Virus record (IMG/VR): IMGVR_UViG_3300009157_000025
Span: 1-47,354 of that record
Reading direction: 5' to 3' (one strand)
DNA from: a virus
Taxonomy: Duplodnaviria > Caudoviricetes
DNA length: 47,354 nucleotides
The translations under genes were made by a program, and so were the position numbers. Positions 1-47,354 of this stretch are shown here, piece after piece. The notes under the pieces were generated by a model. That model worked only from the letters and a program-made list of their open reading frames with translations. It ran no database searches and was not told the origin of the DNA. Numbering within the stretch: position 1 is the first letter of the stretch; each line of letters begins with the position of its first letter.

Positions 1-82
1 ACAAAAGAAAAAAAAAAGGGAGAACACAGAGAAGGGGCGGGAGAGAGGGTCGTCTTTTTGTTTTTTTTTTTTTTTTTTTTTT
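1..82. repeat. Low-quality terminal sequence with poly(dT) tract; degraded copy of 47031-47100 (circular junction)
   Basis: 18-60 (gggagaacac...gagagagggtcgtctttttg) loosely matches 47031-47070 (gggtgacacc...gagaaaggatagtattg); both are followed by a T run. Confidence 0.6.
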
Positions 83-130
83 ATATATACTATTTATCTT
101 ACTACTGCCACTGTCACCTATTCAGGACAC

Positions 131-159
131 TTGACATCCTAACCGGGGTGTGGTAGTAT
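131..159 (+). promoter_or_regulatory. sigma70-type promoter, extended -10
   Basis: TTGACA (131-136), 17-nt spacer ending TGG, TAGTAT (154-159). Confidence 0.8.
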
Positions 160-229
160 CACAGAGACGGAGACTCACTCACTCAGAGGGTGTAAGAGTT
201 ACCGACCTCTCCAGAGGACACAATTTACT

Positions 230-433
230 ATGCTGGATACTATTAAAGCATGTAGTTTTAGAGTGAAGTGGAACTTACGAGAAGTGCATAAGGTTACACA
301 ATGGAAAGATGGTTGTGTATATCGCACTAAGAGTTTAGGTATGATAGTCTGCCTACCGGACTATAAACTACTAAATCAGGACGTTCAAATTGGAAGCGTA
401 TCAACTAAGATATCTAAGGAATTAATGTTATGA
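230..433 (+). CDS. hypothetical early protein
   Basis: ORF track; GAGGA SD upstream; stop overlaps next ATG. Confidence 0.6.
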   Translation: MLDTIKACSFRVKWNLREVHKVTQWKDGCVYRTKSLGMIVCLPDYKLLNQDVQIGSVSTKISKELML

Positions 434-579
434 CTCCTGAACATTTAGCTAATCTTAAATCACTAAGTGATAGATTACAATATCTGACGGATAATCCATA
501 TCCTGATAATAAAGCATGGCAACTTAAACTTAAAATTATAATTAAATCTTTACAAGGATTTATAGATACTGAGGTATAA
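430..579 (+). CDS. hypothetical protein, 49 aa (MTPEHLANLK...)
   Basis: Translated by hand; AAGGA SD; ATGA overlap; fills gap exactly. Confidence 0.6.
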   Translation: MTPEHLANLKSLSDRLQYLTDNPYPDNKAWQLKLKIIIKSLQGFIDTEV

Positions 580-580
580 G

Positions 581-799
581 ATGCAATCATTCTTAGTTCA
601 GTTGGCTGATAGAAAGTTTACTCTCTTATATGTGCCGGTTAGATTTGTTCCTTCAGTGGTGAAATTAACTGATAATAGTGGTAAGCTTAAGTGGGCGGCC
701 GCGTATTTAGTTGCACAATTGCCTGGTGCATACTGGATGCGTAGGGATAGTTTAAGCTTCTTAAGAGAATACGAATATAAAAAACATTGGCGTCCGTAA
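581..799 (+). CDS. hypothetical early protein
   Basis: ORF track; GAGGT SD. Confidence 0.6.
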   Translation: MQSFLVQLADRKFTLLYVPVRFVPSVVKLTDNSGKLKWAAAYLVAQLPGAYWMRRDSLSFLREYEYKKHWRP

Positions 800-810
800 T
801 TAATTCTTGC

Positions 811-852
811 ATCCTGTTTACAGTTTATTATCATAGAACCTGTAGATAGGAT
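811..852 (+). other. intergenic RNA hairpin (13 bp with G-U pairs); possible RNase III site
   Basis: ATCCTGTTTACAG (811-823) pairs with CTGTAGATAGGAT (840-852). Confidence 0.6.
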
Positions 853-880
853 AGAATGATTAATTCTTTAGGAGAATGAT

Positions 881-1150
881 ATGCTAAAGATTCTTCAATT
901 AAGCCATAAGACTTATGTTCCTTTCTGTGGATTGGAATGCTGTGGTAACAAATTCGGACGCATTGAACGTTCATGTCATGCCAATACACATGGTCGTATC
1001 AATCGTATGAAAAGGGCTAGACGTTATGCTAAACATGTAGAACGTCAGTTAATTAAGAAGGAAATTGCTTCACAGTTACATGAAGAATATCTTGAGATAA
1101 TGGAATTTATCGAAGAAATGCAGGAGTTATTCGCAGATATGGAGTATTAA
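881..1150 (+). CDS. hypothetical protein
   Basis: ORF track; AGGAG SD. Confidence 0.7.
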   Translation: MLKILQLSHKTYVPFCGLECCGNKFGRIERSCHANTHGRINRMKRARRYAKHVERQLIKKEIASQLHEEYLEIMEFIEEMQELFADMEY

Positions 1151-1153
1151 GAA

Positions 1154-1474
1154 ATGAGTAGTTCAAATAAAAAACACGTTCATAAGTATTATAAGAGTTA
1201 TCTACATGGTAATTCTGGTGATTTCTTGTGGACGTGCGCGCTTCCAACTTGTCAACATCATATGCCTAAGCATTATGAGCATACTCTTAAGAATAAGATG
1301 AGTGCATGCTGGGGCAATTCCGTAGATTGTGAGTCTGTAGTAGTATTAGATGAACGCGCATGGCGTATGGATAAGCCACTATGTCAAGGATGCGATGCTA
1401 ACTTTATTAGTATTGAAGATCCTGATTTGGTAGCTAAGCTTCTTAAAGCTGGATTAGTTAAAGAGGGTGAGTAG
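1154..1474 (+). CDS. Cys/His-rich probable zinc-binding protein
   Basis: HxH...CxxxxCxH, C-x5-C and CxxC motifs; GGAG SD. Confidence 0.65.
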   Translation: MSSSNKKHVHKYYKSYLHGNSGDFLWTCALPTCQHHMPKHYEHTLKNKMSACWGNSVDCESVVVLDERAWRMDKPLCQGCDANFISIEDPDLVAKLLKAGLVKEGE

Positions 1475-2201
1475 TATGTCCAATATGCCTACAGAATGTG
1501 AATGCTGCACTAATCAAGCTACTAAAGATGATCCTCTTAAACTGTTTATGACAATGTGGATGTGCCCATCTTGTATAGAAAAGAATAAGGTATTGACGGA
1601 GATTTCAGAGAAGAATGTAGATATTAGGTTGCAAACTGAACGTGAGCGCGGGAATGATGTAGTTCAGATTAATAACATTCTTAAGAAAGCTCAGGCCGTA
1701 GTAGCATCTGTAGAAGTTAAAACTGATATCTTCAATGCACAAACGGTCGCAATTGTAGATATCGCGGCTGCTATTAATGCGGATGAGTCTATTGAGAATA
1801 AGAATGGTGCATTGGCCGATAACCTATTGGCTATGTATACCTCATATAAGGAAAAGATATTCGCTAATCAGCAGGAGAATGTGGAGCTTGCTAATAAGCA
1901 GAATGCAATTCAGAAATACCTTAATGAGTTAAAGAATAAACTAACTGAAGCTGAACGTGAACGTTATCAGCTACTCGATGTTAACTATCATCCGTCGAAG
2001 GTTAAGATGGCTAATAAGCCTATTAACTCTCCGGCTAAGCCTAAGAAATATGATAAGGCTGATATCGTTAAAGCCGCTCAGCGTGCTAATGTTCCTGTTA
2101 GTGTTATTCAGATGCTATGCGTAGCTAAGAATATGACGCCTACTCAGGCAAGTGATAGTCTGTTGAATGCAGGTAGCAAGCCTGAATTGCAGGGGGACTA
2201 A
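1467..2201 (+). CDS. hypothetical protein: N-terminal Zn finger, coiled coil, possible C-terminal helical DNA-binding domain
   Basis: CECC...CPSC; heptad-like middle; coupled to both neighbours. Confidence 0.65.
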   Translation: MSSMSNMPTECECCTNQATKDDPLKLFMTMWMCPSCIEKNKVLTEISEKNVDIRLQTERERGNDVVQINNILKKAQAVVASVEVKTDIFNAQTVAIVDIAAAINADESIENKNGALADNLLAMYTSYKEKIFANQQENVELANKQNAIQKYLNELKNKLTEAERERYQLLDVNYHPSKVKMANKPINSPAKPKKYDKADIVKAAQRANVPVSVIQMLCVAKNMTPTQASDSLLNAGSKPELQGD

Positions 2202-2407
2202 TGGATATTAACCTTATCTATAGACTTAGAAAAGCTATAGAAGAAACTGAAGATGCAGGTAGAGAAATCTATTATGCTATGACATTTCTTGAACAGACAA
2301 ATCCAGCTAGAGCTAATCTTAATTTAGCTCTTAAATATCTTGGTATAACTAAACCCGAAGATGTAGGTCTTAGCAATACAGTTCTTACTAGAGGGAATAG
2401 AGTATGA
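2201..2407 (+). CDS. hypothetical protein
   Basis: ORF track; TAATG coupling; GGGGG SD. Confidence 0.6.
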   Translation: MDINLIYRLRKAIEETEDAGREIYYAMTFLEQTNPARANLNLALKYLGITKPEDVGLSNTVLTRGNRV

Positions 2408-2637
2408 AGACAATAACTAAGAAGGAAGAACTTAACATTATTAATGAAGCCGCTAACATCATGGTTATACTGGCTATGATGGGATATGAGCGTAACTTCA
2501 AGACTGCGCTCGCACTAAGGTTTATCGCTACTACTTGTGAGAATGAAGATCCTAGAGTTGGACATAGGGATACTAATGAAGTTAGACAGGAACTTGCTAT
2601 GGTCCTGGCTATGAATGAAGTTAGGGTGGTAGATTAA
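2404..2637 (+). CDS. hypothetical protein
   Basis: ORF track; ATGA coupling. Confidence 0.6.
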   Translation: MKTITKKEELNIINEAANIMVILAMMGYERNFKTALALRFIATTCENEDPRVGHRDTNEVRQELAMVLAMNEVRVVD

Positions 2638-2807
2638 TGGTTATTAAAGATATACGATTGGCAATCGCAACTGATATCCTTAATGGTATGCTATCTTCTG
2701 CTGCAATTGTAGATAGACATCTAGTAGAGAAAGATAAGTGGTGTAAGGTTGCAGTTGAATGGGCAGATAAGTTGATTAAGGCTAATACCGAATATACGGG
2801 TTATTAA
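2637..2807 (+). CDS. small phage protein, 56 aa (MVIKDIRLAIATDILNGML...AVEWADKLI)
   Basis: Translated by hand; TAATG coupling; resembles common small phage proteins with an A..xxGxL...AV..ADxLI pattern. Confidence 0.6.
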   Translation: MVIKDIRLAIATDILNGMLSSAAIVDRHLVEKDKWCKVAVEWADKLIKANTEYTGY

Positions 2808-2813
2808 TTCTGC

Positions 2814-2852
2814 AACATGCCCCTTAGTTAACTTATGATTAAGGGGTATGTT
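2814..2852 (+). other. intergenic RNA hairpin (17 bp, 3 G-U pairs, 5-nt loop); RNase III site or terminator
   Basis: AACATGCCCCTTAGTTA (2814-2830) pairs with TGATTAAGGGGTATGTT (2836-2852). Confidence 0.7.
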
Positions 2853-2911
2853 AGAGAATTAATATGCTGCTAATAAGGAGTGTCCTCAAAAGTGGACGGT
2901 AAAGATTACAC

Positions 2912-2940
2912 TTGACAAGCCGCTCGACTTGTGATAGAAT
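2912..2940 (+). promoter_or_regulatory. sigma70-type promoter, extended -10
   Basis: TTGACA (2912-2917), 17-nt spacer ending TGA, TAGAAT (2935-2940). Confidence 0.85.
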
Positions 2941-2977
2941 GTTCTGGACTGCAAAATATTGGTTATAGGGAAGTAAT

Positions 2978-3190
2978 ATGCTATTCAATAAACTAGTCAA
3001 TCAAGCTGTAAAGGATAGGAATGAACTTCTTAGTTACGGCAGAGGTAAGTTGGTTGCAAATATTGAATTAGATATTTGTTATCTGTTTATTCTGCCGTTC
3101 AATGGAGTATATATCGAACATCCTATTGGTTATTATAGTTACCATATCTATAATGGTAATGTAACTAGGGAGTGGAATAGCAATGGATAG
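2978..3190 (+). CDS. hypothetical protein
   Basis: ORF track; directly downstream of promoter. Confidence 0.6.
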   Translation: MLFNKLVNQAVKDRNELLSYGRGKLVANIELDICYLFILPFNGVYIEHPIGYYSYHIYNGNVTREWNSNG

Positions 3191-5282
3191 AAGTGACGCT
3201 ATCAAACTTCTAAGAAGTACGTTAGATGCTCATAATCTGGGAGATTGGGGTATCCGTCTTAATCAGAATGCAGCCGCGCCTTTTCTTGCACTGTGCTCAC
3301 ATAAGGATAAGGTTATCATCCTTAATGCACATCATGTAGACCAGCATCCTCTGGTTGAACTTACTAATACTATTAAGCATGAGGTTGCTCATGCTATTGT
3401 TGGTCCGGGCAATGGTCATAACGAAACATGGGCTAATATGGCTCGTGCTATTGGTTGTGATAACGTTGCTCCATGCGCTAACTTTGGACTAAATCCACAA
3501 GTTATTGACGCTATTCGTTCAGGCGCGGAAGTTGAGATTATTGTTAATGAGACTACTGTAAGAAACTACGACTATCGTATCACTCAGCTTAAGGATAAGT
3601 GCGAAACGTGCGGTAAGGTAGCCGTATTTGACCGTGATATGAATGTTCCCTCTAGGGATGAAATTAATCCAGATAAGAAGATTACATTCTTCAAATGTGG
3701 CCACTTTAGAATAACTGAATTGCCGAAGGCTACGCCATTCCATCTGTTAGCATGGGGTGGTAATAAAGATTGTAAACATGAGTGGTTTAAAACTACTTGT
3801 GTCACTTGTGGTGCATACCGTGCATATCCATTCCAAGTTGAGGGAATGAAGTTTGCCGAACGTGCATTAATGAGTGGTAAGGGAGTTGGTATATTCGATG
3901 ATATGGGATTGGGTAAAACAATCCAAGCATTGGGTGTACTAAAGTATCTTCCTAATACGGGTAAGATTTGTTTTGGAGTTAAGTCAGCAATTAAATTCCA
4001 GTGGTTCAAGACTGCATTAGCAGTTATGGGAGATGAGTTTCTTCCTCAGATTATCAATTCGTCGAATGATATTCTGATTCCCAATATCAAAGTCTACATC
4101 ATTAGCTACGATATGCTAGTGTTCAAGACTAAAAAGCTTAAAAGCGGTAAGACTGTTCATCAAGGATTTGATGTAAATAAATTAATCGCGGCCGGGGTTA
4201 AGACTCTAGTCCTAGATGAATGTCAGCAATTAAAAAATCCTGATGCTAGTCGTACTCAGGAAATTAGGAAGCTTGCTAAGCACTGTAAAGTAATTGCACT
4301 TAGTGGTACACCGTGGAAGAATAACGGTAGCGAATTCTTCTCAGTGCTGAATATGATTGATCCTATCAGGTTCAATTCATACGCGGGATTCACTAAGAAT
4401 TGGGTTAAGAGTTACTTTGATAGTAATGGTAAGCCTAAACTCGGTGGTATTAAGGATGTTCCACGCTTCCGTGAGTTTACTAAGGATTTCCTGATTAGAC
4501 GTGAGCGTGCAACTGTATTGCCTGAGTTGCCGCTGATTAATAGACAGGCATTGTATGTTAAGCTAGAGGAAGTTGAACAGCAAACATACGATGATAGTAC
4601 GAGTAACTTCGTTAAGTGGTGGAATGAGAAAGTAATCTCAGGTGAAGATACTCATGCAGCAACATCCTTACAGCTTCTGGCACAGCTTACTCATCTCCGG
4701 CACATTTCGGGATTGGCTAAAATACCTGCTACACTTGAGTTTGTGGAGCAATTCACTGAACAGGCGGACGTTAAGAAACTATTGATTGGTGTCCATCATA
4801 TTGACGTTGGACAGACACTATACGATGAGTTGAAGAAAACATATCCTGACTATCTCGTACTGAAGATTACCGGCAGTATGAATAGCATGGAGAAATTCGA
4901 AGCACAGGAACAGTTCAATAATACAGAGAAGGTATTGTGCGTAGCAAGTACTCTCGCCGCTGGAGAGGGTATGAACCTACAGACTGCTAATGCTGTAGTA
5001 TTGCATGAGAGACAGTGGAATCCAGCTAACGAACAGCAATTTGAAGATAGAATCGTCCGTATCGGACAGACTTCAAATCATGTAACGGCTACATATGTAT
5101 TAGGTGAAGGGACTGTAGATGATTTGTTCCATGGAATTGTAGAAGGTAAACGTATTCACTTCCACAGTTCGATGAATGAGAATGAATTGTCTAATCCATC
5201 GTGGATTGAATCAGACTTGATGCACGATTTGGCTAATGCAATTGTGGCTAAATTCAATAAGCAGAATAGGAAGGCTGCCTAA
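3183..5282 (+). CDS. SprT-like zinc metalloprotease fused to SNF2-family helicase/translocase
   Basis: N-terminal IKHEVAHA...GHNETW; Zn ribbons; DDMGLGKT, VLDECQ, LSGTP, GEGMNLQ, WNP...Q.EDRIVRIGQ. Confidence 0.9.
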   Translation: MDRSDAIKLLRSTLDAHNLGDWGIRLNQNAAAPFLALCSHKDKVIILNAHHVDQHPLVELTNTIKHEVAHAIVGPGNGHNETWANMARAIGCDNVAPCANFGLNPQVIDAIRSGAEVEIIVNETTVRNYDYRITQLKDKCETCGKVAVFDRDMNVPSRDEINPDKKITFFKCGHFRITELPKATPFHLLAWGGNKDCKHEWFKTTCVTCGAYRAYPFQVEGMKFAERALMSGKGVGIFDDMGLGKTIQALGVLKYLPNTGKICFGVKSAIKFQWFKTALAVMGDEFLPQIINSSNDILIPNIKVYIISYDMLVFKTKKLKSGKTVHQGFDVNKLIAAGVKTLVLDECQQLKNPDASRTQEIRKLAKHCKVIALSGTPWKNNGSEFFSVLNMIDPIRFNSYAGFTKNWVKSYFDSNGKPKLGGIKDVPRFREFTKDFLIRRERATVLPELPLINRQALYVKLEEVEQQTYDDSTSNFVKWWNEKVISGEDTHAATSLQLLAQLTHLRHISGLAKIPATLEFVEQFTEQADVKKLLIGVHHIDVGQTLYDELKKTYPDYLVLKITGSMNSMEKFEAQEQFNNTEKVLCVASTLAAGEGMNLQTANAVVLHERQWNPANEQQFEDRIVRIGQTSNHVTATYVLGEGTVDDLFHGIVEGKRIHFHSSMNENELSNPSWIESDLMHDLANAIVAKFNKQNRKAA

Positions 5283-5283
5283 T

Positions 5284-5445
5284 ATGACTAAATGGCAATG
5301 GTCAGTTATGCTTGCTATCATCCGTATAGTTCTAAAGATAGAAGCAAGAACTAATGATGATAACCATGAATGGTTTGATTCTCAAGTATCAACAGATCGT
5401 GGGTTACTTGAACAAGCTATAAATAGAGGATATAATAATGAGTGA
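5284..5445 (+). CDS. small hypothetical protein (likely start MTKWQW)
   Basis: Part of ORF 5236..5445; ATG one base after the helicase stop. Confidence 0.5.
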   Translation: MTKWQWSVMLAIIRIVLKIEARTNDDNHEWFDSQVSTDRGLLEQAINRGYNNE

Positions 5446-5761
5446 CAATATGGACCCTCCCTATGATGAAGATTGGGAGTATGATGATGAAAATGAAGAA
5501 AGATATCCCTCTATTGGGAAATTTATGGATAGATTAAAGGAAATTAATAAAGTGAACAATAAGAAATACGAAGTTAATAAGTTTTACATTGGTAGCAATT
5601 CAGTATTCGATCGTCAGTGGGGTCATCCCACTCTTACTAAAGCTGTAGATCATGCGCGTGGTCTAATGGAAGCTCAGAGTAAGGATGAAATCTTCATTGT
5701 TAAGATTGTACGGGTAGTCCGTCGTAAGACGGCACCTGTAGAAGTTATTGAGATTAAATAG
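5438..5761 (+). CDS. hypothetical protein with acidic N-terminus
   Basis: ORF track; GAGGA SD. Confidence 0.65.
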   Translation: MSDNMDPPYDEDWEYDDENEERYPSIGKFMDRLKEINKVNNKKYEVNKFYIGSNSVFDRQWGHPTLTKAVDHARGLMEAQSKDEIFIVKIVRVVRRKTAPVEVIEIK

Positions 5762-6715
5762 ATGGATATCATTCCAGCACCTAAACAAAACGTAATATTC
5801 GATGCCACACTCCTATCAGGTATGGGATGCGGCCGTTTCTTCGACTTTCGCTATAACCATAACTTTGTTCAGCGTACGGGTAAGTCTAATTCCCTTGAAT
5901 GTGGCTCTCTTGCTCACGTTATTCTAGAACACTACTATAACGCCATCATTGCTCGCATGAAAAGAAGCGATGCAATTGGATTTGGTTTCGCAGCGGGGCA
6001 ACAGTATATCGCAGGTTGTATCCATTGTACAGACTTCAAGCCTACTGAGGAACTACCTAAGCCTACGTGTGGTCATAAAGCCAATAGTTTTCCAGGTGTC
6101 CATAATACTCCGGCTGATAATGAAGGTTCTATTATCGGTTGGAAGTGGGTACTGGAAACGATGGAACAGTATTTTGATTATTATAAGAATGATTTCTGGA
6201 TTCCCCTTGAAGTTGAGTGTGTAAAACGAGAAATTATCTTTGAAGATGATCAAATCCGTGTAATGTGGAAAGCTAAGCTTGACGTTATCATGGATACCAA
6301 TCAGGCAATTATGCCTATGGATCACAAGACGATGAAGCAAAATCGTGAAGTTTGTGATCTTAATAATCAGTTCCAGGGTCAGTGTTTTCTGACTAAACAG
6401 CGGTCAGTAATCATTGATAAGATTGGTTTCCAAAGGACTCTAAAAGCAGAACAGAAGTTCCTCCGTCCTATCATTACCTATTCGGCTGATAGACTATTGG
6501 AATGGCAATCTGAGATTGTTCCATATTATGCATACAGACTCCTTGAATACAACCAGAGTGGTTACTGGCCCCCTGACTATACTCGTTGTGAAGGTAAGTT
6601 TGGGAATTGTGTATTCATGGACACTTGCAAAGTGGACCGAAATATGCGCGAACAAGAATTGAACGTTAATTTCGTCGTAGGACAGAAGTGGGATGTTGGT
6701 AATGATGATGACTAA
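5762..6715 (+). CDS. PD-(D/E)xK Cas4/RecB-like exonuclease
   Basis: N-terminal Cys and G..xH; E...KLD...MDHKT; Q motif; C-terminal C...C..x..C cluster. Confidence 0.85.
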   Translation: MDIIPAPKQNVIFDATLLSGMGCGRFFDFRYNHNFVQRTGKSNSLECGSLAHVILEHYYNAIIARMKRSDAIGFGFAAGQQYIAGCIHCTDFKPTEELPKPTCGHKANSFPGVHNTPADNEGSIIGWKWVLETMEQYFDYYKNDFWIPLEVECVKREIIFEDDQIRVMWKAKLDVIMDTNQAIMPMDHKTMKQNREVCDLNNQFQGQCFLTKQRSVIIDKIGFQRTLKAEQKFLRPIITYSADRLLEWQSEIVPYYAYRLLEYNQSGYWPPDYTRCEGKFGNCVFMDTCKVDRNMREQELNVNFVVGQKWDVGNDDD

Positions 6716-6717
6716 TA

Positions 6718-7206
6718 GTGAGGAGAATTAAGATGGCAAAGAAAACACGTAAAAAAGTTAAACTTCCGGTGCCACGTTCAATCAGCAGATTGTATCCAAA
6801 CGTGAAGTTCTGTGAGGAAGCTACTAAAGCAATCAATGTAGATGTATCACGTAATGATTGTAAAGTTGGTCGTAAATCAGATCCAACTGAATGTGCTTTA
6901 GCTAAAGCTGTTAAACGTGAATTCCATGCTGATGCGGCTATCATTGGTATGACAACTTCATATATCATCAAGGATAATAAAGCTATCCGGTATTCAACTC
7001 CTGATAGTGTGAAACGAGAGATTATCTCTTTCGATAGACATCAGGACTTCGAGCCGGGTTCGTATTATCTTATTCCCAGTTCTCCAGCTAATAGGCTTGG
7101 TAGTCATAGATCATCTGGTAAAAGTGGTAATCACAAAACACGTAGAGTTTATCATAAGACTGCTCGTGTTCGTATTCTTCCATCCGGTGTAGACTCGGAA
7201 GCATAA
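6718..7206 (+). CDS. basic hypothetical protein (likely start ATG 6733)
   Basis: GAGGAG SD before MAKKTRKK; V..ND...G....CALAKA pattern. Confidence 0.65.
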   Translation: MRRIKMAKKTRKKVKLPVPRSISRLYPNVKFCEEATKAINVDVSRNDCKVGRKSDPTECALAKAVKREFHADAAIIGMTTSYIIKDNKAIRYSTPDSVKREIISFDRHQDFEPGSYYLIPSSPANRLGSHRSSGKSGNHKTRRVYHKTARVRILPSGVDSEA

Positions 7207-8022
7207 ATGCCAAATCTAAGTAACGTTGATCCTTCTATACAATACGTAATGATGAAAGGGGAGCCGGGTACTCGTAAGAGTACTCAAGCTCTCTCATATC
7301 CATTACCTCAGTATTGGTTTAGTTGGGATCGTAAGATGTCAGGTATTCTGGTACCTGCACGTAAATGGGGTATTGACTTATCCCAAGTACAATATGACGA
7401 TTATGATGATTGGAGTAAAGCCAGTCAGAAGCTAGCTTCGCTACAGGTACAGTGTCCATTCAAGACGCTAATATTTGATAGTGTCACGTCATGCGCGGAT
7501 ATGACATTACGACAGACTATGAAAGCTAAGTCTGGTACTACTAGATCATCTGGGGCGAAAGCAGGTAAGCAGATTGCTGGCATTAACGTTAATGAGATTG
7601 AGGACTATAACGCTGAGTCCTCCGCACTTAATGAATTAATCGCATTGACTAAGGATATTAACCAGTTCCATAAAGTTAATATCATTCTGATTGCACACGT
7701 TATGGAAGCTTCGTATCAAAATGTAACTACGGGACAACAACGTGTCTCGCGTACTATTGTTACAGCCGGTAAACGTGTTGCAGCTAAGATTCCCGCATAC
7801 TGTACTGAAGTATATCACTTTGGTATTCTAAAGGGAATGATTGAAGGGCAAGGTGGAGAGTACACAATAGAAACTGAAAATACCGGAGACGATTTCGCGC
7901 GTACTGCACTGGATCTTCCTAGACAGATTAAGTTAGGGGACGATCCTCTGTACACTAAACATATCCTTCCAGCTATTAATAAGCTGAAGGGTAGTCCAGA
8001 AAAACAAGTAAAAACCTTTTAA
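7207..8022 (+). CDS. AAA_24 / Sak4-like recombination ATPase
   Basis: Walker A GEPGTRKST; Walker B LIFDSVT; IILIAH; lies between nuclease and SSB. Confidence 0.85.
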   Translation: MPNLSNVDPSIQYVMMKGEPGTRKSTQALSYPLPQYWFSWDRKMSGILVPARKWGIDLSQVQYDDYDDWSKASQKLASLQVQCPFKTLIFDSVTSCADMTLRQTMKAKSGTTRSSGAKAGKQIAGINVNEIEDYNAESSALNELIALTKDINQFHKVNIILIAHVMEASYQNVTTGQQRVSRTIVTAGKRVAAKIPAYCTEVYHFGILKGMIEGQGGEYTIETENTGDDFARTALDLPRQIKLGDDPLYTKHILPAINKLKGSPEKQVKTF

Positions 8023-8052
8023 AACAACAAACGTTATAGAAAGGGCATACAA

Positions 8053-8448
8053 ATGCCTATTATCGGATTTGACGAGCAGGACTTCCTTCGTGGTAAGATT
8101 GTTGCACCGGGTTGGTATCTCATGGAGATCAAGGAAGTCGGAGAAAAGCTCGCCGCTAATGGTGAGTCTACTAATTTCCCGACTGAGGGTGTGATCCTTC
8201 AGAATGATGATGATGGTTCTAAAGACTTCGCGGGTGTCCCCATCATCTGGAACTTCAATAGCAAGTTTAAGAGTGCAGTTATTGCATTCTTGGCTGCTAT
8301 GGGTCAGGAAGTTCAGCCTAATCAGCGTGTGGATCTGTCTGCCGCATCGGGTAAGAAGGTTGCCGTGTACGTGGATAACAAGACTTTTGAGGGACGTATT
8401 CTCAATAACGTCAATCACAAGTATCGTGTTCCTACGTCGCAGGTCTAA
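8053..8448 (+). CDS. DUF669-like single-stranded DNA-binding protein
   Basis: PGWY..EI.EV start; GK.V.V.V....FEG...NNV end; follows Sak4-like gene. Confidence 0.75.
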   Translation: MPIIGFDEQDFLRGKIVAPGWYLMEIKEVGEKLAANGESTNFPTEGVILQNDDDGSKDFAGVPIIWNFNSKFKSAVIAFLAAMGQEVQPNQRVDLSAASGKKVAVYVDNKTFEGRILNNVNHKYRVPTSQV

Positions 8449-8453
8449 CTAAT

Positions 8454-8547
8454 ATTAGTAGGGTTGTTGAGCTGAATAGGGTGCAATTCCGCATCTAATT
8501 AAGCCGAGGGACTACGGGACAGTGCTCCTACGGACGGCCCTACTAAT
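8454..8547 (+). ncRNA. structured intergenic RNA candidate 1
   Basis: 15-bp closing stem 8454-8468/8533-8547 with G-U pairs; internal GGTGCAATTCC T-loop-like element. Confidence 0.5.
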
Positions 8548-8573
8548 TATATTATCATAATAAGGAGAGTAAC

Positions 8574-8729
8574 ATGATTGATGAGATTAAGTATTGGATG
8601 GCCGATGGTGAGGAAGATACTTCAGCTGAAGTAGATTCTACCGATGGTGAGGACGATGAAGATGATGATGTAGACGATGATGACGAAGGTGATGAGCCTA
8701 CGTTAGATGATCCTACATCTGCTGACTAG
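8574..8729 (+). CDS. extremely acidic 51-aa protein (possible DNA mimic)
   Basis: TAAGGAG SD; MIDEIKYWMADGEEDTSAEVDSTDGEDDEDDDVDDDDEGDEPTLDDPTSAD. Confidence 0.8.
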   Translation: MIDEIKYWMADGEEDTSAEVDSTDGEDDEDDDVDDDDEGDEPTLDDPTSAD

Positions 8730-8737
8730 TTAAAAAT

Positions 8738-8871
8738 CTACCACTCATCTTGTCTCTCTGAGTACTTCGGTCGCCTATTGTACAAGCAGTCGGCGGATAT
8801 AGCGTAGGTACAATACGGGGGGAGTGGTAGTAGGCCGGTCTATCAATACTTAACAGTACGGTAGGCCGGCC
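8738..8871 (+). ncRNA. structured intergenic RNA candidate 2 (two adjacent stem-loops)
   Basis: CTACCACTC/GAGTGGTAG (8738-8746/8822-8830); TATTGTAC/GTACAATA (8776-8783/8808-8815); 12-bp hairpin 8833-8844/8860-8871. Confidence 0.5.
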
Positions 8872-8920
8872 GCCTTATATTAGTTAGTCTATAAATGTAG
8901 TAATTGTCGGCGGTGATCAA

Positions 8921-9196
8921 ATGGCATTAGATGACGTTAAATATCCCTTTGGTGATAAGAGGATTGAAGGTAAGGTAATCGTAGTTAATAAAAAAGGATT
9001 CGGATTCATCAGTACGAAAGATGTTCCGTTTACCCGTGTTTATTTCCACTGGACTAATCTGGTTCCTCAAACAATTAACTTTGCAGAGATTAAGAGGAAT
9101 GATCCAGTAGACTTCATTCTTGAAAAGAAGATTGATGGTACTTATAAAGCTATCAAGATTGATATTCTCGAAAGAGAGAATGTAAAAAGTGAGTGA
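8921..9196 (+). CDS. cold-shock domain protein
   Basis: RNP1 KGFGFI and RNP2 VYFHW motifs. Confidence 0.85.
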   Translation: MALDDVKYPFGDKRIEGKVIVVNKKGFGFISTKDVPFTRVYFHWTNLVPQTINFAEIKRNDPVDFILEKKIDGTYKAIKIDILERENVKSE

Positions 9197-10913
9197 TCAT
9201 TATGTCCCAGGAATGGGATTCAATGGTGCTAAGATTATGTTATTGGGGGAATCTCCGTCCCTAAATGATGTAAAGCGTGGTCGCCCTATGTCCGATACTA
9301 GGGACTTAGATGACCTACTTAAATCAGCGGGAATTATTAAAGGTGATTGCTGGTTAAGTACTGTATTCAAATATCCAGTCCCTCCTAGTCCAACTAAAAA
9401 GAAGATTCCAGCATTCGTACGTGCGGAACAGGCTGGATTAGATATCAGGCAATCTCTATTTGAACTTCAGAATGAGATTAATGATGTTAAGCCCAACGTT
9501 ATTATCGGATTAGGTGGAACAGCCTTTTGGGCATTAACAGGTATCCGTCCTAAGAGTAAGAAAAAGAAGAGTGACTCAGATAAAATAGCATTACCCCAAG
9601 GTGGTATCACAGATTATCGTGGTTCCATTATGATGGGTATGGGGCGTAAGGTTGTATGCACTTATAATCCCGCGCAGTTGAATTGGAACGCGCCTGATAT
9701 TGAGTTTATGGGTCACTGGAATAGACAGATTATTCTAGCTGACCTACGTAGGGGCAGAATGGAATCTGCCACTGCTAATTTTGATTTACCCGTTCGTACT
9801 ATTGAAATCTGCCGTTCACTAGAGGACATTAGACGATTCCGTGGACAGTACATCAATAAAGTAGCTGTAGCCGTAGATATTGAAGCAGGTGGTCATTTCC
9901 TTCCTGCATGTATTGGTTTTGCGTTTACTAGAACTCACGCAATGGTAGTTCCATTGTGGAATATTAATGAGTTTAAGCACATCTCTGATATTGAAATGTG
10001 TATGATCTGGAAAGAAGTAGCTGAGATTCTTTATGAAAAAGAAATCGTGGGCCAGAACTTCAATTACGATCGCGACAAAATTCGAAGAATCGGATTCCGT
10101 ATACGCAAACTCCGATCAGATATCATGCTTAAGTGCCACGCGATCAATCCAGAACTTCCTAAATCGCTCTCTTTCAATGCCTCTATATATACGCGTGAAC
10201 CGTTCTACAAAAACGAAGGAATGTACCACGGTACATTTAACGATTTACTTATCGGATGTGGCAGAGATTGTTGCGTTACGAAAGAAATTGATGAAGCTAC
10301 AGAGACCGAGCTGGACGAAATTGGTCAGCACAATTATTTCTACAATTTCATGATGAAGTGGCCTGAACTCTATCTTAGGATGGAGAATACAGGTCTTAAG
10401 ATTGATTACACTAAGAGAGATCAGCTACTTGAGAAGTATGTAGCCTGGAGTGAAAGACTTCAGTATGAAATGTTCCAGTTAACCGGAGATGATGTTAATG
10501 TTAACTCTCCCAAACAAGTCTCGATTCTCTTATTCGAAGTACTTAAATGTCCACGTCGTAACGGTACGTCTGAGGAAGAACTCACGTCTTTACTTAACTT
10601 ACAATCCTTCACCGATCCGACTAAACGTGCCATTGTTGAGAAAATTCTTGAGAAAAGACGGGTGGATAAATCTATTGGAACTTACCTTATGGCGCTTCCG
10701 GATTACGATGGTCGTATGAAAACTACATACTTCCCTTGTCTGGATACGGGTAGAAGTAAGACGGGTCAACAGGAACCTCCTATCAGACCAGATATTGAGA
10801 TTAGAGATTACGAAGGTAAACTTAAACGAAAGAATTTAGGTACAGCATTCCAGACTATGACCAAACATGGTGATATTGGTCAGGATATTAGGAGTATGTA
10901 TGTGCCCGGTTAA
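9189..10913 (+). CDS. polA: family A DNA polymerase, N-terminal part: UDG-like domain, 3'-5' exonuclease, thumb
   Basis: GESP..ND...GRP (UDG family 4-like), TYNPA; ExoI VDIE, ExoII GQNFNYD; NVNSPKQV; DTGR; ends IRSMYVPG just before motif A. Confidence 0.9.
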   Translation: MSDHYVPGMGFNGAKIMLLGESPSLNDVKRGRPMSDTRDLDDLLKSAGIIKGDCWLSTVFKYPVPPSPTKKKIPAFVRAEQAGLDIRQSLFELQNEINDVKPNVIIGLGGTAFWALTGIRPKSKKKKSDSDKIALPQGGITDYRGSIMMGMGRKVVCTYNPAQLNWNAPDIEFMGHWNRQIILADLRRGRMESATANFDLPVRTIEICRSLEDIRRFRGQYINKVAVAVDIEAGGHFLPACIGFAFTRTHAMVVPLWNINEFKHISDIEMCMIWKEVAEILYEKEIVGQNFNYDRDKIRRIGFRIRKLRSDIMLKCHAINPELPKSLSFNASIYTREPFYKNEGMYHGTFNDLLIGCGRDCCVTKEIDEATETELDEIGQHNYFYNFMMKWPELYLRMENTGLKIDYTKRDQLLEKYVAWSERLQYEMFQLTGDDVNVNSPKQVSILLFEVLKCPRRNGTSEEELTSLLNLQSFTDPTKRAIVEKILEKRRVDKSIGTYLMALPDYDGRMKTTYFPCLDTGRSKTGQQEPPIRPDIEIRDYEGKLKRKNLGTAFQTMTKHGDIGQDIRSMYVPG

Positions 10914-11022
10914 ATATGTTTGTCTTGCATGTAAGAGAAGTTGGACAGCTTCTAACCGAAGATATGGTATGTGCCCTTTTTGTAATAGTAGATTAATTGA
11001 ACATACAGTTCCAGAGGAATAA
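10900..11022 (+). CDS. 40-aa zinc-ribbon protein inside the polA gap
   Basis: Translated by hand: MCPVKYVCLACKRSW...MCPFCNS; AGGAG SD at 10890. Confidence 0.65.
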   Translation: MCPVKYVCLACKRSWTASNRRYGMCPFCNSRLIEHTVPEE

Positions 11023-11240
11023 TGTACAAGAATGAGGAACTTCAAAAGTTATTACGTAAGCTATATGAGGCTAATTATCCCCCTACGTTAGAAGTAACTA
11101 TGGAAGAATTATGTCTAGCTGAAGATGTTATTCTTGAACGGTTAAAAAAGGAAGGAAAGCCTACAATTATAGCCGTCGAGGATAAGGGTGTATGGTTTAA
11201 GGGTGTTCAATTACACTTAAGGGATAATAATGTTGATTGA
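11022..11240 (+). CDS. hypothetical protein inside the polA gap
   Basis: ORF track; TAATG coupling; GAGGA SD. Confidence 0.65.
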   Translation: MYKNEELQKLLRKLYEANYPPTLEVTMEELCLAEDVILERLKKEGKPTIIAVEDKGVWFKGVQLHLRDNNVD

Positions 11241-11409
11241 AGTTTACTGCCGTGACTGTGAAGAAATAGATTCCAATGAAGAAGTGGAACAGGTATTAAT
11301 GCCTACACAGGGGGATCTAATGTTTAATCCTGAAACTAGAAGTCAGGCGCAAAACTATGAATGCCCTAAGTGTAGTGCAATTGTTACCATAGTAATTCAT
11401 CCCAATTAA
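11230..11409 (+). CDS. 59-aa zinc-ribbon protein inside the polA gap
   Basis: Translated by hand: MLIEVYCRDC...YECPKC. Confidence 0.65.
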   Translation: MLIEVYCRDCEEIDSNEEVEQVLMPTQGDLMFNPETRSQAQNYECPKCSAIVTIVIHPN

Positions 11410-11410
11410 G

Positions 11411-11644
11411 GTGATTATGAATACTTGTGTAGCCGATGATGCTAATATTGTTAATATTCAGGGTATCCGTTATGTTACATGGGGTGAAGCCACTTCACAG
11501 TATGAACGTGGGTTAAGCCAGCCGTGGTATGTTACTGTAACATATAAGGGTAATCATCAAACATTCAAGTATCGTACTGAAGATCAGGCACGTGCATTCT
11601 TCAGAATGATTCGTGATGCAATGACGGCCAAAAAGAATGGCTGA
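11411..11644 (+). CDS. hypothetical protein inside the polA gap
   Basis: ORF track; AAGGTG SD; stop overlaps start of the polA C-terminal part. Confidence 0.65.
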   Translation: MIMNTCVADDANIVNIQGIRYVTWGEATSQYERGLSQPWYVTVTYKGNHQTFKYRTEDQARAFFRMIRDAMTAKKNG

Positions 11645-12563
11645 TATTTTTGTACAGGCGGATAGTAGTCAGGCAGAAGCGCGTGTTGTATTCCTTCTGG
11701 CCAATGATGAACAAGCATTAAAGGATATAGATGAACACGACTACCATGCTCTCACTGCTTCTTGGTTTTTCGGTGGGACTGAATTTGATTATTCTAAAAA
11801 AGTATTGGGATATGAACACCCAATTAGATTTGCTGGAAAAACTCTTCGGCACGCAGGCCACTTGGGAGCGGGAAAAGGTCGCGCTACTGTTGAGCTTAAC
11901 ACGCAGGCGCGCAAATATAAAATTCCAATAACGATTACTCCGGGGGAGTCTGATAGAGCACTTAAAATCTTTCATGCTAAACAGCCCCGTATTCAAGGGG
12001 TATTCCAGAATGGAATCGTCGAAGCATTAAAGAAGAATCGTACACTTATTGCCGGTATGCCATTCGGATTCGACTGTGAGACGGGCGGCCGTCGTACATT
12101 TTTTGAGAGGTTTGGAGATGACCTATTCCGAATGGCTTTTAGTTATATACCCCAGCGTAGTGTATCTGATAATACTAAAGCTGCTGGTATTCGAATCCTT
12201 AGAATCATCGAAGATATACAAATTATTATGGAAAGTCATGATGCTCTCCTTTTTTGCTTTGATGACAAATATCTTGATAGTTATTGCCCTGTTATTAAAA
12301 GGGAAATGGAAAGGCCTATAAGTTTTGCTAACTGTAGTCTCCCACGTCGTATGTTGAAGATACCTTGTGATATTGAAATCGGTTACAATTATCAAGACTT
12401 GAATAAATATAAGCAAGTTAAAGCATTAGAGACTCCATTAGAACTTGAGGTAGCTAAGGATACTTCATTCCTAGTAGAGTCAATTTATGGAGATACACAC
12501 CTTGAAAAGAGAATTTCGGAGAGTGCAGAATGGAAGAAAGAGCGGAACTTTCTTATCGACTAG
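11637..12563 (+). CDS. polA: family A DNA polymerase, C-terminal part (motifs A, B, C)
   Basis: ADSSQAEARV (A), RFAGKTLRHAGHLG (B), SYIPQ, ESHDALLF (C), IPCDIEIGYN. Confidence 0.9.
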   Translation: MADIFVQADSSQAEARVVFLLANDEQALKDIDEHDYHALTASWFFGGTEFDYSKKVLGYEHPIRFAGKTLRHAGHLGAGKGRATVELNTQARKYKIPITITPGESDRALKIFHAKQPRIQGVFQNGIVEALKKNRTLIAGMPFGFDCETGGRRTFFERFGDDLFRMAFSYIPQRSVSDNTKAAGIRILRIIEDIQIIMESHDALLFCFDDKYLDSYCPVIKREMERPISFANCSLPRRMLKIPCDIEIGYNYQDLNKYKQVKALETPLELEVAKDTSFLVESIYGDTHLEKRISESAEWKKERNFLID

Positions 12564-12739
12564 CTACTGAAAATGAATACTATGGATTTGAAGGGTATAA
12601 CCTTAAGCCTTATGTAGCTTATTGTCAATATTGTAAGTATCAAGTAACTACGATTCTAGCCGGTGTGAAGTGTGTTAAGTGTGATTCATATTTAATCAAT
12701 CTCATTGTACACAATGACCTGGCTAGATCAAATAGTTAA
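12530..12739 (+). CDS. zinc-ribbon protein
   Basis: CQYC...CVKC; GGAG SD. Confidence 0.55.
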   Translation: MEERAELSYRLATENEYYGFEGYNLKPYVAYCQYCKYQVTTILAGVKCVKCDSYLINLIVHNDLARSNS

Positions 12740-13988
12740 ACAGCATGCGGAATTAGAATCACCTCTTAGTTTCTGGCGATGGGCGGGTATATCAGCTATT
12801 TCAGCGGTCGTTAAAGATAACGTCTACCTGAATAAACAGATATATAAATTATACCCGAATATCTATGTTATGTTACATGCGGATTCTGGACTAAAGAAGG
12901 GTCCACCAATCAGCATGGCGAAGCAACTAGTAACTAAGGTGAATAACACAAGAGTAATCTCTGGACGAAGTAGTATCCAGGGTATTCTAAAGGACATGGG
13001 TACCGCCGTAACCGAAAAGGGTAGTGGAAAAGTAATCTCTGCATCGACCGCATTCATATGTTCAAATGAGTTAACGTCATCTATAGTAGGTGATAAAGTC
13101 GCAGCTGATATTCTAACCGATCTGTATGACAGGTCTTATAATATCGGTCAGTGGCGTAGCCTATTAAAAATGGAATCATTTGAACTTAAGAATCCCACAA
13201 TCACGATGTTGACGGCCACAAATGAAGCACATTCAACTGACTTTTTTGGAGCGAAGGATGTCCAAGGAGGTTACTTCGCTAGAACGTTTATCATACATGA
13301 GTCTCAGCGGAATAAGGTTAATTCCTTATTGGCACCACTCGTTGATCCTCCTGATTACGATAAGTCTGCTCAGTATCTTAAGCAGTTGGGAGAGCTTAAG
13401 GGAGGATTTCAGGAGTTGGCGTCACTTCAGAAAGATGATATATATTCGATCGCTGGAAGTGAAAATGGCAGAGACATTTATTACACTGCCGCAGGAAAAG
13501 TATACGAAGAATGGTACCATGATTTCATCAGATCCATCGACGACATGGAAGAAAAGGATGAAACAGGTACATTAAATAGGTTCGGGGATTCAGTACTTAA
13601 GGTAGCCATGATACTTAGTTTAGCTGAACATCCACAGTTAATCATAACAGAAGATGCTATGTTAACTGCTATTAAGTATTGTGAGCGTCTTGTAGGTAAT
13701 ATACGCAAGACTACAATGGGCCGTAAGGGACTGAGTATGTCAGCCGCACTTAAGGGGAAAATTATTAACGAACTCTTACACCGTCCAGGCCACAGTATTA
13801 GTCAACAGATGTTGATGAAAAAGATGTGGATGGACTACGCATCACTAAATGAATTCGTAGATGTAATGAATTCCTTTGAAGGTGCAGGGATTATTAGAGG
13901 TAAGAGTATTGGTAATCAAGTAGTATATGAAATGGTACCCGTTGAAGTTGAGAAATTACAACGCTTCTTAGAGGGGAAGAATAAATGA
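12714..13988 (+). CDS. DUF3987-like P-loop helicase (probable replicative helicase), C-terminal winged helix
   Basis: ESP..F..W; YPNIYVML.ADSGLKKG (degenerate Walker A); LTDLYD; GGYFARTFII. Confidence 0.75.
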   Translation: MTWLDQIVKQHAELESPLSFWRWAGISAISAVVKDNVYLNKQIYKLYPNIYVMLHADSGLKKGPPISMAKQLVTKVNNTRVISGRSSIQGILKDMGTAVTEKGSGKVISASTAFICSNELTSSIVGDKVAADILTDLYDRSYNIGQWRSLLKMESFELKNPTITMLTATNEAHSTDFFGAKDVQGGYFARTFIIHESQRNKVNSLLAPLVDPPDYDKSAQYLKQLGELKGGFQELASLQKDDIYSIAGSENGRDIYYTAAGKVYEEWYHDFIRSIDDMEEKDETGTLNRFGDSVLKVAMILSLAEHPQLIITEDAMLTAIKYCERLVGNIRKTTMGRKGLSMSAALKGKIINELLHRPGHSISQQMLMKKMWMDYASLNEFVDVMNSFEGAGIIRGKSIGNQVVYEMVPVEVEKLQRFLEGKNK

Positions 13989-14104
13989 TAGAAATTCATG
14001 TGGCATGGTATCACATTTTATCTTTAGTTATTGGTTGGATTATTGGTGATGTTATTGGTTCTTTAATAACTGATCAGATCAGAGCTAACCGAAAGGGTAA
14101 ATAA
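13985..14104 (+). CDS. 39-aa single-pass membrane protein
   Basis: Translated by hand: MIEIHVAWYHILSLVIGWIIGDVIGSLITDQIRANRKGK; GAGGGG SD. Confidence 0.55.
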   Translation: MIEIHVAWYHILSLVIGWIIGDVIGSLITDQIRANRKGK

Positions 14105-14105
14105 G

Positions 14106-15716
14106 ATGCCAAGGATGAATAATCGCTGGGAATACGTAATGGGTATTGGGGGTATTCAAGGTTCTATCCTTGGAAATCTTATCCCTGACTCCTATGGTCC
14201 TTATTATTATAATGATGATGATATATTCTATCCCCGACCTTCTGATAATAAACTTATTGTACAGAATGTAGCTACTGGAATTAAGAGAGTAGTTTCTAGT
14301 ATCCCCGCTAATAGTTATAAAGCGAATGGTAATAACTGGGCAACATGGACCAATCCATCCAGTATTCCGGGTACAGGATTAATTGCATCTAACTTTCATT
14401 TAGTAGATGCGGGTCTATTAGACATTGGGCCGGACGGCGCCGTGGGATTTACTTCATCCTATCAAGTGGGATTAGGATGTGATGTAATTGAATTGTCCGG
14501 TGAACGTTGGATGCTTTCTCTTAGTGGAGTAATCTGGGATCTTCAGTTACTTGGTAACAAGAAAGCAATTTGGAGAGATGCAGAATTTAAGATTCAGACT
14601 TTTGGTATTCCATCCTGTGTTCAAGTTGGTAGAGCATTTAAGCCGAAAGCAGTATTTACTAATGGTGAATGGTGGGTATCTTATTGGTCTACATCTAGAG
14701 GATTGATTTTACATCCGTTCAATTCCACTAAGGGATATGTAATCCATGATGGGGATGCTTTCAATAATGTGGCTAATGCTAACGGTCCATTTATAAATGT
14801 TGCATGGTCTGTTACAGAAGGTGAAGGGCCACAAGATTATAGAAATATGACTTTTAATATTGATACTGCTCCTAGACATGAATTAGGTGGGAGCGCGCCT
14901 GTACCTGTACCGGAGAATGAAGTTATGATTCCAGCATTTGAACGGCCTATGTGGATGGCTCCATTCTTCTCGTACCATACGAGATATGGAGATACTAATC
15001 CTGAAGTGTATACTGGTAATTCTATCATTCAGTTAAAGGATGATACTAATCCGGGTAGATTTCCAGGGTTTGGTATGCCTCTTATTGTTGAATTAGATTC
15101 ACCACAATGGGATCCTAATTTGTGTGTAGCTTATTGGGTGTCAGGCGCGCATGTTAATAGTTTACAGGGTGAAGTTAATCGGGCATTAGCATTACCAGAG
15201 AAGCCGGTCATTGGATATCTTGATAGTAGGGATTGGCCTGATGTTAATCCGTTTACATCGGATCGCGTATGGCCTGGTATTCAGTGTTATCGTGGTGGAA
15301 ATGAATCTTTGAATGATTTTGAAGATGCCATGATTGCTGTATTTGATAAGGTTAGAAATTATGGACTACCAATAGTATTAGTTGATAGATTCGATGACTA
15401 TAATGGTTCATCTACTATCGATAGAACTATTGAATGTATGCCCTTTTATGAACTTTTAATGAGGGAGTATCCAATTGTTGCGCACTTACCTTTCGCTGAC
15501 CGTCGTGGTAACGGTATTGCTTCTAATCCTAGACTATGGGATTGGGCTAGAGCATTTCAATATGCGATTCCTTTTGGCCGTCCTAATCGCTTTGATTACT
15601 GGCGTCCTTCTGGTTTATCCAACAAGGAAATTTTAGAGAATAAGTTTGGGCAAACACGAGCATCTATTGTTTTGGAACCTTATCTCCGAGCGGATATCCT
15701 ACGGAGGTATCTTTGA
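14106..15716 (+). CDS. 536-aa multidomain protein (beta-rich N-terminus, PVPVP linker, possible glycoside-hydrolase-like domain); short product of the frameshift gene
   Basis: ORF track; ends at CTT TGA C; fold assignments are inference. Confidence 0.75.
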   Translation: MPRMNNRWEYVMGIGGIQGSILGNLIPDSYGPYYYNDDDIFYPRPSDNKLIVQNVATGIKRVVSSIPANSYKANGNNWATWTNPSSIPGTGLIASNFHLVDAGLLDIGPDGAVGFTSSYQVGLGCDVIELSGERWMLSLSGVIWDLQLLGNKKAIWRDAEFKIQTFGIPSCVQVGRAFKPKAVFTNGEWWVSYWSTSRGLILHPFNSTKGYVIHDGDAFNNVANANGPFINVAWSVTEGEGPQDYRNMTFNIDTAPRHELGGSAPVPVPENEVMIPAFERPMWMAPFFSYHTRYGDTNPEVYTGNSIIQLKDDTNPGRFPGFGMPLIVELDSPQWDPNLCVAYWVSGAHVNSLQGEVNRALALPEKPVIGYLDSRDWPDVNPFTSDRVWPGIQCYRGGNESLNDFEDAMIAVFDKVRNYGLPIVLVDRFDDYNGSSTIDRTIECMPFYELLMREYPIVAHLPFADRRGNGIASNPRLWDWARAFQYAIPFGRPNRFDYWRPSGLSNKEILENKFGQTRASIVLEPYLRADILRRYL

Positions 15717-15717
15717 C
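15703..15717 (+). promoter_or_regulatory. prfB (RF2)-type programmed +1 ribosomal frameshift site
   Basis: GGAGG TAT CTT TGA C: internal SD 3 nt before CUU, UGA-C stop; +1 frame open to 16068. Confidence 0.85.
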
Positions 15718-16068
15718 CCCCCTACTACAGAATGGCCCAATTTATTGCTGCGTTTAGATATGGAGCGTAGTAAGTATCCAGTATTAATGACAGCTAATGA
15801 GTGTGTAGAGATGCTTAATGCTGTAGCTAAGGGTGAAGGTAATGGCTGGGGATTACTAAAGAAGGAAGGTGGTAATCATGGTATTCAGCCGGTTACTGGT
15901 ATTGGATGTTCAGTAGATTGGTTACTTAATAAAGACTTAAAGTTAGGTACTGATTGTTTGATTGATGGTGGTAATTCCACTACTGGTAAGCCAGGAATAT
16001 CTAAACCTACATGGCCTGAACATGGTGAGGAATGGGCTTCGGGATTTGAATTTGTAGAACCTGTATAA
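15715..16068 (+). CDS. 117-aa C-terminal extension reached by +1 frameshift (fusion 653 aa)
   Basis: +1 frame reads DPPTTEWPNLL...WGLLKKEGGN...CSVDW...DCLIDGG...P.W; no convincing independent SD/start. Confidence 0.75.
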   Translation, partial: DPPTTEWPNLLLRLDMERSKYPVLMTANECVEMLNAVAKGEGNGWGLLKKEGGNHGIQPVTGIGCSVDWLLNKDLKLGTDCLIDGGNSTTGKPGISKPTWPEHGEEWASGFEFVEPV

Positions 16069-16076
16069 TTTTAATA

Positions 16077-16163
16077 GCCCCTATGGTGAAACTGGCAGAC
16101 ACAACGGACTTAAAATCCGTCTATCGAAAGATAATCTCGGTTCGACTCCGAGTAGGGGCACCA
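16077..16163 (+). tRNA. trnL: tRNA-Leu(UAA)
   Basis: GCCCCTA/TAGGGGC acceptor stem, ACGGA-CTTAAAA-TCCGT anticodon arm, long variable arm, GTTCGACTC T-loop, encoded CCA. Confidence 0.97.
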
Positions 16164-16168
16164 CTTAT

Positions 16169-16369
16169 ATGATTACTATTGTATTAAAAAACGGATTTGT
16201 TAGTAAATATTATGGTCAAATTGAAATATCAATTATTGACCCTACACTGCATATAGAGGCTCATAGCTCCTATCCTCCTAATATAGGTGATGATGAACTA
16301 ATGACATGGAGTACAGATACTTATGATTGGTTCTATATTGAAGATATCCAATTAATAAAGGGACAATAA
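16169..16369 (+). CDS. hypothetical protein
   Basis: ORF track. Confidence 0.5.
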   Translation: MITIVLKNGFVSKYYGQIEISIIDPTLHIEAHSSYPPNIGDDELMTWSTDTYDWFYIEDIQLIKGQ

Positions 16370-16370
16370 G

Positions 16371-16571
16371 ATGGCACAATATTACGAATGCGACCGTTGT
16401 AAATCTAAATCAGCAAACTCAGAACATACCACTAATGTAACTCTACCTGAAGATGCAGATAGGTCTAAGTATAATACTTATAAACGAGATTTATGTTCCT
16501 CTTGCTGTAAACAATTAAAAATTTGGATCAGTGATGGAGTACCAGGTGTTGGTAAGGAAACCACTATGTAA
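16371..16571 (+). CDS. zinc-finger protein
   Basis: CDRC...DLCSSC, common in small phage proteins. Confidence 0.7.
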   Translation: MAQYYECDRCKSKSANSEHTTNVTLPEDADRSKYNTYKRDLCSSCCKQLKIWISDGVPGVGKETTM

Positions 16572-16860
16572 GCATTGTGGTAAGCCCAATAAGACTACGA
16601 GACAGATTTACTGTAGTTCAAAATGCTATACTGATTCTGGTCATCGTAAGGTGATGGGTGCTAAGAATGGTGCTAAGGCATATAGTAAATACTGGCAAGC
16701 ATATGCTGAAGCATTTAAGATGAAATGTGGACATCTACCACATGCATATCAAGTACGTATGCTAATTAAAATTGGTGAAAGACGAGCTTATCGTAGGAAC
16801 TTCCGTGAATCTAAAATTAATAGAGAAGCTGGCAAAATTAGCCAACAACAATCCGAATGA
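16531..16860 (+). CDS. zinc-finger basic protein
   Basis: CKHCG...YCSSKC. Confidence 0.6.
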   Translation: MMEYQVLVRKPLCKHCGKPNKTTRQIYCSSKCYTDSGHRKVMGAKNGAKAYSKYWQAYAEAFKMKCGHLPHAYQVRMLIKIGERRAYRRNFRESKINREAGKISQQQSE

Positions 16861-17407
16861 TAATGAAGCTAATTCGGCCGCGCGACGGGTGTGTAAGCTA
16901 TTAGCTGAGGGCAATTTTAAGTATCAAGATGGGGGTACGTGGAACGATGTTAGACGTTCTACTGAACCTGAATTTAGGCCCAAGCCACCTAGTGATGATA
17001 TCTATGACTTCTTTCGTAATATGGGATTTGGAAATGCTGGAGGGGGTAAATCAGCCTATAAGAATTATTATGATGGTAGTTGGGCTGAGCCTAAAGAACC
17101 TAAGTATAAATATGCAAATAAAGCTCAAGAAGATTTTTATAATGAGCCTAAAAAGGAATCCCGTAAGAGAACATGTAGTAAATGCGGTAAAGAATGTTGG
17201 ACTAAGAGGGTAACTTCTGTATTCACCTGTAATGAATGTGAATGGAATGATTATCAAAATAGGGGATGGGTATATAATCACATGAATAATACCTATATGT
17301 GTCCACGTTGTGGAGCTTCACATACGGCAATAAGTATTGTTAATGTAGATTTTAATTATAATTGTACTTGTGGATATGCCTTCAAACATCCAGGAGGTAA
17401 TAAGTGA
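16805..17407 (+). CDS. DUF2786-like domain protein with two Zn ribbons (likely GTG start 16805)
   Basis: IEKLAKLA..NPNDNEANSA; CSKC..CNEC; CPRC..CTC; AGGA SD. Confidence 0.7.
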   Translation: MNLKLIEKLAKLANNNPNDNEANSAARRVCKLLAEGNFKYQDGGTWNDVRRSTEPEFRPKPPSDDIYDFFRNMGFGNAGGGKSAYKNYYDGSWAEPKEPKYKYANKAQEDFYNEPKKESRKRTCSKCGKECWTKRVTSVFTCNECEWNDYQNRGWVYNHMNNTYMCPRCGASHTAISIVNVDFNYNCTCGYAFKHPGGNK

Positions 17408-17655
17408 GTGCAGCCTGTGACGAATGTTATGGTATTGGATGTGAGGCTTGTAATTTCTTAGGATGGTATCGAGAGGAGCCGAAGAAAATGAGTGCAGTTA
17501 AAATTGAAGTAAAGAAATTTGGACAGATTACTCAGGTAATTGTGGATGGGAAGGTAGCCTATTCCTCAGGTAATACTGTTAAATCTGAGGTTAAGAATCT
17601 TAAAGCACTAATTGAGAAGATGGTAATTGAGAATGTGGAAGTAGTGGAGGGATAG
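17404..17655 (+). CDS. hypothetical protein with N-terminal Cys knuckle
   Basis: CDECYGIGCEAC; GGAGG SD. Confidence 0.6.
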   Translation: MSAACDECYGIGCEACNFLGWYREEPKKMSAVKIEVKKFGQITQVIVDGKVAYSSGNTVKSEVKNLKALIEKMVIENVEVVEG

Positions 17656-18111
17656 ATGGATATCAAACAGTTATTCGAAGAATGTCTAATCCTCTCCTAT
17701 AATAAGAGGAAAGACTATACATCAGGCCCGGATAATCATCAGAACTTCAAACGTAGTCAGGAGATTCAATCATGGTTTACTAGGGATGAAGATATACCCT
17801 ATGTAGTCTTGATTGGTACAAAACTAGCGAGATTAGCTTCATTACTATCGGATGATAGAGCTGCTAATTTTGAATCTGTAGAGGATTCATTTAAGGATCT
17901 AATTAATTACTGCGGATTATGGGCTGAACGTAGACTAGAACTCGGCTATAAAGGATCGAAATTTGCAGGAAAGGCGCTAACTAATAGTCAGGTTAATGTA
18001 TTATGTTCGCAAACTCCCGACAGTGGGGCCTACGATCCCAAAAATCTGAAGGAGCCAGAGGACAAGAAAAAGAACTACAAGAACCCTGATCACAATCTTG
18101 ATAGGTTCTGA
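17656..18111 (+). CDS. DUF1599 / nucleotide-modification-associated domain (all-alpha NTP pyrophosphohydrolase-like) protein
   Basis: K..DY...NF; K..RL..L; ESVEDSF.DLINY. Confidence 0.8.
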   Translation: MDIKQLFEECLILSYNKRKDYTSGPDNHQNFKRSQEIQSWFTRDEDIPYVVLIGTKLARLASLLSDDRAANFESVEDSFKDLINYCGLWAERRLELGYKGSKFAGKALTNSQVNVLCSQTPDSGAYDPKNLKEPEDKKKNYKNPDHNLDRF

Positions 18112-18189
18112 CATAGGAATATAAGTCTCTACTAGATAGAGAGCTACACCTACGATAATTAGAACTAGCAATACAGTCAGAATAGGCAT
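18001..18189 (-). CDS. two-TM small membrane protein (Thivi_2564-like; candidate holin)
   Basis: MPILTVLLVLIIVGVALYLVETYIPMSEPIK...LWLLQIFG; GGAG SD. Confidence 0.75.
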   Translation of the reverse strand: MPILTVLLVLIIVGVALYLVETYIPMSEPIKIVIRVLVVLFLVLWLLQIFGIVGPTVGSLRT

Positions 18190-18190
18190 G

Positions 18191-21100
18191 TTATCTCCCG
18201 TAAGTCTGAACACCACCACCACCGAATGCGGACGCCGACGAGAATAACCCCTGTAGTAACGTAGGATCTTCTTTCCAGATTTCGTATAGATCCTGTGCTA
18301 CTATGGGGGTAATTTTATTCACAGCCTCATCCTTGAAGCTAAACGGTTTTCCATCATAATCCTTCCCTTCCATCCAACTCCAGATAAACGCAGGTACGGG
18401 TGCAAGTTTATTCTTCATGAAGTTTCCGAATACACTAGCACGAGTAGGCATACCGAACTTACCCGAAGTTAGATCATGTGTTTTACCCACTCCACCTGCT
18501 TGTTTAGGAGAAGTAGTAGACTGACCAGTTAATAAACGCGCGGCCGCGACTAAGAACTGTTGATGTCCACCGAATGGATCAATACGGGTATTACCGAATC
18601 TAATCTTACCGAAGTCTGAATTGGTAGCATCCTCAGTATTTACAGTAGCTCCAATACCCTTAGCTAACTGACCAATCAGCAATCCTGCACTAGCCAATCC
18701 TAACATAGAACGTAACTGTTCTCTACGGACTACAGGTGGCATCTCCGCATAGCCGAACGGATTAAACGTACGTGTGTACATCTGTAGACGGCTAGTTGTT
18801 AAACGAGGGCTGAAGAAGATTTGTGCTAATGGCTTAGCCGCAGGTTCAAATGCACCTAAGTTACCACGTCCAGTAGCAATATTGATAAAGTCAGCAATCT
18901 TCTTAGCTTCACCCAGATTGTTCCGTACACCTGCCTCATTAACTAAGTTTTTGAACGTGTCCGCTCTTAACTTGTTTAAATAAGCTGTGTATGCACGTAC
19001 CGAGGGTTTGACGAACCATTTAGTACCAGCAAATTCTTCCGCGAACTTACTTCTGAATAACTCCTCACGATGATCCAGTGTATCCGTTAAAGAGAGTCCA
19101 GCTTCATTAGCAAATGACTTACCCTTCTTACCCGTATCACGGAACATACCTGATGGGTCATTCTTAATAGAGTCCATTACGGTAGCATAACCCTTATCTG
19201 AACCCATAGCCTCAAACATAGGCTTCCAACTAGTCCACCATTCTTTACGTGTAATTAGTGGTAATCCCTGTCTACCGGGAGCACTAATATCAGCCGAGGT
19301 TAATACTGTACGCTGGAAATTCAATGCCTTTTCAAGCAAGTTTTCCTTTTCATCTCGCGTTACAGTAGTATCCTCTTTGATCTTTTTAAGCATATCCCCA
19401 GCAGCCATTACCTGAGAATCTACTTTACCCTTACGCTGGATATCCTTAACTACTGCATCAGGTACAGGGATATCACTAGTCTTACCTTTAACTTTAGGAC
19501 TCCACTTAATAGGCTTGTTAAAGGTGTTACTTAAGTTTTCTCCTGTAGGATTATTTGGTCTTACGGGAGAAGTTCGCTCTCCATTTGATCCAACATCGCC
19601 GAAAACGCTTTCGCCTCCGAAGGGTTTAACTTCTGAATTGACGCCCGTTCCGCTAAGAAGGTTTTTTGCAGTTCCTTGGCGCCCCTTTCTCGTAGTATAG
19701 AAGAGTAATGCGTTCTGAACGTCTTTAGAATATCCACTATCGGATTTCGATTGGAAGAGGCCATTTAATTCATCTACTCCTTTATGCCATGCTTCACTAC
19801 CTGATTTAGCATAGACTTCTGCGGTTGCTCTTAACCATGATAATCCATGTGCAGCATCCCTCTGTCCCATAGATGAAGCTGCAACTTCATTCATGTATTT
19901 CTGGAAAAATGATCCAATTTCAGGATCAGTAGTATCTACATTTGACCAATCAATTTCGCTGAATTCATCACCATAAGTTTGAGTATGGCCTACCTCATGC
20001 CAAGTGGTAGACATATTCTCACGAGCAGCTTCCCTAGGATCAGATTTACGAATAATAAATTCAAAGGGATTAATTAAAATTGTAGCCTTACCAGCAGAAT
20101 CAGGATTAGGAATCCAGACACCATGATGGCCGGGATCTAATGAAATACCAACCTTTTCAATTCTATCCCCCCATGCAGGATTTACTGCATTTAGGGCATC
20201 ATTAACTAAAGAATCAACTTTCTCTGAGAAATCAAAGATAAATCGATTACTTGATAATGCACTAAGCTCCTTTGGATTTAACAGATTATCTGGATCAAAA
20301 ATAACAGTAGGACGGTGCCTAGTTTTACCCTTAAAAGTCAGAGGTTCGGCAATAGGGTGCATGTTAGTATACATGTCCCTGAGTGATTGCCGCTGTTTAT
20401 CAAGCGCGCCTGACTTAATATTATCTTCAATCCATTTATCAATAGCCGCTTTAACGTGATCAGCCACCTGTTCACGATTAAGAGTGTAAGGATAAAATTC
20501 CTCTCCTTCGGCTACAGTTGCACGAACGTTAGCTTTAATATTCTCAGGAACACCTTTTAACGCACCATGTTGTGAGTAACTATCTCCTTCAGAGAATTGA
20601 TACATTCCATTATTTAATGTATCTATCATATACTGCTGTACCCTAGCATCGGGGTCAGGAGTTTCATAATGGAAATCAATTTCCGCTCCAGGAATTTTTA
20701 ATGTATCCTGAATGGGTAATTCTGGAGAAGGATCAATGTTAGTATGATCATCCAATCCAATCTTATTTGGTAAATCAACTCCCTTATTAAAGAAATTATC
20801 TAATTGCTCAGGAGTTTTAGATTGCCAAAGATGTCTAATTTGAAGAGGAGATTTACTACCTACTGAATTGTTTCCAATTGCTGTTGCAAAAGTTTCTGCA
20901 ACTCCTATATTGTTATTCTTTTTATTATAATAAATAGTAGCCTTAAATCCTGTAGGGGTATCTCTATTAACTACCTCACGTTTTAATGGAACTCCAAAAT
21001 CTTGATTCTTTAAATCTTTTGGAGTGCCTTCAAACGTGTATTTAACTTTCTTTCCATTTTCAATTACAACAGATTCATACCTGGAATATCTACCACCAAG

Positions 21101-23707
21101 CATAGGACTAGCTTTAGCAAAGCCAAATCCACCCGATGCAGCAGCTTCATCCATTTTACCACTTTTACCAACATCAGTAAAAACAGTATAAATCTGTTCC
21201 GGAGTCATTCCTCTACCATAATCACGAATGGTTAAGGATGGTGCATCTTCTCCCGTAACGGGATCTTTAGTGGTTCTATCTAATACAACTCTAAGAGGCT
21301 CAGTCGATCCACTAATCTTATGTTCGTCAATAGAATTCTGTAATAGCTCTTTAACAGCAACTACTTCAGGCTTTTTACCATATAAACTATTACCTAAGAT
21401 ATCTAATACACGAGGCTCAGCACCACCCATAGCCACATTTTCAGGCTTCTTTTTGGCCCTCATCTCCATGGGGAATACATTAGGTTCATCTCCAAACACC
21501 GGTCGCTGTGTACTACCACTACCAGCAGATTTCATTCCTTTATTGCCTGTTTTCTGAATAACTTCTAATTCACCCGAACGAATTTTAGCTGTAATTTCTT
21601 CAGGATTATTGATATTATCCAACCAGAAAGTTTCGCCATCAGGAGTAGCAACTTCAAGGGTATCCCCGTGCATTACTTCTTCTGCATCTGCCTTAGGATA
21701 TCTAATAGGCTGCTGTTCAGTATCAAACTTCTCATAACGAGGATCAGATAAAATTTCTGTTAATTTATGAGCTTCTTTCAGTTGTTCAGGAGATAAATCC
21801 CCTTGATTCTGTAAGTCCCAAAACTTATTTCTTACTTTATTATACTGTTCCTGGGTAAGAGGTTTTCCTGTATAACCACGCTGATCAGGATCAGGTTCCC
21901 ATCCAATCTGACCATTATCATCGATAACAGAAGGATTATCAGATAACTGATCTTTCTCAAATGCGCGAGCCTTATCAGCATCTAAAGAAGCCTTAAAGCG
22001 TGCAAGTAATTCTGGTGGTACGTTCGCATCATAAACAATCGCCTGGATGCTTTCTTTTCCATTAGCCAAATCAGCCGTAGCTCTGTGATGTCCCCCTGCG
22101 AGAATATTCTCATCTCCAATTCGTATAACCACAGGTGCTTGATCATCCATTCTACCCTTAGCTGAATCCGGTACTTCAGTTAATCGTGGACGGTCGCCTT
22201 TTCCCTGATAATCACTAACAGTATTGGGATCAACGGTACTCTGAGTACCCTTTAATCCCTGTAGGGGGATATCCTCTAAACGGGGGTTAGTATAATCCAC
22301 CTGTTTATTACGAAGCATTTCATCCATTACAGCTTCGTCTGCTACAGGGAATGGACTCGGTTCTTTACCCATTTCAGGGTCATTAGTAGTATCTAATTTC
22401 TTAGGGAATACTGATCTTCCCTGATCATCGTACTGATTATTCTTATAACGTTCTCTTTCATCAGCTGCTATTTTATTAGCAATTTCCTGCTGTCTAGTTA
22501 ATGGAGGTTCATCCTTAACACGGGGCTGTCTACCAAATCCACGATTCTCGAATACAACAGGTTCAGCCGGTTTATCAGGTTGTAATACATCACGTACAGG
22601 TAATTCAGATGGTCTATTAGGCTGGAAATCTGCAATTGACCTACCAGATTCATCAAATACACCATTAGGAGGTAATGGATCACCTCTACGTGGAATATTT
22701 AATGGTCCCGGACGTGCAGGTTCAGCATTAACATCAAATGAATTATCCGGTAAAAATTCATTCGGCATCCTAACCTGTGGTAGATCAGGCTTCTGATTAA
22801 AATCAAAACTACGCTGCCCAGTGGGTGCAGGAATATTCTCACCCGGAGGATTAACATCAGCTAAGAATGGCTGCTTGTATTCACCTGTCCATCCGGCGGG
22901 TACATCAGGTCCATGTACAGGGCCAGATAATGATTCAGCTAAATGATTAACATGCGGACTATTACGCAGTCCGAGCGCACCAACCGCAGCACCGCCTACA
23001 GCATTAAGCTTATCTTCCCAAGCCATATTGGGATCAGCTAATGCCCTACCACCTTCAATAACCTGTGGAATACCTGCCGCACGTTCAATATTACGTAACG
23101 TATTTGCAGCACGGAATTTACCAATCTGCTTAATACCTTCTACGGCCGCGTCCGTCGTAGGAGCACCTTCAGCCGCAAATGTTCGTGCGGCAGCTCTAGC
23201 ACCTGATTTAGCTAATGCTGTACCTGCAGAGCCTGCACCAATAGTACCTAAACTTAACGGACTAGTCATACCATCCGTTACGTGGCCTAACGATTCAATA
23301 TATGCAGATGCTACGCTACGGAGGCCGTAATCAGCTTCCCTGTTAGGATTAATCCATTCACTAGCTTTTTTAGCTAATTTAGAAGCAGACGGCAAGTCTG
23401 GAAATACATCAGTTAATGGGGTATTAACCGCATTCCAAATACTCTTAAGTCCGAAGGCATTAGCCTCATTATCAGGAATATCCTCACCCGCCGGCCGTCT
23501 ATTAGGATCACCTGTATATTTAGGCTGTTCAGGCTTTGTAGGTGCCCTTAAATCTACATTCTCAAGTGGCTCGAATCCCTGTAGATTTAATTGAGTTTCA
23601 GGCTCAAATCCTTCAGGATAACCATACTTACTAACTGAAGGAAGATCAGCGTTAGTCCACTTAGCTCTATGATTAGAAGGACGTGCAGGCTCAGGAAACT
23701 GTGGCAT
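18191..23707 (-). CDS. 1838-aa polyvalent internal virion/ejection protein: ParB-like, GHKL ATPase and zincin domains
   Basis: PVVI..GD..ILAGGHHRATA; KELLQNSIDE, RDYGRGM, GKSGK..GGFGFA; WHEVGH...AHG..W; last large gene of the structural operon. Confidence 0.8.
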   Translation of the reverse strand: MPQFPEPARPSNHRAKWTNADLPSVSKYGYPEGFEPETQLNLQGFEPLENVDLRAPTKPEQPKYTGDPNRRPAGEDIPDNEANAFGLKSIWNAVNTPLTDVFPDLPSASKLAKKASEWINPNREADYGLRSVASAYIESLGHVTDGMTSPLSLGTIGAGSAGTALAKSGARAAARTFAAEGAPTTDAAVEGIKQIGKFRAANTLRNIERAAGIPQVIEGGRALADPNMAWEDKLNAVGGAAVGALGLRNSPHVNHLAESLSGPVHGPDVPAGWTGEYKQPFLADVNPPGENIPAPTGQRSFDFNQKPDLPQVRMPNEFLPDNSFDVNAEPARPGPLNIPRRGDPLPPNGVFDESGRSIADFQPNRPSELPVRDVLQPDKPAEPVVFENRGFGRQPRVKDEPPLTRQQEIANKIAADERERYKNNQYDDQGRSVFPKKLDTTNDPEMGKEPSPFPVADEAVMDEMLRNKQVDYTNPRLEDIPLQGLKGTQSTVDPNTVSDYQGKGDRPRLTEVPDSAKGRMDDQAPVVIRIGDENILAGGHHRATADLANGKESIQAIVYDANVPPELLARFKASLDADKARAFEKDQLSDNPSVIDDNGQIGWEPDPDQRGYTGKPLTQEQYNKVRNKFWDLQNQGDLSPEQLKEAHKLTEILSDPRYEKFDTEQQPIRYPKADAEEVMHGDTLEVATPDGETFWLDNINNPEEITAKIRSGELEVIQKTGNKGMKSAGSGSTQRPVFGDEPNVFPMEMRAKKKPENVAMGGAEPRVLDILGNSLYGKKPEVVAVKELLQNSIDEHKISGSTEPLRVVLDRTTKDPVTGEDAPSLTIRDYGRGMTPEQIYTVFTDVGKSGKMDEAAASGGFGFAKASPMLGGRYSRYESVVIENGKKVKYTFEGTPKDLKNQDFGVPLKREVVNRDTPTGFKATIYYNKKNNNIGVAETFATAIGNNSVGSKSPLQIRHLWQSKTPEQLDNFFNKGVDLPNKIGLDDHTNIDPSPELPIQDTLKIPGAEIDFHYETPDPDARVQQYMIDTLNNGMYQFSEGDSYSQHGALKGVPENIKANVRATVAEGEEFYPYTLNREQVADHVKAAIDKWIEDNIKSGALDKQRQSLRDMYTNMHPIAEPLTFKGKTRHRPTVIFDPDNLLNPKELSALSSNRFIFDFSEKVDSLVNDALNAVNPAWGDRIEKVGISLDPGHHGVWIPNPDSAGKATILINPFEFIIRKSDPREAARENMSTTWHEVGHTQTYGDEFSEIDWSNVDTTDPEIGSFFQKYMNEVAASSMGQRDAAHGLSWLRATAEVYAKSGSEAWHKGVDELNGLFQSKSDSGYSKDVQNALLFYTTRKGRQGTAKNLLSGTGVNSEVKPFGGESVFGDVGSNGERTSPVRPNNPTGENLSNTFNKPIKWSPKVKGKTSDIPVPDAVVKDIQRKGKVDSQVMAAGDMLKKIKEDTTVTRDEKENLLEKALNFQRTVLTSADISAPGRQGLPLITRKEWWTSWKPMFEAMGSDKGYATVMDSIKNDPSGMFRDTGKKGKSFANEAGLSLTDTLDHREELFRSKFAEEFAGTKWFVKPSVRAYTAYLNKLRADTFKNLVNEAGVRNNLGEAKKIADFINIATGRGNLGAFEPAAKPLAQIFFSPRLTTSRLQMYTRTFNPFGYAEMPPVVRREQLRSMLGLASAGLLIGQLAKGIGATVNTEDATNSDFGKIRFGNTRIDPFGGHQQFLVAAARLLTGQSTTSPKQAGGVGKTHDLTSGKFGMPTRASVFGNFMKNKLAPVPAFIWSWMEGKDYDGKPFSFKDEAVNKITPIVAQDLYEIWKEDPTLLQGLFSSASAFGGGGVQTYGR

Positions 23708-23709
23708 TA

Positions 23710-24693
23710 CTAACCCCCACCAAGAATCTTAATACCCGGTTGACTGGCCTGTGAACGTGGCATAGTACCAATCTGTCCGTTAGGTAACTGTACTCTTACC
23801 CTATCACTGGAACTATTACTACCCGCTGGCCCAGATGCACTAGGAACATTAGTATAAGTGGGAGAACTACCCTGTCCATAAATACCAGCAAGAATCTGAT
23901 GATATTCATCTTGAGTAGGACCGCCCTTACTAAACATTGAATTTCCAGTACTGGGTGGAGTAACAGACGGCATACCAGTATTAGGATCAAAAGTTACCCA
24001 TTTGGCCAGATTGGGATTTCTATTAATAAACTCATTAGTACGACTCTTTTCAGCAACAGCCTGCTGAGAAGGATTATTAGCATTTGTATTAGGACTAGCC
24101 GTTGATTTAGTCTGTCGATCTTCTCCACCACGAGCATGAATCTGATCAAGAATCTGACTACCACGGGTATTAATATTAGTAGCTCGATTAATCTGACGAG
24201 TCCCTTCTAAGGATTCCCGTCCAGCGATATTCTTATCGGTAATCTCAGATCTAGTTTGATTATTCTGACCTGCAATATTTTCCCGTGTAGCTAACGTTTG
24301 ACCTGCAATATCACGTTTAGTCTCTAAGCCTTCATAGCCTAAATCCCTACGTGTATCCGCATTCTGTTGAGCGATAGAATTCTTGAGCATATTACTATCA
24401 CTCAAGGCATGATTACGTTCACGTTCTACGTCTAATCTACCCTGTAATGCAGGCGTCATCATACCTGGAGCTTCTACTACATTTAATGGTTCCATGGCTT
24501 TGGCAACGCGCTGTTGATTCATTGCCTTATCCATTTCCTGTAGTCGAAGATTGGATTGGAAATTAGCCATTTCCTTCTCCATCTCCATATTCTTACGCTT
24601 TTCTTGTTCCTTATAGTTAAGGAAATGCCCCAAACTAGTATCTACGGATTTTAAGTTAGGAGTACCAAATTCGGCTGTATCAAACATGCCCAT
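23710..24693 (-). CDS. internal virion / DNA ejection protein
   Basis: Q/N/R-rich helical repeats (IAGQ...TR); position before the giant protein. Confidence 0.6.
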   Translation of the reverse strand: MGMFDTAEFGTPNLKSVDTSLGHFLNYKEQEKRKNMEMEKEMANFQSNLRLQEMDKAMNQQRVAKAMEPLNVVEAPGMMTPALQGRLDVERERNHALSDSNMLKNSIAQQNADTRRDLGYEGLETKRDIAGQTLATRENIAGQNNQTRSEITDKNIAGRESLEGTRQINRATNINTRGSQILDQIHARGGEDRQTKSTASPNTNANNPSQQAVAEKSRTNEFINRNPNLAKWVTFDPNTGMPSVTPPSTGNSMFSKGGPTQDEYHQILAGIYGQGSSPTYTNVPSASGPAGSNSSSDRVRVQLPNGQIGTMPRSQASQPGIKILGGG

Positions 24694-25511
24694 TACTGTA
24701 CCCCTCCGTATAACTGCAATTTCTTAAGTTTAGCGTTATTCTGTTCCTGATCAGCAGATTGAGCTAATCTATTCTCATTCTGTGCAGTATTATTCATCGT
24801 ATTGGCCCATGCAGGAGTGGTACCATACGTACTAGTCATACCCTGTGCAGCTTGTGACTTAAGCTGAGTAGGCATCCAGTAATCCTTCATACTTGCATCA
24901 ACTGCTGATAAGTTATTTCTATTAGCAGAATCAGCCGCACTTAATCCAAACTGATTACGTGAGTCCTGTTCATGTGATGCAGTACTTAAGTATTGTGACT
25001 GACCAGCAGCACGCTGACTAGCTACATCCTGTGCTAACTGTGCATTCACACGAGTAGTAGCATCAGATAACTGACTACTCATTTCACGCGCCATTTTAGC
25101 GGATACAGCAGCATAATTAGGACTATATCCTCCCTGTAAACGACGTTGTCTATTTACACCTCTCTGAGCATTAGCATATACCGATCGAATCGGACTAATG
25201 CCACGCTCACGGATATCTCCTTTTTCTTCATCGCTATATAATCCCCTGTCAGCCGTATTCTTCATCCTACCGATTGCACCTGTATAATCAGGTGTAGTCT
25301 CATAGGTGGGCTTTACATAGTTATTTCTGATATCCGCTGCACCACTACCTGCACCAGTGGGGACATTCTGATAAATGTCCTTCCACTTATTCATTATCCC
25401 CTCATAGTCATTCGCATTCTGCTTTGTGGCAGTTGCAGCATTACTATATGAAGTTTGAACAGGCGTAGGTTTTGGCTTTGTGTAGTATTCTTCGGAAATT
25501 CCACCTGGCAT
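24693..25511 (-). CDS. internal virion / DNA ejection (pilot) protein
   Basis: A/Q/N/S-rich helical protein; GGAGG SD; podovirus context. Confidence 0.6.
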   Translation of the reverse strand: MPGGISEEYYTKPKPTPVQTSYSNAATATKQNANDYEGIMNKWKDIYQNVPTGAGSGAADIRNNYVKPTYETTPDYTGAIGRMKNTADRGLYSDEEKGDIRERGISPIRSVYANAQRGVNRQRRLQGGYSPNYAAVSAKMAREMSSQLSDATTRVNAQLAQDVASQRAAGQSQYLSTASHEQDSRNQFGLSAADSANRNNLSAVDASMKDYWMPTQLKSQAAQGMTSTYGTTPAWANTMNNTAQNENRLAQSADQEQNNAKLKKLQLYGGVQ

Positions 25512-25524
25512 TTTAACCTCCTAC

Positions 25525-25896
25525 TTACACAAGGCCGATTTCGCCTTCACCCTGAATAGTAAGTGAAGTAGCAGCAGACGCTCCACCAACTAAGAAATCA
25601 GCAGGATCAAGAGGAAGTAAACCATACCAATCAACGTAGCTATTGGCAGCAACGGAAGTACCAATACCCATAAACTCCGTACCGGCCGCGTTTGCACCAG
25701 TAGCACCAATATACAGACTAAACGTGACCGCACCCGCAGTCTTATTGACAATACGAATATGCTTAAGAATGATTCTTAAGTTAGTACCTGAACCCGCATT
25801 AACACCACCAGTAGACGTACCGGGATTAAGAAGGTTAGTGGTGAGAGTATTCGTAAGTGCAATCGGTCCGAATCTAAACGGTTTGTTAGCTGCCAT
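25525..25896 (-). CDS. small beta-sandwich virion protein
   Basis: I.IVNKT...VTFSLY...L...DFLVG pattern; AGGAG SD. Confidence 0.65.
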   Translation of the reverse strand: MAANKPFRFGPIALTNTLTTNLLNPGTSTGGVNAGSGTNLRIILKHIRIVNKTAGAVTFSLYIGATGANAAGTEFMGIGTSVAANSYVDWYGLLPLDPADFLVGGASAATSLTIQGEGEIGLV

Positions 25897-25905
25897 CTTA
25901 TTCTC

Positions 25906-27327
25906 CTAAGGAGCGTAAACTGCAATACTGCGGTTCTGGAACGTCCAAACACCACCACCATTATTTTGATATTTTATAGTAAATGTGTTACTTCCAGGAG
26001 TTAGCCCCGTAAGAACTAAAACTCTCGCTAACGTATTATCGTGGGATGCTGAAGAAGCAGAAACAATCGCAGCATTTCCATTAGCAGCAGCTACAGTAGA
26101 AGCCCCTGAAACTGCAGGCGCAATCATACAAGAATTTCCAGCAGATCCTTTAACAGCTCCAGCACTAATCCAGATAATAGCAATAGTTCCAGTTAATACT
26201 AATGTAACAGCCGGACCCACTGTAGCTAAATCACCATATGCAGTATTTGATGCTTGTGTCTGGCTAGTAGTAACCGTAGCAGCAGTAAAATTGCTAGAGC
26301 CTCCGCCACCTGAACCACCAGTTACAGCAGCAGCTTTAATTAACTGTAAGAAAACAGAACGAGCACCACCAACCGTATCATATGATGCTCCGGACGAATC
26401 AGCAAGTACTTTAAGCTCAATAAAGTCAGTGGCAATTAAATTCTCTTGAACTCCAACTTGAATCGTAGGAGTAATACCAGTTACGTTAACTTCCTGTTCG
26501 GCAATTAAAGTACCGTTCTTATAAATTCCAACTGATACGAATCCGGTAGCTCCGAAGATAACCCATTCAACTTGACCGAGAATAATATATGTTCCGTCTT
26601 TACCAGTAGGAACAGTTAACTTAGTTGGGCTACCTGAACTCCAGAATACACTAGCATCAACAGGAGCATTATCAAAAGTAATTGCAGTTAATGTATTATC
26701 AGTAATAGTCTGTGCAGTACTACGATAAACATATGCATATACAGAGGGTGGAACTGGAGCAGGCTGTACTACGAATAATCCTGGCTCACCATCTAATCCA
26801 TCTTCAAAATATACAGGAGATCCTGTAGCTCCGGGTAATCCTGTACCACCTTGAGGCCCAGGTATACCGGGGATACGAAATGAATCACCTTCTAATCCAT
26901 CTTCTGAAGGTAGTCCGGGTGGGCCTGCCGGACCTTGTGGGCCAGTAATACCCGGATTACCCTGTGGTCCTATTTGTGCAGGATGAATATCTCCATCTTC
27001 TGCATCAGGAGGAAATATAATAGCACCCATTGGCCCCATCGGACCTTGAATACCTTGAGCACCATCTATTCCCCTTTGTCCCGGTGGCCCATCATCACCA
27101 CCTCCACCACTATCATCACCTAATGATAACTGTTGGATTATTTGAGTAACAGTGGTAGTATCAGTTGAACCTCCACTACCACTGTTATCATCGTCTACGG
27201 TGGATTTTAATTTAGCAAGCGTCCCAATCAAATTATACAACAGTTGATACAGGATAGGATCTTTTTGACGCAGACCTGTATTAGTTAAAGTTGTATAGAG
27301 ACGAGTAGGATCAACGCTTGCGTTCAT
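25906..27327 (-). CDS. collagen-repeat tail fibre / receptor-binding protein
   Basis: Several G-X-Y tracts separated by EDG(L)xG repeats; two C-terminal beta domains joined by a Gly linker. Confidence 0.8.
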   Translation of the reverse strand: MNASVDPTRLYTTLTNTGLRQKDPILYQLLYNLIGTLAKLKSTVDDDNSGSGGSTDTTTVTQIIQQLSLGDDSGGGGDDGPPGQRGIDGAQGIQGPMGPMGAIIFPPDAEDGDIHPAQIGPQGNPGITGPQGPAGPPGLPSEDGLEGDSFRIPGIPGPQGGTGLPGATGSPVYFEDGLDGEPGLFVVQPAPVPPSVYAYVYRSTAQTITDNTLTAITFDNAPVDASVFWSSGSPTKLTVPTGKDGTYIILGQVEWVIFGATGFVSVGIYKNGTLIAEQEVNVTGITPTIQVGVQENLIATDFIELKVLADSSGASYDTVGGARSVFLQLIKAAAVTGGSGGGGSSNFTAATVTTSQTQASNTAYGDLATVGPAVTLVLTGTIAIIWISAGAVKGSAGNSCMIAPAVSGASTVAAANGNAAIVSASSASHDNTLARVLVLTGLTPGSNTFTIKYQNNGGGVWTFQNRSIAVYAP

Positions 27328-27342
27328 TATCCACCGATACTA

Positions 27343-27606
27343 TTAGATGGGGGAATACTGACAGCCCCAACCCTGACCATAGCAGCTACCGTATGGATGA
27401 ACTTCACACTGCCATGTGGGATCAGGATCAAAATCAATATACACATCGACTACCGGCTCTGGTTCACGTTCTGCAAACCAATAAGCAATACCAGTTAAGA
27501 TGAAGTAGCCAGCAACAGTTAAAGCTTCAGACAGTTGCGCAGCCGCAGCTTGAGTAGCAGGAGTGGCTTGTCCTGCGCGTGATGCTAAAACCCATAGGAT
27601 AGGCAT
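27343..27606 (-). CDS. hypothetical membrane protein
   Basis: ORF track; one hydrophobic segment; TAATG coupling. Confidence 0.5.
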   Translation of the reverse strand: MPILWVLASRAGQATPATQAAAAQLSEALTVAGYFILTGIAYWFAEREPEPVVDVYIDFDPDPTWQCEVHPYGSCYGQGWGCQYSPI

Positions 27607-27809
27607 TACTTCTTCTCCTTCTTTTCTTCCGCGAGTTTAACGGCTTCCGACACTTGTTTCCAGTGGCTACTTAATTCCTCATGAAGTTTTTTAGCAGTAT
27701 AAGTTTTATCGCCATCCATTTTAATTTTAAGTAACTGTAAAAAAGCTAACTCTCCAATACTAGGAAGCTTATTCGGACATTTCTTCTTTTCGTCTGGCTT
27801 ATCACTCAT
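27606..27809 (-). CDS. small basic hypothetical protein (start MSDKPD)
   Basis: GGAGG SD upstream of ATG 27809. Confidence 0.55.
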   Translation of the reverse strand: MSDKPDEKKKCPNKLPSIGELAFLQLLKIKMDGDKTYTAKKLHEELSSHWKQVSEAVKLAEEKKEKK

Positions 27810-27810
27810 T

Positions 27811-28161
27811 CTAACCTCCAATACGAATGTTAGTAGGCTTCCCCGGAGTTACGACGAAAGCGAAAACGAAAGGGAGGGACTTATCTGATTCCCCTGCTGC
27901 GTTACCCGCTGTAATAGTAATGTTATGCACCCCCGGAGTGAATGCAGGAATTGGAGTAGAACAAGCAAATGGTGATACTGCACCTGTACAGGTAACTACA
28001 GGGAAAGTAATACCAGTTGTGCTACCATCAGGATAATACTTATAAGTATATGCTTGAGCCTCTGCTAAGTCTAATGCTACCTGATCCCAAGCAAACTTCT
28101 GATTGGAACTACCTACAGGTGCAGGCTGTAATAACGCAAGAATTAAAAGTAACTTTGTCAT
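27811..28161 (-). CDS. secreted fibronectin-III/Ig-like protein
   Basis: N-terminal hydrophobic signal; FAWD...Y.Y...ITA.NAAGES.KS.P. Confidence 0.65.
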   Translation of the reverse strand: MTKLLLILALLQPAPVGSSNQKFAWDQVALDLAEAQAYTYKYYPDGSTTGITFPVVTCTGAVSPFACSTPIPAFTPGVHNITITAGNAAGESDKSLPFVFAFVVTPGKPTNIRIGG

Positions 28162-29600
28162 TGTGGGTATCCAGTGTAAAGTTTTTTGAAGAAGATTGCA
28201 ATCTGACTAACGTTCATAATTTCATCAATTGCTGTAGTATACACACGTAATGCACACTGTTGATCAATGAAATTGGCAAGCGCAAATGGACTCAAATTGG
28301 TCATTTGGAATAATGTCAAATCACCAAATGATTCCGTATTAATAGAATCAAGAGAATGGAATTGCTGATGAGCTAATCCAGTTCCCTTAATACGCATTCT
28401 ACTACCAGTATAGTGCATTACATCAGTTTCTTTATTATCTACAAAGTAAGTAACAAAGAAGGGAGAAGGAATAGCTGCTTCTGTCGTTGAAGTAGTAGTT
28501 CCTGAACGGGTATATAAAGTATCATTAGTAGCATTAATATCTAATTGGTAAATTCCAGATAAATCCGCAGTAGTAACATCTATAGATCCTAAAGGTACAA
28601 CTCCATCAAAAAGGGTAATTGAAATAGATATAGGGTCATCAACTTCATCTGCGGGACAATGGAGAATAATTTCAAAACGCGTCCATAAGATTACCCACGG
28701 ATCATCAGGAAAGATTTCTTTCTCCCCAACAATGACAGATTTTACAATTTCATCATCTTCCTCAACGGGTACTTCAGGATCAGGACGAGTAATTTTAATA
28801 ATATTATCAGGCAGAACTAATGGATCATCAGATGTAATAGCCCAATTAGGTGCCATATACCACTCAACTATCATTTCCGGGTCGGTTGCCTGTAAACTAA
28901 TTCCACCCGCAGAAAGACCATCAATTGTAGCTGTAGGAGGCTGTCCACCAAAATCAAATCTAGATTCTACGTCTGATAGTATTGTTTGAGTAAATCTAAC
29001 CTGAGTGAAATTAGCAATAAAATCAAGATAATCTATATATCCATCTGGAAAATCACCGTGTGGATTAGTTGTAAAATCATATTCTGAATAATAAAATTGT
29101 AATGTCGGTGATGAAGAATTAGAAGCTGATACAGGAGGAGTAGGACCATCAACAACATCGGTAAGAGTGTTAACAAAACTAAAAGCAGTTCTCCAGAATA
29201 CAGTAGATGAAGGAGCCTGAACAATAAATTGTACTCTTATACCAGCAGTCGCGATTCCATCAGAATTAGGAGGAACTTCATTAGCAAATGTAGCAGTAAT
29301 ATCAGATGTAGTTAAAGCCCCTGAAAGCCTCATTCTTACAGTGACTTTTGTTATACGAGCATTAGTAGGAATTTGACTAATAGCCCCCGCAAAATCTATA
29401 TCAGCTCCCCACACACCGGATGCAGAAGCAGAATCCGAATATGTATTATCTCCATCTACATGATAAGCGGGCTCACTGTAACTACCACCAAAATTTGGAT
29501 TAAGTGGAGCTGCTGCAATATCAACAGCATTAACAAATGTAGGGCCACTAATGGCCACAATATTTGTAAAATCACCAAATGTAAATGTAGTAGTAGGCAT
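28158..29600 (-). CDS. virion protein; C-terminal ~135 aa resemble the C-terminal domain of P22 gp10-like tail nozzle proteins
   Basis: SGIYQLD...ND.LY...F.T...R.R.KG.G; coupled to the upstream nozzle gene (inference). Confidence 0.55.
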   Translation of the reverse strand: MPTTTFTFGDFTNIVAISGPTFVNAVDIAAAPLNPNFGGSYSEPAYHVDGDNTYSDSASASGVWGADIDFAGAISQIPTNARITKVTVRMRLSGALTTSDITATFANEVPPNSDGIATAGIRVQFIVQAPSSTVFWRTAFSFVNTLTDVVDGPTPPVSASNSSSPTLQFYYSEYDFTTNPHGDFPDGYIDYLDFIANFTQVRFTQTILSDVESRFDFGGQPPTATIDGLSAGGISLQATDPEMIVEWYMAPNWAITSDDPLVLPDNIIKITRPDPEVPVEEDDEIVKSVIVGEKEIFPDDPWVILWTRFEIILHCPADEVDDPISISITLFDGVVPLGSIDVTTADLSGIYQLDINATNDTLYTRSGTTTSTTEAAIPSPFFVTYFVDNKETDVMHYTGSRMRIKGTGLAHQQFHSLDSINTESFGDLTLFQMTNLSPFALANFIDQQCALRVYTTAIDEIMNVSQIAIFFKKLYTGYPQ

Positions 29601-31111
29601 TAGAAGATATCCGATCCGATGATATCCTCATCAATGGTCGTAACAGCAATAGTATTAACAGGCTGTACGAAAGTCCACTGTTCCCATTGAATATTCTTTG
29701 GATTCATTCCATTCTGCCAGAATCCAACTAATAAATAACGTTCAGGAGTTACAATATACAATCGCTTCTTGACTGCATTGTTAACAATCTGAACATTATT
29801 AAATAAAGTACGATCGAATGATTTCCATAAATCTTCCATCTTCCAACTTAATTCAGGAGTCTGATAACCGCCTGTAAAGAGACTAACACCCTGATAAGTT
29901 GCAACAACAAGAAAATCCACGGATTGTGTAGCACTGTTAAGAAATTGCGAGATACCATGTGGACGTGTTCCTAATGCAGCGTCAACATCTACTAATGGCC
30001 AACTAGCGGGAACATCATCATTATCTGTAAAACTCATCGTTGAATTGGGACGGAATACATATAGAACGTCCCTAAATTCAGCCGCGTTTGATACTGGGAA
30101 TCCGTTAGGTTGAGTGGCTAATAATCCGTCGATTTGATTAATAGCTTCCGGCTCGCCCTGTTCAGATACTAATACGAGATTGAAATCATCGTAAGTCGCA
30201 CCTAAAACTAAGCGTCCATGATATAAAGTTAAAAATGCACCTGCTGGAATCTCCGTATAGTTATCAAACAGATAAGATGCATCTTCCAGTAAATCGGCAT
30301 CATAGAATGAAATATTGTTAAGGAAAGTAGTAGTGTTATCACTGATAGTGCCACCGGGGATAAAGAATAAATCATATTGTTCAGGATTACCGTTATAAGT
30401 GGTAAGTTTCTTAGATGCTACAATATGACGAGCAACTACATTTGTATCACCACTTGTAGGAATGGTACCAAATGAAACTGACTGTCCGGGTAAATTGGTA
30501 AATGTAGTAAGTGATCCCGGTGGACTTAAGTATCCTGAAGCCGTTTCACTGACTACTCCATAAATATGTAATCCTGCATCAGTATGTCCAGCCGCGCCTG
30601 CCGCAACTGTCATACCCGCACCAATACCAGTACCCGCAGCTTTACGTGCAGTTACACCCGCGCCTGCGTATACGTAGAGAAATTCATTATCTAATCCTTT
30701 CTCTACCATTTCTTCGCCATTAGCGAAGGTACCAAAGGGACAGAAATATGCACGTCCACCAAAAGGAACAAATGCAAAATCTGTCATTCCCGTAGTAGAA
30801 AATACAGTATACTGAGTAGTACTATTGACCACATGACTAATAGTACCAGTGGATGTAGCGACATTATAACTTAACACCAATAGACTGTTTTGAGTTAACA
30901 TCGGATAATTATAAATCCGACGAACATTCTGTAAAGGTGTTACAGCGTTAACATCCTGGGATATAATAATACCATCACGAGTAATTACTGACTGACCCTG
31001 ATGGCGCATATTATTAGACGCCTGAAAGTGATCTTCAGGTGTATTTTCCGGATCTCCCCTTTGGAATAATCCGTTAAAATTTGTTATAACTTTGCTATCG
31101 TGATCTCTCAT
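29600..31111 (-). CDS. tail nozzle / head-stabilisation protein (P22 gp10 / T7 gp12-like), N-terminal part
   Basis: NFNGL...P...NM...ITRDG start; YHGRLVL, VSE.GEPE; beta-propeller-like repeats; follows adaptor. Confidence 0.7.
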   Translation of the reverse strand: MRDHDSKVITNFNGLFQRGDPENTPEDHFQASNNMRHQGQSVITRDGIIISQDVNAVTPLQNVRRIYNYPMLTQNSLLVLSYNVATSTGTISHVVNSTTQYTVFSTTGMTDFAFVPFGGRAYFCPFGTFANGEEMVEKGLDNEFLYVYAGAGVTARKAAGTGIGAGMTVAAGAAGHTDAGLHIYGVVSETASGYLSPPGSLTTFTNLPGQSVSFGTIPTSGDTNVVARHIVASKKLTTYNGNPEQYDLFFIPGGTISDNTTTFLNNISFYDADLLEDASYLFDNYTEIPAGAFLTLYHGRLVLGATYDDFNLVLVSEQGEPEAINQIDGLLATQPNGFPVSNAAEFRDVLYVFRPNSTMSFTDNDDVPASWPLVDVDAALGTRPHGISQFLNSATQSVDFLVVATYQGVSLFTGGYQTPELSWKMEDLWKSFDRTLFNNVQIVNNAVKKRLYIVTPERYLLVGFWQNGMNPKNIQWEQWTFVQPVNTIAVTTIDEDIIGSDIF

Positions 31112-31119
31112 GTCAGAAC

Positions 31120-31842
31120 CTAAACGGTAGATTTCGACTTATAACCAGACATAAAAGGCTTACGTCGAATCTGTACATCCTGAGCATCTTTAACATTAAT
31201 GGCTAATAATCTACCTAACGCTCCACCATTTCCATCTTTACCCTCAGCTTCTATATTTAACTGAGCTGAGCGTTCAGGATTTTCACCAATAAATCGTGCA
31301 CATAATGCAGCTGTTTTGAATTCTAAAAAGGTGCGGGAATTCATTACATCAATTGCAGTAGTTGTATCTGTAATGGTATTTACATACCGCTGTCTGATGT
31401 AATCAATCTTCACTTCACGGTCAGTCGTAGCTGCGATAAACTGAATTTCCTGATCTAACCAAGTCCAATAAACAAGTTCGGATACCTGAATACCATCCAG
31501 GTAATGAGGAAGATAATTCCTCTTGTACATTGGAGTATACGGTTCCGACGATCCCGCTAATCTTTCCCATAATTGCTGAATAGCAATAAGATCAGTAGGA
31601 TACGACGGAACCGTAGTTGAATTAGCTACAATAGCCGTGTCGCCCGCAGTAACCGTAACCGCGACCGCAGTTTTTTCCATTACTGGAATTTCACTTAATT
31701 CAAGATGTTCCTGCATCATAGCAAGAGCCATATTGAAATACGGTAACATCGCGGTGTAGGTATATTTAGTCTTAGCCGTATCATTCATTAACGACGCGGA
31801 TAAATCTAAAATATCTGCAACTGTAACGTCCGTTGTAGCCAT
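31120..31842 (-). CDS. head-tail adaptor protein
   Basis: TVADIL.....MND...Y......FN.A; YPTDL; position. Confidence 0.65.
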   Translation of the reverse strand: MATTDVTVADILDLSASLMNDTAKTKYTYTAMLPYFNMALAMMQEHLELSEIPVMEKTAVAVTVTAGDTAIVANSTTVPSYPTDLIAIQQLWERLAGSSEPYTPMYKRNYLPHYLDGIQVSELVYWTWLDQEIQFIAATTDREVKIDYIRQRYVNTITDTTTAIDVMNSRTFLEFKTAALCARFIGENPERSAQLNIEAEGKDGNGGALGRLLAINVKDAQDVQIRRKPFMSGYKSKSTV

Positions 31843-31849
31843 GCTTTAC

Positions 31850-32530
31850 CTACTTTGCGAAAGTAAGGCCCATAGCCTTAGCTTTTTCTGGATCATCAAC
31901 TAACTTACAATTCGGGCAAACTGGATACAGAGGATTCTTAAGTGCTCCACAACCCTTGCAATTAACCATAGCGAAGGACTGGAAATCCTTAACCCACGGC
32001 TTATCTAACGTTAATTCCTTCGCAGCCAATTTCATATCGTCTGAAATCGTTAAAGGATTACCGCTAGTACGTGCCCATAAAGTATCAGCGATTCTAACCA
32101 GTTCTAAGAACCATGCGCGCTGACGGGTATTAGCCTGTTCAAGAAGGGCAAGATATTCTACCTTCTTAAGGTCAGCTTCAGTAACTCTACCCGGAACGTA
32201 GAATACTCCCGGACGCATATCAGCCATATCACAGGCTAATAATCCAACCATCCAATCACGTACAACAGAATGTGCTACTGTAATAGATGAATGTGGAATC
32301 TCTAATAGAGGCTGTCCTTCATCAGTTTCTTTCCACCAACTAGAAGGCCCAACTTCTAAAAGACCTGGCTTAGTAAATCTACCAAAAGGAATTTGAAATA
32401 CACCAGGCTGAATCGTATGTTTCTTTTCTGGTGCAATTACCTTTGGAAAGATTGAGATAATTGTGCTGATATCTAATGGATTGACAGGCGCGCGATTCGT
32501 CTGTCGATTTAGATTTCCTAAAATTGACAT
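31850..32530 (-). CDS. hypothetical protein with C-terminal Zn ribbon
   Basis: CKGCG...VCPNC; GGAG SD. Confidence 0.65.
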   Translation of the reverse strand: MSILGNLNRQTNRAPVNPLDISTIISIFPKVIAPEKKHTIQPGVFQIPFGRFTKPGLLEVGPSSWWKETDEGQPLLEIPHSSITVAHSVVRDWMVGLLACDMADMRPGVFYVPGRVTEADLKKVEYLALLEQANTRQRAWFLELVRIADTLWARTSGNPLTISDDMKLAAKELTLDKPWVKDFQSFAMVNCKGCGALKNPLYPVCPNCKLVDDPEKAKAMGLTFAK

Positions 32531-33093
32531 TAGTGAACTCCCTTTTCATAATTACGAGGAACTACAATTGCTTCACCGTGTGCAAGTGCATCACCTGTAG
32601 CAGTTTCCTCACCAAAAAGCTCATGTTGAATTGCTTCAACTCTCCTAGCAGTTTCTTCTGGATCGTTAGTCTTATCTTTATACTTGGCTAATGAATTATC
32701 CCCATGAATCTTAGCATGAAGAGCATCAATGATGATCTTAGCTACTTCATATCGTGGAGGTAAATAATTCATTTTATTATCAACGAATGACCAGATTGGT
32801 TCATAGGAAATTTTATGAACTGTCATTTCCTTAGCCGCATCCATTTCGCCAATAAAAGATAAACGTTCCAAAATATAACGGTCAGCTGCCCACTGTTTAT
32901 ACTTCGGAACTTCACGAACTTCAGGACTAAGAAGTTCTACTCCTTTGTCGGTATAATGCATCAGTCGTTTTTCATACTGATCATTACTCCAGACAACACG
33001 ATAATTCGGACGATCGGAAGTCATATCAACACCAAACTCTCTACGGAGTTGAATATTAATACGATCCACTTCATCATCCACAGGGCCGCTCAT
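32530..33093 (-). CDS. hypothetical protein in the structural operon
   Basis: ORF track; GGAGG SD. Confidence 0.65.
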   Translation of the reverse strand: MSGPVDDEVDRINIQLRREFGVDMTSDRPNYRVVWSNDQYEKRLMHYTDKGVELLSPEVREVPKYKQWAADRYILERLSFIGEMDAAKEMTVHKISYEPIWSFVDNKMNYLPPRYEVAKIIIDALHAKIHGDNSLAKYKDKTNDPEETARRVEAIQHELFGEETATGDALAHGEAIVVPRNYEKGVH

Positions 33094-33845
33094 TTAGCCT
33101 CCGCAAATGGAGATCCAACCACAAAGTTACCCTTAGCAACATCTCTATCAACTTCGTCCTGAGTAGGCTGATGTTGGGGTAAATAAAAGATGTTCTTCTG
33201 GTCAAACGTACCCGCGGTCATCCACTCACCATTTTCCTGACGTAATGGGAAGATAGTAGCAGATAACATATGACCAACAGGACACTCAAGATCACACCAA
33301 ATCTTATACCCATAAATATCACGAGCGCGATTAAAGAAATCAATATCATCGCACCAATGATCTTTTTCGCACTGTCCCAGACGAATCCACGGAAGATCAT
33401 CTGCCATCTTCTTGAATACGTCAGTCTTGATAAGTGCTGCACCTAATCCAGTATTCTTAACTTCAACAAGTCCTTTAAGACCCGGACGTAAGATACTGAA
33501 ACGGCACGAACCATTGGTATAAGACTCATCGAATAGAATCGGAAGATGTGGATGACTCCTCATAAGATACAGTCCGGTGACAATATCTTTATCATGAGCC
33601 AACAGCTTCTTCAGAATGTCAGGACGTGGAACAACATCATCATCCAGAAAAAGGATATGAGTCATACCATTCTGAATCGCCAACTCAATCATCGTATTAC
33701 GATTACGAGCGGGAGACTGTCCATGTGCAAATGACTGAGCAACTTCCGTATCAGGAATGTTCTTCTCAATCATATTAACATAATCATAGAAATCCGCACG
33801 ACGTGCCATTTCCATAGTGGGAACGCAAATCATTACTCTGTTCAT
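33090..33845 (-). CDS. GT-A fold glycosyltransferase (family 2-like)
   Basis: ICVPT, ARNRN, ILFLDDD, DIVTGLY, TGLGAALIKTDVF, DDIDFF, VGH. Confidence 0.9.
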   Translation of the reverse strand: MNRVMICVPTMEMARRADFYDYVNMIEKNIPDTEVAQSFAHGQSPARNRNTMIELAIQNGMTHILFLDDDVVPRPDILKKLLAHDKDIVTGLYLMRSHPHLPILFDESYTNGSCRFSILRPGLKGLVEVKNTGLGAALIKTDVFKKMADDLPWIRLGQCEKDHWCDDIDFFNRARDIYGYKIWCDLECPVGHMLSATIFPLRQENGEWMTAGTFDQKNIFYLPQHQPTQDEVDRDVAKGNFVVGSPFAEAK

Positions 33846-33856
33846 TGAAATAATTC

Positions 33857-34807
33857 CTAGTAAACGGGGAACCATGCGCCATTTGTAGACGGAGCAGGTT
33901 CAAGTCCATTGTTAATGTAATCCGTAGCTCGTCTAACAGTTTCACCTAAATCTTTTACATTTTTAACTAATACAATCTCCTTGTTCTTTTGTTTGAGTTT
34001 AGCAATTGGGAGATATGTTTCCGATACATACTCCTTTGTTCCGCCAACGGCAAGATCACCTTTTCCTCTAAGCGGTACACCGCAGTTGAAGCAGTGTGCT
34101 CTAATTTGATCTTCAAATGCAGTAATGGGGAGGTTGTACCAGTTATCGGATACAGGTAATCCTGTGTCATTAGCATTATCCATTAACATCGCCTGAGCAC
34201 CTGCAATCTCACAGAAGAATGCACGTAATCCATGACGAGTCTGACAAATCATAGCTGACCACAACTGATTAATGTCACAGTTGTTAATCATCTTAACTTT
34301 ATCTGTATACATGATATTAAGATCGTTCATGGATACATATACGGGGGAATGACCACTATCATACTGACCAATAGGATTACATTCGGGCCAATCGCGCTTC
34401 ATTTCCTCTAATGCTGCCTTATCACAGTGAACATTTAAGTTCGATACAGCAGGATTGAAAGTTTCACGGCATAACGCGCCATGACCCATTAAATTATTAC
34501 TCCATAATCCACGATTTTCAAATGGAATATATTTAGCTAAAATCTCACAGAATACATGAAACTGTGGGTGCATAGTTGGATTACCACCAAAGATTCCAAC
34601 TACACCAAAATAATTACGTAATGATTTTACAGCAGTTTCAAAGTTTTCCTCACTCATCATTACAGGACGGCCGCCAAAGTTAGAACCCTGGGTACAATGA
34701 GTACAGGATAAGTTACACGCACGAGTAATATGAATCTGGATGATACCTCCACGCCAAGTGGGACGTTTATCACCCGGAGCCTTCATATTTGAAAATTCAA
34801 AGTTCAT
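33857..34807 (-). CDS. radical SAM enzyme
   Basis: ITRACNLSCTHC (CxxxCxxC), GGNPTMHP, additional C-terminal Cys (FFCE, CFNC). Confidence 0.9.
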   Translation of the reverse strand: MNFEFSNMKAPGDKRPTWRGGIIQIHITRACNLSCTHCTQGSNFGGRPVMMSEENFETAVKSLRNYFGVVGIFGGNPTMHPQFHVFCEILAKYIPFENRGLWSNNLMGHGALCRETFNPAVSNLNVHCDKAALEEMKRDWPECNPIGQYDSGHSPVYVSMNDLNIMYTDKVKMINNCDINQLWSAMICQTRHGLRAFFCEIAGAQAMLMDNANDTGLPVSDNWYNLPITAFEDQIRAHCFNCGVPLRGKGDLAVGGTKEYVSETYLPIAKLKQKNKEIVLVKNVKDLGETVRRATDYINNGLEPAPSTNGAWFPVY

Positions 34808-35334
34808 AATTCCACCCACCAAATTGTACCACAAGTGTTAACTTTATTTCCAAAAATTTCATTAACCGCTTCAATAACTCCGTGCCATGCATCACAATAA
34901 TCATGTCCACAAAGAAGTCCCTTTTTCATAAGAGACATGGCATGATAAATATCTTTTTTAACTGCTTCGTACTCGTGAATTGCATCAATAAATATCATAT
35001 TAGGGGGGTCAATAATTTTAAAATCTAGGAAGTTCATTCGATTAACTTGAACTTGACCAGACTCAATATAACGTAAGAGATTATTAAAAAAGATTGTATA
35101 TTTTATATTGTCCCCATTTTCAAGTAGGGTACCTTTGTAGATTTGGAATTTACCGTCCCACGGGTCAATGGCATGAATAATACCGCGCGTATTATCTGCC
35201 ATTGCCCGTGTGGATCGGCCGCAGTATGAACCTACTTCTAAGATCAGAGTTGACTTAGCCGCAGATTCGGCAAGAAAGTATAGCTCCTGCTCCGTCATCC
35301 AACCAGTGATTTTAAGAGCAGAAGCTATATTCAT
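34804..35334 (-). CDS. class I SAM-dependent methyltransferase (Methyltransf_24-like)
   Basis: ITGWM, LEVGSYCGRST, IDPW, IFIDAIHEYEAV..D, CGHDY. Confidence 0.9.
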   Translation of the reverse strand: MNIASALKITGWMTEQELYFLAESAAKSTLILEVGSYCGRSTRAMADNTRGIIHAIDPWDGKFQIYKGTLLENGDNIKYTIFFNNLLRYIESGQVQVNRMNFLDFKIIDPPNMIFIDAIHEYEAVKKDIYHAMSLMKKGLLCGHDYCDAWHGVIEAVNEIFGNKVNTCGTIWWVEL

Positions 35335-35678
35335 TATGGGGCAGTCGTAGTCAGAACCGCATACATGGGGAAGTACTTAGCCTGTAAGGGATCATAGACA
35401 AACAGGTTAGGACGATTCAACCACGTAGTACCGTTCGTGATGCTAGCAACAAGAATATTACCCGTCGTTAATGCACCAGCCCAATTCGTAAGTTTCGAGA
35501 TGAGAACTAACGAATGCTGACCACTAACCGGCGGAGTAATAGTCACTAACGCCGTAGTACCCGTAATAAAGGATACATACGACTGTGGAGCAATTGTAGC
35601 AGCTGCGACAAACGTAGCCGGCGCAGGCTGCTGATTGCTCTGTGAGTTCAGGATGTTCTGAAATAACAGATCACTCAT
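35334..35678 (-). CDS. small virion (capsid decoration-like) protein, paralog B
   Basis: AAATIAP...FITGTTA..TITPP...TTGNI shared with 35692..35982. Confidence 0.65.
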   Translation of the reverse strand: MSDLLFQNILNSQSNQQPAPATFVAAATIAPQSYVSFITGTTALVTITPPVSGQHSLVLISKLTNWAGALTTGNILVASITNGTTWLNRPNLFVYDPLQAKYFPMYAVLTTTAP

Positions 35679-35691
35679 TGTTTAACCCCTA

Positions 35692-35982
35692 CTAAGAAAC
35701 TGCGCCAGGATACCACTTATCGTTCTTCTTACTATAAATGAATGCCGTAGCAACACTCGTAGTAAGAGAAACGACTAACTGGATATTACCCGTTGTTAAC
35801 GTTGCAATACCCGCTGCATCTTTCGAGACTAAGAATAGGATTCCGCTAAATCCTGCGTAAGGCGGAACGATAGTCTTGATTGCAGTGGTACCCGTGATGA
35901 ACACTACGTCCGTTTTTGGACTAATAGTGGCAGCCGCGACTAATTCACTTTCACTGAGTTTAGACGTAAGTCCTGGAATCAT
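35692..35982 (-). CDS. small virion (capsid decoration-like) protein, paralog A
   Basis: AAATISP...FITGTTA..TIVPP...TTGNI; GGAGG SD. Confidence 0.65.
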   Translation of the reverse strand: MIPGLTSKLSESELVAAATISPKTDVVFITGTTAIKTIVPPYAGFSGILFLVSKDAAGIATLTTGNIQLVVSLTTSVATAFIYSKKNDKWYPGAVS

Positions 35983-36003
35983 GCCTCCAACCTCCTTATG
36001 ATT

Positions 36004-36213
36004 CTAGGAAACGGTTAACGTGTAATTGCTGCCACTCTTAGTGACAAGCATGGTGGTATAGCCCGCGAAGGTCTTAACTTCACCATTGCGTAAAGTGATA
36101 GACAAACTGTTACCATCGCAATCAAAGGTAAAGTTACGAATATCACTCAACACAACCGCTGTAGCAGTTAAGCCTGGACCAATCTTAGCAGTAACAGTAG
36201 CTGTACTTGCCAT
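36004..36213 (-). CDS. 69-aa Thr-rich virion protein (start MASTAT)
   Basis: ATG one base after the capsid stop; beta-rich. Confidence 0.6.
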   Translation of the reverse strand: MASTATVTAKIGPGLTATAVVLSDIRNFTFDCDGNSLSITLRNGEVKTFAGYTTMLVTKSGSNYTLTVS

Positions 36214-36214
36214 A

Positions 36215-37465
36215 TTAGTACCCCGACGGAACAGCCAAGTTATCGATATACGCAGTAGCCGCAGGATTAGTAACGAACGTCTGCATACCAACTACCATGT
36301 AGAAGATATCAGAAGTCATAACACCACCCGAAGCTGCACGCACTTCGAAAATGCTACGGCCATCAGTCTTATAGAAGCCGATGGGTAACACTTCGCCACG
36401 TCCCCACACATCATCCACAACGAAGTCGATGCGCGTCTTATCCCAGTTATACGAGCACTTAACTGGAGCACCCGCCATCTGCATGTTGTCATTGAAGTAC
36501 ATATTCAGGCCTTCTTCTTTAGCCTGTTTATGGATGATCGAAACTAACTGTCCGATCTCTTCATATGCCTGCTTCTGGCAAGGATGCGTCCACGCATTCG
36601 GATTGAAATCATTATCGATACCAGTACGATTACCAATCTTGTTAATAGCAAGACGGGCAAACGGTAACACTAATCCCGAAGAATTAGCATTAACACGGTT
36701 CGACAGGATTTCAGGCGTCGTATTACGCGCGAATCCTAACCACGTACCAGTGGTAGAATTCGAGTGATGATACGGAACACCATACAGCGCAGGTAACGAA
36801 GCAGGTGCAGTAATACCAGCAGTAACAATAACGTCACCAGCAGTAGTAGCAGCAATTTGCGGCGTAACCGTCACAGTCTTGTTTTCAACGTCCCAAGAAG
36901 TAATGGTACCACTACCCTTGTTAGTTGCCAACGTAGTATCAAACACCTGCACCGTCTGACCATAACGCATCAAACGTACACCGAAACCATCGGTAGTACA
37001 TAAGAAAACGCTAGAGCCACCAGCAGGAGTATCTGAAGTAATCGTACCGATTACACCAGTACCCGGCTGCATTAACTGACTGTCTAACTGACGACGTAAT
37101 TCGTCAATAGCAGTAGCAGTAAGACGCCGCACAGCATTAACAATAGCCTTCCGATCATCATCGGTAGACCACTGAACTAACTTCGTGTATTCAATGTTCT
37201 CGCTGACGAATACAGAACTAAGCACAGCCTTATCGAAAGTCGGGCCGCCGCCACGTCCTAAATCGCCACCGTTTGCATCAAAGTACTGGAAGCTACCACC
37301 GGGACGAATTTCTAACGGAATACGCATCTGTCGAGAACTAATCTTCTCAACATCACGCTTCTTAATGTTAGAATAAAACTTATCGTCCCGCTCAAACAAC
37401 ACTCGAACTTTAGGGATAACCCTTTCAAGTTCTAATGCTGTAACATTAGATTCAACAACTGCCAT
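36215..37465 (-). CDS. major capsid protein
   Basis: 416 aa; follows portal and scaffold; HK97-like ending (NPAATAYIDNL); biased codon usage. Confidence 0.85.
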   Translation of the reverse strand: MAVVESNVTALELERVIPKVRVLFERDDKFYSNIKKRDVEKISSRQMRIPLEIRPGGSFQYFDANGGDLGRGGGPTFDKAVLSSVFVSENIEYTKLVQWSTDDDRKAIVNAVRRLTATAIDELRRQLDSQLMQPGTGVIGTITSDTPAGGSSVFLCTTDGFGVRLMRYGQTVQVFDTTLATNKGSGTITSWDVENKTVTVTPQIAATTAGDVIVTAGITAPASLPALYGVPYHHSNSTTGTWLGFARNTTPEILSNRVNANSSGLVLPFARLAINKIGNRTGIDNDFNPNAWTHPCQKQAYEEIGQLVSIIHKQAKEEGLNMYFNDNMQMAGAPVKCSYNWDKTRIDFVVDDVWGRGEVLPIGFYKTDGRSIFEVRAASGGVMTSDIFYMVVGMQTFVTNPAATAYIDNLAVPSGY

Positions 37466-37466
37466 A

Positions 37467-38699
37467 TTAGTCCCTCATGAGGAAGTCAACTGATTTAGTA
37501 CCTTTTGGTATTTGCCGCGCTTTATCCTTATCAGAACTTCCACTCGATCTGGGTGCAGAATTATTTTGATTCTGTCTAGATGACGAAGGTCGTCCTACAG
37601 GTAAAGGTTGGCTCCTCTCATTAGGACTTTTTGTGCCCAGTCCTTTCAGGGCGGTATTACGTGTCTTACGAATAATATCAGGCAGTAAACCTTTGGCCTT
37701 AGACCAGTAGGCCGATCGAATACGGTCTAGCGATTCCTGACTGAAGTCATTTTCAGCAGCCTTTTGCCACAGTTTATCTAAGATACCCTGGAATCGAGTA
37801 TCTTTAGAAATCTGTGATTGAAGCTGCGAAGTGCATTTCTCAATAGCAGTATTCTTAGTAAATTCGTTCATAGATCCCCGTGGATCAATGTTCTTATCGA
37901 TAGCTGATGTAACGATGTTATGGATACGAGTATTGACAGCAGTCGTATGAGTATCTAACTGCTTCTCAAAGAACTGCTTTTCTTTTTCTTCAATAGCCTT
38001 AGTACGTTCATCTTTTTCACCAGAATCCTGAGATAATCTAGTGGCAGGCGTGAACTTGTCTGAATTGAAGATGAACTTGTTAATAAGACCAGCCGCGATC
38101 TTATTATCTTCATCTCCGGAATTAGCCATTGCTAAGATCGTAGACTTAATCACTGTCCCCATGACATGATAATAAGCCTGTGTATCTACATCACGAAGAT
38201 TCTCAAGATACTTATCTACAACAACATCAAAGAGTTTCGGATCTTCTTCTTTAATGTTCTTCAGGATATTAATCGTATTACCCTGGAGTAAATCTTCACT
38301 GAGACTATCTAACTGTGCAGCCTTCTCAACAGCAACTTCTGCATCCTTAATCGTGGGAAGTAATTCAGAATACTTCTGCTCACGATAAACAGCTTTATCG
38401 AGATGAGGAAAATCCTTGAATACGTTGGGATACTTAGCTAATACAGCTTTACGAGGAACAGATAAAGAAACTTCCTCGGTATCAACCTTATCTTCAAGTT
38501 CTTCTTCTAACTCATCTTCTACCTTAACTTCGTCCTTAACTTCTGGTAACTCTTCGTCATCTTCAGATTCATCATCTACTTCAGGTACTTCCAAAGTTTC
38601 TTCACTATTCAGAAAATCTAAAGCATCAACCTTAGTATCTTCTACAGCAATACCCGGAGCATCATCAGTTGCGTATAATAACTTAATCTGTGGAAACAT
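37467..38699 (-). CDS. capsid scaffolding protein
   Basis: Acidic N-terminus, coiled coil, basic/Pro C-terminal tail; between portal and capsid. Confidence 0.75.
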   Translation of the reverse strand: MFPQIKLLYATDDAPGIAVEDTKVDALDFLNSEETLEVPEVDDESEDDEELPEVKDEVKVEDELEEELEDKVDTEEVSLSVPRKAVLAKYPNVFKDFPHLDKAVYREQKYSELLPTIKDAEVAVEKAAQLDSLSEDLLQGNTINILKNIKEEDPKLFDVVVDKYLENLRDVDTQAYYHVMGTVIKSTILAMANSGDEDNKIAAGLINKFIFNSDKFTPATRLSQDSGEKDERTKAIEEKEKQFFEKQLDTHTTAVNTRIHNIVTSAIDKNIDPRGSMNEFTKNTAIEKCTSQLQSQISKDTRFQGILDKLWQKAAENDFSQESLDRIRSAYWSKAKGLLPDIIRKTRNTALKGLGTKSPNERSQPLPVGRPSSSRQNQNNSAPRSSGSSDKDKARQIPKGTKSVDFLMRD

Positions 38700-40980
38700 T
38701 ATCTTTCTCCGCTAATGGTGTCGCATCACCTTTGGGTGCCGGCTGACTACCCTTATTGCCTTCTTGAGTCGGCTGCGAAATGGGAGCAATTAACATCATA
38801 TGCGCTTGCATATGTAAAAGAATATTCTGGTATCCGTCTGGATTCTCTAATCGTAATTGTCTACCACCTTCGCTTACTAAAAATCTGCGACATACCGCAG
38901 CGTGAACTTCATGATCATCAATTAACGGTTCAACAGGAACAGAAGATTCCATCTGCATTTCATCTCCCATACCTTCTTCCATCATAGCAGAAGGTACAGG
39001 AGCACCAATGCAAAGTTCTTTAATCTCGTCTAACTGTTTCTCTCTATCGTCTTCGCCTGGAATATGGAAATTAGTAATACCAATAGCATCTTGAAGATTT
39101 TTAATATTATTAGGGTCATTAATAATACGAGCAACTTCAGGATTGGGATTTTGGAGTAACTCCATAACCGTATCCTTTTGCTGACTCCAAGTAAGTGGGA
39201 TATTCTCATTAGCTTCTAATTCAATACGGCCAATCTTACCTTCAGTTTCAGCTTTACGAATATAAGCATTGAAGAATGAACCTGCTTCGTTCTGTTGAAC
39301 GTCACGTTCATCTTCTTGCATTTCCTTGATATACATTGGAATAACTTTACTGTAGATATCTTTCCACCACGAAGTAAAGATTTTCCAAGTATTCTGCTGT
39401 CTCTGCATGGCCTGGGCACGAGACATAGAATATTCAGATGCAGTACCACCACCGCTAGTAAGATTACCACCAAATAAACTAGGTAGAGCACCAGAGGTTA
39501 ACTGGCCTAATTCCTGTACTTTCTGGAAGAATGGCAGAACCTCTGGACTTAAGTTAGCAGTCTTAAGTTCATAGAAGGATTCCTGAAGTGATTTACCCGG
39601 TGCAGCATTTACAGGATAAATAGATCCAGGTGCTACTTCTGTCTCGCCATACTTCTTAAAGTTGAGAACTTTAGGATCAGCAAAAGTCTGTCCAATACCA
39701 TGTTCAATCGTCTGAAGGACAAGGGAAATGATATCGTTAGTAATATCCTGAATGCTAACAAGCTGAGAACCAGCAGGATCAAAATGAATATAATCGGAGA
39801 GGGGATTGTAAGTAAGAGTCCAACAATCATCCAGCGACTCATTGCAAGCCTCTGCAAAATCCTGATTGATTAAGACTACTTTCGCACCATTAGGAAACTT
39901 CTTCTTAAGTTCCGCTACCTTCTCTTCATTATTTAATACGTTAAATGCAGAAGGACGGAGCCAACAGTTTCTAACAGTAACAGTCTGAGTAGGATACTCC
40001 CCGTGGTATTGTGGATTGAGTCTTGCCCATTGAGCATATTGATCGGGACCACTTACGCCACTTTGAGGAGTAATTTTAGTAGAGCCACTCTTATTTCTAA
40101 GTTCAGGATACGTTTGAATTGCATTAGAGTAATGCGTTTCATACGACTGAATTAGATAAGGGGCATCTGCCTGTTTACGAGCGTAGTTGGGAACTTTAAC
40201 TACAAGTCCACCGTAAATCTCTAAACAGATTCTTGATTTGGGAAACTGGGTAGTACCAACGATACGAGTAACTACGAGTTTAGATTTCTGTAAATCGGGA
40301 TCAATAGCGGACGCGCAATTAGGACAAATAACTCCACTCTGAGTGGACTGTTGTAATAAAGCATCGTCATCGTCCGGCTGAAATTCATTAGTGATTTGTT
40401 CATTAAACAAATCGTCAGGGAGTTCTGTCTGGCAAAACTGACAAACAAATCCTTCTTCTGTAGTCTCTTCAACCTTATCAGATTCATAAGTTCCAAAGGC
40501 CGTATCAGCCTTAGGATAACTATAACACGCTGTCATACCTTCCGTAACGAACACGAATAAAGCATGAAGCCATAGAAGAGAAACGTTATTATGTTTATAG
40601 ATTAACTGTGCAATCTGATCTCCCGCCTTAGCGGTCATGCAATCAAGAGTGTTGTCAGCATCATCAGGAAAACACTTAATAGCAGGAACACTAATACTGA
40701 GAGCAGCAATAATACTTTCCAGATACGCACGGAATATATTGACAGGCTTATCGTAGAACTCTTGATTAAGATTTGAATCAGCTGATGTACTTTCGTCCCA
40801 AACACGCCAGTCATGTGCAACTTCACTATACCAAATACGAGTAAAGCCTTCCCAAAGATATTTATACCTACGCCACTGTCTTACCTGCCGTTCACGTACA
40901 GCGGTATCCTCATTGTCAAATTCAGTGACAACAGTTTGTAGGGCGATTTTAAGTTCTTCGGAAAGAACAATCTTACTCAT
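38683..40980 (-). CDS. portal protein with Zn-ribbon insertion
   Basis: 765 aa after terminase; P22-like features (IQD..ND; TSG....G; TASE); CQFC...CPNC. Confidence 0.85.
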   Translation of the reverse strand: MSKIVLSEELKIALQTVVTEFDNEDTAVRERQVRQWRRYKYLWEGFTRIWYSEVAHDWRVWDESTSADSNLNQEFYDKPVNIFRAYLESIIAALSISVPAIKCFPDDADNTLDCMTAKAGDQIAQLIYKHNNVSLLWLHALFVFVTEGMTACYSYPKADTAFGTYESDKVEETTEEGFVCQFCQTELPDDLFNEQITNEFQPDDDDALLQQSTQSGVICPNCASAIDPDLQKSKLVVTRIVGTTQFPKSRICLEIYGGLVVKVPNYARKQADAPYLIQSYETHYSNAIQTYPELRNKSGSTKITPQSGVSGPDQYAQWARLNPQYHGEYPTQTVTVRNCWLRPSAFNVLNNEEKVAELKKKFPNGAKVVLINQDFAEACNESLDDCWTLTYNPLSDYIHFDPAGSQLVSIQDITNDIISLVLQTIEHGIGQTFADPKVLNFKKYGETEVAPGSIYPVNAAPGKSLQESFYELKTANLSPEVLPFFQKVQELGQLTSGALPSLFGGNLTSGGGTASEYSMSRAQAMQRQQNTWKIFTSWWKDIYSKVIPMYIKEMQEDERDVQQNEAGSFFNAYIRKAETEGKIGRIELEANENIPLTWSQQKDTVMELLQNPNPEVARIINDPNNIKNLQDAIGITNFHIPGEDDREKQLDEIKELCIGAPVPSAMMEEGMGDEMQMESSVPVEPLIDDHEVHAAVCRRFLVSEGGRQLRLENPDGYQNILLHMQAHMMLIAPISQPTQEGNKGSQPAPKGDATPLAEKDNVSTD

Positions 40981-41145
40981 TTACACTTCGTCTGAAGCCT
41001 GTCCAGTTTCAGCCTTTTTGAATAAGTTGAACTTACCCTTAGACTTTGCACCCTTCTTCTTGCTGAACAAATGCTTCTTAGGCTTACCCTTTGCCATACT
41101 GCTGATGTGTTCCGTCATTGACTTCGATGGATTCGCTTTGAACAT
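40981..41145 (-). CDS. 54-aa Lys-rich protein
   Basis: Translated by hand: MFKANPSKSM...KGKPKKHLFSKKKGAKSKGK...; AGGAG SD; TAA abuts the portal ATG. Confidence 0.65.
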   Translation of the reverse strand: MFKANPSKSMTEHISSMAKGKPKKHLFSKKKGAKSKGKFNLFKKAETGQASDEV

Positions 41146-41518
41146 CTGCATCTCCTACTTGTAAAACTACGTTTTCAATAATACCCGTTTTACGTTCAAG
41201 CTCTAAGATCGCTTCGTCTTGTTCTTTCTTAGTCTGCTTCAGAATTCTTGCTTTCTCACGATCTTCTGCTTCTAACATCTGCCTGCGTACATTCCATGGA
41301 ACTACCTTTGGTTGAATTACCTCTGGTTCTTCTTCTACTTTATTAAGTGCATTAGTAGCAGAAGGATCATCCAGGATGTAATTAAGGAGACGGTCGCGTT
41401 CGTATCGTAATGAAGTAACTTCAGTTCTTAACTGTTCAACTAATGGATCTATTTCATCTGCACAATGGGGGCAGTGTGGATTTCTAATATCATGAAAGAA
41501 TTTAACAATAAAATTCAT
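41084..41518 (-). CDS. coiled-coil protein with CxxC
   Basis: ORF track; ATGA overlap with terL stop. Confidence 0.65.
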   Translation of the reverse strand: MNFIVKFFHDIRNPHCPHCADEIDPLVEQLRTEVTSLRYERDRLLNYILDDPSATNALNKVEEEPEVIQPKVVPWNVRRQMLEAEDREKARILKQTKKEQDEAILELERKTGIIENVVLQVGDADVQSESIEVNDGTHQQYGKG

Positions 41519-43167
41519 CTAGAACCCCACCTAGAACGATAACGTTTAATACTAACTGGTCCAGGATTATCATCGCCTTCACCTGCGTCCAGTTGTTTCA
41601 TATTGCGATAGAATGCTGTGTAGTCTTGAGTATTCTCTAACCTGTATTGTATAATCTCTCGCTTCTTAGCTTCTACAAATTCTTCCTGAGCGAGATCAAA
41701 ATAACTATCAGCTAAGTCTACAAGATATCTACAGCCATCATAAGGATCGTCACCGTCGTATTCGGCAACATCCTCAATCTTTTTCTTATCGTAACTGGCC
41801 GCTTTAATCGAATCAATAACCGCGGGACAACAATCGAATATCTGTAGCTTCGGAATATTATCTTCTTCGGTCTGTGGATCAAAACTACGAAGATAATTCT
41901 TGTATTCGACAATTCCCTTATTACGTAATAACCACTGTGAATACTGTTCGTTAAATGGTAAAACTTCGTCCTGTGGAATAATCGGCTTCTGCTTCCACCT
42001 TAAATATTCATGAAGGAGAATCTTACCAGCTAATCTTGTACCAGGCGCGTTATTACTTAACCCAACTTCTCTACCTAATGCCGTAGAGATTTGCTGTTGT
42101 ATAGTATGTTCCTGTCCTCTGTCCTGCCCGACAGATTTACAGAAACGAATTAATTTAGGGTCTTCCTTATCAACGAACTGTTTAACGTAGGGTGCCCATT
42201 CTTCAATCTTAACGAGCTTCCAAACCAGTTCTCTGTAGATGTATACCCTACGCTTAGGACTAATAGCAGCAAATCCTACCCAGGTTTGTGCTTTAAATCC
42301 CCAGTCTCCAACTACAATCCTAGGCCACCACGAAGGAATATCAAACGGTGGAATTACGTGAAGTGCATTCTCAGGTTCATCGGGATAATGTTTATCACGG
42401 AACTCATCGAATACCTGTCCAGAGTACGCATTCCAATCGCCATATAACTTAGCCCGCTTCTCAGCTTCGGGTAATGCCATTAACGATTGCATATACCCAG
42501 GATCTAAGTGAGGATTATCGGCCGCGGTTGCGTGTATATAAATACGTTTATTACCGCCGCGACCGATTATAATCTTTCCATCATTAGGAGGTGGAGCAGG
42601 ATCTACTAATCGTTTCCTAACCCAAGTATGTCCAATGCCCCCTGGCATACCTGCTGTACGAATAATCGCAGGAAGATTAGCATTGCTAGTACGAGTACGA
42701 GTGAAGCCAATATATAAATAAATAAATTCGGTGAATGAGGTAAGCTCATCAGGGGAGTAGAGATTGATTTCCATTGAATCATATTTATGGACATCGTTCT
42801 CATCCTCACACTGAGCTAAGAAGATTCTAGCACCGTCATTCGTTCCTCTTTCACGAGCACCAAATTGATCCTCTCTAGGAAATGTCCAACACATATCGGA
42901 CTTATTGAGAGTAGCGCCAAACTTAGGATATAACTGCTGCGAACGAGGAATGATCTCATTTCGTAATTCAGGAAATGTTCGACGCATGAATACCTGTTTA
43001 AAGTCCGGGTATTTATGCCATCCATGAATAAGTCCATAAACTAATAATACGTCTGTCTTGGCTGAACCTGCTCCCCCACCGTATGCGGCTTCCTTTACAG
43101 TTGTAGGTACTGCTAAGAACTTTGCCTGCTTAGGTGTCGGTCGCCATTCACCTTTATTAAAGGACAT
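41515..43167 (-). CDS. terL: terminase large subunit
   Basis: PTPKQ, YGGGAGSAKT, RRTFPEL, PDEL, MPGGIGH.W, DNPHL, GDWG, DDPYD. Confidence 0.95.
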   Translation of the reverse strand: MSFNKGEWRPTPKQAKFLAVPTTVKEAAYGGGAGSAKTDVLLVYGLIHGWHKYPDFKQVFMRRTFPELRNEIIPRSQQLYPKFGATLNKSDMCWTFPREDQFGARERGTNDGARIFLAQCEDENDVHKYDSMEINLYSPDELTSFTEFIYLYIGFTRTRTSNANLPAIIRTAGMPGGIGHTWVRKRLVDPAPPPNDGKIIIGRGGNKRIYIHATAADNPHLDPGYMQSLMALPEAEKRAKLYGDWNAYSGQVFDEFRDKHYPDEPENALHVIPPFDIPSWWPRIVVGDWGFKAQTWVGFAAISPKRRVYIYRELVWKLVKIEEWAPYVKQFVDKEDPKLIRFCKSVGQDRGQEHTIQQQISTALGREVGLSNNAPGTRLAGKILLHEYLRWKQKPIIPQDEVLPFNEQYSQWLLRNKGIVEYKNYLRSFDPQTEEDNIPKLQIFDCCPAVIDSIKAASYDKKKIEDVAEYDGDDPYDGCRYLVDLADSYFDLAQEEFVEAKKREIIQYRLENTQDYTAFYRNMKQLDAGEGDDNPGPVSIKRYRSRWGSR

Positions 43168-43455
43168 CTAGTGTGTATCTTTACGTTGATCAAACTTTCT
43201 ATCAATCAAGGTAACGATATCTTCCTTGCGTACCATATTACGTTCTTGAGTTTCGATGAGACTAATTAACTTAGTATTGGATGAGGTGTTATCTTTAATA
43301 ACTGCCATCATCTGATCTGAAGTTGTTTTCCACAGTTCAGTATACTGCTTAACATCCTTACGGTAAAACATGAACATGAATCCCGCTAGGACTCCACCCA
43401 CTCCTAATGTAGTAAACCATTTCACAAATTCAGCATCCATAACAAATGGGTGCAT
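43168..43455 (-). CDS. holin-like protein (one TM plus coiled coil)
   Basis: LGVGGVLAGFMFMFY followed by charged coiled coil, BhlA/UviB-like layout. Confidence 0.6.
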   Translation of the reverse strand: MHPFVMDAEFVKWFTTLGVGGVLAGFMFMFYRKDVKQYTELWKTTSDQMMAVIKDNTSSNTKLISLIETQERNMVRKEDIVTLIDRKFDQRKDTH

Positions 43456-43685
43456 TACTGATTACTGAGCACGACTACTGCCGCACCCCCAGGGCATCTA
43501 AGAAATAACCCCCCGCCTAATACAAATCCAGTAGTAGATGCAGCTACAGCAACAAATGAGGCTCCTACTGTAGTAGCCACTTCTAATGCTGCATTACCTA
43601 CACACCACTTAGCTAGTCCAGGTGTAGCGTATACCTGATTCTGTACTAGAACGTTATTCCCACTGACAAGCGCGGTTGTCGCCAT
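43455..43685 (-). CDS. small hypothetical (virion?) protein
   Basis: ORF track; GGAG SD. Confidence 0.6.
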   Translation of the reverse strand: MATTALVSGNNVLVQNQVYATPGLAKWCVGNAALEVATTVGASFVAVAASTTGFVLGGGLFLRCPGGAAVVVLSNQ

Positions 43686-43703
43686 GTTAACTCCAACCCT
43701 GAA

Positions 43704-44279
43704 TTATTCTAGGGCTTCAACTGTTTCAAAGGAGGATTCTTTAGCGAAACCAGGATTGTACATTACAATCGAAGGTCCATTAATATTAACACCTGTATCT
43801 TTACGTTCAGACGCAGGTTCCATATCCTTAATGATACCACTCATAGTCTTAGCTACTAACGCCAGGTCTGTTAACTTGGCATCCATGAGTTTATCTTCCG
43901 TAATATTCTCAAACGTCTTATTGAGAATCTTAGTAGCCTTCTTAGTAATCCTATCCTTGGATTGTCTAAGAGCGGAAGCTAATTCTTTATTGGGCTTGTC
44001 GTAGGTGCTTGTGGAAGTAGCACCATTAGAATATGCAGAAACTGAGGATGGACTTACATCGAACATCTTAGCGAATTGCGTAGCACTACGGCGACCGTTT
44101 TGTACTTTATCATCCGCTATCAATGCACGTAATGAGTCAGGTACATTATTGTCACCTTCACTACGGCCAGGTCTAGGAATATCTATAACCTGTGCGGGTT
44201 TTAATTCAGGTACAGGGGATCGTTCTAAACGCTCTACCTCTGTATTAAATTCTTCATCTGATACAATTCCAATAGGCAT
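43704..44279 (-). CDS. probable terminase small subunit (HTH)
   Basis: ATQFAKMFDVSPSSVSAY HTH; first gene of the late operon. Confidence 0.6.
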   Translation of the reverse strand: MPIGIVSDEEFNTEVERLERSPVPELKPAQVIDIPRPGRSEGDNNVPDSLRALIADDKVQNGRRSATQFAKMFDVSPSSVSAYSNGATSTSTYDKPNKELASALRQSKDRITKKATKILNKTFENITEDKLMDAKLTDLALVAKTMSGIIKDMEPASERKDTGVNINGPSIVMYNPGFAKESSFETVEALE

Positions 44280-44300
44280 ATATACACCAAAGACTTGTAA

Positions 44301-44329
44301 AGCTTATCATACTTACTTCGGGGTGTCAA
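44301..44329 (-). promoter_or_regulatory. sigma70-type promoter for the morphogenesis operon
   Basis: Minus strand TTGACA-17 nt-(TGA)TAAGCT. Confidence 0.75.
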
Positions 44330-44387
44330 CTGTCCCCTTTTTGACACTCCCCGTTAAGTCCTTCGGAATGAATGACTTGGGGAACCG

Positions 44388-44416
44388 TTGACAAACGGAT
44401 CAGTGTGTGTTACAAT
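44388..44416 (+). promoter_or_regulatory. sigma70-type promoter, divergent from the late promoter
   Basis: TTGACA-17 nt-(TGT)TACAAT. Confidence 0.85.
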
Positions 44417-44452
44417 CCGTTGACACCGTTCTCAATATAAGGAGTAGTATGT

Positions 44453-44611
44453 ATGAGTAAGTGGCAGATGATTAAATGTTTCTTCGGATTCCACACACCT
44501 GAAGTAGTTGGATATCCCTGTACTACAAATACAGAAGGGTGGTTAAGATATGTTGAATGTGAATATTGTGGTGTCTATTTAAGGGAGCATACAGAAGATG
44601 AACATAAGTGA
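44453..44611 (+). CDS. 52-aa Cys/His protein
   Basis: Translated by hand: KCFFGFH...CEYCG; AAGGAG SD. Confidence 0.6.
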   Translation: MSKWQMIKCFFGFHTPEVVGYPCTTNTEGWLRYVECEYCGVYLREHTEDEHK

Positions 44612-44930
44612 TATCATTTATGAATGCCAGGTTAAACCTAACACTTATGGATTAATCACCAGGAGAACATGGAAGGAATTAAAAACTGTATTTGATACAC
44701 ATGTTAAACTGTCAGGCGCGTCTAGGATTAGTAAGGTAGAATCAGTCTATCACTATGCCAATGGAAGTAAGATATACTTCAGTACAATACATTGCCTTAG
44801 GAATATAGAGAGACATCTGGGAATGTATTATGACTTTATGGATATAGATTATATTATGCCTAAACATGGAATGGAACTGCTAAAGAGGATTAGACCAGAT
44901 GACATCCGCAAAATACTCAAGGATCTGTAA
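44598..44930 (+). CDS. stand-alone fragment resembling a terminase ATPase subdomain
   Basis: LITRRTWKEL...Y.NGSKIYF...G..YDF..ID; no Walker A; GGGAG SD. Confidence 0.65.
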   Translation: MNISDIIYECQVKPNTYGLITRRTWKELKTVFDTHVKLSGASRISKVESVYHYANGSKIYFSTIHCLRNIERHLGMYYDFMDIDYIMPKHGMELLKRIRPDDIRKILKDL

Positions 44931-45042
44931 GGAATGTGGAACTTCAATCAGCACCAATCGCAAAAACCAACGTTTTTGCACGGAGAAGTGTAGGAATAAA
45001 CATTGGGTAAAGGAGAATCCGAGGATTAAACGTGAAGTATAA
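44899..45042 (+). CDS. 47-aa zinc-finger protein
   Basis: Translated by hand: CKECG...FCTEKCR; GAGGA SD. Confidence 0.6.
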   Translation: MTSAKYSRICKECGTSISTNRKNQRFCTEKCRNKHWVKENPRIKREV

Positions 45043-45259
45043 GTATGGTATATGTAAGGAGTGTAAAACAAAGAGACGAATCTTTTATTTAGGATCTAGA
45101 GGGGACTATCGTAAATATAGATGTTCAAAGGGTCATACCTGGGAAGTGGAGATATTAGGAACTGAAAAGATAGCAGGAATAATGCAGGAGGTTATGCTCA
45201 AACATATAAAGAACATATTTGAAAGGGATGATACTTTCTATAAAAATCTAAAAAAGTAA
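45032..45259 (+). CDS. zinc-ribbon protein ending in a copy of the capsid N-terminal motif
   Basis: CKEC...CSKGH; C-terminus FERDDTFYKNLKK; GAGGA SD. Confidence 0.7.
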   Translation: MKYKYGICKECKTKRRIFYLGSRGDYRKYRCSKGHTWEVEILGTEKIAGIMQEVMLKHIKNIFERDDTFYKNLKK

Positions 45260-45495
45260 CTAAGTATGGGACCATAATATGGGACCCAATTCTAAATATT
45301 TTAGAGAGGCACACGATTGATGCCACCCCCAGCGAACCTTTTTTAAGCATGCTTCATTTTAGGGGGTATACCCTACCCACTACCTAGTAAAACTAACAGG
45401 TCAAAAACTAGTAGTTTTGACAGCTATACAAGCGTAGGATACTCCTGTATGATGTATCCATAAGTTAGTTAACACGTTATTAGTGAGGTGCCGAT

Positions 45496-45609
45496 ATGAA
45501 GCTTAGCAAGACTGTTAGCACGTTCGAGATGATGCTGATGTATATCAGTGAAGGGTATCCCGAAATGGCGCGTATCTACACTATCAAATTGGTGCGCTCA
45601 TGCCGGTAA
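45496..45609 (+). CDS. 37-aa hypothetical protein
   Basis: Translated by hand; GAGGTG SD. Confidence 0.5.
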   Translation: MKLSKTVSTFEMMLMYISEGYPEMARIYTIKLVRSCR

Positions 45610-45815
45610 AAAAGCTGTATAGCCTGTATCAGCGTAGACACGGCGAAACGCGATGGACCCGTATCAGTGCATCATCCTATCATAAGGATATTGCTATCAG
45701 GGTATTTCAATCGCGCCTGATAGATGCTGCGCTCGGCGGGTATCGTGATAGTTGCGATAACCTTTTGGAACTGCGCCTGCGCCCGATTAAACTGGAGTTG
45801 CCTGAAGCGAAGTAA
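45600..45815 (+). CDS. hypothetical protein
   Basis: ORF track. Confidence 0.6.
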   Translation: MPVKKLYSLYQRRHGETRWTRISASSYHKDIAIRVFQSRLIDAALGGYRDSCDNLLELRLRPIKLELPEAK

Positions 45816-45827
45816 CGAAATTGGTTG

Positions 45828-45873
45828 TTGACATCTGCCCCCGACTATGATACACTTCTTAAGTCGGGGGCAG
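45828..45873 (+). promoter_or_regulatory. sigma70-type promoter whose -10 lies in the loop of a perfect 12-bp inverted repeat
   Basis: TTGACA 45828-45833, 17 nt, TACACT 45851-45856; CTGCCCCCGACT/AGTCGGGGGCAG. Confidence 0.75.
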
Positions 45874-45955
45874 TTGAGAGTGACCGACAAACGAGCGAGA
45901 ATGACCTGTTTCGGGGACATCGGAAACGACGGTAATTTACTAATTAGGAGAGTGT

Positions 45956-46312
45956 ATGAAGACTGAAAAGTTTAGCGGCAAGATGGAGTCGGCGTATGGT
46001 AAGGTTCTGCCTACTCCTATCCCTTTCTCCGGCTCGTTTGAAGCTTTGGAGAATATCGACGAAGTTAAGACGGCAAACGAAGTGCCAGACGATAAAGAAG
46101 TTGTGGCATGGGCCAATGGCAAGCGGAAGGCTAGCGAGCGCCAGAAGGCTATGAATGCTGCGCTGGAAGCTGCCGGAATCTCTAAGCCTACGCTGGAAGA
46201 TCCTCAGGTTCAGTTGCTTCAGATTATCAAGGCGCTCCGTGCATCGGGACGCTCTGAAGAGGATGCTATTGCGCTGGCGGAGACTACGCTCGGCGTTAAG
46301 TATCAGTCCTAG
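45956..46312 (+). CDS. hypothetical protein, probably highly expressed
   Basis: AGGAG SD; own promoter and downstream hairpins; GC-richer codons. Confidence 0.75.
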   Translation: MKTEKFSGKMESAYGKVLPTPIPFSGSFEALENIDEVKTANEVPDDKEVVAWANGKRKASERQKAMNAALEAAGISKPTLEDPQVQLLQIIKALRASGRSEEDAIALAETTLGVKYQS

Positions 46313-46351
46313 ATAATCCTCGTTAGCCTAAGTAGCTAACTGGATTAGGAT

Positions 46352-46384
46352 GGGGGAGAGACTGCAAATCTCCCCTATTCTTTT
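46352..46384 (+). terminator. probable intrinsic terminator
   Basis: GGGGAGA...TCTCCCC stem followed by TATTCTTTT. Confidence 0.5.
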
Positions 46385-46412
46385 GCTCAAAATTCTCGAT
46401 AGGATACTTTTT

Positions 46413-46793
46413 ATGGCGTATACTCTGCAAGGAACTAAAGATTGTGCTGTAGTTTCTATCTGTAACTTTACAGGTAAATCCTATGATGAAGTTTTAGCTG
46501 CGGGGGAGATTATTACTCCTAATTTTAGGACTGCGGTTAGAATACGTGGCACGTATCATCACGAAGTTACTTTCATCCTTGCACACTTAACTAAACGTGC
46601 ATGGACTGAGACTACTCCGCGCAGGGGGCAAGATAAATTAAACGGTATTCTTAGCTGGCATAAACCGGGATATGCTAAGGGACATATGACCGCATGTATT
46701 AATGGTCATGTATTCGATACTAATGGCAAAACTTGGCCGATTGAAGAATATCGTAGGGTATATAACTTCTGTCTTAGAAAGGTGTGGAAATGA
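46413..46793 (+). CDS. small papain/C39-peptidase-like fold protein (start MAYTLQ)
   Basis: DCAV.SI...G.SY..V; GH.TA.ING...DT (Cys-His-Asp). Confidence 0.6.
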   Translation: MAYTLQGTKDCAVVSICNFTGKSYDEVLAAGEIITPNFRTAVRIRGTYHHEVTFILAHLTKRAWTETTPRRGQDKLNGILSWHKPGYAKGHMTACINGHVFDTNGKTWPIEEYRRVYNFCLRKVWK

Positions 46794-46933
46794 AAGTATA
46801 TGTATTGATAGAGTTTTTCCAAACCTACAATAAAGTAGTTGCTGTATTTATAAGCAGTGAAGCTGCTATCAAGTTTGCTAAAGACTTTAACATTCAATCT
46901 TGGCATATTGACATTCACACTTTGAGGTATTAA
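46790..46933 (+). CDS. 47-aa hypothetical protein
   Basis: Translated by hand: MKVYVL...VVAVF.S.EAA; ATGA coupling. Confidence 0.6.
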   Translation: MKVYVLIEFFQTYNKVVAVFISSEAAIKFAKDFNIQSWHIDIHTLRY

Positions 46934-46963
46934 ATAGTATGTAGAAATAATTAATTATCAGGG

Positions 46964-47354
<391 letters not shown>

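Follow-up and report, generated by a model that had tools for sequence, protein, structure and literature searches.

Introduction

Bacteria sense the phage capsid and terminase directly, and how a phage counters the sensing of parts that it cannot change is an open question. According to the available portions of the two reports, the terminase ATPase domain alone suffices to trigger Avs2 and Upx (PMC13601566), and Lit and CapRel recognize the major capsid protein (MCP) via short motifs (PMC13581612). The small stand-alone terminase-like proteins vs.8 of T4, Ksap1 and Ksap2 activate Avs2; in the same portion of PMC13601566, the authors suggest that stand-alone terminase-like proteins may be anti-defense factors and treat their role as an open question. 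In 80alpha, the N-arm helix of the HK97-fold capsid protein contacts the scaffolding protein, and in size redirection by SaPI1 the competitor, CpmB, is a rival scaffold (PMC5644958). Mimic-type anti-defense proteins (DNA mimics, Ocr) are small accessory proteins that imitate the ligand of a defense system; those in the accessible part of 10.1101/2025.06.06.658234 imitate DNA or an antitoxin, and none there imitates a structural piece of the phage itself. Mini-genes bearing a capsid piece were described nowhere in a literature search that covered few subscription papers, and they were absent from the accessible parts of that anti-defense catalogue and of a 2026 editorial (PMC13728456) and from a term search of PMC11564622.

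Here, we analyzed four small ORFs (ORF1 to ORF4) of an uncultivated phage. The window, which is the whole stretch of 47,354 nucleotides under analysis (IMG/VR record IMGVR_UViG_3300009157_000025), is a near-complete phage genome of ~47 kb. As judged from sequence, the novelty lies in the gene class formed by ORF4 and its sisters, and ORF2 alone is a further vs.8/Ksap-like protein.

Results

Layout of the locus

The plus-strand arm of the window holds helicase, exonuclease, polymerase and primase-like genes, named by their motifs, and the minus-strand arm holds the packaging and virion genes. The four-ORF unit opens the plus-strand arm, divergently from the operon headed by a putative terS, homologues of which were found in 26 of 34 related genomes (Table 1). 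Most of the unit, including ORF4, is covered by near-identical short contigs of other samples, in which 0 letters differ. A host scan of the genomes gave matches only in two short metagenome-bin contigs (Nitrosotalea, Acidobacteriota), too little to fix the host.

The initial annotation had read the unit as a decoy operon driven by one consensus promoter and placed back-to-back with the late promoter of the structural genes. The promoter candidate and the four same-strand ORFs were borne out: successive ORFs overlap by 14, 32 and 11 nt, AGGAG, GGAG or GAGG stands ahead of each, and the promoter candidate is the top one of 10 matches in 44000-46500, a region in which shuffles yield 6.4 matches of any grade. 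From this arrangement, we infer that ORF1 to ORF4 would be expressed from the single promoter at 44388. The divergent promoter candidate is present as well, and several relatives carry similar sites upstream of terS. Its lateness was not supported because this candidate is itself sigma70-like.

Table 1. Positions of the features discussed in the text (window coordinates unless a contig or genome is named).
Feature	Position	Strand	Basis
TerL	41515-43167	minus-strand arm	phrog_979, E 3.7e-35
MCP (major capsid protein)	36215-37465	minus-strand arm	phrog_14242, E 1.8e-8; NF033394, E 5.4e-4, below cut-off
Putative terS, 191 aa, heads divergent operon	43704-44279	-	position; weak HTH match only
Sigma70-type promoter candidate, TTGACA-17-(TG)TACAAT	44388-44416	+	11/12 consensus matches
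Divergent sigma70-like promoter candidate, TTGACA-17-(TG)TAAGCT, facing packaging/structural operon	44301-44329	-	9/12 consensus matches
ORF1, 52-aa Cys/His protein	44453-44611	+	no structural piece or relative detected
ORF2, 110-aa stand-alone terminase ATPase core	44598-44930	+	phrog_979; hhalign; Atlas model
ORF3, 47-aa C2-C2 Zn-finger protein	44899-45042	+	phrog_2308, E 2.9e-7
ORF4, 75-aa Zn-ribbon-like carrier (CxxC...CxKGH) plus MCP N-terminal helix piece	45032-45259	+	27-protein family
ORF4 capsid-like cargo, residues 46-75, FERDDxFY motif	45167-45256	+	match to MCP 7-36
MCP gene segment matching ORF4, residues 7-36, N-terminal helix	37358-37447	-	
TerL gene segment matching ORF2, residues 54-144	42736-43008	-	hhalign
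Tat-like mosaic ORF directly upstream of terS	L040 1462-1773		MCP 225-259 plus N-helix-like tail
Tat-like mosaic ORF directly upstream of terS	L035 212-514		TerL 5-36 (terminase N-terminal/Walker A piece)
Third-mosaic-family gene	L234 15221-15541 (G004)		
Third-mosaic-family gene	G015 17840-18166		
Third-mosaic-family gene	G024 7217-7549		

In the intergenic region, 44280-44450 contains four TTGACA boxes (44329 on the minus strand; 44343, 44388 and 44420 on the plus strand), some of which could be operator sites for a divergent switch, and a hairpin at 44320-44336 covers the -35 element of the terS-side promoter candidate.

ORF4 joins a capsid piece to a Zn-ribbon-like carrier

The capsid motif proposed for ORF4 is real. 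Residues 46-75 matched MCP residues 7-36 with a BLAST E of 1e-4 and a profile-profile probability of 96.6%, and the score was reached by 0 of 1000 pairwise shuffles and 0 of 200 proteome-wide shuffles. ORF4 holds this segment of the MCP only and is without the full P- and A-domains of an HK97-fold MCP. Scanning 18 of the 64 parts of the viral contig set for FERDDxFY returned 119 matches, namely 111 MCP genes, 1 cut MCP and 7 small ORFs. Three of the small ORFs (two of them identical) began with the CxxC...CxKGH pattern of ORF4, and the other four carried an unrelated RRxFL Tat-like leader.

A profile built from the three Zn-type proteins identified 27 proteins of 75-93 aa among 38 candidates, the window's ORF4 included. 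Residues C8, C11, R15, C31, K33, G34, H35, F63 and F69 are invariant in this family, the hydrophobic residues I47, F63, F69 and L73 and the charged E-R-D-D of the motif are kept, and all 27 aligned rows stop 12-16 residues past the first Phe of the motif. Conservation is as high in the Zn carrier as in the cargo, and every clear carrier match bore cargo. The predicted model of ORF4 consists of four strands followed by a helix at residues 44-73 (pLDDT 78), and it matched no PDB fold at E 0.001. The MCP model, of low confidence (pTM 0.29) and used for helix positions only, places a helix at residues 6-26; its best viral match is a major capsid protein. A PDB search with the MCP profile found no sequence relatives, and no solved structure matches the MCP by sequence.

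dN/dS values were computed for 25 of 28 pairs of Zn-type genes. The non-identical pairs have dN values of 0.36-0.70, with dS either saturated or no lower than 1.3. Synonymous sites are likewise saturated between ORF4 and the window's own MCP gene, and ORF4 is therefore not a recent copy. Across 10 mini-genes, the MCP of the same genome ranked between 8 and 31 of 35 in similarity to the mini-gene piece, which led us to reject co-evolution of the pieces with their own MCP; they keep the motif of the whole family and not the sequence of their own genome. The self-mimicry put forward initially thus stands at the level of the family and falls at the level of the genome's own capsid protein. The substitution patterns mark the ORF4 family as an old one, under selection as protein and without renewal from the capsid gene of the same genome.

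ORF2 is a terminase ATPase core lacking catalytic motifs

ORF2 alone matched phrog_979 with an E of 0.0011. Three relatives (44-65% identity, 99-110 aa) were found among 1.84 billion representatives, and 4 of 4 family members matched phrog_979 (best E 1.7e-10). hhalign aligned ORF2 residues 14-88 with TerL 54-144 (80%, E 1.4e-5), and nine control families reached at most 2.6% against ORF2 by profile comparison. In the Atlas, the predicted ORF2 model superposed on terminase N-domains, the ATPase core fold, with a TM of 0.77-0.79; 29 of its 30 feature matches lie in unnamed clusters, and the top three are 106-115 aa long. Together with the shuffle and reversed controls, the profile and predicted-structure matches of ORF2 uphold the view that two structural fragments in this unit are beyond chance.

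The Walker A motif (TerL residues 31-38) lies outside the aligned part of TerL and is absent from ORF2, and the position of the Walker B Glu is occupied by Y, S, S and Q in the four family members (Tyr in ORF2 itself). Because of these two features, ORF2 is predicted to be inactive. Its resemblance is to the terminase family; a significant match to the phage's own TerL was not confirmed. In the pairwise comparison with the window's TerL, 774 of 1000 shuffles scored as well, and an HMM of the own TerL family did not detect ORF2. By these comparisons, ORF2 is old and not a recent self-copy. It is a free-standing small ORF in a genome with an intact TerL gene.

The three relatives of ORF2 sit on contigs of 1.0-4.9 kb. 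Viral scans for further relatives found none (59 candidate stretches, 0 confirmed), a pattern scan of viral sequences gave one match, a candidate only, in a 409-kb contig, and a PDB search with the ORF2 profile found no sequence relatives.

Large terminases (phrog_979; Pfam Terminase_6N/Terminase_3) resemble ORF2 in profile and predicted fold over TerL 54-144; unlike them, ORF2 has 110 aa and is without P-loop, nuclease domain and catalytic Glu, the full TerL being encoded separately. ORF2 is small, free-standing and lineage-restricted, with a terminase ATPase fold, as are vs.8 and Ksap1/Ksap2 in the portion of PMC13601566 that describes them. Those proteins activate Avs2, and ORF2 is likened to them by its predicted fold. 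Unlike ORF2, vs.8 keeps Walker A and B, and the likeness is drawn by description, not by sequence.

A family of 78-94 aa with a 'KPIAV...RIR' signature occurs in 5 of the 34 relatives (L304 4405-4638 in G027; G012, G013, G020 and G023) and at L008 3867-4115, where the gene occupies the terS-divergent slot. We did not count it as a terminase core, since its Atlas TM of ~0.6 is under our naming bar and neither hhalign nor PHROGs shows the resemblance. MCP pieces accompany it in 3 of 5 genomes, as against 8 of the 29 others (p 0.30).

No structural piece was detected in ORF1 or ORF3

ORF1 may resemble DUF1660-type prophage proteins, a likeness that a Pfam search of ORF1 did not find; it matched no protein family and had no relative in the 34 genomes. 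ORF3 belongs to a common phage type of Zn finger, and the window encodes a paralogue of it at 16531. Relatives of ORF3 lie no more than 700 bp from terS in G001 and G004 and, as a weak match, in G033; it is the only one of the four genes that recurs at this locus. No structural-protein piece was detected in either ORF.

Capsid-piece genes recur in relatives at other positions

We surveyed 34 near-complete related genomes, which are not independent samples and one of which (G013) was picked for its mini-gene. Profiles of 13 conserved families were run against the 4644 small ORFs outside large genes, and reversed ORFs served as the control. The MCP profile matched 12 of the 4644 at iE <0.05 (11 in relatives) and no reversed ORF. 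For the other 12 families, we obtained 6 genes cut by a contig end, 3 weak Cys-rich matches and 1 weak unexplained match. The TerL and polymerase profiles had 0 matches among the 4644 small ORFs, and the survey yielded no convincing replication-gene piece. When the ORF4 profile was added, MCP-piece genes were present in 11 of 34 relatives, nine of them of the N-helix type; in the remaining 23, none was detected. ORF1 and ORF2 are absent from all 34 genomes.

At least four different MCP segments have been captured (about residues 3-59, 63-72, 225-268 and 362-413). The MCP-piece genes come with two main carriers, a Zn ribbon and a Tat-like leader, which are unrelated and interchangeable and both bear the capsid helix. 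All 16 MCP-piece genes, counting that of the window, share the strand of the polymerase, as against a background of 998/1763; the p-value of this bias is overstated because the genomes are related. Those of the relatives are placed within the replication arm. In additional loci, such genes often directly follow a cold-shock-like gene, a slot shared by the Zn-type and the Tat-type genes. The window's gene is 753 bp from terS, and 0 of 15 in the near-complete relatives are near terS.

The initial annotation expected structural fragments to recur at this locus in related genomes. Capsid pieces do recur, as intact genes under purifying selection; they do so elsewhere. In 28 related loci, the sequence upstream of terS extends for 1.2 kb or more; an MCP piece was present there in one of them (L040) and lay on the terS strand, opposite to the arrangement in the window (in the reversed control there were two matches, both on one charged ORF). 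A conserved decoy operon divergent from terS is not supported. The four-gene operon is a local arrangement and not a dedicated operon, and the best explanation is that ORF4 and ORF2 are separate accessory genes that happen to occupy one slot in this genome, next to the unrelated ORF1 and ORF3. The MCP-piece gene class itself is robust; it is conserved, patchy, mobile and accessory-like.

Tat-like carriers and mosaic ORFs

Of the 15 Tat-like ORFs in the loci, several of which had been obtained through the capsid motif, 13 bore a piece (12 MCP, 1 TerL). In an independent test with the Tat-like carrier motif alone, 27 of 44 distinct ORFs carried an MCP piece and reversed sequences gave 0; among 16 other carrier-motif ORFs tested, 3 weakly matched the P22-type coat family (E 0.003-0.02). 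For Tat-type genes, 45 pairs were compared, and dN/dS was 0.15-0.21 in the closest four. Directly upstream of terS, two related loci contain Tat-like mosaic ORFs that bear capsid and terminase pieces on one chain (Table 1); further pieces in them were seen by eye only.

The Tat-like carrier (RRxFL...LLWVPGxKxIF) was also seen with other cargo in other phage groups (L330-L384). A third mosaic family combines the MCP motif FDPNGGDLGR with MCP residues 362-393, and G004 contains three different MCP-piece genes.

Discussion

Overall, ORF4 is an intact, diverged piece of a capsid protein and ORF2 one of a terminase ATPase; both resemble phage proteins of the kinds that are sensed, MCP and TerL. We propose, tentatively and at somewhat less than an even chance, that they are accessory genes supplying decoys to host proteins that recognize short features of the capsid or terminase. 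The sigma70-type promoter would express the unit before the structural genes, ORF4 and ORF2 would bind a host sensor or protease that reads such features, and the occupied host proteins would not fire, which would protect the phage. We favor decoys because several unrelated segments have been captured, because the pieces follow the family motif over the cognate partner, and because their turnover is accessory-like. An extension of this reading, which is possible and which we hold with greater reserve, is a modular self-epitope system in which interchangeable carriers would show swappable capsid and terminase segments, in some cases more than one per chain, and saturate the sensors before the real proteins are synthesized. 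The variety of conserved segments may fit epitope display better than it fits a single assembly contact. ORF2 falls within the ATPase domain read by Avs2 and Upx, and the ORF4 helix differs from the A-domain bound by Avs7, Avs8 and Avs10. The described parts of PMC13581612, in which these three bind the folded MCP A-domain and no short N-terminal helix, speak against decoys, as does the toxicity of Ksap1, Ksap2 and T4 vs.8 together with Avs2, which means that they trigger it (PMC13601566, same portion as above). Moreover, no pieces of polymerases or helicases, which Avs families sense as well, turned up in the survey. The Tat-like leader may mean export or membrane tethering, which would be awkward for decoys acting in the cytoplasm.

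Alternatively, the pieces may interfere with assembly, a reading that we regard as rather unlikely. The free N-arm helix of ORF4 would tie up the scaffold or dock on the capsid, ORF2 would be a dead motor subunit, and the result would be a delay of the phage's own head assembly or a block on co-infecting relatives or satellites. The tail of ORF4 copies the family's MCP N-terminal helix, and from its position and the low-confidence model it might be the equivalent of the element that binds the scaffold in 80alpha; the preserved hydrophobic residues and the restriction of the copied proteins to head and packaging are in keeping with this, and with both promoters sigma70-like, a post-transcriptional brake on assembly is conceivable. 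It would differ from the rival scaffold CpmB, as ORF4 presents the capsid piece itself on a Zn ribbon. Against interference, the sequences of the pieces do not follow that of the cognate MCP, most of the surveyed relatives have no detected piece, ORF2 is distant from its own TerL, and no single interface would suit the mosaic chains in which terminase pieces are combined with capsid pieces (L035, L040). A complex prediction for scaffold residues 78-410 with ORF4 gave no answer (score 0.00) and was counted neither way.

We consider it improbable that domains were merely reused, with no mimicry involved; a capsid helix and a terminase core would then serve as folding or oligomerization units in unrelated roles, for example in a Zn-ribbon regulator with a dimerizing tail. 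The equal conservation of Zn carrier and cargo, the cargo on all clear carrier matches, the abundance of stand-alone ORF2-like proteins in the Atlas and the ordinary nature of the ORF3 Zn finger agree with such reuse. However, an unrelated carrier bears the same cargo in the same slot after the cold-shock-like gene, the charged E-R-D-D is kept, and several MCP segments but none from replication genes have been captured. Finally, chance similarity or decaying recombination debris is very improbable and, for ORF4, largely refuted: the matches are short, no pairwise match links ORF2 to its own TerL and the unit is AT-richer than the genome (0.356 vs 0.406), but the shuffle and reversed controls, the shared termination of 27 homologues, a dN far below dS and the saturation of synonymous sites relative to the own MCP all contradict it.

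Whatever the mechanism, the carrier-plus-capsid-piece family supplies a short list of testable proteins and marks capsid segments that are important to a partner, and ORF2 bears on the question of what stand-alone terminase-like proteins such as vs.8 and Ksap do. If the self-epitope reading is true, the segments that have been captured would amount to a map of what bacterial immune systems recognize in this phage family.

Several further features of the window were noted. The polymerase is split into two ORFs of 574 and 308 aa with small ORFs between them (9189-12563), as compared with a single ORF of ~820-890 aa in the relatives, and the contig ends in long stretches of T and of A (47070-47354), probably an assembly artefact. 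Between ORF4 and the next genes, 45400-45421 forms a near-perfect inverted repeat, which the terminator scan did not call. A second strong promoter-like site is followed by a 118-aa gene (45828-46312), relatives of which recur near terS on the same arm.

Follow-up and report, generated by a model that had tools for sequence, protein, structure and literature searches.

The 47,354-nucleotide stretch of viral DNA analysed here (the window, about 47 kb) resembles a near-complete tailed phage genome. Genes for a helicase, an exonuclease, a Sak4-like protein, a DNA polymerase in two ORFs and a primase lie on its plus strand, and terL, the gene for the large terminase (TerL), lies on the minus strand together with the major head and tail genes. 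The polymerase is family-A-like (phrog_17) and split between 9189-10913 and 11637-12563, with about 720 bases and several tiny ORFs in between. The late strand is closed by a gene (18191-23707, minus) for an 1838-aa protein whose residues from about 760 to 870 match RIIA-type profiles (E 4e-12). Both ends of the window (1-100 and 46980-47354) hold long poly-T/A and TGAG repeats, which are possibly assembly artefacts. A search for a close cultured relative of this phage found none, the best TerL identity being about 30%.

The gene of interest, here called the mini-terminase (P0001), comes second in a cassette of four small ORFs that overlap one another (52, 110, 47 and 75 aa) and lie between a divergent, putative small terminase gene (terS) and a non-coding element (Table 1). 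Parts of this region were present as identical DNA in four further runs, one from freshwater sediment (X2) and three from soil (X3-X5). At a related locus, L066, a homologue whose protein is 65% identical has the same start and the same stop, an AAGGA upstream of the equivalent start, the same phrog_2308 zinc-finger gene directly behind it and the same non-coding element. For the first ORF of the cassette, neither PHROG nor Pfam gave a family. Both phrog_979 (E 3.7e-35) and PF03237 (E 1e-6) recognise the phage's own TerL, and the putative terS had 33 homologue matches across 44 regions upstream of terL.

Table 1. Terminase genes, cassette ORFs and associated signals, with positions in the window
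Feature	Position	Strand	Remarks
Large terminase gene (terL)	41515..43167	-	complete, 550 aa; Walker A intact, Walker B DE intact
Putative small terminase gene (terS)	43704..44279	-	name given by position alone; HTH matches weak; divergent orientation to cassette
Sigma-70-type promoter match (TTGACA-17-TACAAT, extended -10 TG)	44388..44416	+	11/12; consensus match only
52-aa Cys/His-rich ORF	44453..44611	+	first cassette gene; overlaps start of mini-terminase
Shine-Dalgarno-like AAGGGAG	44581..44587	+	ends 10 nt 5' of mini-terminase ATG
Mini-terminase (P0001)	44598..44930	+	110 aa, ATG to TAA, intact; TerL ATPase half-domain
47-aa zinc-finger-like ORF	44899..45042	+	phrog_2308, E 2.9e-7; overlaps end of mini-terminase
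75-aa Cys-containing ORF	45032..45259	+	last cassette gene; absent from L066
Non-coding element closing cassette	45312..45425	.	conserved with L066

Given that a promoter match of the sigma-70 (host) type precedes the cassette, it is likely that the cassette is driven from this site early in infection. There are four TTGACA-17 sites with a TG extension on the plus strand (131, 2912, 44388 and 45828), all within blocks of plus-strand genes. The last of these (45828-45876) is overlapped by a 15-bp inverted repeat, and similar TTGACA/TGTCAA hairpins are found at 44311-44359; a shared operator is possible. Beyond the cassette, an ORF of 37-38 aa (45493-45609) is conserved with L066, as is the element that closes the cassette, although the adjacent genes differ, and these conserved sites could serve in packaging or replication.

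The slot that the cassette occupies appears to be variable, because another locus (L005:3864-4652, minus) has a comparable four-gene cassette on the opposite strand in the equivalent position, again with a phrog_2308 zinc finger. By eye only, an 83-aa ORF of that cassette has a degenerate likeness to the terminase core. Directly upstream of a terS-like gene at a third locus (L032:212-514, plus) is a 100-aa ORF with an RRxF signal-like start, past which it resembles TerL in its N-terminal part and Walker A (own-family profile, E 0.011; broad profile, E 0.11); this TerL-like piece is roughly the part missing from the mini-terminase.

Homology of the mini-terminase to the TerL ATPase core

Our results confirm that the mini-terminase is a homologue of the ATPase core of TerL. 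Searches of 5.8 billion proteins yielded six clusters, the representatives of which are 99-110 aa long and 42-65% identical to P0001. The terminase large subunit family phrog_979, which provides the unbiased test, matches all six members (E 1.1e-3 for P0001, a best E of 1.7e-10 among the first four members, 2.3e-6 for P0009 and 3e-7 for P0010). Against a profile of 15 TerLs, partly built from TerLs that were found with the mini-terminase family, P0001 scored 32.9 bits (200 shuffles reached at most 2.8) and the six members scored 33-59 bits (at most 6.9 for 200 shuffles of each). When the P0005 member was compared with cultured phages by tblastn, the annotated matches among the 20 listed of 93 were terminases; in a tblastn search of 50,697 phage records with four members as queries, no match to an Escherichia phage was tallied.

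A preliminary description of this DNA had drawn motif parallels between the ORF and the phage's own TerL. These three parallels are in register, as hhalign of four members against 15 TerLs of the phage's own family aligned query positions 13-87 with TerL positions 53-141 (probability 88.6, E 2.7e-6). Taken alone, the pairwise likeness of P0001 to that TerL lacks significance (BLASTP E 0.40) and gains it with profiles. The likeness is correct, but the mini-terminase is not a close copy of that terL. The same description was right that the gene is intact, that it stands on the other strand from terL and that it has its own Shine-Dalgarno-like sequence, and its reading of the catalytic motifs also held, as described below.

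The N-terminus of the mini-terminase lies in the helix that follows Walker A, and its C-terminus just beyond the R-x-R that precedes motif III. It keeps the post-Walker A helix, the RRT motif, a hairpin, the NGS-IYF strand, the Walker B strand and the next helix. In all six members the protein starts past the P-loop, the profile match beginning at position 47-51 of 215. The Walker A P-loop and the adenine-binding Q motif are absent from the mini-terminase, and we found no relic of a P-loop or of any other part of terL in the three plus-strand frames of the upstream or downstream flank. Motif III, the lid and the RNase H-like nuclease are absent as well, the protein stopping at 110 aa. In an ungapped alignment, D84-Y85 of P0001 takes the place of the Walker B DE, and the canonical Glu position is occupied by Y, S, S, Q, S and S in the six members, with the Asp kept in five of them. 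The Walker B register is slightly uncertain because P0010 has a DE two residues earlier, where an invariant Asp (D82) is followed by I83 in P0001; P0001 has no Glu in either register. Other residues that are invariant in the family are Y8, E9, N15, W25, F32, K46 and I86. With the P-loop and the catalytic Glu missing, established P-loop chemistry makes it very unlikely that the mini-terminase binds or hydrolyses ATP.

The structural kinship with terminases that the preliminary description had anticipated was recovered in a predicted structure. The AlphaFold model (pLDDT 81.7) has the ASCE/terminase ATPase fold, and a search with it against 48,161 solved chains returned terminases in all of the top five places. 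In the terminase fold the strands kept here occupy one unbroken side of the sheet, and this would account for how a half-domain might fold alone, and the mini-terminase is predicted to be an independently folding alpha/beta unit. On HK97 TerL the model spans residues 63-179, and the residues reported for that protein include Walker A K60, Walker B E154 and a putative sensor T186 (PMC9410871). On P74-26 TerL it spans 46-170; here the reported elements are P-loop R39, a lid (228-245), a DNA patch (R101/R102/R104/R128) and a trans arginine finger, R139 (PMC5389665). The equivalent span therefore keeps the four patch residues and R139 and leaves out R39 and the lid.

Selection, lineage and distribution

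In the one gene pair compared, P0001 and its L066 homologue, the mini-terminase is under purifying selection (dN/dS 0.33 by Nei-Gojobori; bootstrap 0.18-0.56). Constraint is strongest over codons 1-62 (dN/dS 0.17) and weaker afterwards, the C-terminal third being weakly constrained (codons 63-99: dN 0.39, dS 0.60). No stop or frameshift was found in any of the six members, which share a start and have a similar end across deep divergence. A decaying pseudogene, which would have spoken against the preliminary description, is contradicted by the dN/dS value and by flanks that hold no terL relics.

In a tree of 28 rows the six members form one group (support 100/99) on a stem of 1.12 changes per column, and the family falls outside the group that contains the phage's own TerL (100/100). 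This placement points to an old, separate lineage and not to a fragment of this phage's terL. A recent copy of that terL was considered and rejected on the same placement, although a sister position, with the family constrained to join the phage's own TerLs, was not rejected (p-AU 0.25).

With the family profile, neither the regions flanking terL at 64 related loci nor a set of 20 whole related records yielded a stand-alone copy. Of the 20 records, 10 are at least 90% complete, and the four matches in the whole set lie within TerL itself. Because it is missing from both the related terL flanks and the whole relatives, we take the mini-terminase to be an accessory gene. At another locus (L067:5805-8785), the Walker A region of terL is split by an interruption that contains a 214-aa ORF, the start of which we take to be GIY-YIG-like; a close relative (L068) is uninterrupted, and the interruption is probably an intron.

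Relation to known systems and possible roles

The mini-terminase has in common with the TerL ATPase (phrog_979 type; PF03237, Terminase_6N) the sequence and fold of its middle segment, the solved TerL relatives being those of D6E (5oe8), P74-26 (4zni), T4 (gp17, 2o0h), PhiV-1 (in 8dgc) and HK97 (6z6d). What it lacks relative to TerL are the Q motif, Walker A, the catalytic Glu, motif III, the lid and the nuclease, and it is a separate gene on the other strand of a genome that also has a complete terL. T4 vs.8 is likewise described as a stand-alone gene with TerL ATPase sequence homology in a phage with a normal TerL; vs.8, however, has retained Walker A and B and is toxic together with EcAvs2 (PMC13601566), whereas the mini-terminase lacks both motifs and derives from another TerL type. 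Because the defining catalytic motifs were tested for and are absent, it is neither a functional TerL nor vs.8-like. Ksap1 and Ksap2 are proven Avs2 activators for which the available text reports no detected TerL sequence homology (PMC11564622, PMC13601566), in contrast to the clear homology to TerL of the mini-terminase family; no sequence link to them was seen in the tblastn search of phage records described above. Our best guess is that the mini-terminase stands between these groups, traceable by sequence like vs.8 and stripped like Ksap, and that it acts like the Ksap/vs.8 group. With the DruSM1 proteins ORF55 (a DNA ligase) and ORF83 (a DprA/Smf-like Rossmann protein), which are described as anti-Avs and not as terminase mimics (10.1101/2025.06.06.658234), it shares only a proposed role against Avs. 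No paper on such genes or on terminase decoys came up in the literature searched, and the mini-terminase is a real, selected and undescribed variant of TerL-like genes.

Two possible roles had been put forward in the preliminary description, an anti-Avs decoy and an inhibitor of packaging by rival phages. We tentatively favor the possibility that the half-ATPase is an early decoy that would occupy a terminase sensor of the host (such as Avs1-3 or Upx) but not activate it fully, while holding this to be less than probable. Made early from the sigma-70-type promoter, the mini-terminase would bind the sensor, the bound sensor would stay unactivated and the real TerL, made late, would then go unnoticed. 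Our reasoning for the failure to activate is that known sensors also engage parts that are missing here, namely the ATP site, the nuclease and the strands of Walker A and motif III. The contacts named for EcAvs2 on PhiV-1 TerL are R154 and W179 (PMC13601566), and the mini-terminase keeps the segment holding both. According to the same source, the ATP site helps to seal the Avs2 interface, Avs3 binds the nuclease and Upx is predicted to thread strands (PMC13601566); the mini-terminase is without the ATP site and the nuclease and probably without some of the strands threaded by Upx.

Published precedent, by analogy, cuts partly against the decoy reading. Each characterised small look-alike (Ksap1, Ksap2 and T4 vs.8) is reported to activate Avs2, not to block it, and Upx is reported to be triggered still by the ATPase domain alone and mostly also by catalytic-aspartate mutants (PMC11564622, PMC13601566). 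Partial interfaces are likewise described as enough for Avs2 activation. A terminase mimic may therefore be a liability. The anti-Avs proteins ORF55 and ORF83, not being terminase mimics, also weigh against a decoy. Furthermore, a decoy for the phage's own TerL might be expected to resemble that TerL, yet the family profile gives it 7.5 bits, against up to 38 for TerLs of unrelated phages, which were themselves found with the family, the own TerL having a 13-aa insert in this region.

It is somewhat unlikely, but deserving of weight, that the fold has been repurposed, such that the half-domain would bind another host or phage macromolecule and sensors would at most be triggered accidentally, as with Ksap1/Ksap2. 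It might then serve in host takeover, act against a different defence system or bind DNA through the old DNA-gripping face. The long stem branch (1.12, 100/99) and the family-specific invariant residues suggest a new function, four basic residues (R22, K29, K46 and R97) are invariant, Ksap1 is described as dispensable and without a known role, and the basic patch with which P74-26 TerL binds DNA falls within the kept span. That protein, however, is reported to grip DNA tightly only when ATP-bound (PMC5389665), the pI of the six members ranges from 5.9 to 9.3, so that basic character is not conserved, and no partner is evident. We consider it distinctly unlikely that the mini-terminase is instead a brake on packaging, docking on TerL through the core face and, being lid-less, capping the ring, or soaking up small terminase, so that the phage's own packaging would be delayed or a co-infecting phage blocked. 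A brake would suit the gene's position beside the putative terS, the K/R found three residues before a conserved G in all six members and a span that includes the trans arginine finger R139 and excludes the lid (P74-26 numbering), and the greater likeness to the TerLs of other phages would suit a foreign target. Against it, the gene lies on the early strand, outside the late operon, half of the sheet is missing, so that ring geometry may be lost, and 10 near-complete relatives whose TerLs belong to the same family lack it, so that it is no core packaging part. Finally, a piece of terL picked up by recombination and now neutral or decaying would be in keeping with the patchy distribution (six clusters among 5.8 billion proteins) and the weakly constrained C-terminal third; we regard it as highly improbable, as the dN/dS interval excludes 1, the start is shared and the end similar over deep divergence with six of six members free of stops and frameshifts, the flanks hold no terL relics and the model is confident.

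Terminase is a main pattern detected by bacterial NLR-like sensors, and the role of small terminase look-alikes has been posed as an open question (PMC13601566). Being precisely trimmed, traceable to TerL by sequence and devoid of the motifs for ATP binding and catalysis, this family offers a ready test of whether stripped hallmark proteins serve phages as immune decoys, and a natural truncation of this kind makes it possible to tell the binding of a sensor apart from its activation.

By sequence the family has few members, but the structural class to which it belongs may be large. An extension of the decoy reading that we think unlikely is that there is a widespread class of half-ATPase decoys of 95-130 aa, repeatedly cut from TerL and antagonising Avs1-3/Upx, in which the half gripped by sensors would be kept and the half needed for activation dropped; Ksap1/Ksap2 would then be diverged members on which some Avs2 fire. 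Should the class have the breadth suggested by the matches in the Atlas and BFVD, this would supply a function for many small 'hypothetical' phage genes, some of them in cultured phages. In an Atlas feature search, 29 of 30 matches were clusters lacking a common Pfam family; three of them, those shown, are of 106-115 aa with a score of 0.93, and one 115-aa cluster has PF03237 in 27% of its members. In BFVD, 10 of the 50 matches listed were proteins of 95-132 aa, and for most of these the match covered a large part of the protein. Among them are uncharacterised proteins from two cultured phages, Arthrobacter phage MargaretKali (A0A345KN49, 108 aa, TM 0.63/0.64) and Gordonia phage Hedwig (A0A1C9EHN3, 122 aa).

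Follow-up and report, generated by a model that had tools for sequence, protein, structure and literature searches.

Our analyses have identified a predicted 75 amino acid (aa) phage protein in which a putative zinc ribbon is followed by a C-terminal tail that is, by sequence comparison, homologous to residues ~8–36 of the major capsid protein. The protein is encoded in a 47,354-nt stretch of DNA (IMGVR_UViG_3300009157_000025; referred to here as the window), which is a tailed-phage genome with a plus-strand replication arm and a minus-strand packaging and head arm. Judged from the proteins recovered, the tail is a portable module that is present on at least four unrelated carriers. This combination of a zinc ribbon and a capsid arm is a real feature, undescribed as far as searched, and we consider it a distinct possibility, somewhat short of probable, that the tail serves as a decoy for a host protein recognising the capsid segment. 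On either a decoy or another reading, an abundant group of soil and sediment phages carries hundreds of selected capsid self-copies that lie outside all library families.

The zinc-ribbon protein and the capsid arm

The features of the window that bear on this finding are as follows.

36215..37465, minus strand: major capsid protein, HK97 fold, SU10-like (phrog_14242; Foldseek)
37358..37465, minus strand: N-terminal arm of the capsid protein, residues 1–36, the copied segment (invariance in 59 capsids)
44388..44416, plus strand: sigma-70-like promoter, TTGACA-17-TACAAT with TG (11/12, consensus match alone)
44598..44930, plus strand: 110-aa open reading frame (ORF) with weak likeness to a part of the terminase ATPase domain (phrog_979, E 0.0011)
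45021..45025, plus strand: GAGGA, ribosome-binding-like site 6 nt ahead of the GTG (sequence)
45032..45259, plus strand: 75-aa ORF, zinc ribbon and capsid N-arm tail (GTG start; full-length homologues)
45032..45142, plus strand: predicted Cys3-His zinc ribbon, C8, C11, C31 and H35, with CSKGHxW (motif)
45170..45256, plus strand: capsid N-arm copy, corresponding to capsid residues ~8–36 (core FERDDTFY, 45218–45241)

The zinc-ribbon ORF terminates in FERDDTFYKNLKK (45218–45256) and the capsid gene (36215–37465, minus strand) contains FERDDKFYSNIKK (37396–37358). A sequence-only reading of the window had claimed that these segments agree at 10 of 13 residues, and direct comparison of the last 13 residues of the ORF with capsid residues 24–36 confirmed this, together with the claim that six of the ten identical residues are encoded by different codons. 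In a BLASTP comparison of the ORF with the capsid protein, 11 of 29 positions are identical and 19 positive (E 2e-6). None of 1000 shuffles of the ORF, compared against 8,000 residues from 24 other window proteins, reached 10/13 (the best was 9/13, obtained once), and among the matches listed from a six-frame scan of the window the sole other 10/13 pair outside low complexity is formed by two paralogous structural genes. A profile built from capsids only scores this ORF at 25.7 bits and 16 members of its family at 17.3–43.9 bits, the best of 3,200 shuffles reaching 6.6 bits. A further likeness, proposed for the stretch just upstream (QEVMLKHIKNI against LERVIPKVRVL), holds for the hydrophobic pattern and fails for identity, which is limited to 1 of 11 residues.

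The capsid protein (416 aa) matches the major head protein family phrog_14242 (E 1.8e-8), and its predicted model (pLDDT 64; a first model with pLDDT 48 was discarded) matches capsids of the HK97 fold, including that of SU10 (Foldseek, best E 1.8e-7; 7f38, 7z48). We recovered 382 relatives of it from IMG/VR and no sequence relatives from the PDB, and PF17236 is found on 12–17% of its look-alike clusters. Eight residues (viz. E12, E14, V16, F24, R26, D27, D28, and F30) are invariant in 59 capsids of 46–86% identity. In the model the copied segment would correspond to the N-arm and its junction, a low-confidence part which includes a helix at residues 5–19 and in which residues 1–12 and 20–27 fall under 50. 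Compared with the N-arm of a SU10-like HK97-fold capsid, the tail is free-standing and C-terminal, its K29 is replaced and its first helix is degenerate. Prediction of a complex of capsid, scaffold tip, zinc-ribbon protein and zinc gave scores of 0.27 and 0.01 (mark 0.32) and weighs neither way.

The zinc-ribbon protein is one of a family with at least 21 members, 75–93 residues long, which combine a CxxC...CSKGH ribbon with a C-terminal F-x-R-D-D-x-F copy of the capsid arm. The ORF had appeared to be a singleton, a single-sequence search finding only itself and pattern scans returning tail matches and its own copies; this view was overturned by a profile in which the ORF was padded with tail-only rows. 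The padded profile returned 93 proteins, 15 of them full-length homologues (32–53% identical) that all bear the tail. The padded search is biased to tail-bearers, and IMG/VR was therefore scanned with two DNA patterns for CSKGHxW alone. Among the 152 stretches recovered, seven scored at least 69 bits on the ribbon profile; all seven bear the tail and four are new. The motif is thus kept in homologues of the ORF, as the sequence-only reading would have it, both in the 15 full-length homologues and in all 7 of the tail-independent finds. The next score below these seven, 43 bits, belongs to a repeat protein of another kind, and one 41-aa ORF without the tail (L016) scores a weak 18 bits; remote tail-less relatives of the ribbon could escape a scan of this type. 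Look-alike clusters in the Atlas are of 75–77 aa (score 0.93).

In 17 of 17 zinc-ribbon proteins, including L193, residues C8, C11, R15, C31, S32, and H35 of the ribbon and F63, R65, D66, D67, and F69 of the tail are invariant. The four conserved metal ligands, arranged in two knuckles, make these proteins putative zinc binders by motif. The part of the copy from F24 onward forms the last 12–14 residues in all 16 zinc-ribbon proteins measured, and in two proteins (P0131 and P0125) the tail still resembles the entire capsid helix. The invariance of R15 and S32, together with the fixed C-terminal tail, suggests that the ribbon may serve a separate purpose. None of 16 members has a match above cut-off to a named zinc-finger family in Pfam, the PDB holds no sequence match to the family under E 0.28, and no family in Pfam, PHROG or PDB covers the zinc-ribbon protein or its relatives.

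Other carriers and the divergence of the tails

A first pattern scan returned proteins of 85–100 aa in which a leader, RRxFL...LLWxPG, is followed by the same capsid copy. A profile of these twin-arginine-leader proteins gave 383 matches, and 120 of the 120 listed fit the capsid-only profile, many of them as far as residue 57. Further carriers include acidic helical proteins (P0154, P0155, and P0161), P0158, and an RR-FL variant (P0153 and P0156). The leader also bears capsid residues ~225–268 (L122, E 2.7e-9; L016, E 8e-6), capsid C-terminal strands in weaker matches (E 4e-4; L098–L100 and L179), and the N-termini of P22-type coat proteins, a P22-type coat being encoded in 4 of 5 such records tested. 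In G001 the leader tail is 53% identical to the phage's own P22-type coat over 32 residues; P22-type tails match their own coat best in G001 and G007, and do not in G002 and G008. These non-contiguous pieces may represent several epitopes rather than one interface. For several leader proteins the tail could not be assigned to a source. Within the window there is no match to the leader profile. Copies of the scaffold tip were sought among 56 candidate small RR-x-F/L ORFs, and none was found.

Several related arrangements were also seen. In L110, L114, L115, L124, L138, L139, and L125, from unrelated phages, the leader is fused to other capsid N-termini (P22-type coat and others), and L098–L100 and L106 contain tandem leader genes with different pieces (N-arm and C-terminal strands, or inner loop and N-arm). 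A leader-plus-tail gene in L104 (5237–5539) is broken by one in-frame stop at a position occupied by Trp in relatives. In L129/L191 (1038–1448) an RR-FL variant that combines the capsid tail with an arginine-rich end lies directly ahead of the gene for the terminase large subunit.

A second copy of the N-arm was found in 4 of 18 records picked by their capsid, two being of the zinc-ribbon type (with identical proteins) and two of the leader type. The carrier genomes encode a capsid of the same family, as seen in the four that could be checked (G009, 79%; G010, 73%; G014 and G015, 86%). The mimic genes lie outside the head module in every genome examined, and their sporadic distribution and differing placement mark them as dispensable and mobile.

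The sequence-only reading had also proposed selection on the peptide, which is supported: the motif is kept in diverged homologues, and in 6 of 6 pairs (4 genes) the tail core has pS values of 0.63–1.07 against pN values of 0.10–0.30, with synonymous sites saturated. For the tails of the leader family, pN/pS is 0.15–0.22 (three informative pairs). Its rejection of a recent DNA duplication from the phage's own capsid gene likewise stands, on the codon differences and on the tail DNA, which is nearest to leader-family genes. The window tail shares 39 of 48 nt with two leader genes, which had been retrieved by tail likeness, against a mean of 25 and a maximum of 33 for 69 capsids.

Its description of the tail as a copy of the phage's own capsid calls for correction, the tail being closer to other mimic tails than to that capsid. 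For 16 of 17 zinc-ribbon tails the leader-tail profile gives a better score than the capsid profile does, the greater breadth of the leader profile being an advantage in this comparison, and positions 32 and 34 are common to both mimic families and different in capsids. At position 29, K is found in 33 of 49 capsids, one of T, I, M, or L in 97 of 124 leader tails, and one of T, L, or S in 17 of 17 ribbon tails (T in 15), and although T29 was partly built into the search words, the four new tail-independent finds have I, A, I, and A and not K. The motif also fails to co-vary with the cognate capsid: in the window, G009, and G010, K or R at capsid position 29 stands opposite T in the tail, in a capsid that itself varies little. 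E12 is present in 49 of 49 capsids and 123 of 124 leader tails but in 4 of 17 zinc-ribbon tails; E12, R15, and P18 are together kept by the leader family and lost in the zinc-ribbon family. Because the tails resemble each other more than they do the capsid and these three residues are missing from the ribbon family, we infer that the duplication is old and that tails have passed between carriers.

Candidate roles of the tail

A decoy is favoured because several separate capsid pieces occur on one leader, because the mimic genes are sporadic and lie outside the head module, because the tails drift from the capsid at positions that the capsid keeps, and because a weak terminase-like fragment (44598–44930) is located in the same gene run. 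In such a role the tail would occupy a host protein that reads a short capsid segment, before or during synthesis of the real capsid. The zinc ribbon would hold the tail helix steady, expression would run ahead of the capsid gene, the partner would be a host protein (sensor, protease or chaperone) that recognises the capsid segment in linear or partly unfolded form, and binding of the fragment would leave the sensor unfired. The protein would then be a counter-defence acting at the sensing step by means of the phage's own unchangeable signature, and the fragments would serve as bait for new capsid sensors.

The CapRel-SJ46 defence is reportedly triggered by capsid protein, and Lit is a capsid-triggered defence that acts via the Gol peptide. 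Together with Thoeris and Avs7, these systems would be the source of selection to which a capsid decoy responds. Capsid proteins are described as triggers of CapRel, Thoeris, and Avs7 (PMC13728456, PMC13581612), and Upx has been modelled binding the unfolded terminase core (PMC13601566); the passages on Thoeris, Avs7, and CapRel (PMC13728456, PMC13581612) name neither the N-arm as the sensed part nor a capsid-fragment decoy of phages. Avs7 binds a broad folded capsid surface (A and P domains, and E-loop), with no mention of the N-arm as the bound part found in the available passages of PMC13581612, and in one screen the capsid triggers needed oligomerisation (PMC13728456); a 30-residue piece would therefore not decoy such sensors. 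Free terminase-like T4 vs.8 is toxic with Avs2 (PMC13601566), so that a free copy is able to activate a sensor rather than block it. A further point against a decoy is that all of the conserved tail residues are invariant in capsids too, which would be just as consistent with binding to the assembly machinery.

The tail could accordingly be viewed as a portable docking tag, which would bind the scaffold tip or the N-arm groove and bring the basic zinc ribbon, or other cargos, to or into the assembling head. We regard this as possible but doubtful. In P22 (D14, E15, and E18; PMC9965877) and in 80alpha (PMC5644958) it is the N-arm that binds the scaffold, and the internal proteins of T4, diverse as they are as cargos, share a single conserved targeting sequence (PMC3012670). 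The presence of one tail on at least four unrelated carriers, its fixed terminal position (the last 12–14 residues from F24 in 16 zinc-ribbon proteins), and the retention of E12 (123/124), R15, and P18 in leader tails are all consistent with docking. However, these three residues are not kept by the zinc-ribbon tails, the leader family bears capsid pieces besides the N-arm, no genome examined has the gene within its head module, most relatives have no copy at all (a second copy in 4/18 records), and at position 29 the tails do not follow their cognate capsid. As a docking tag, the tail would be an address of 13–30 residues for the loading of cargo into HK97-type heads. An improbable alternative has the tail vying with the native N-arm, thereby delaying assembly of the phage's own heads or spoiling those of co-infecting relatives. 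The tails do retain hydrophobic periodicity and an aromatic core, folding could be poisoned by a capsid fragment of any kind (an effect that would account for there being several different ones), and CpmB (PMC5644958) and Tab (PMC10884400) are precedents for interference with assembly. Nevertheless, a competitor or dominant-negative would poison the phage itself, since its core does not vary within that phage's capsid family, no antidote is evident, and no integrase or lysogeny gene was found among the 46 window proteins scanned. Least credible to us, and quite unlikely, is a tail with no mimic function, either as an old capsid-derived helix that is now purely structural or as a neutral relic of recombination. 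The window tail has lost several positions that the leader family keeps, and its DNA is nearest to leader-family genes (39/48 nt; capsids ≤33), from which it follows that tails move by recombination; against such a relic, the charged F-x-R-D-D-x-F core does not vary among unrelated carriers, which are unable to share a fold, and synonymous sites are saturated.

The decoy reading admits a broader form, which we offer as speculative, in which tailed phages keep a modular decoy kit, placing short, immutable pieces of structural proteins on interchangeable carriers that soak up pattern-recognition proteins of the host. With the same reserve, the pieces might include the capsid N-arm, an inner capsid loop, the C-terminal strands and perhaps the terminase core, and the carriers the zinc ribbon, the twin-arginine leader and a helical bundle. 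Such a kit would amount to viral self-mimicry of a danger signal, and its fragments would map the epitopes read by unknown sensors.

Among known systems, the capsid targeting sequence of T4 is N-terminal and is cleaved. The tail in this work is, in contrast, C-terminal and homologous to the capsid N-arm. A point of likeness is that in T4, too, one short conserved peptide is found on diverse small accessory proteins (PMC3012670). CpmB of SaPI1 is likewise a small protein with a copied head-assembly motif at its C-terminus and an unrelated N-terminal domain, but it is satellite-encoded, copies the tip of the scaffold and acts on a helper phage, whereas here a phage copies the capsid arm of its own family (PMC5644958); the window represents a complete phage, replication and head genes included, and the copy is of the capsid. 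T4 vs.8, too, is an accessory gene of a phage in which part of a structural protein known to host immunity is repeated, although in that case a whole terminase-ATPase-like domain activates Avs2 on co-expression, in place of a 30-residue capsid piece on a zinc ribbon (PMC13601566). The available parts of two reviews (PMC13728456, PMC12409349) name DNA mimics, sponges, and antitoxin mimics, and not capsid-fragment mimics. In the part of the literature covered, we found no description of capsid-fragment mimics in phages or of this zinc-ribbon family.

Genomic setting

The zinc-ribbon ORF is the last of four small ORFs (44453–45259) behind the promoter-like sequence at 44388..44416, and its GTG start overlaps the end of the upstream ORF (44899–45042). 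An identical copy is present on a second metagenome contig (L150), and contigs from four other runs are identical wherever they cover this stretch. A 37-aa database call from an inner GTG exists (P0127); since homologues share the long form, the 75-aa form is, by sequence comparison, the conserved one. The promoter-like sequence is the top sigma-70-like match in the 3 kb scanned, where 10 such sites were observed against 7.1 ± 3.2 in shuffles. As proof of early expression it was rejected, because a similar promoter-like sequence precedes the minus-strand packaging arm (inverted repeat I1). A promoter-like pair with common flanks and GC-rich inverted repeats (44292–44337, minus strand, and 45828–45877, plus strand) flanks the small operon and points apart.

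The 110-aa ORF at 44598–44930 weakly resembles the stretch of the terminase ATPase between Walker A and B. It scores 11.9 bits on the family terminase profile, a value reached by none of 2000 shuffles, its pairwise comparison with the window's own terminase gives E 0.40, and no relatives of it were found. An ORF in L193 (11139–11375) is similar to it by eye and has no library match.

The zinc-ribbon gene lies beside the packaging arm in the window. In relatives it is found at the far end of the replication arm, adjoining a gene whose homologue in the window is at 16772, and because of this placement we infer that the gene has moved. A tRNA-Leu(TAA) gene (16077–16163, plus strand) is located near the place that the zinc-ribbon gene occupies in relatives. 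A search for the host returned five genome bins from unrelated phyla, which are probably mis-binned viral contigs.

Other features of the window include, where the structural arm ends, a protein of 1838 aa (18191–23707, minus strand) with an rIIA-like stretch, probably a GHKL ATPase, at residues ~760–890, and genes of methyltransferase-like, radical SAM, and glycosyltransferase-like types amid the structural genes (33090–35334, minus strand). DNA polymerase A is encoded as two ORFs of 574 and 308 aa with three small ORFs between them (9189–12563, plus strand), where relatives have one ORF of 816–851 aa, and it has an N-terminal domain of the uracil-DNA glycosylase family. Long poly-T/poly-A runs at 47070–47354 and in the first ~100 bases are probably assembly or library artefacts.
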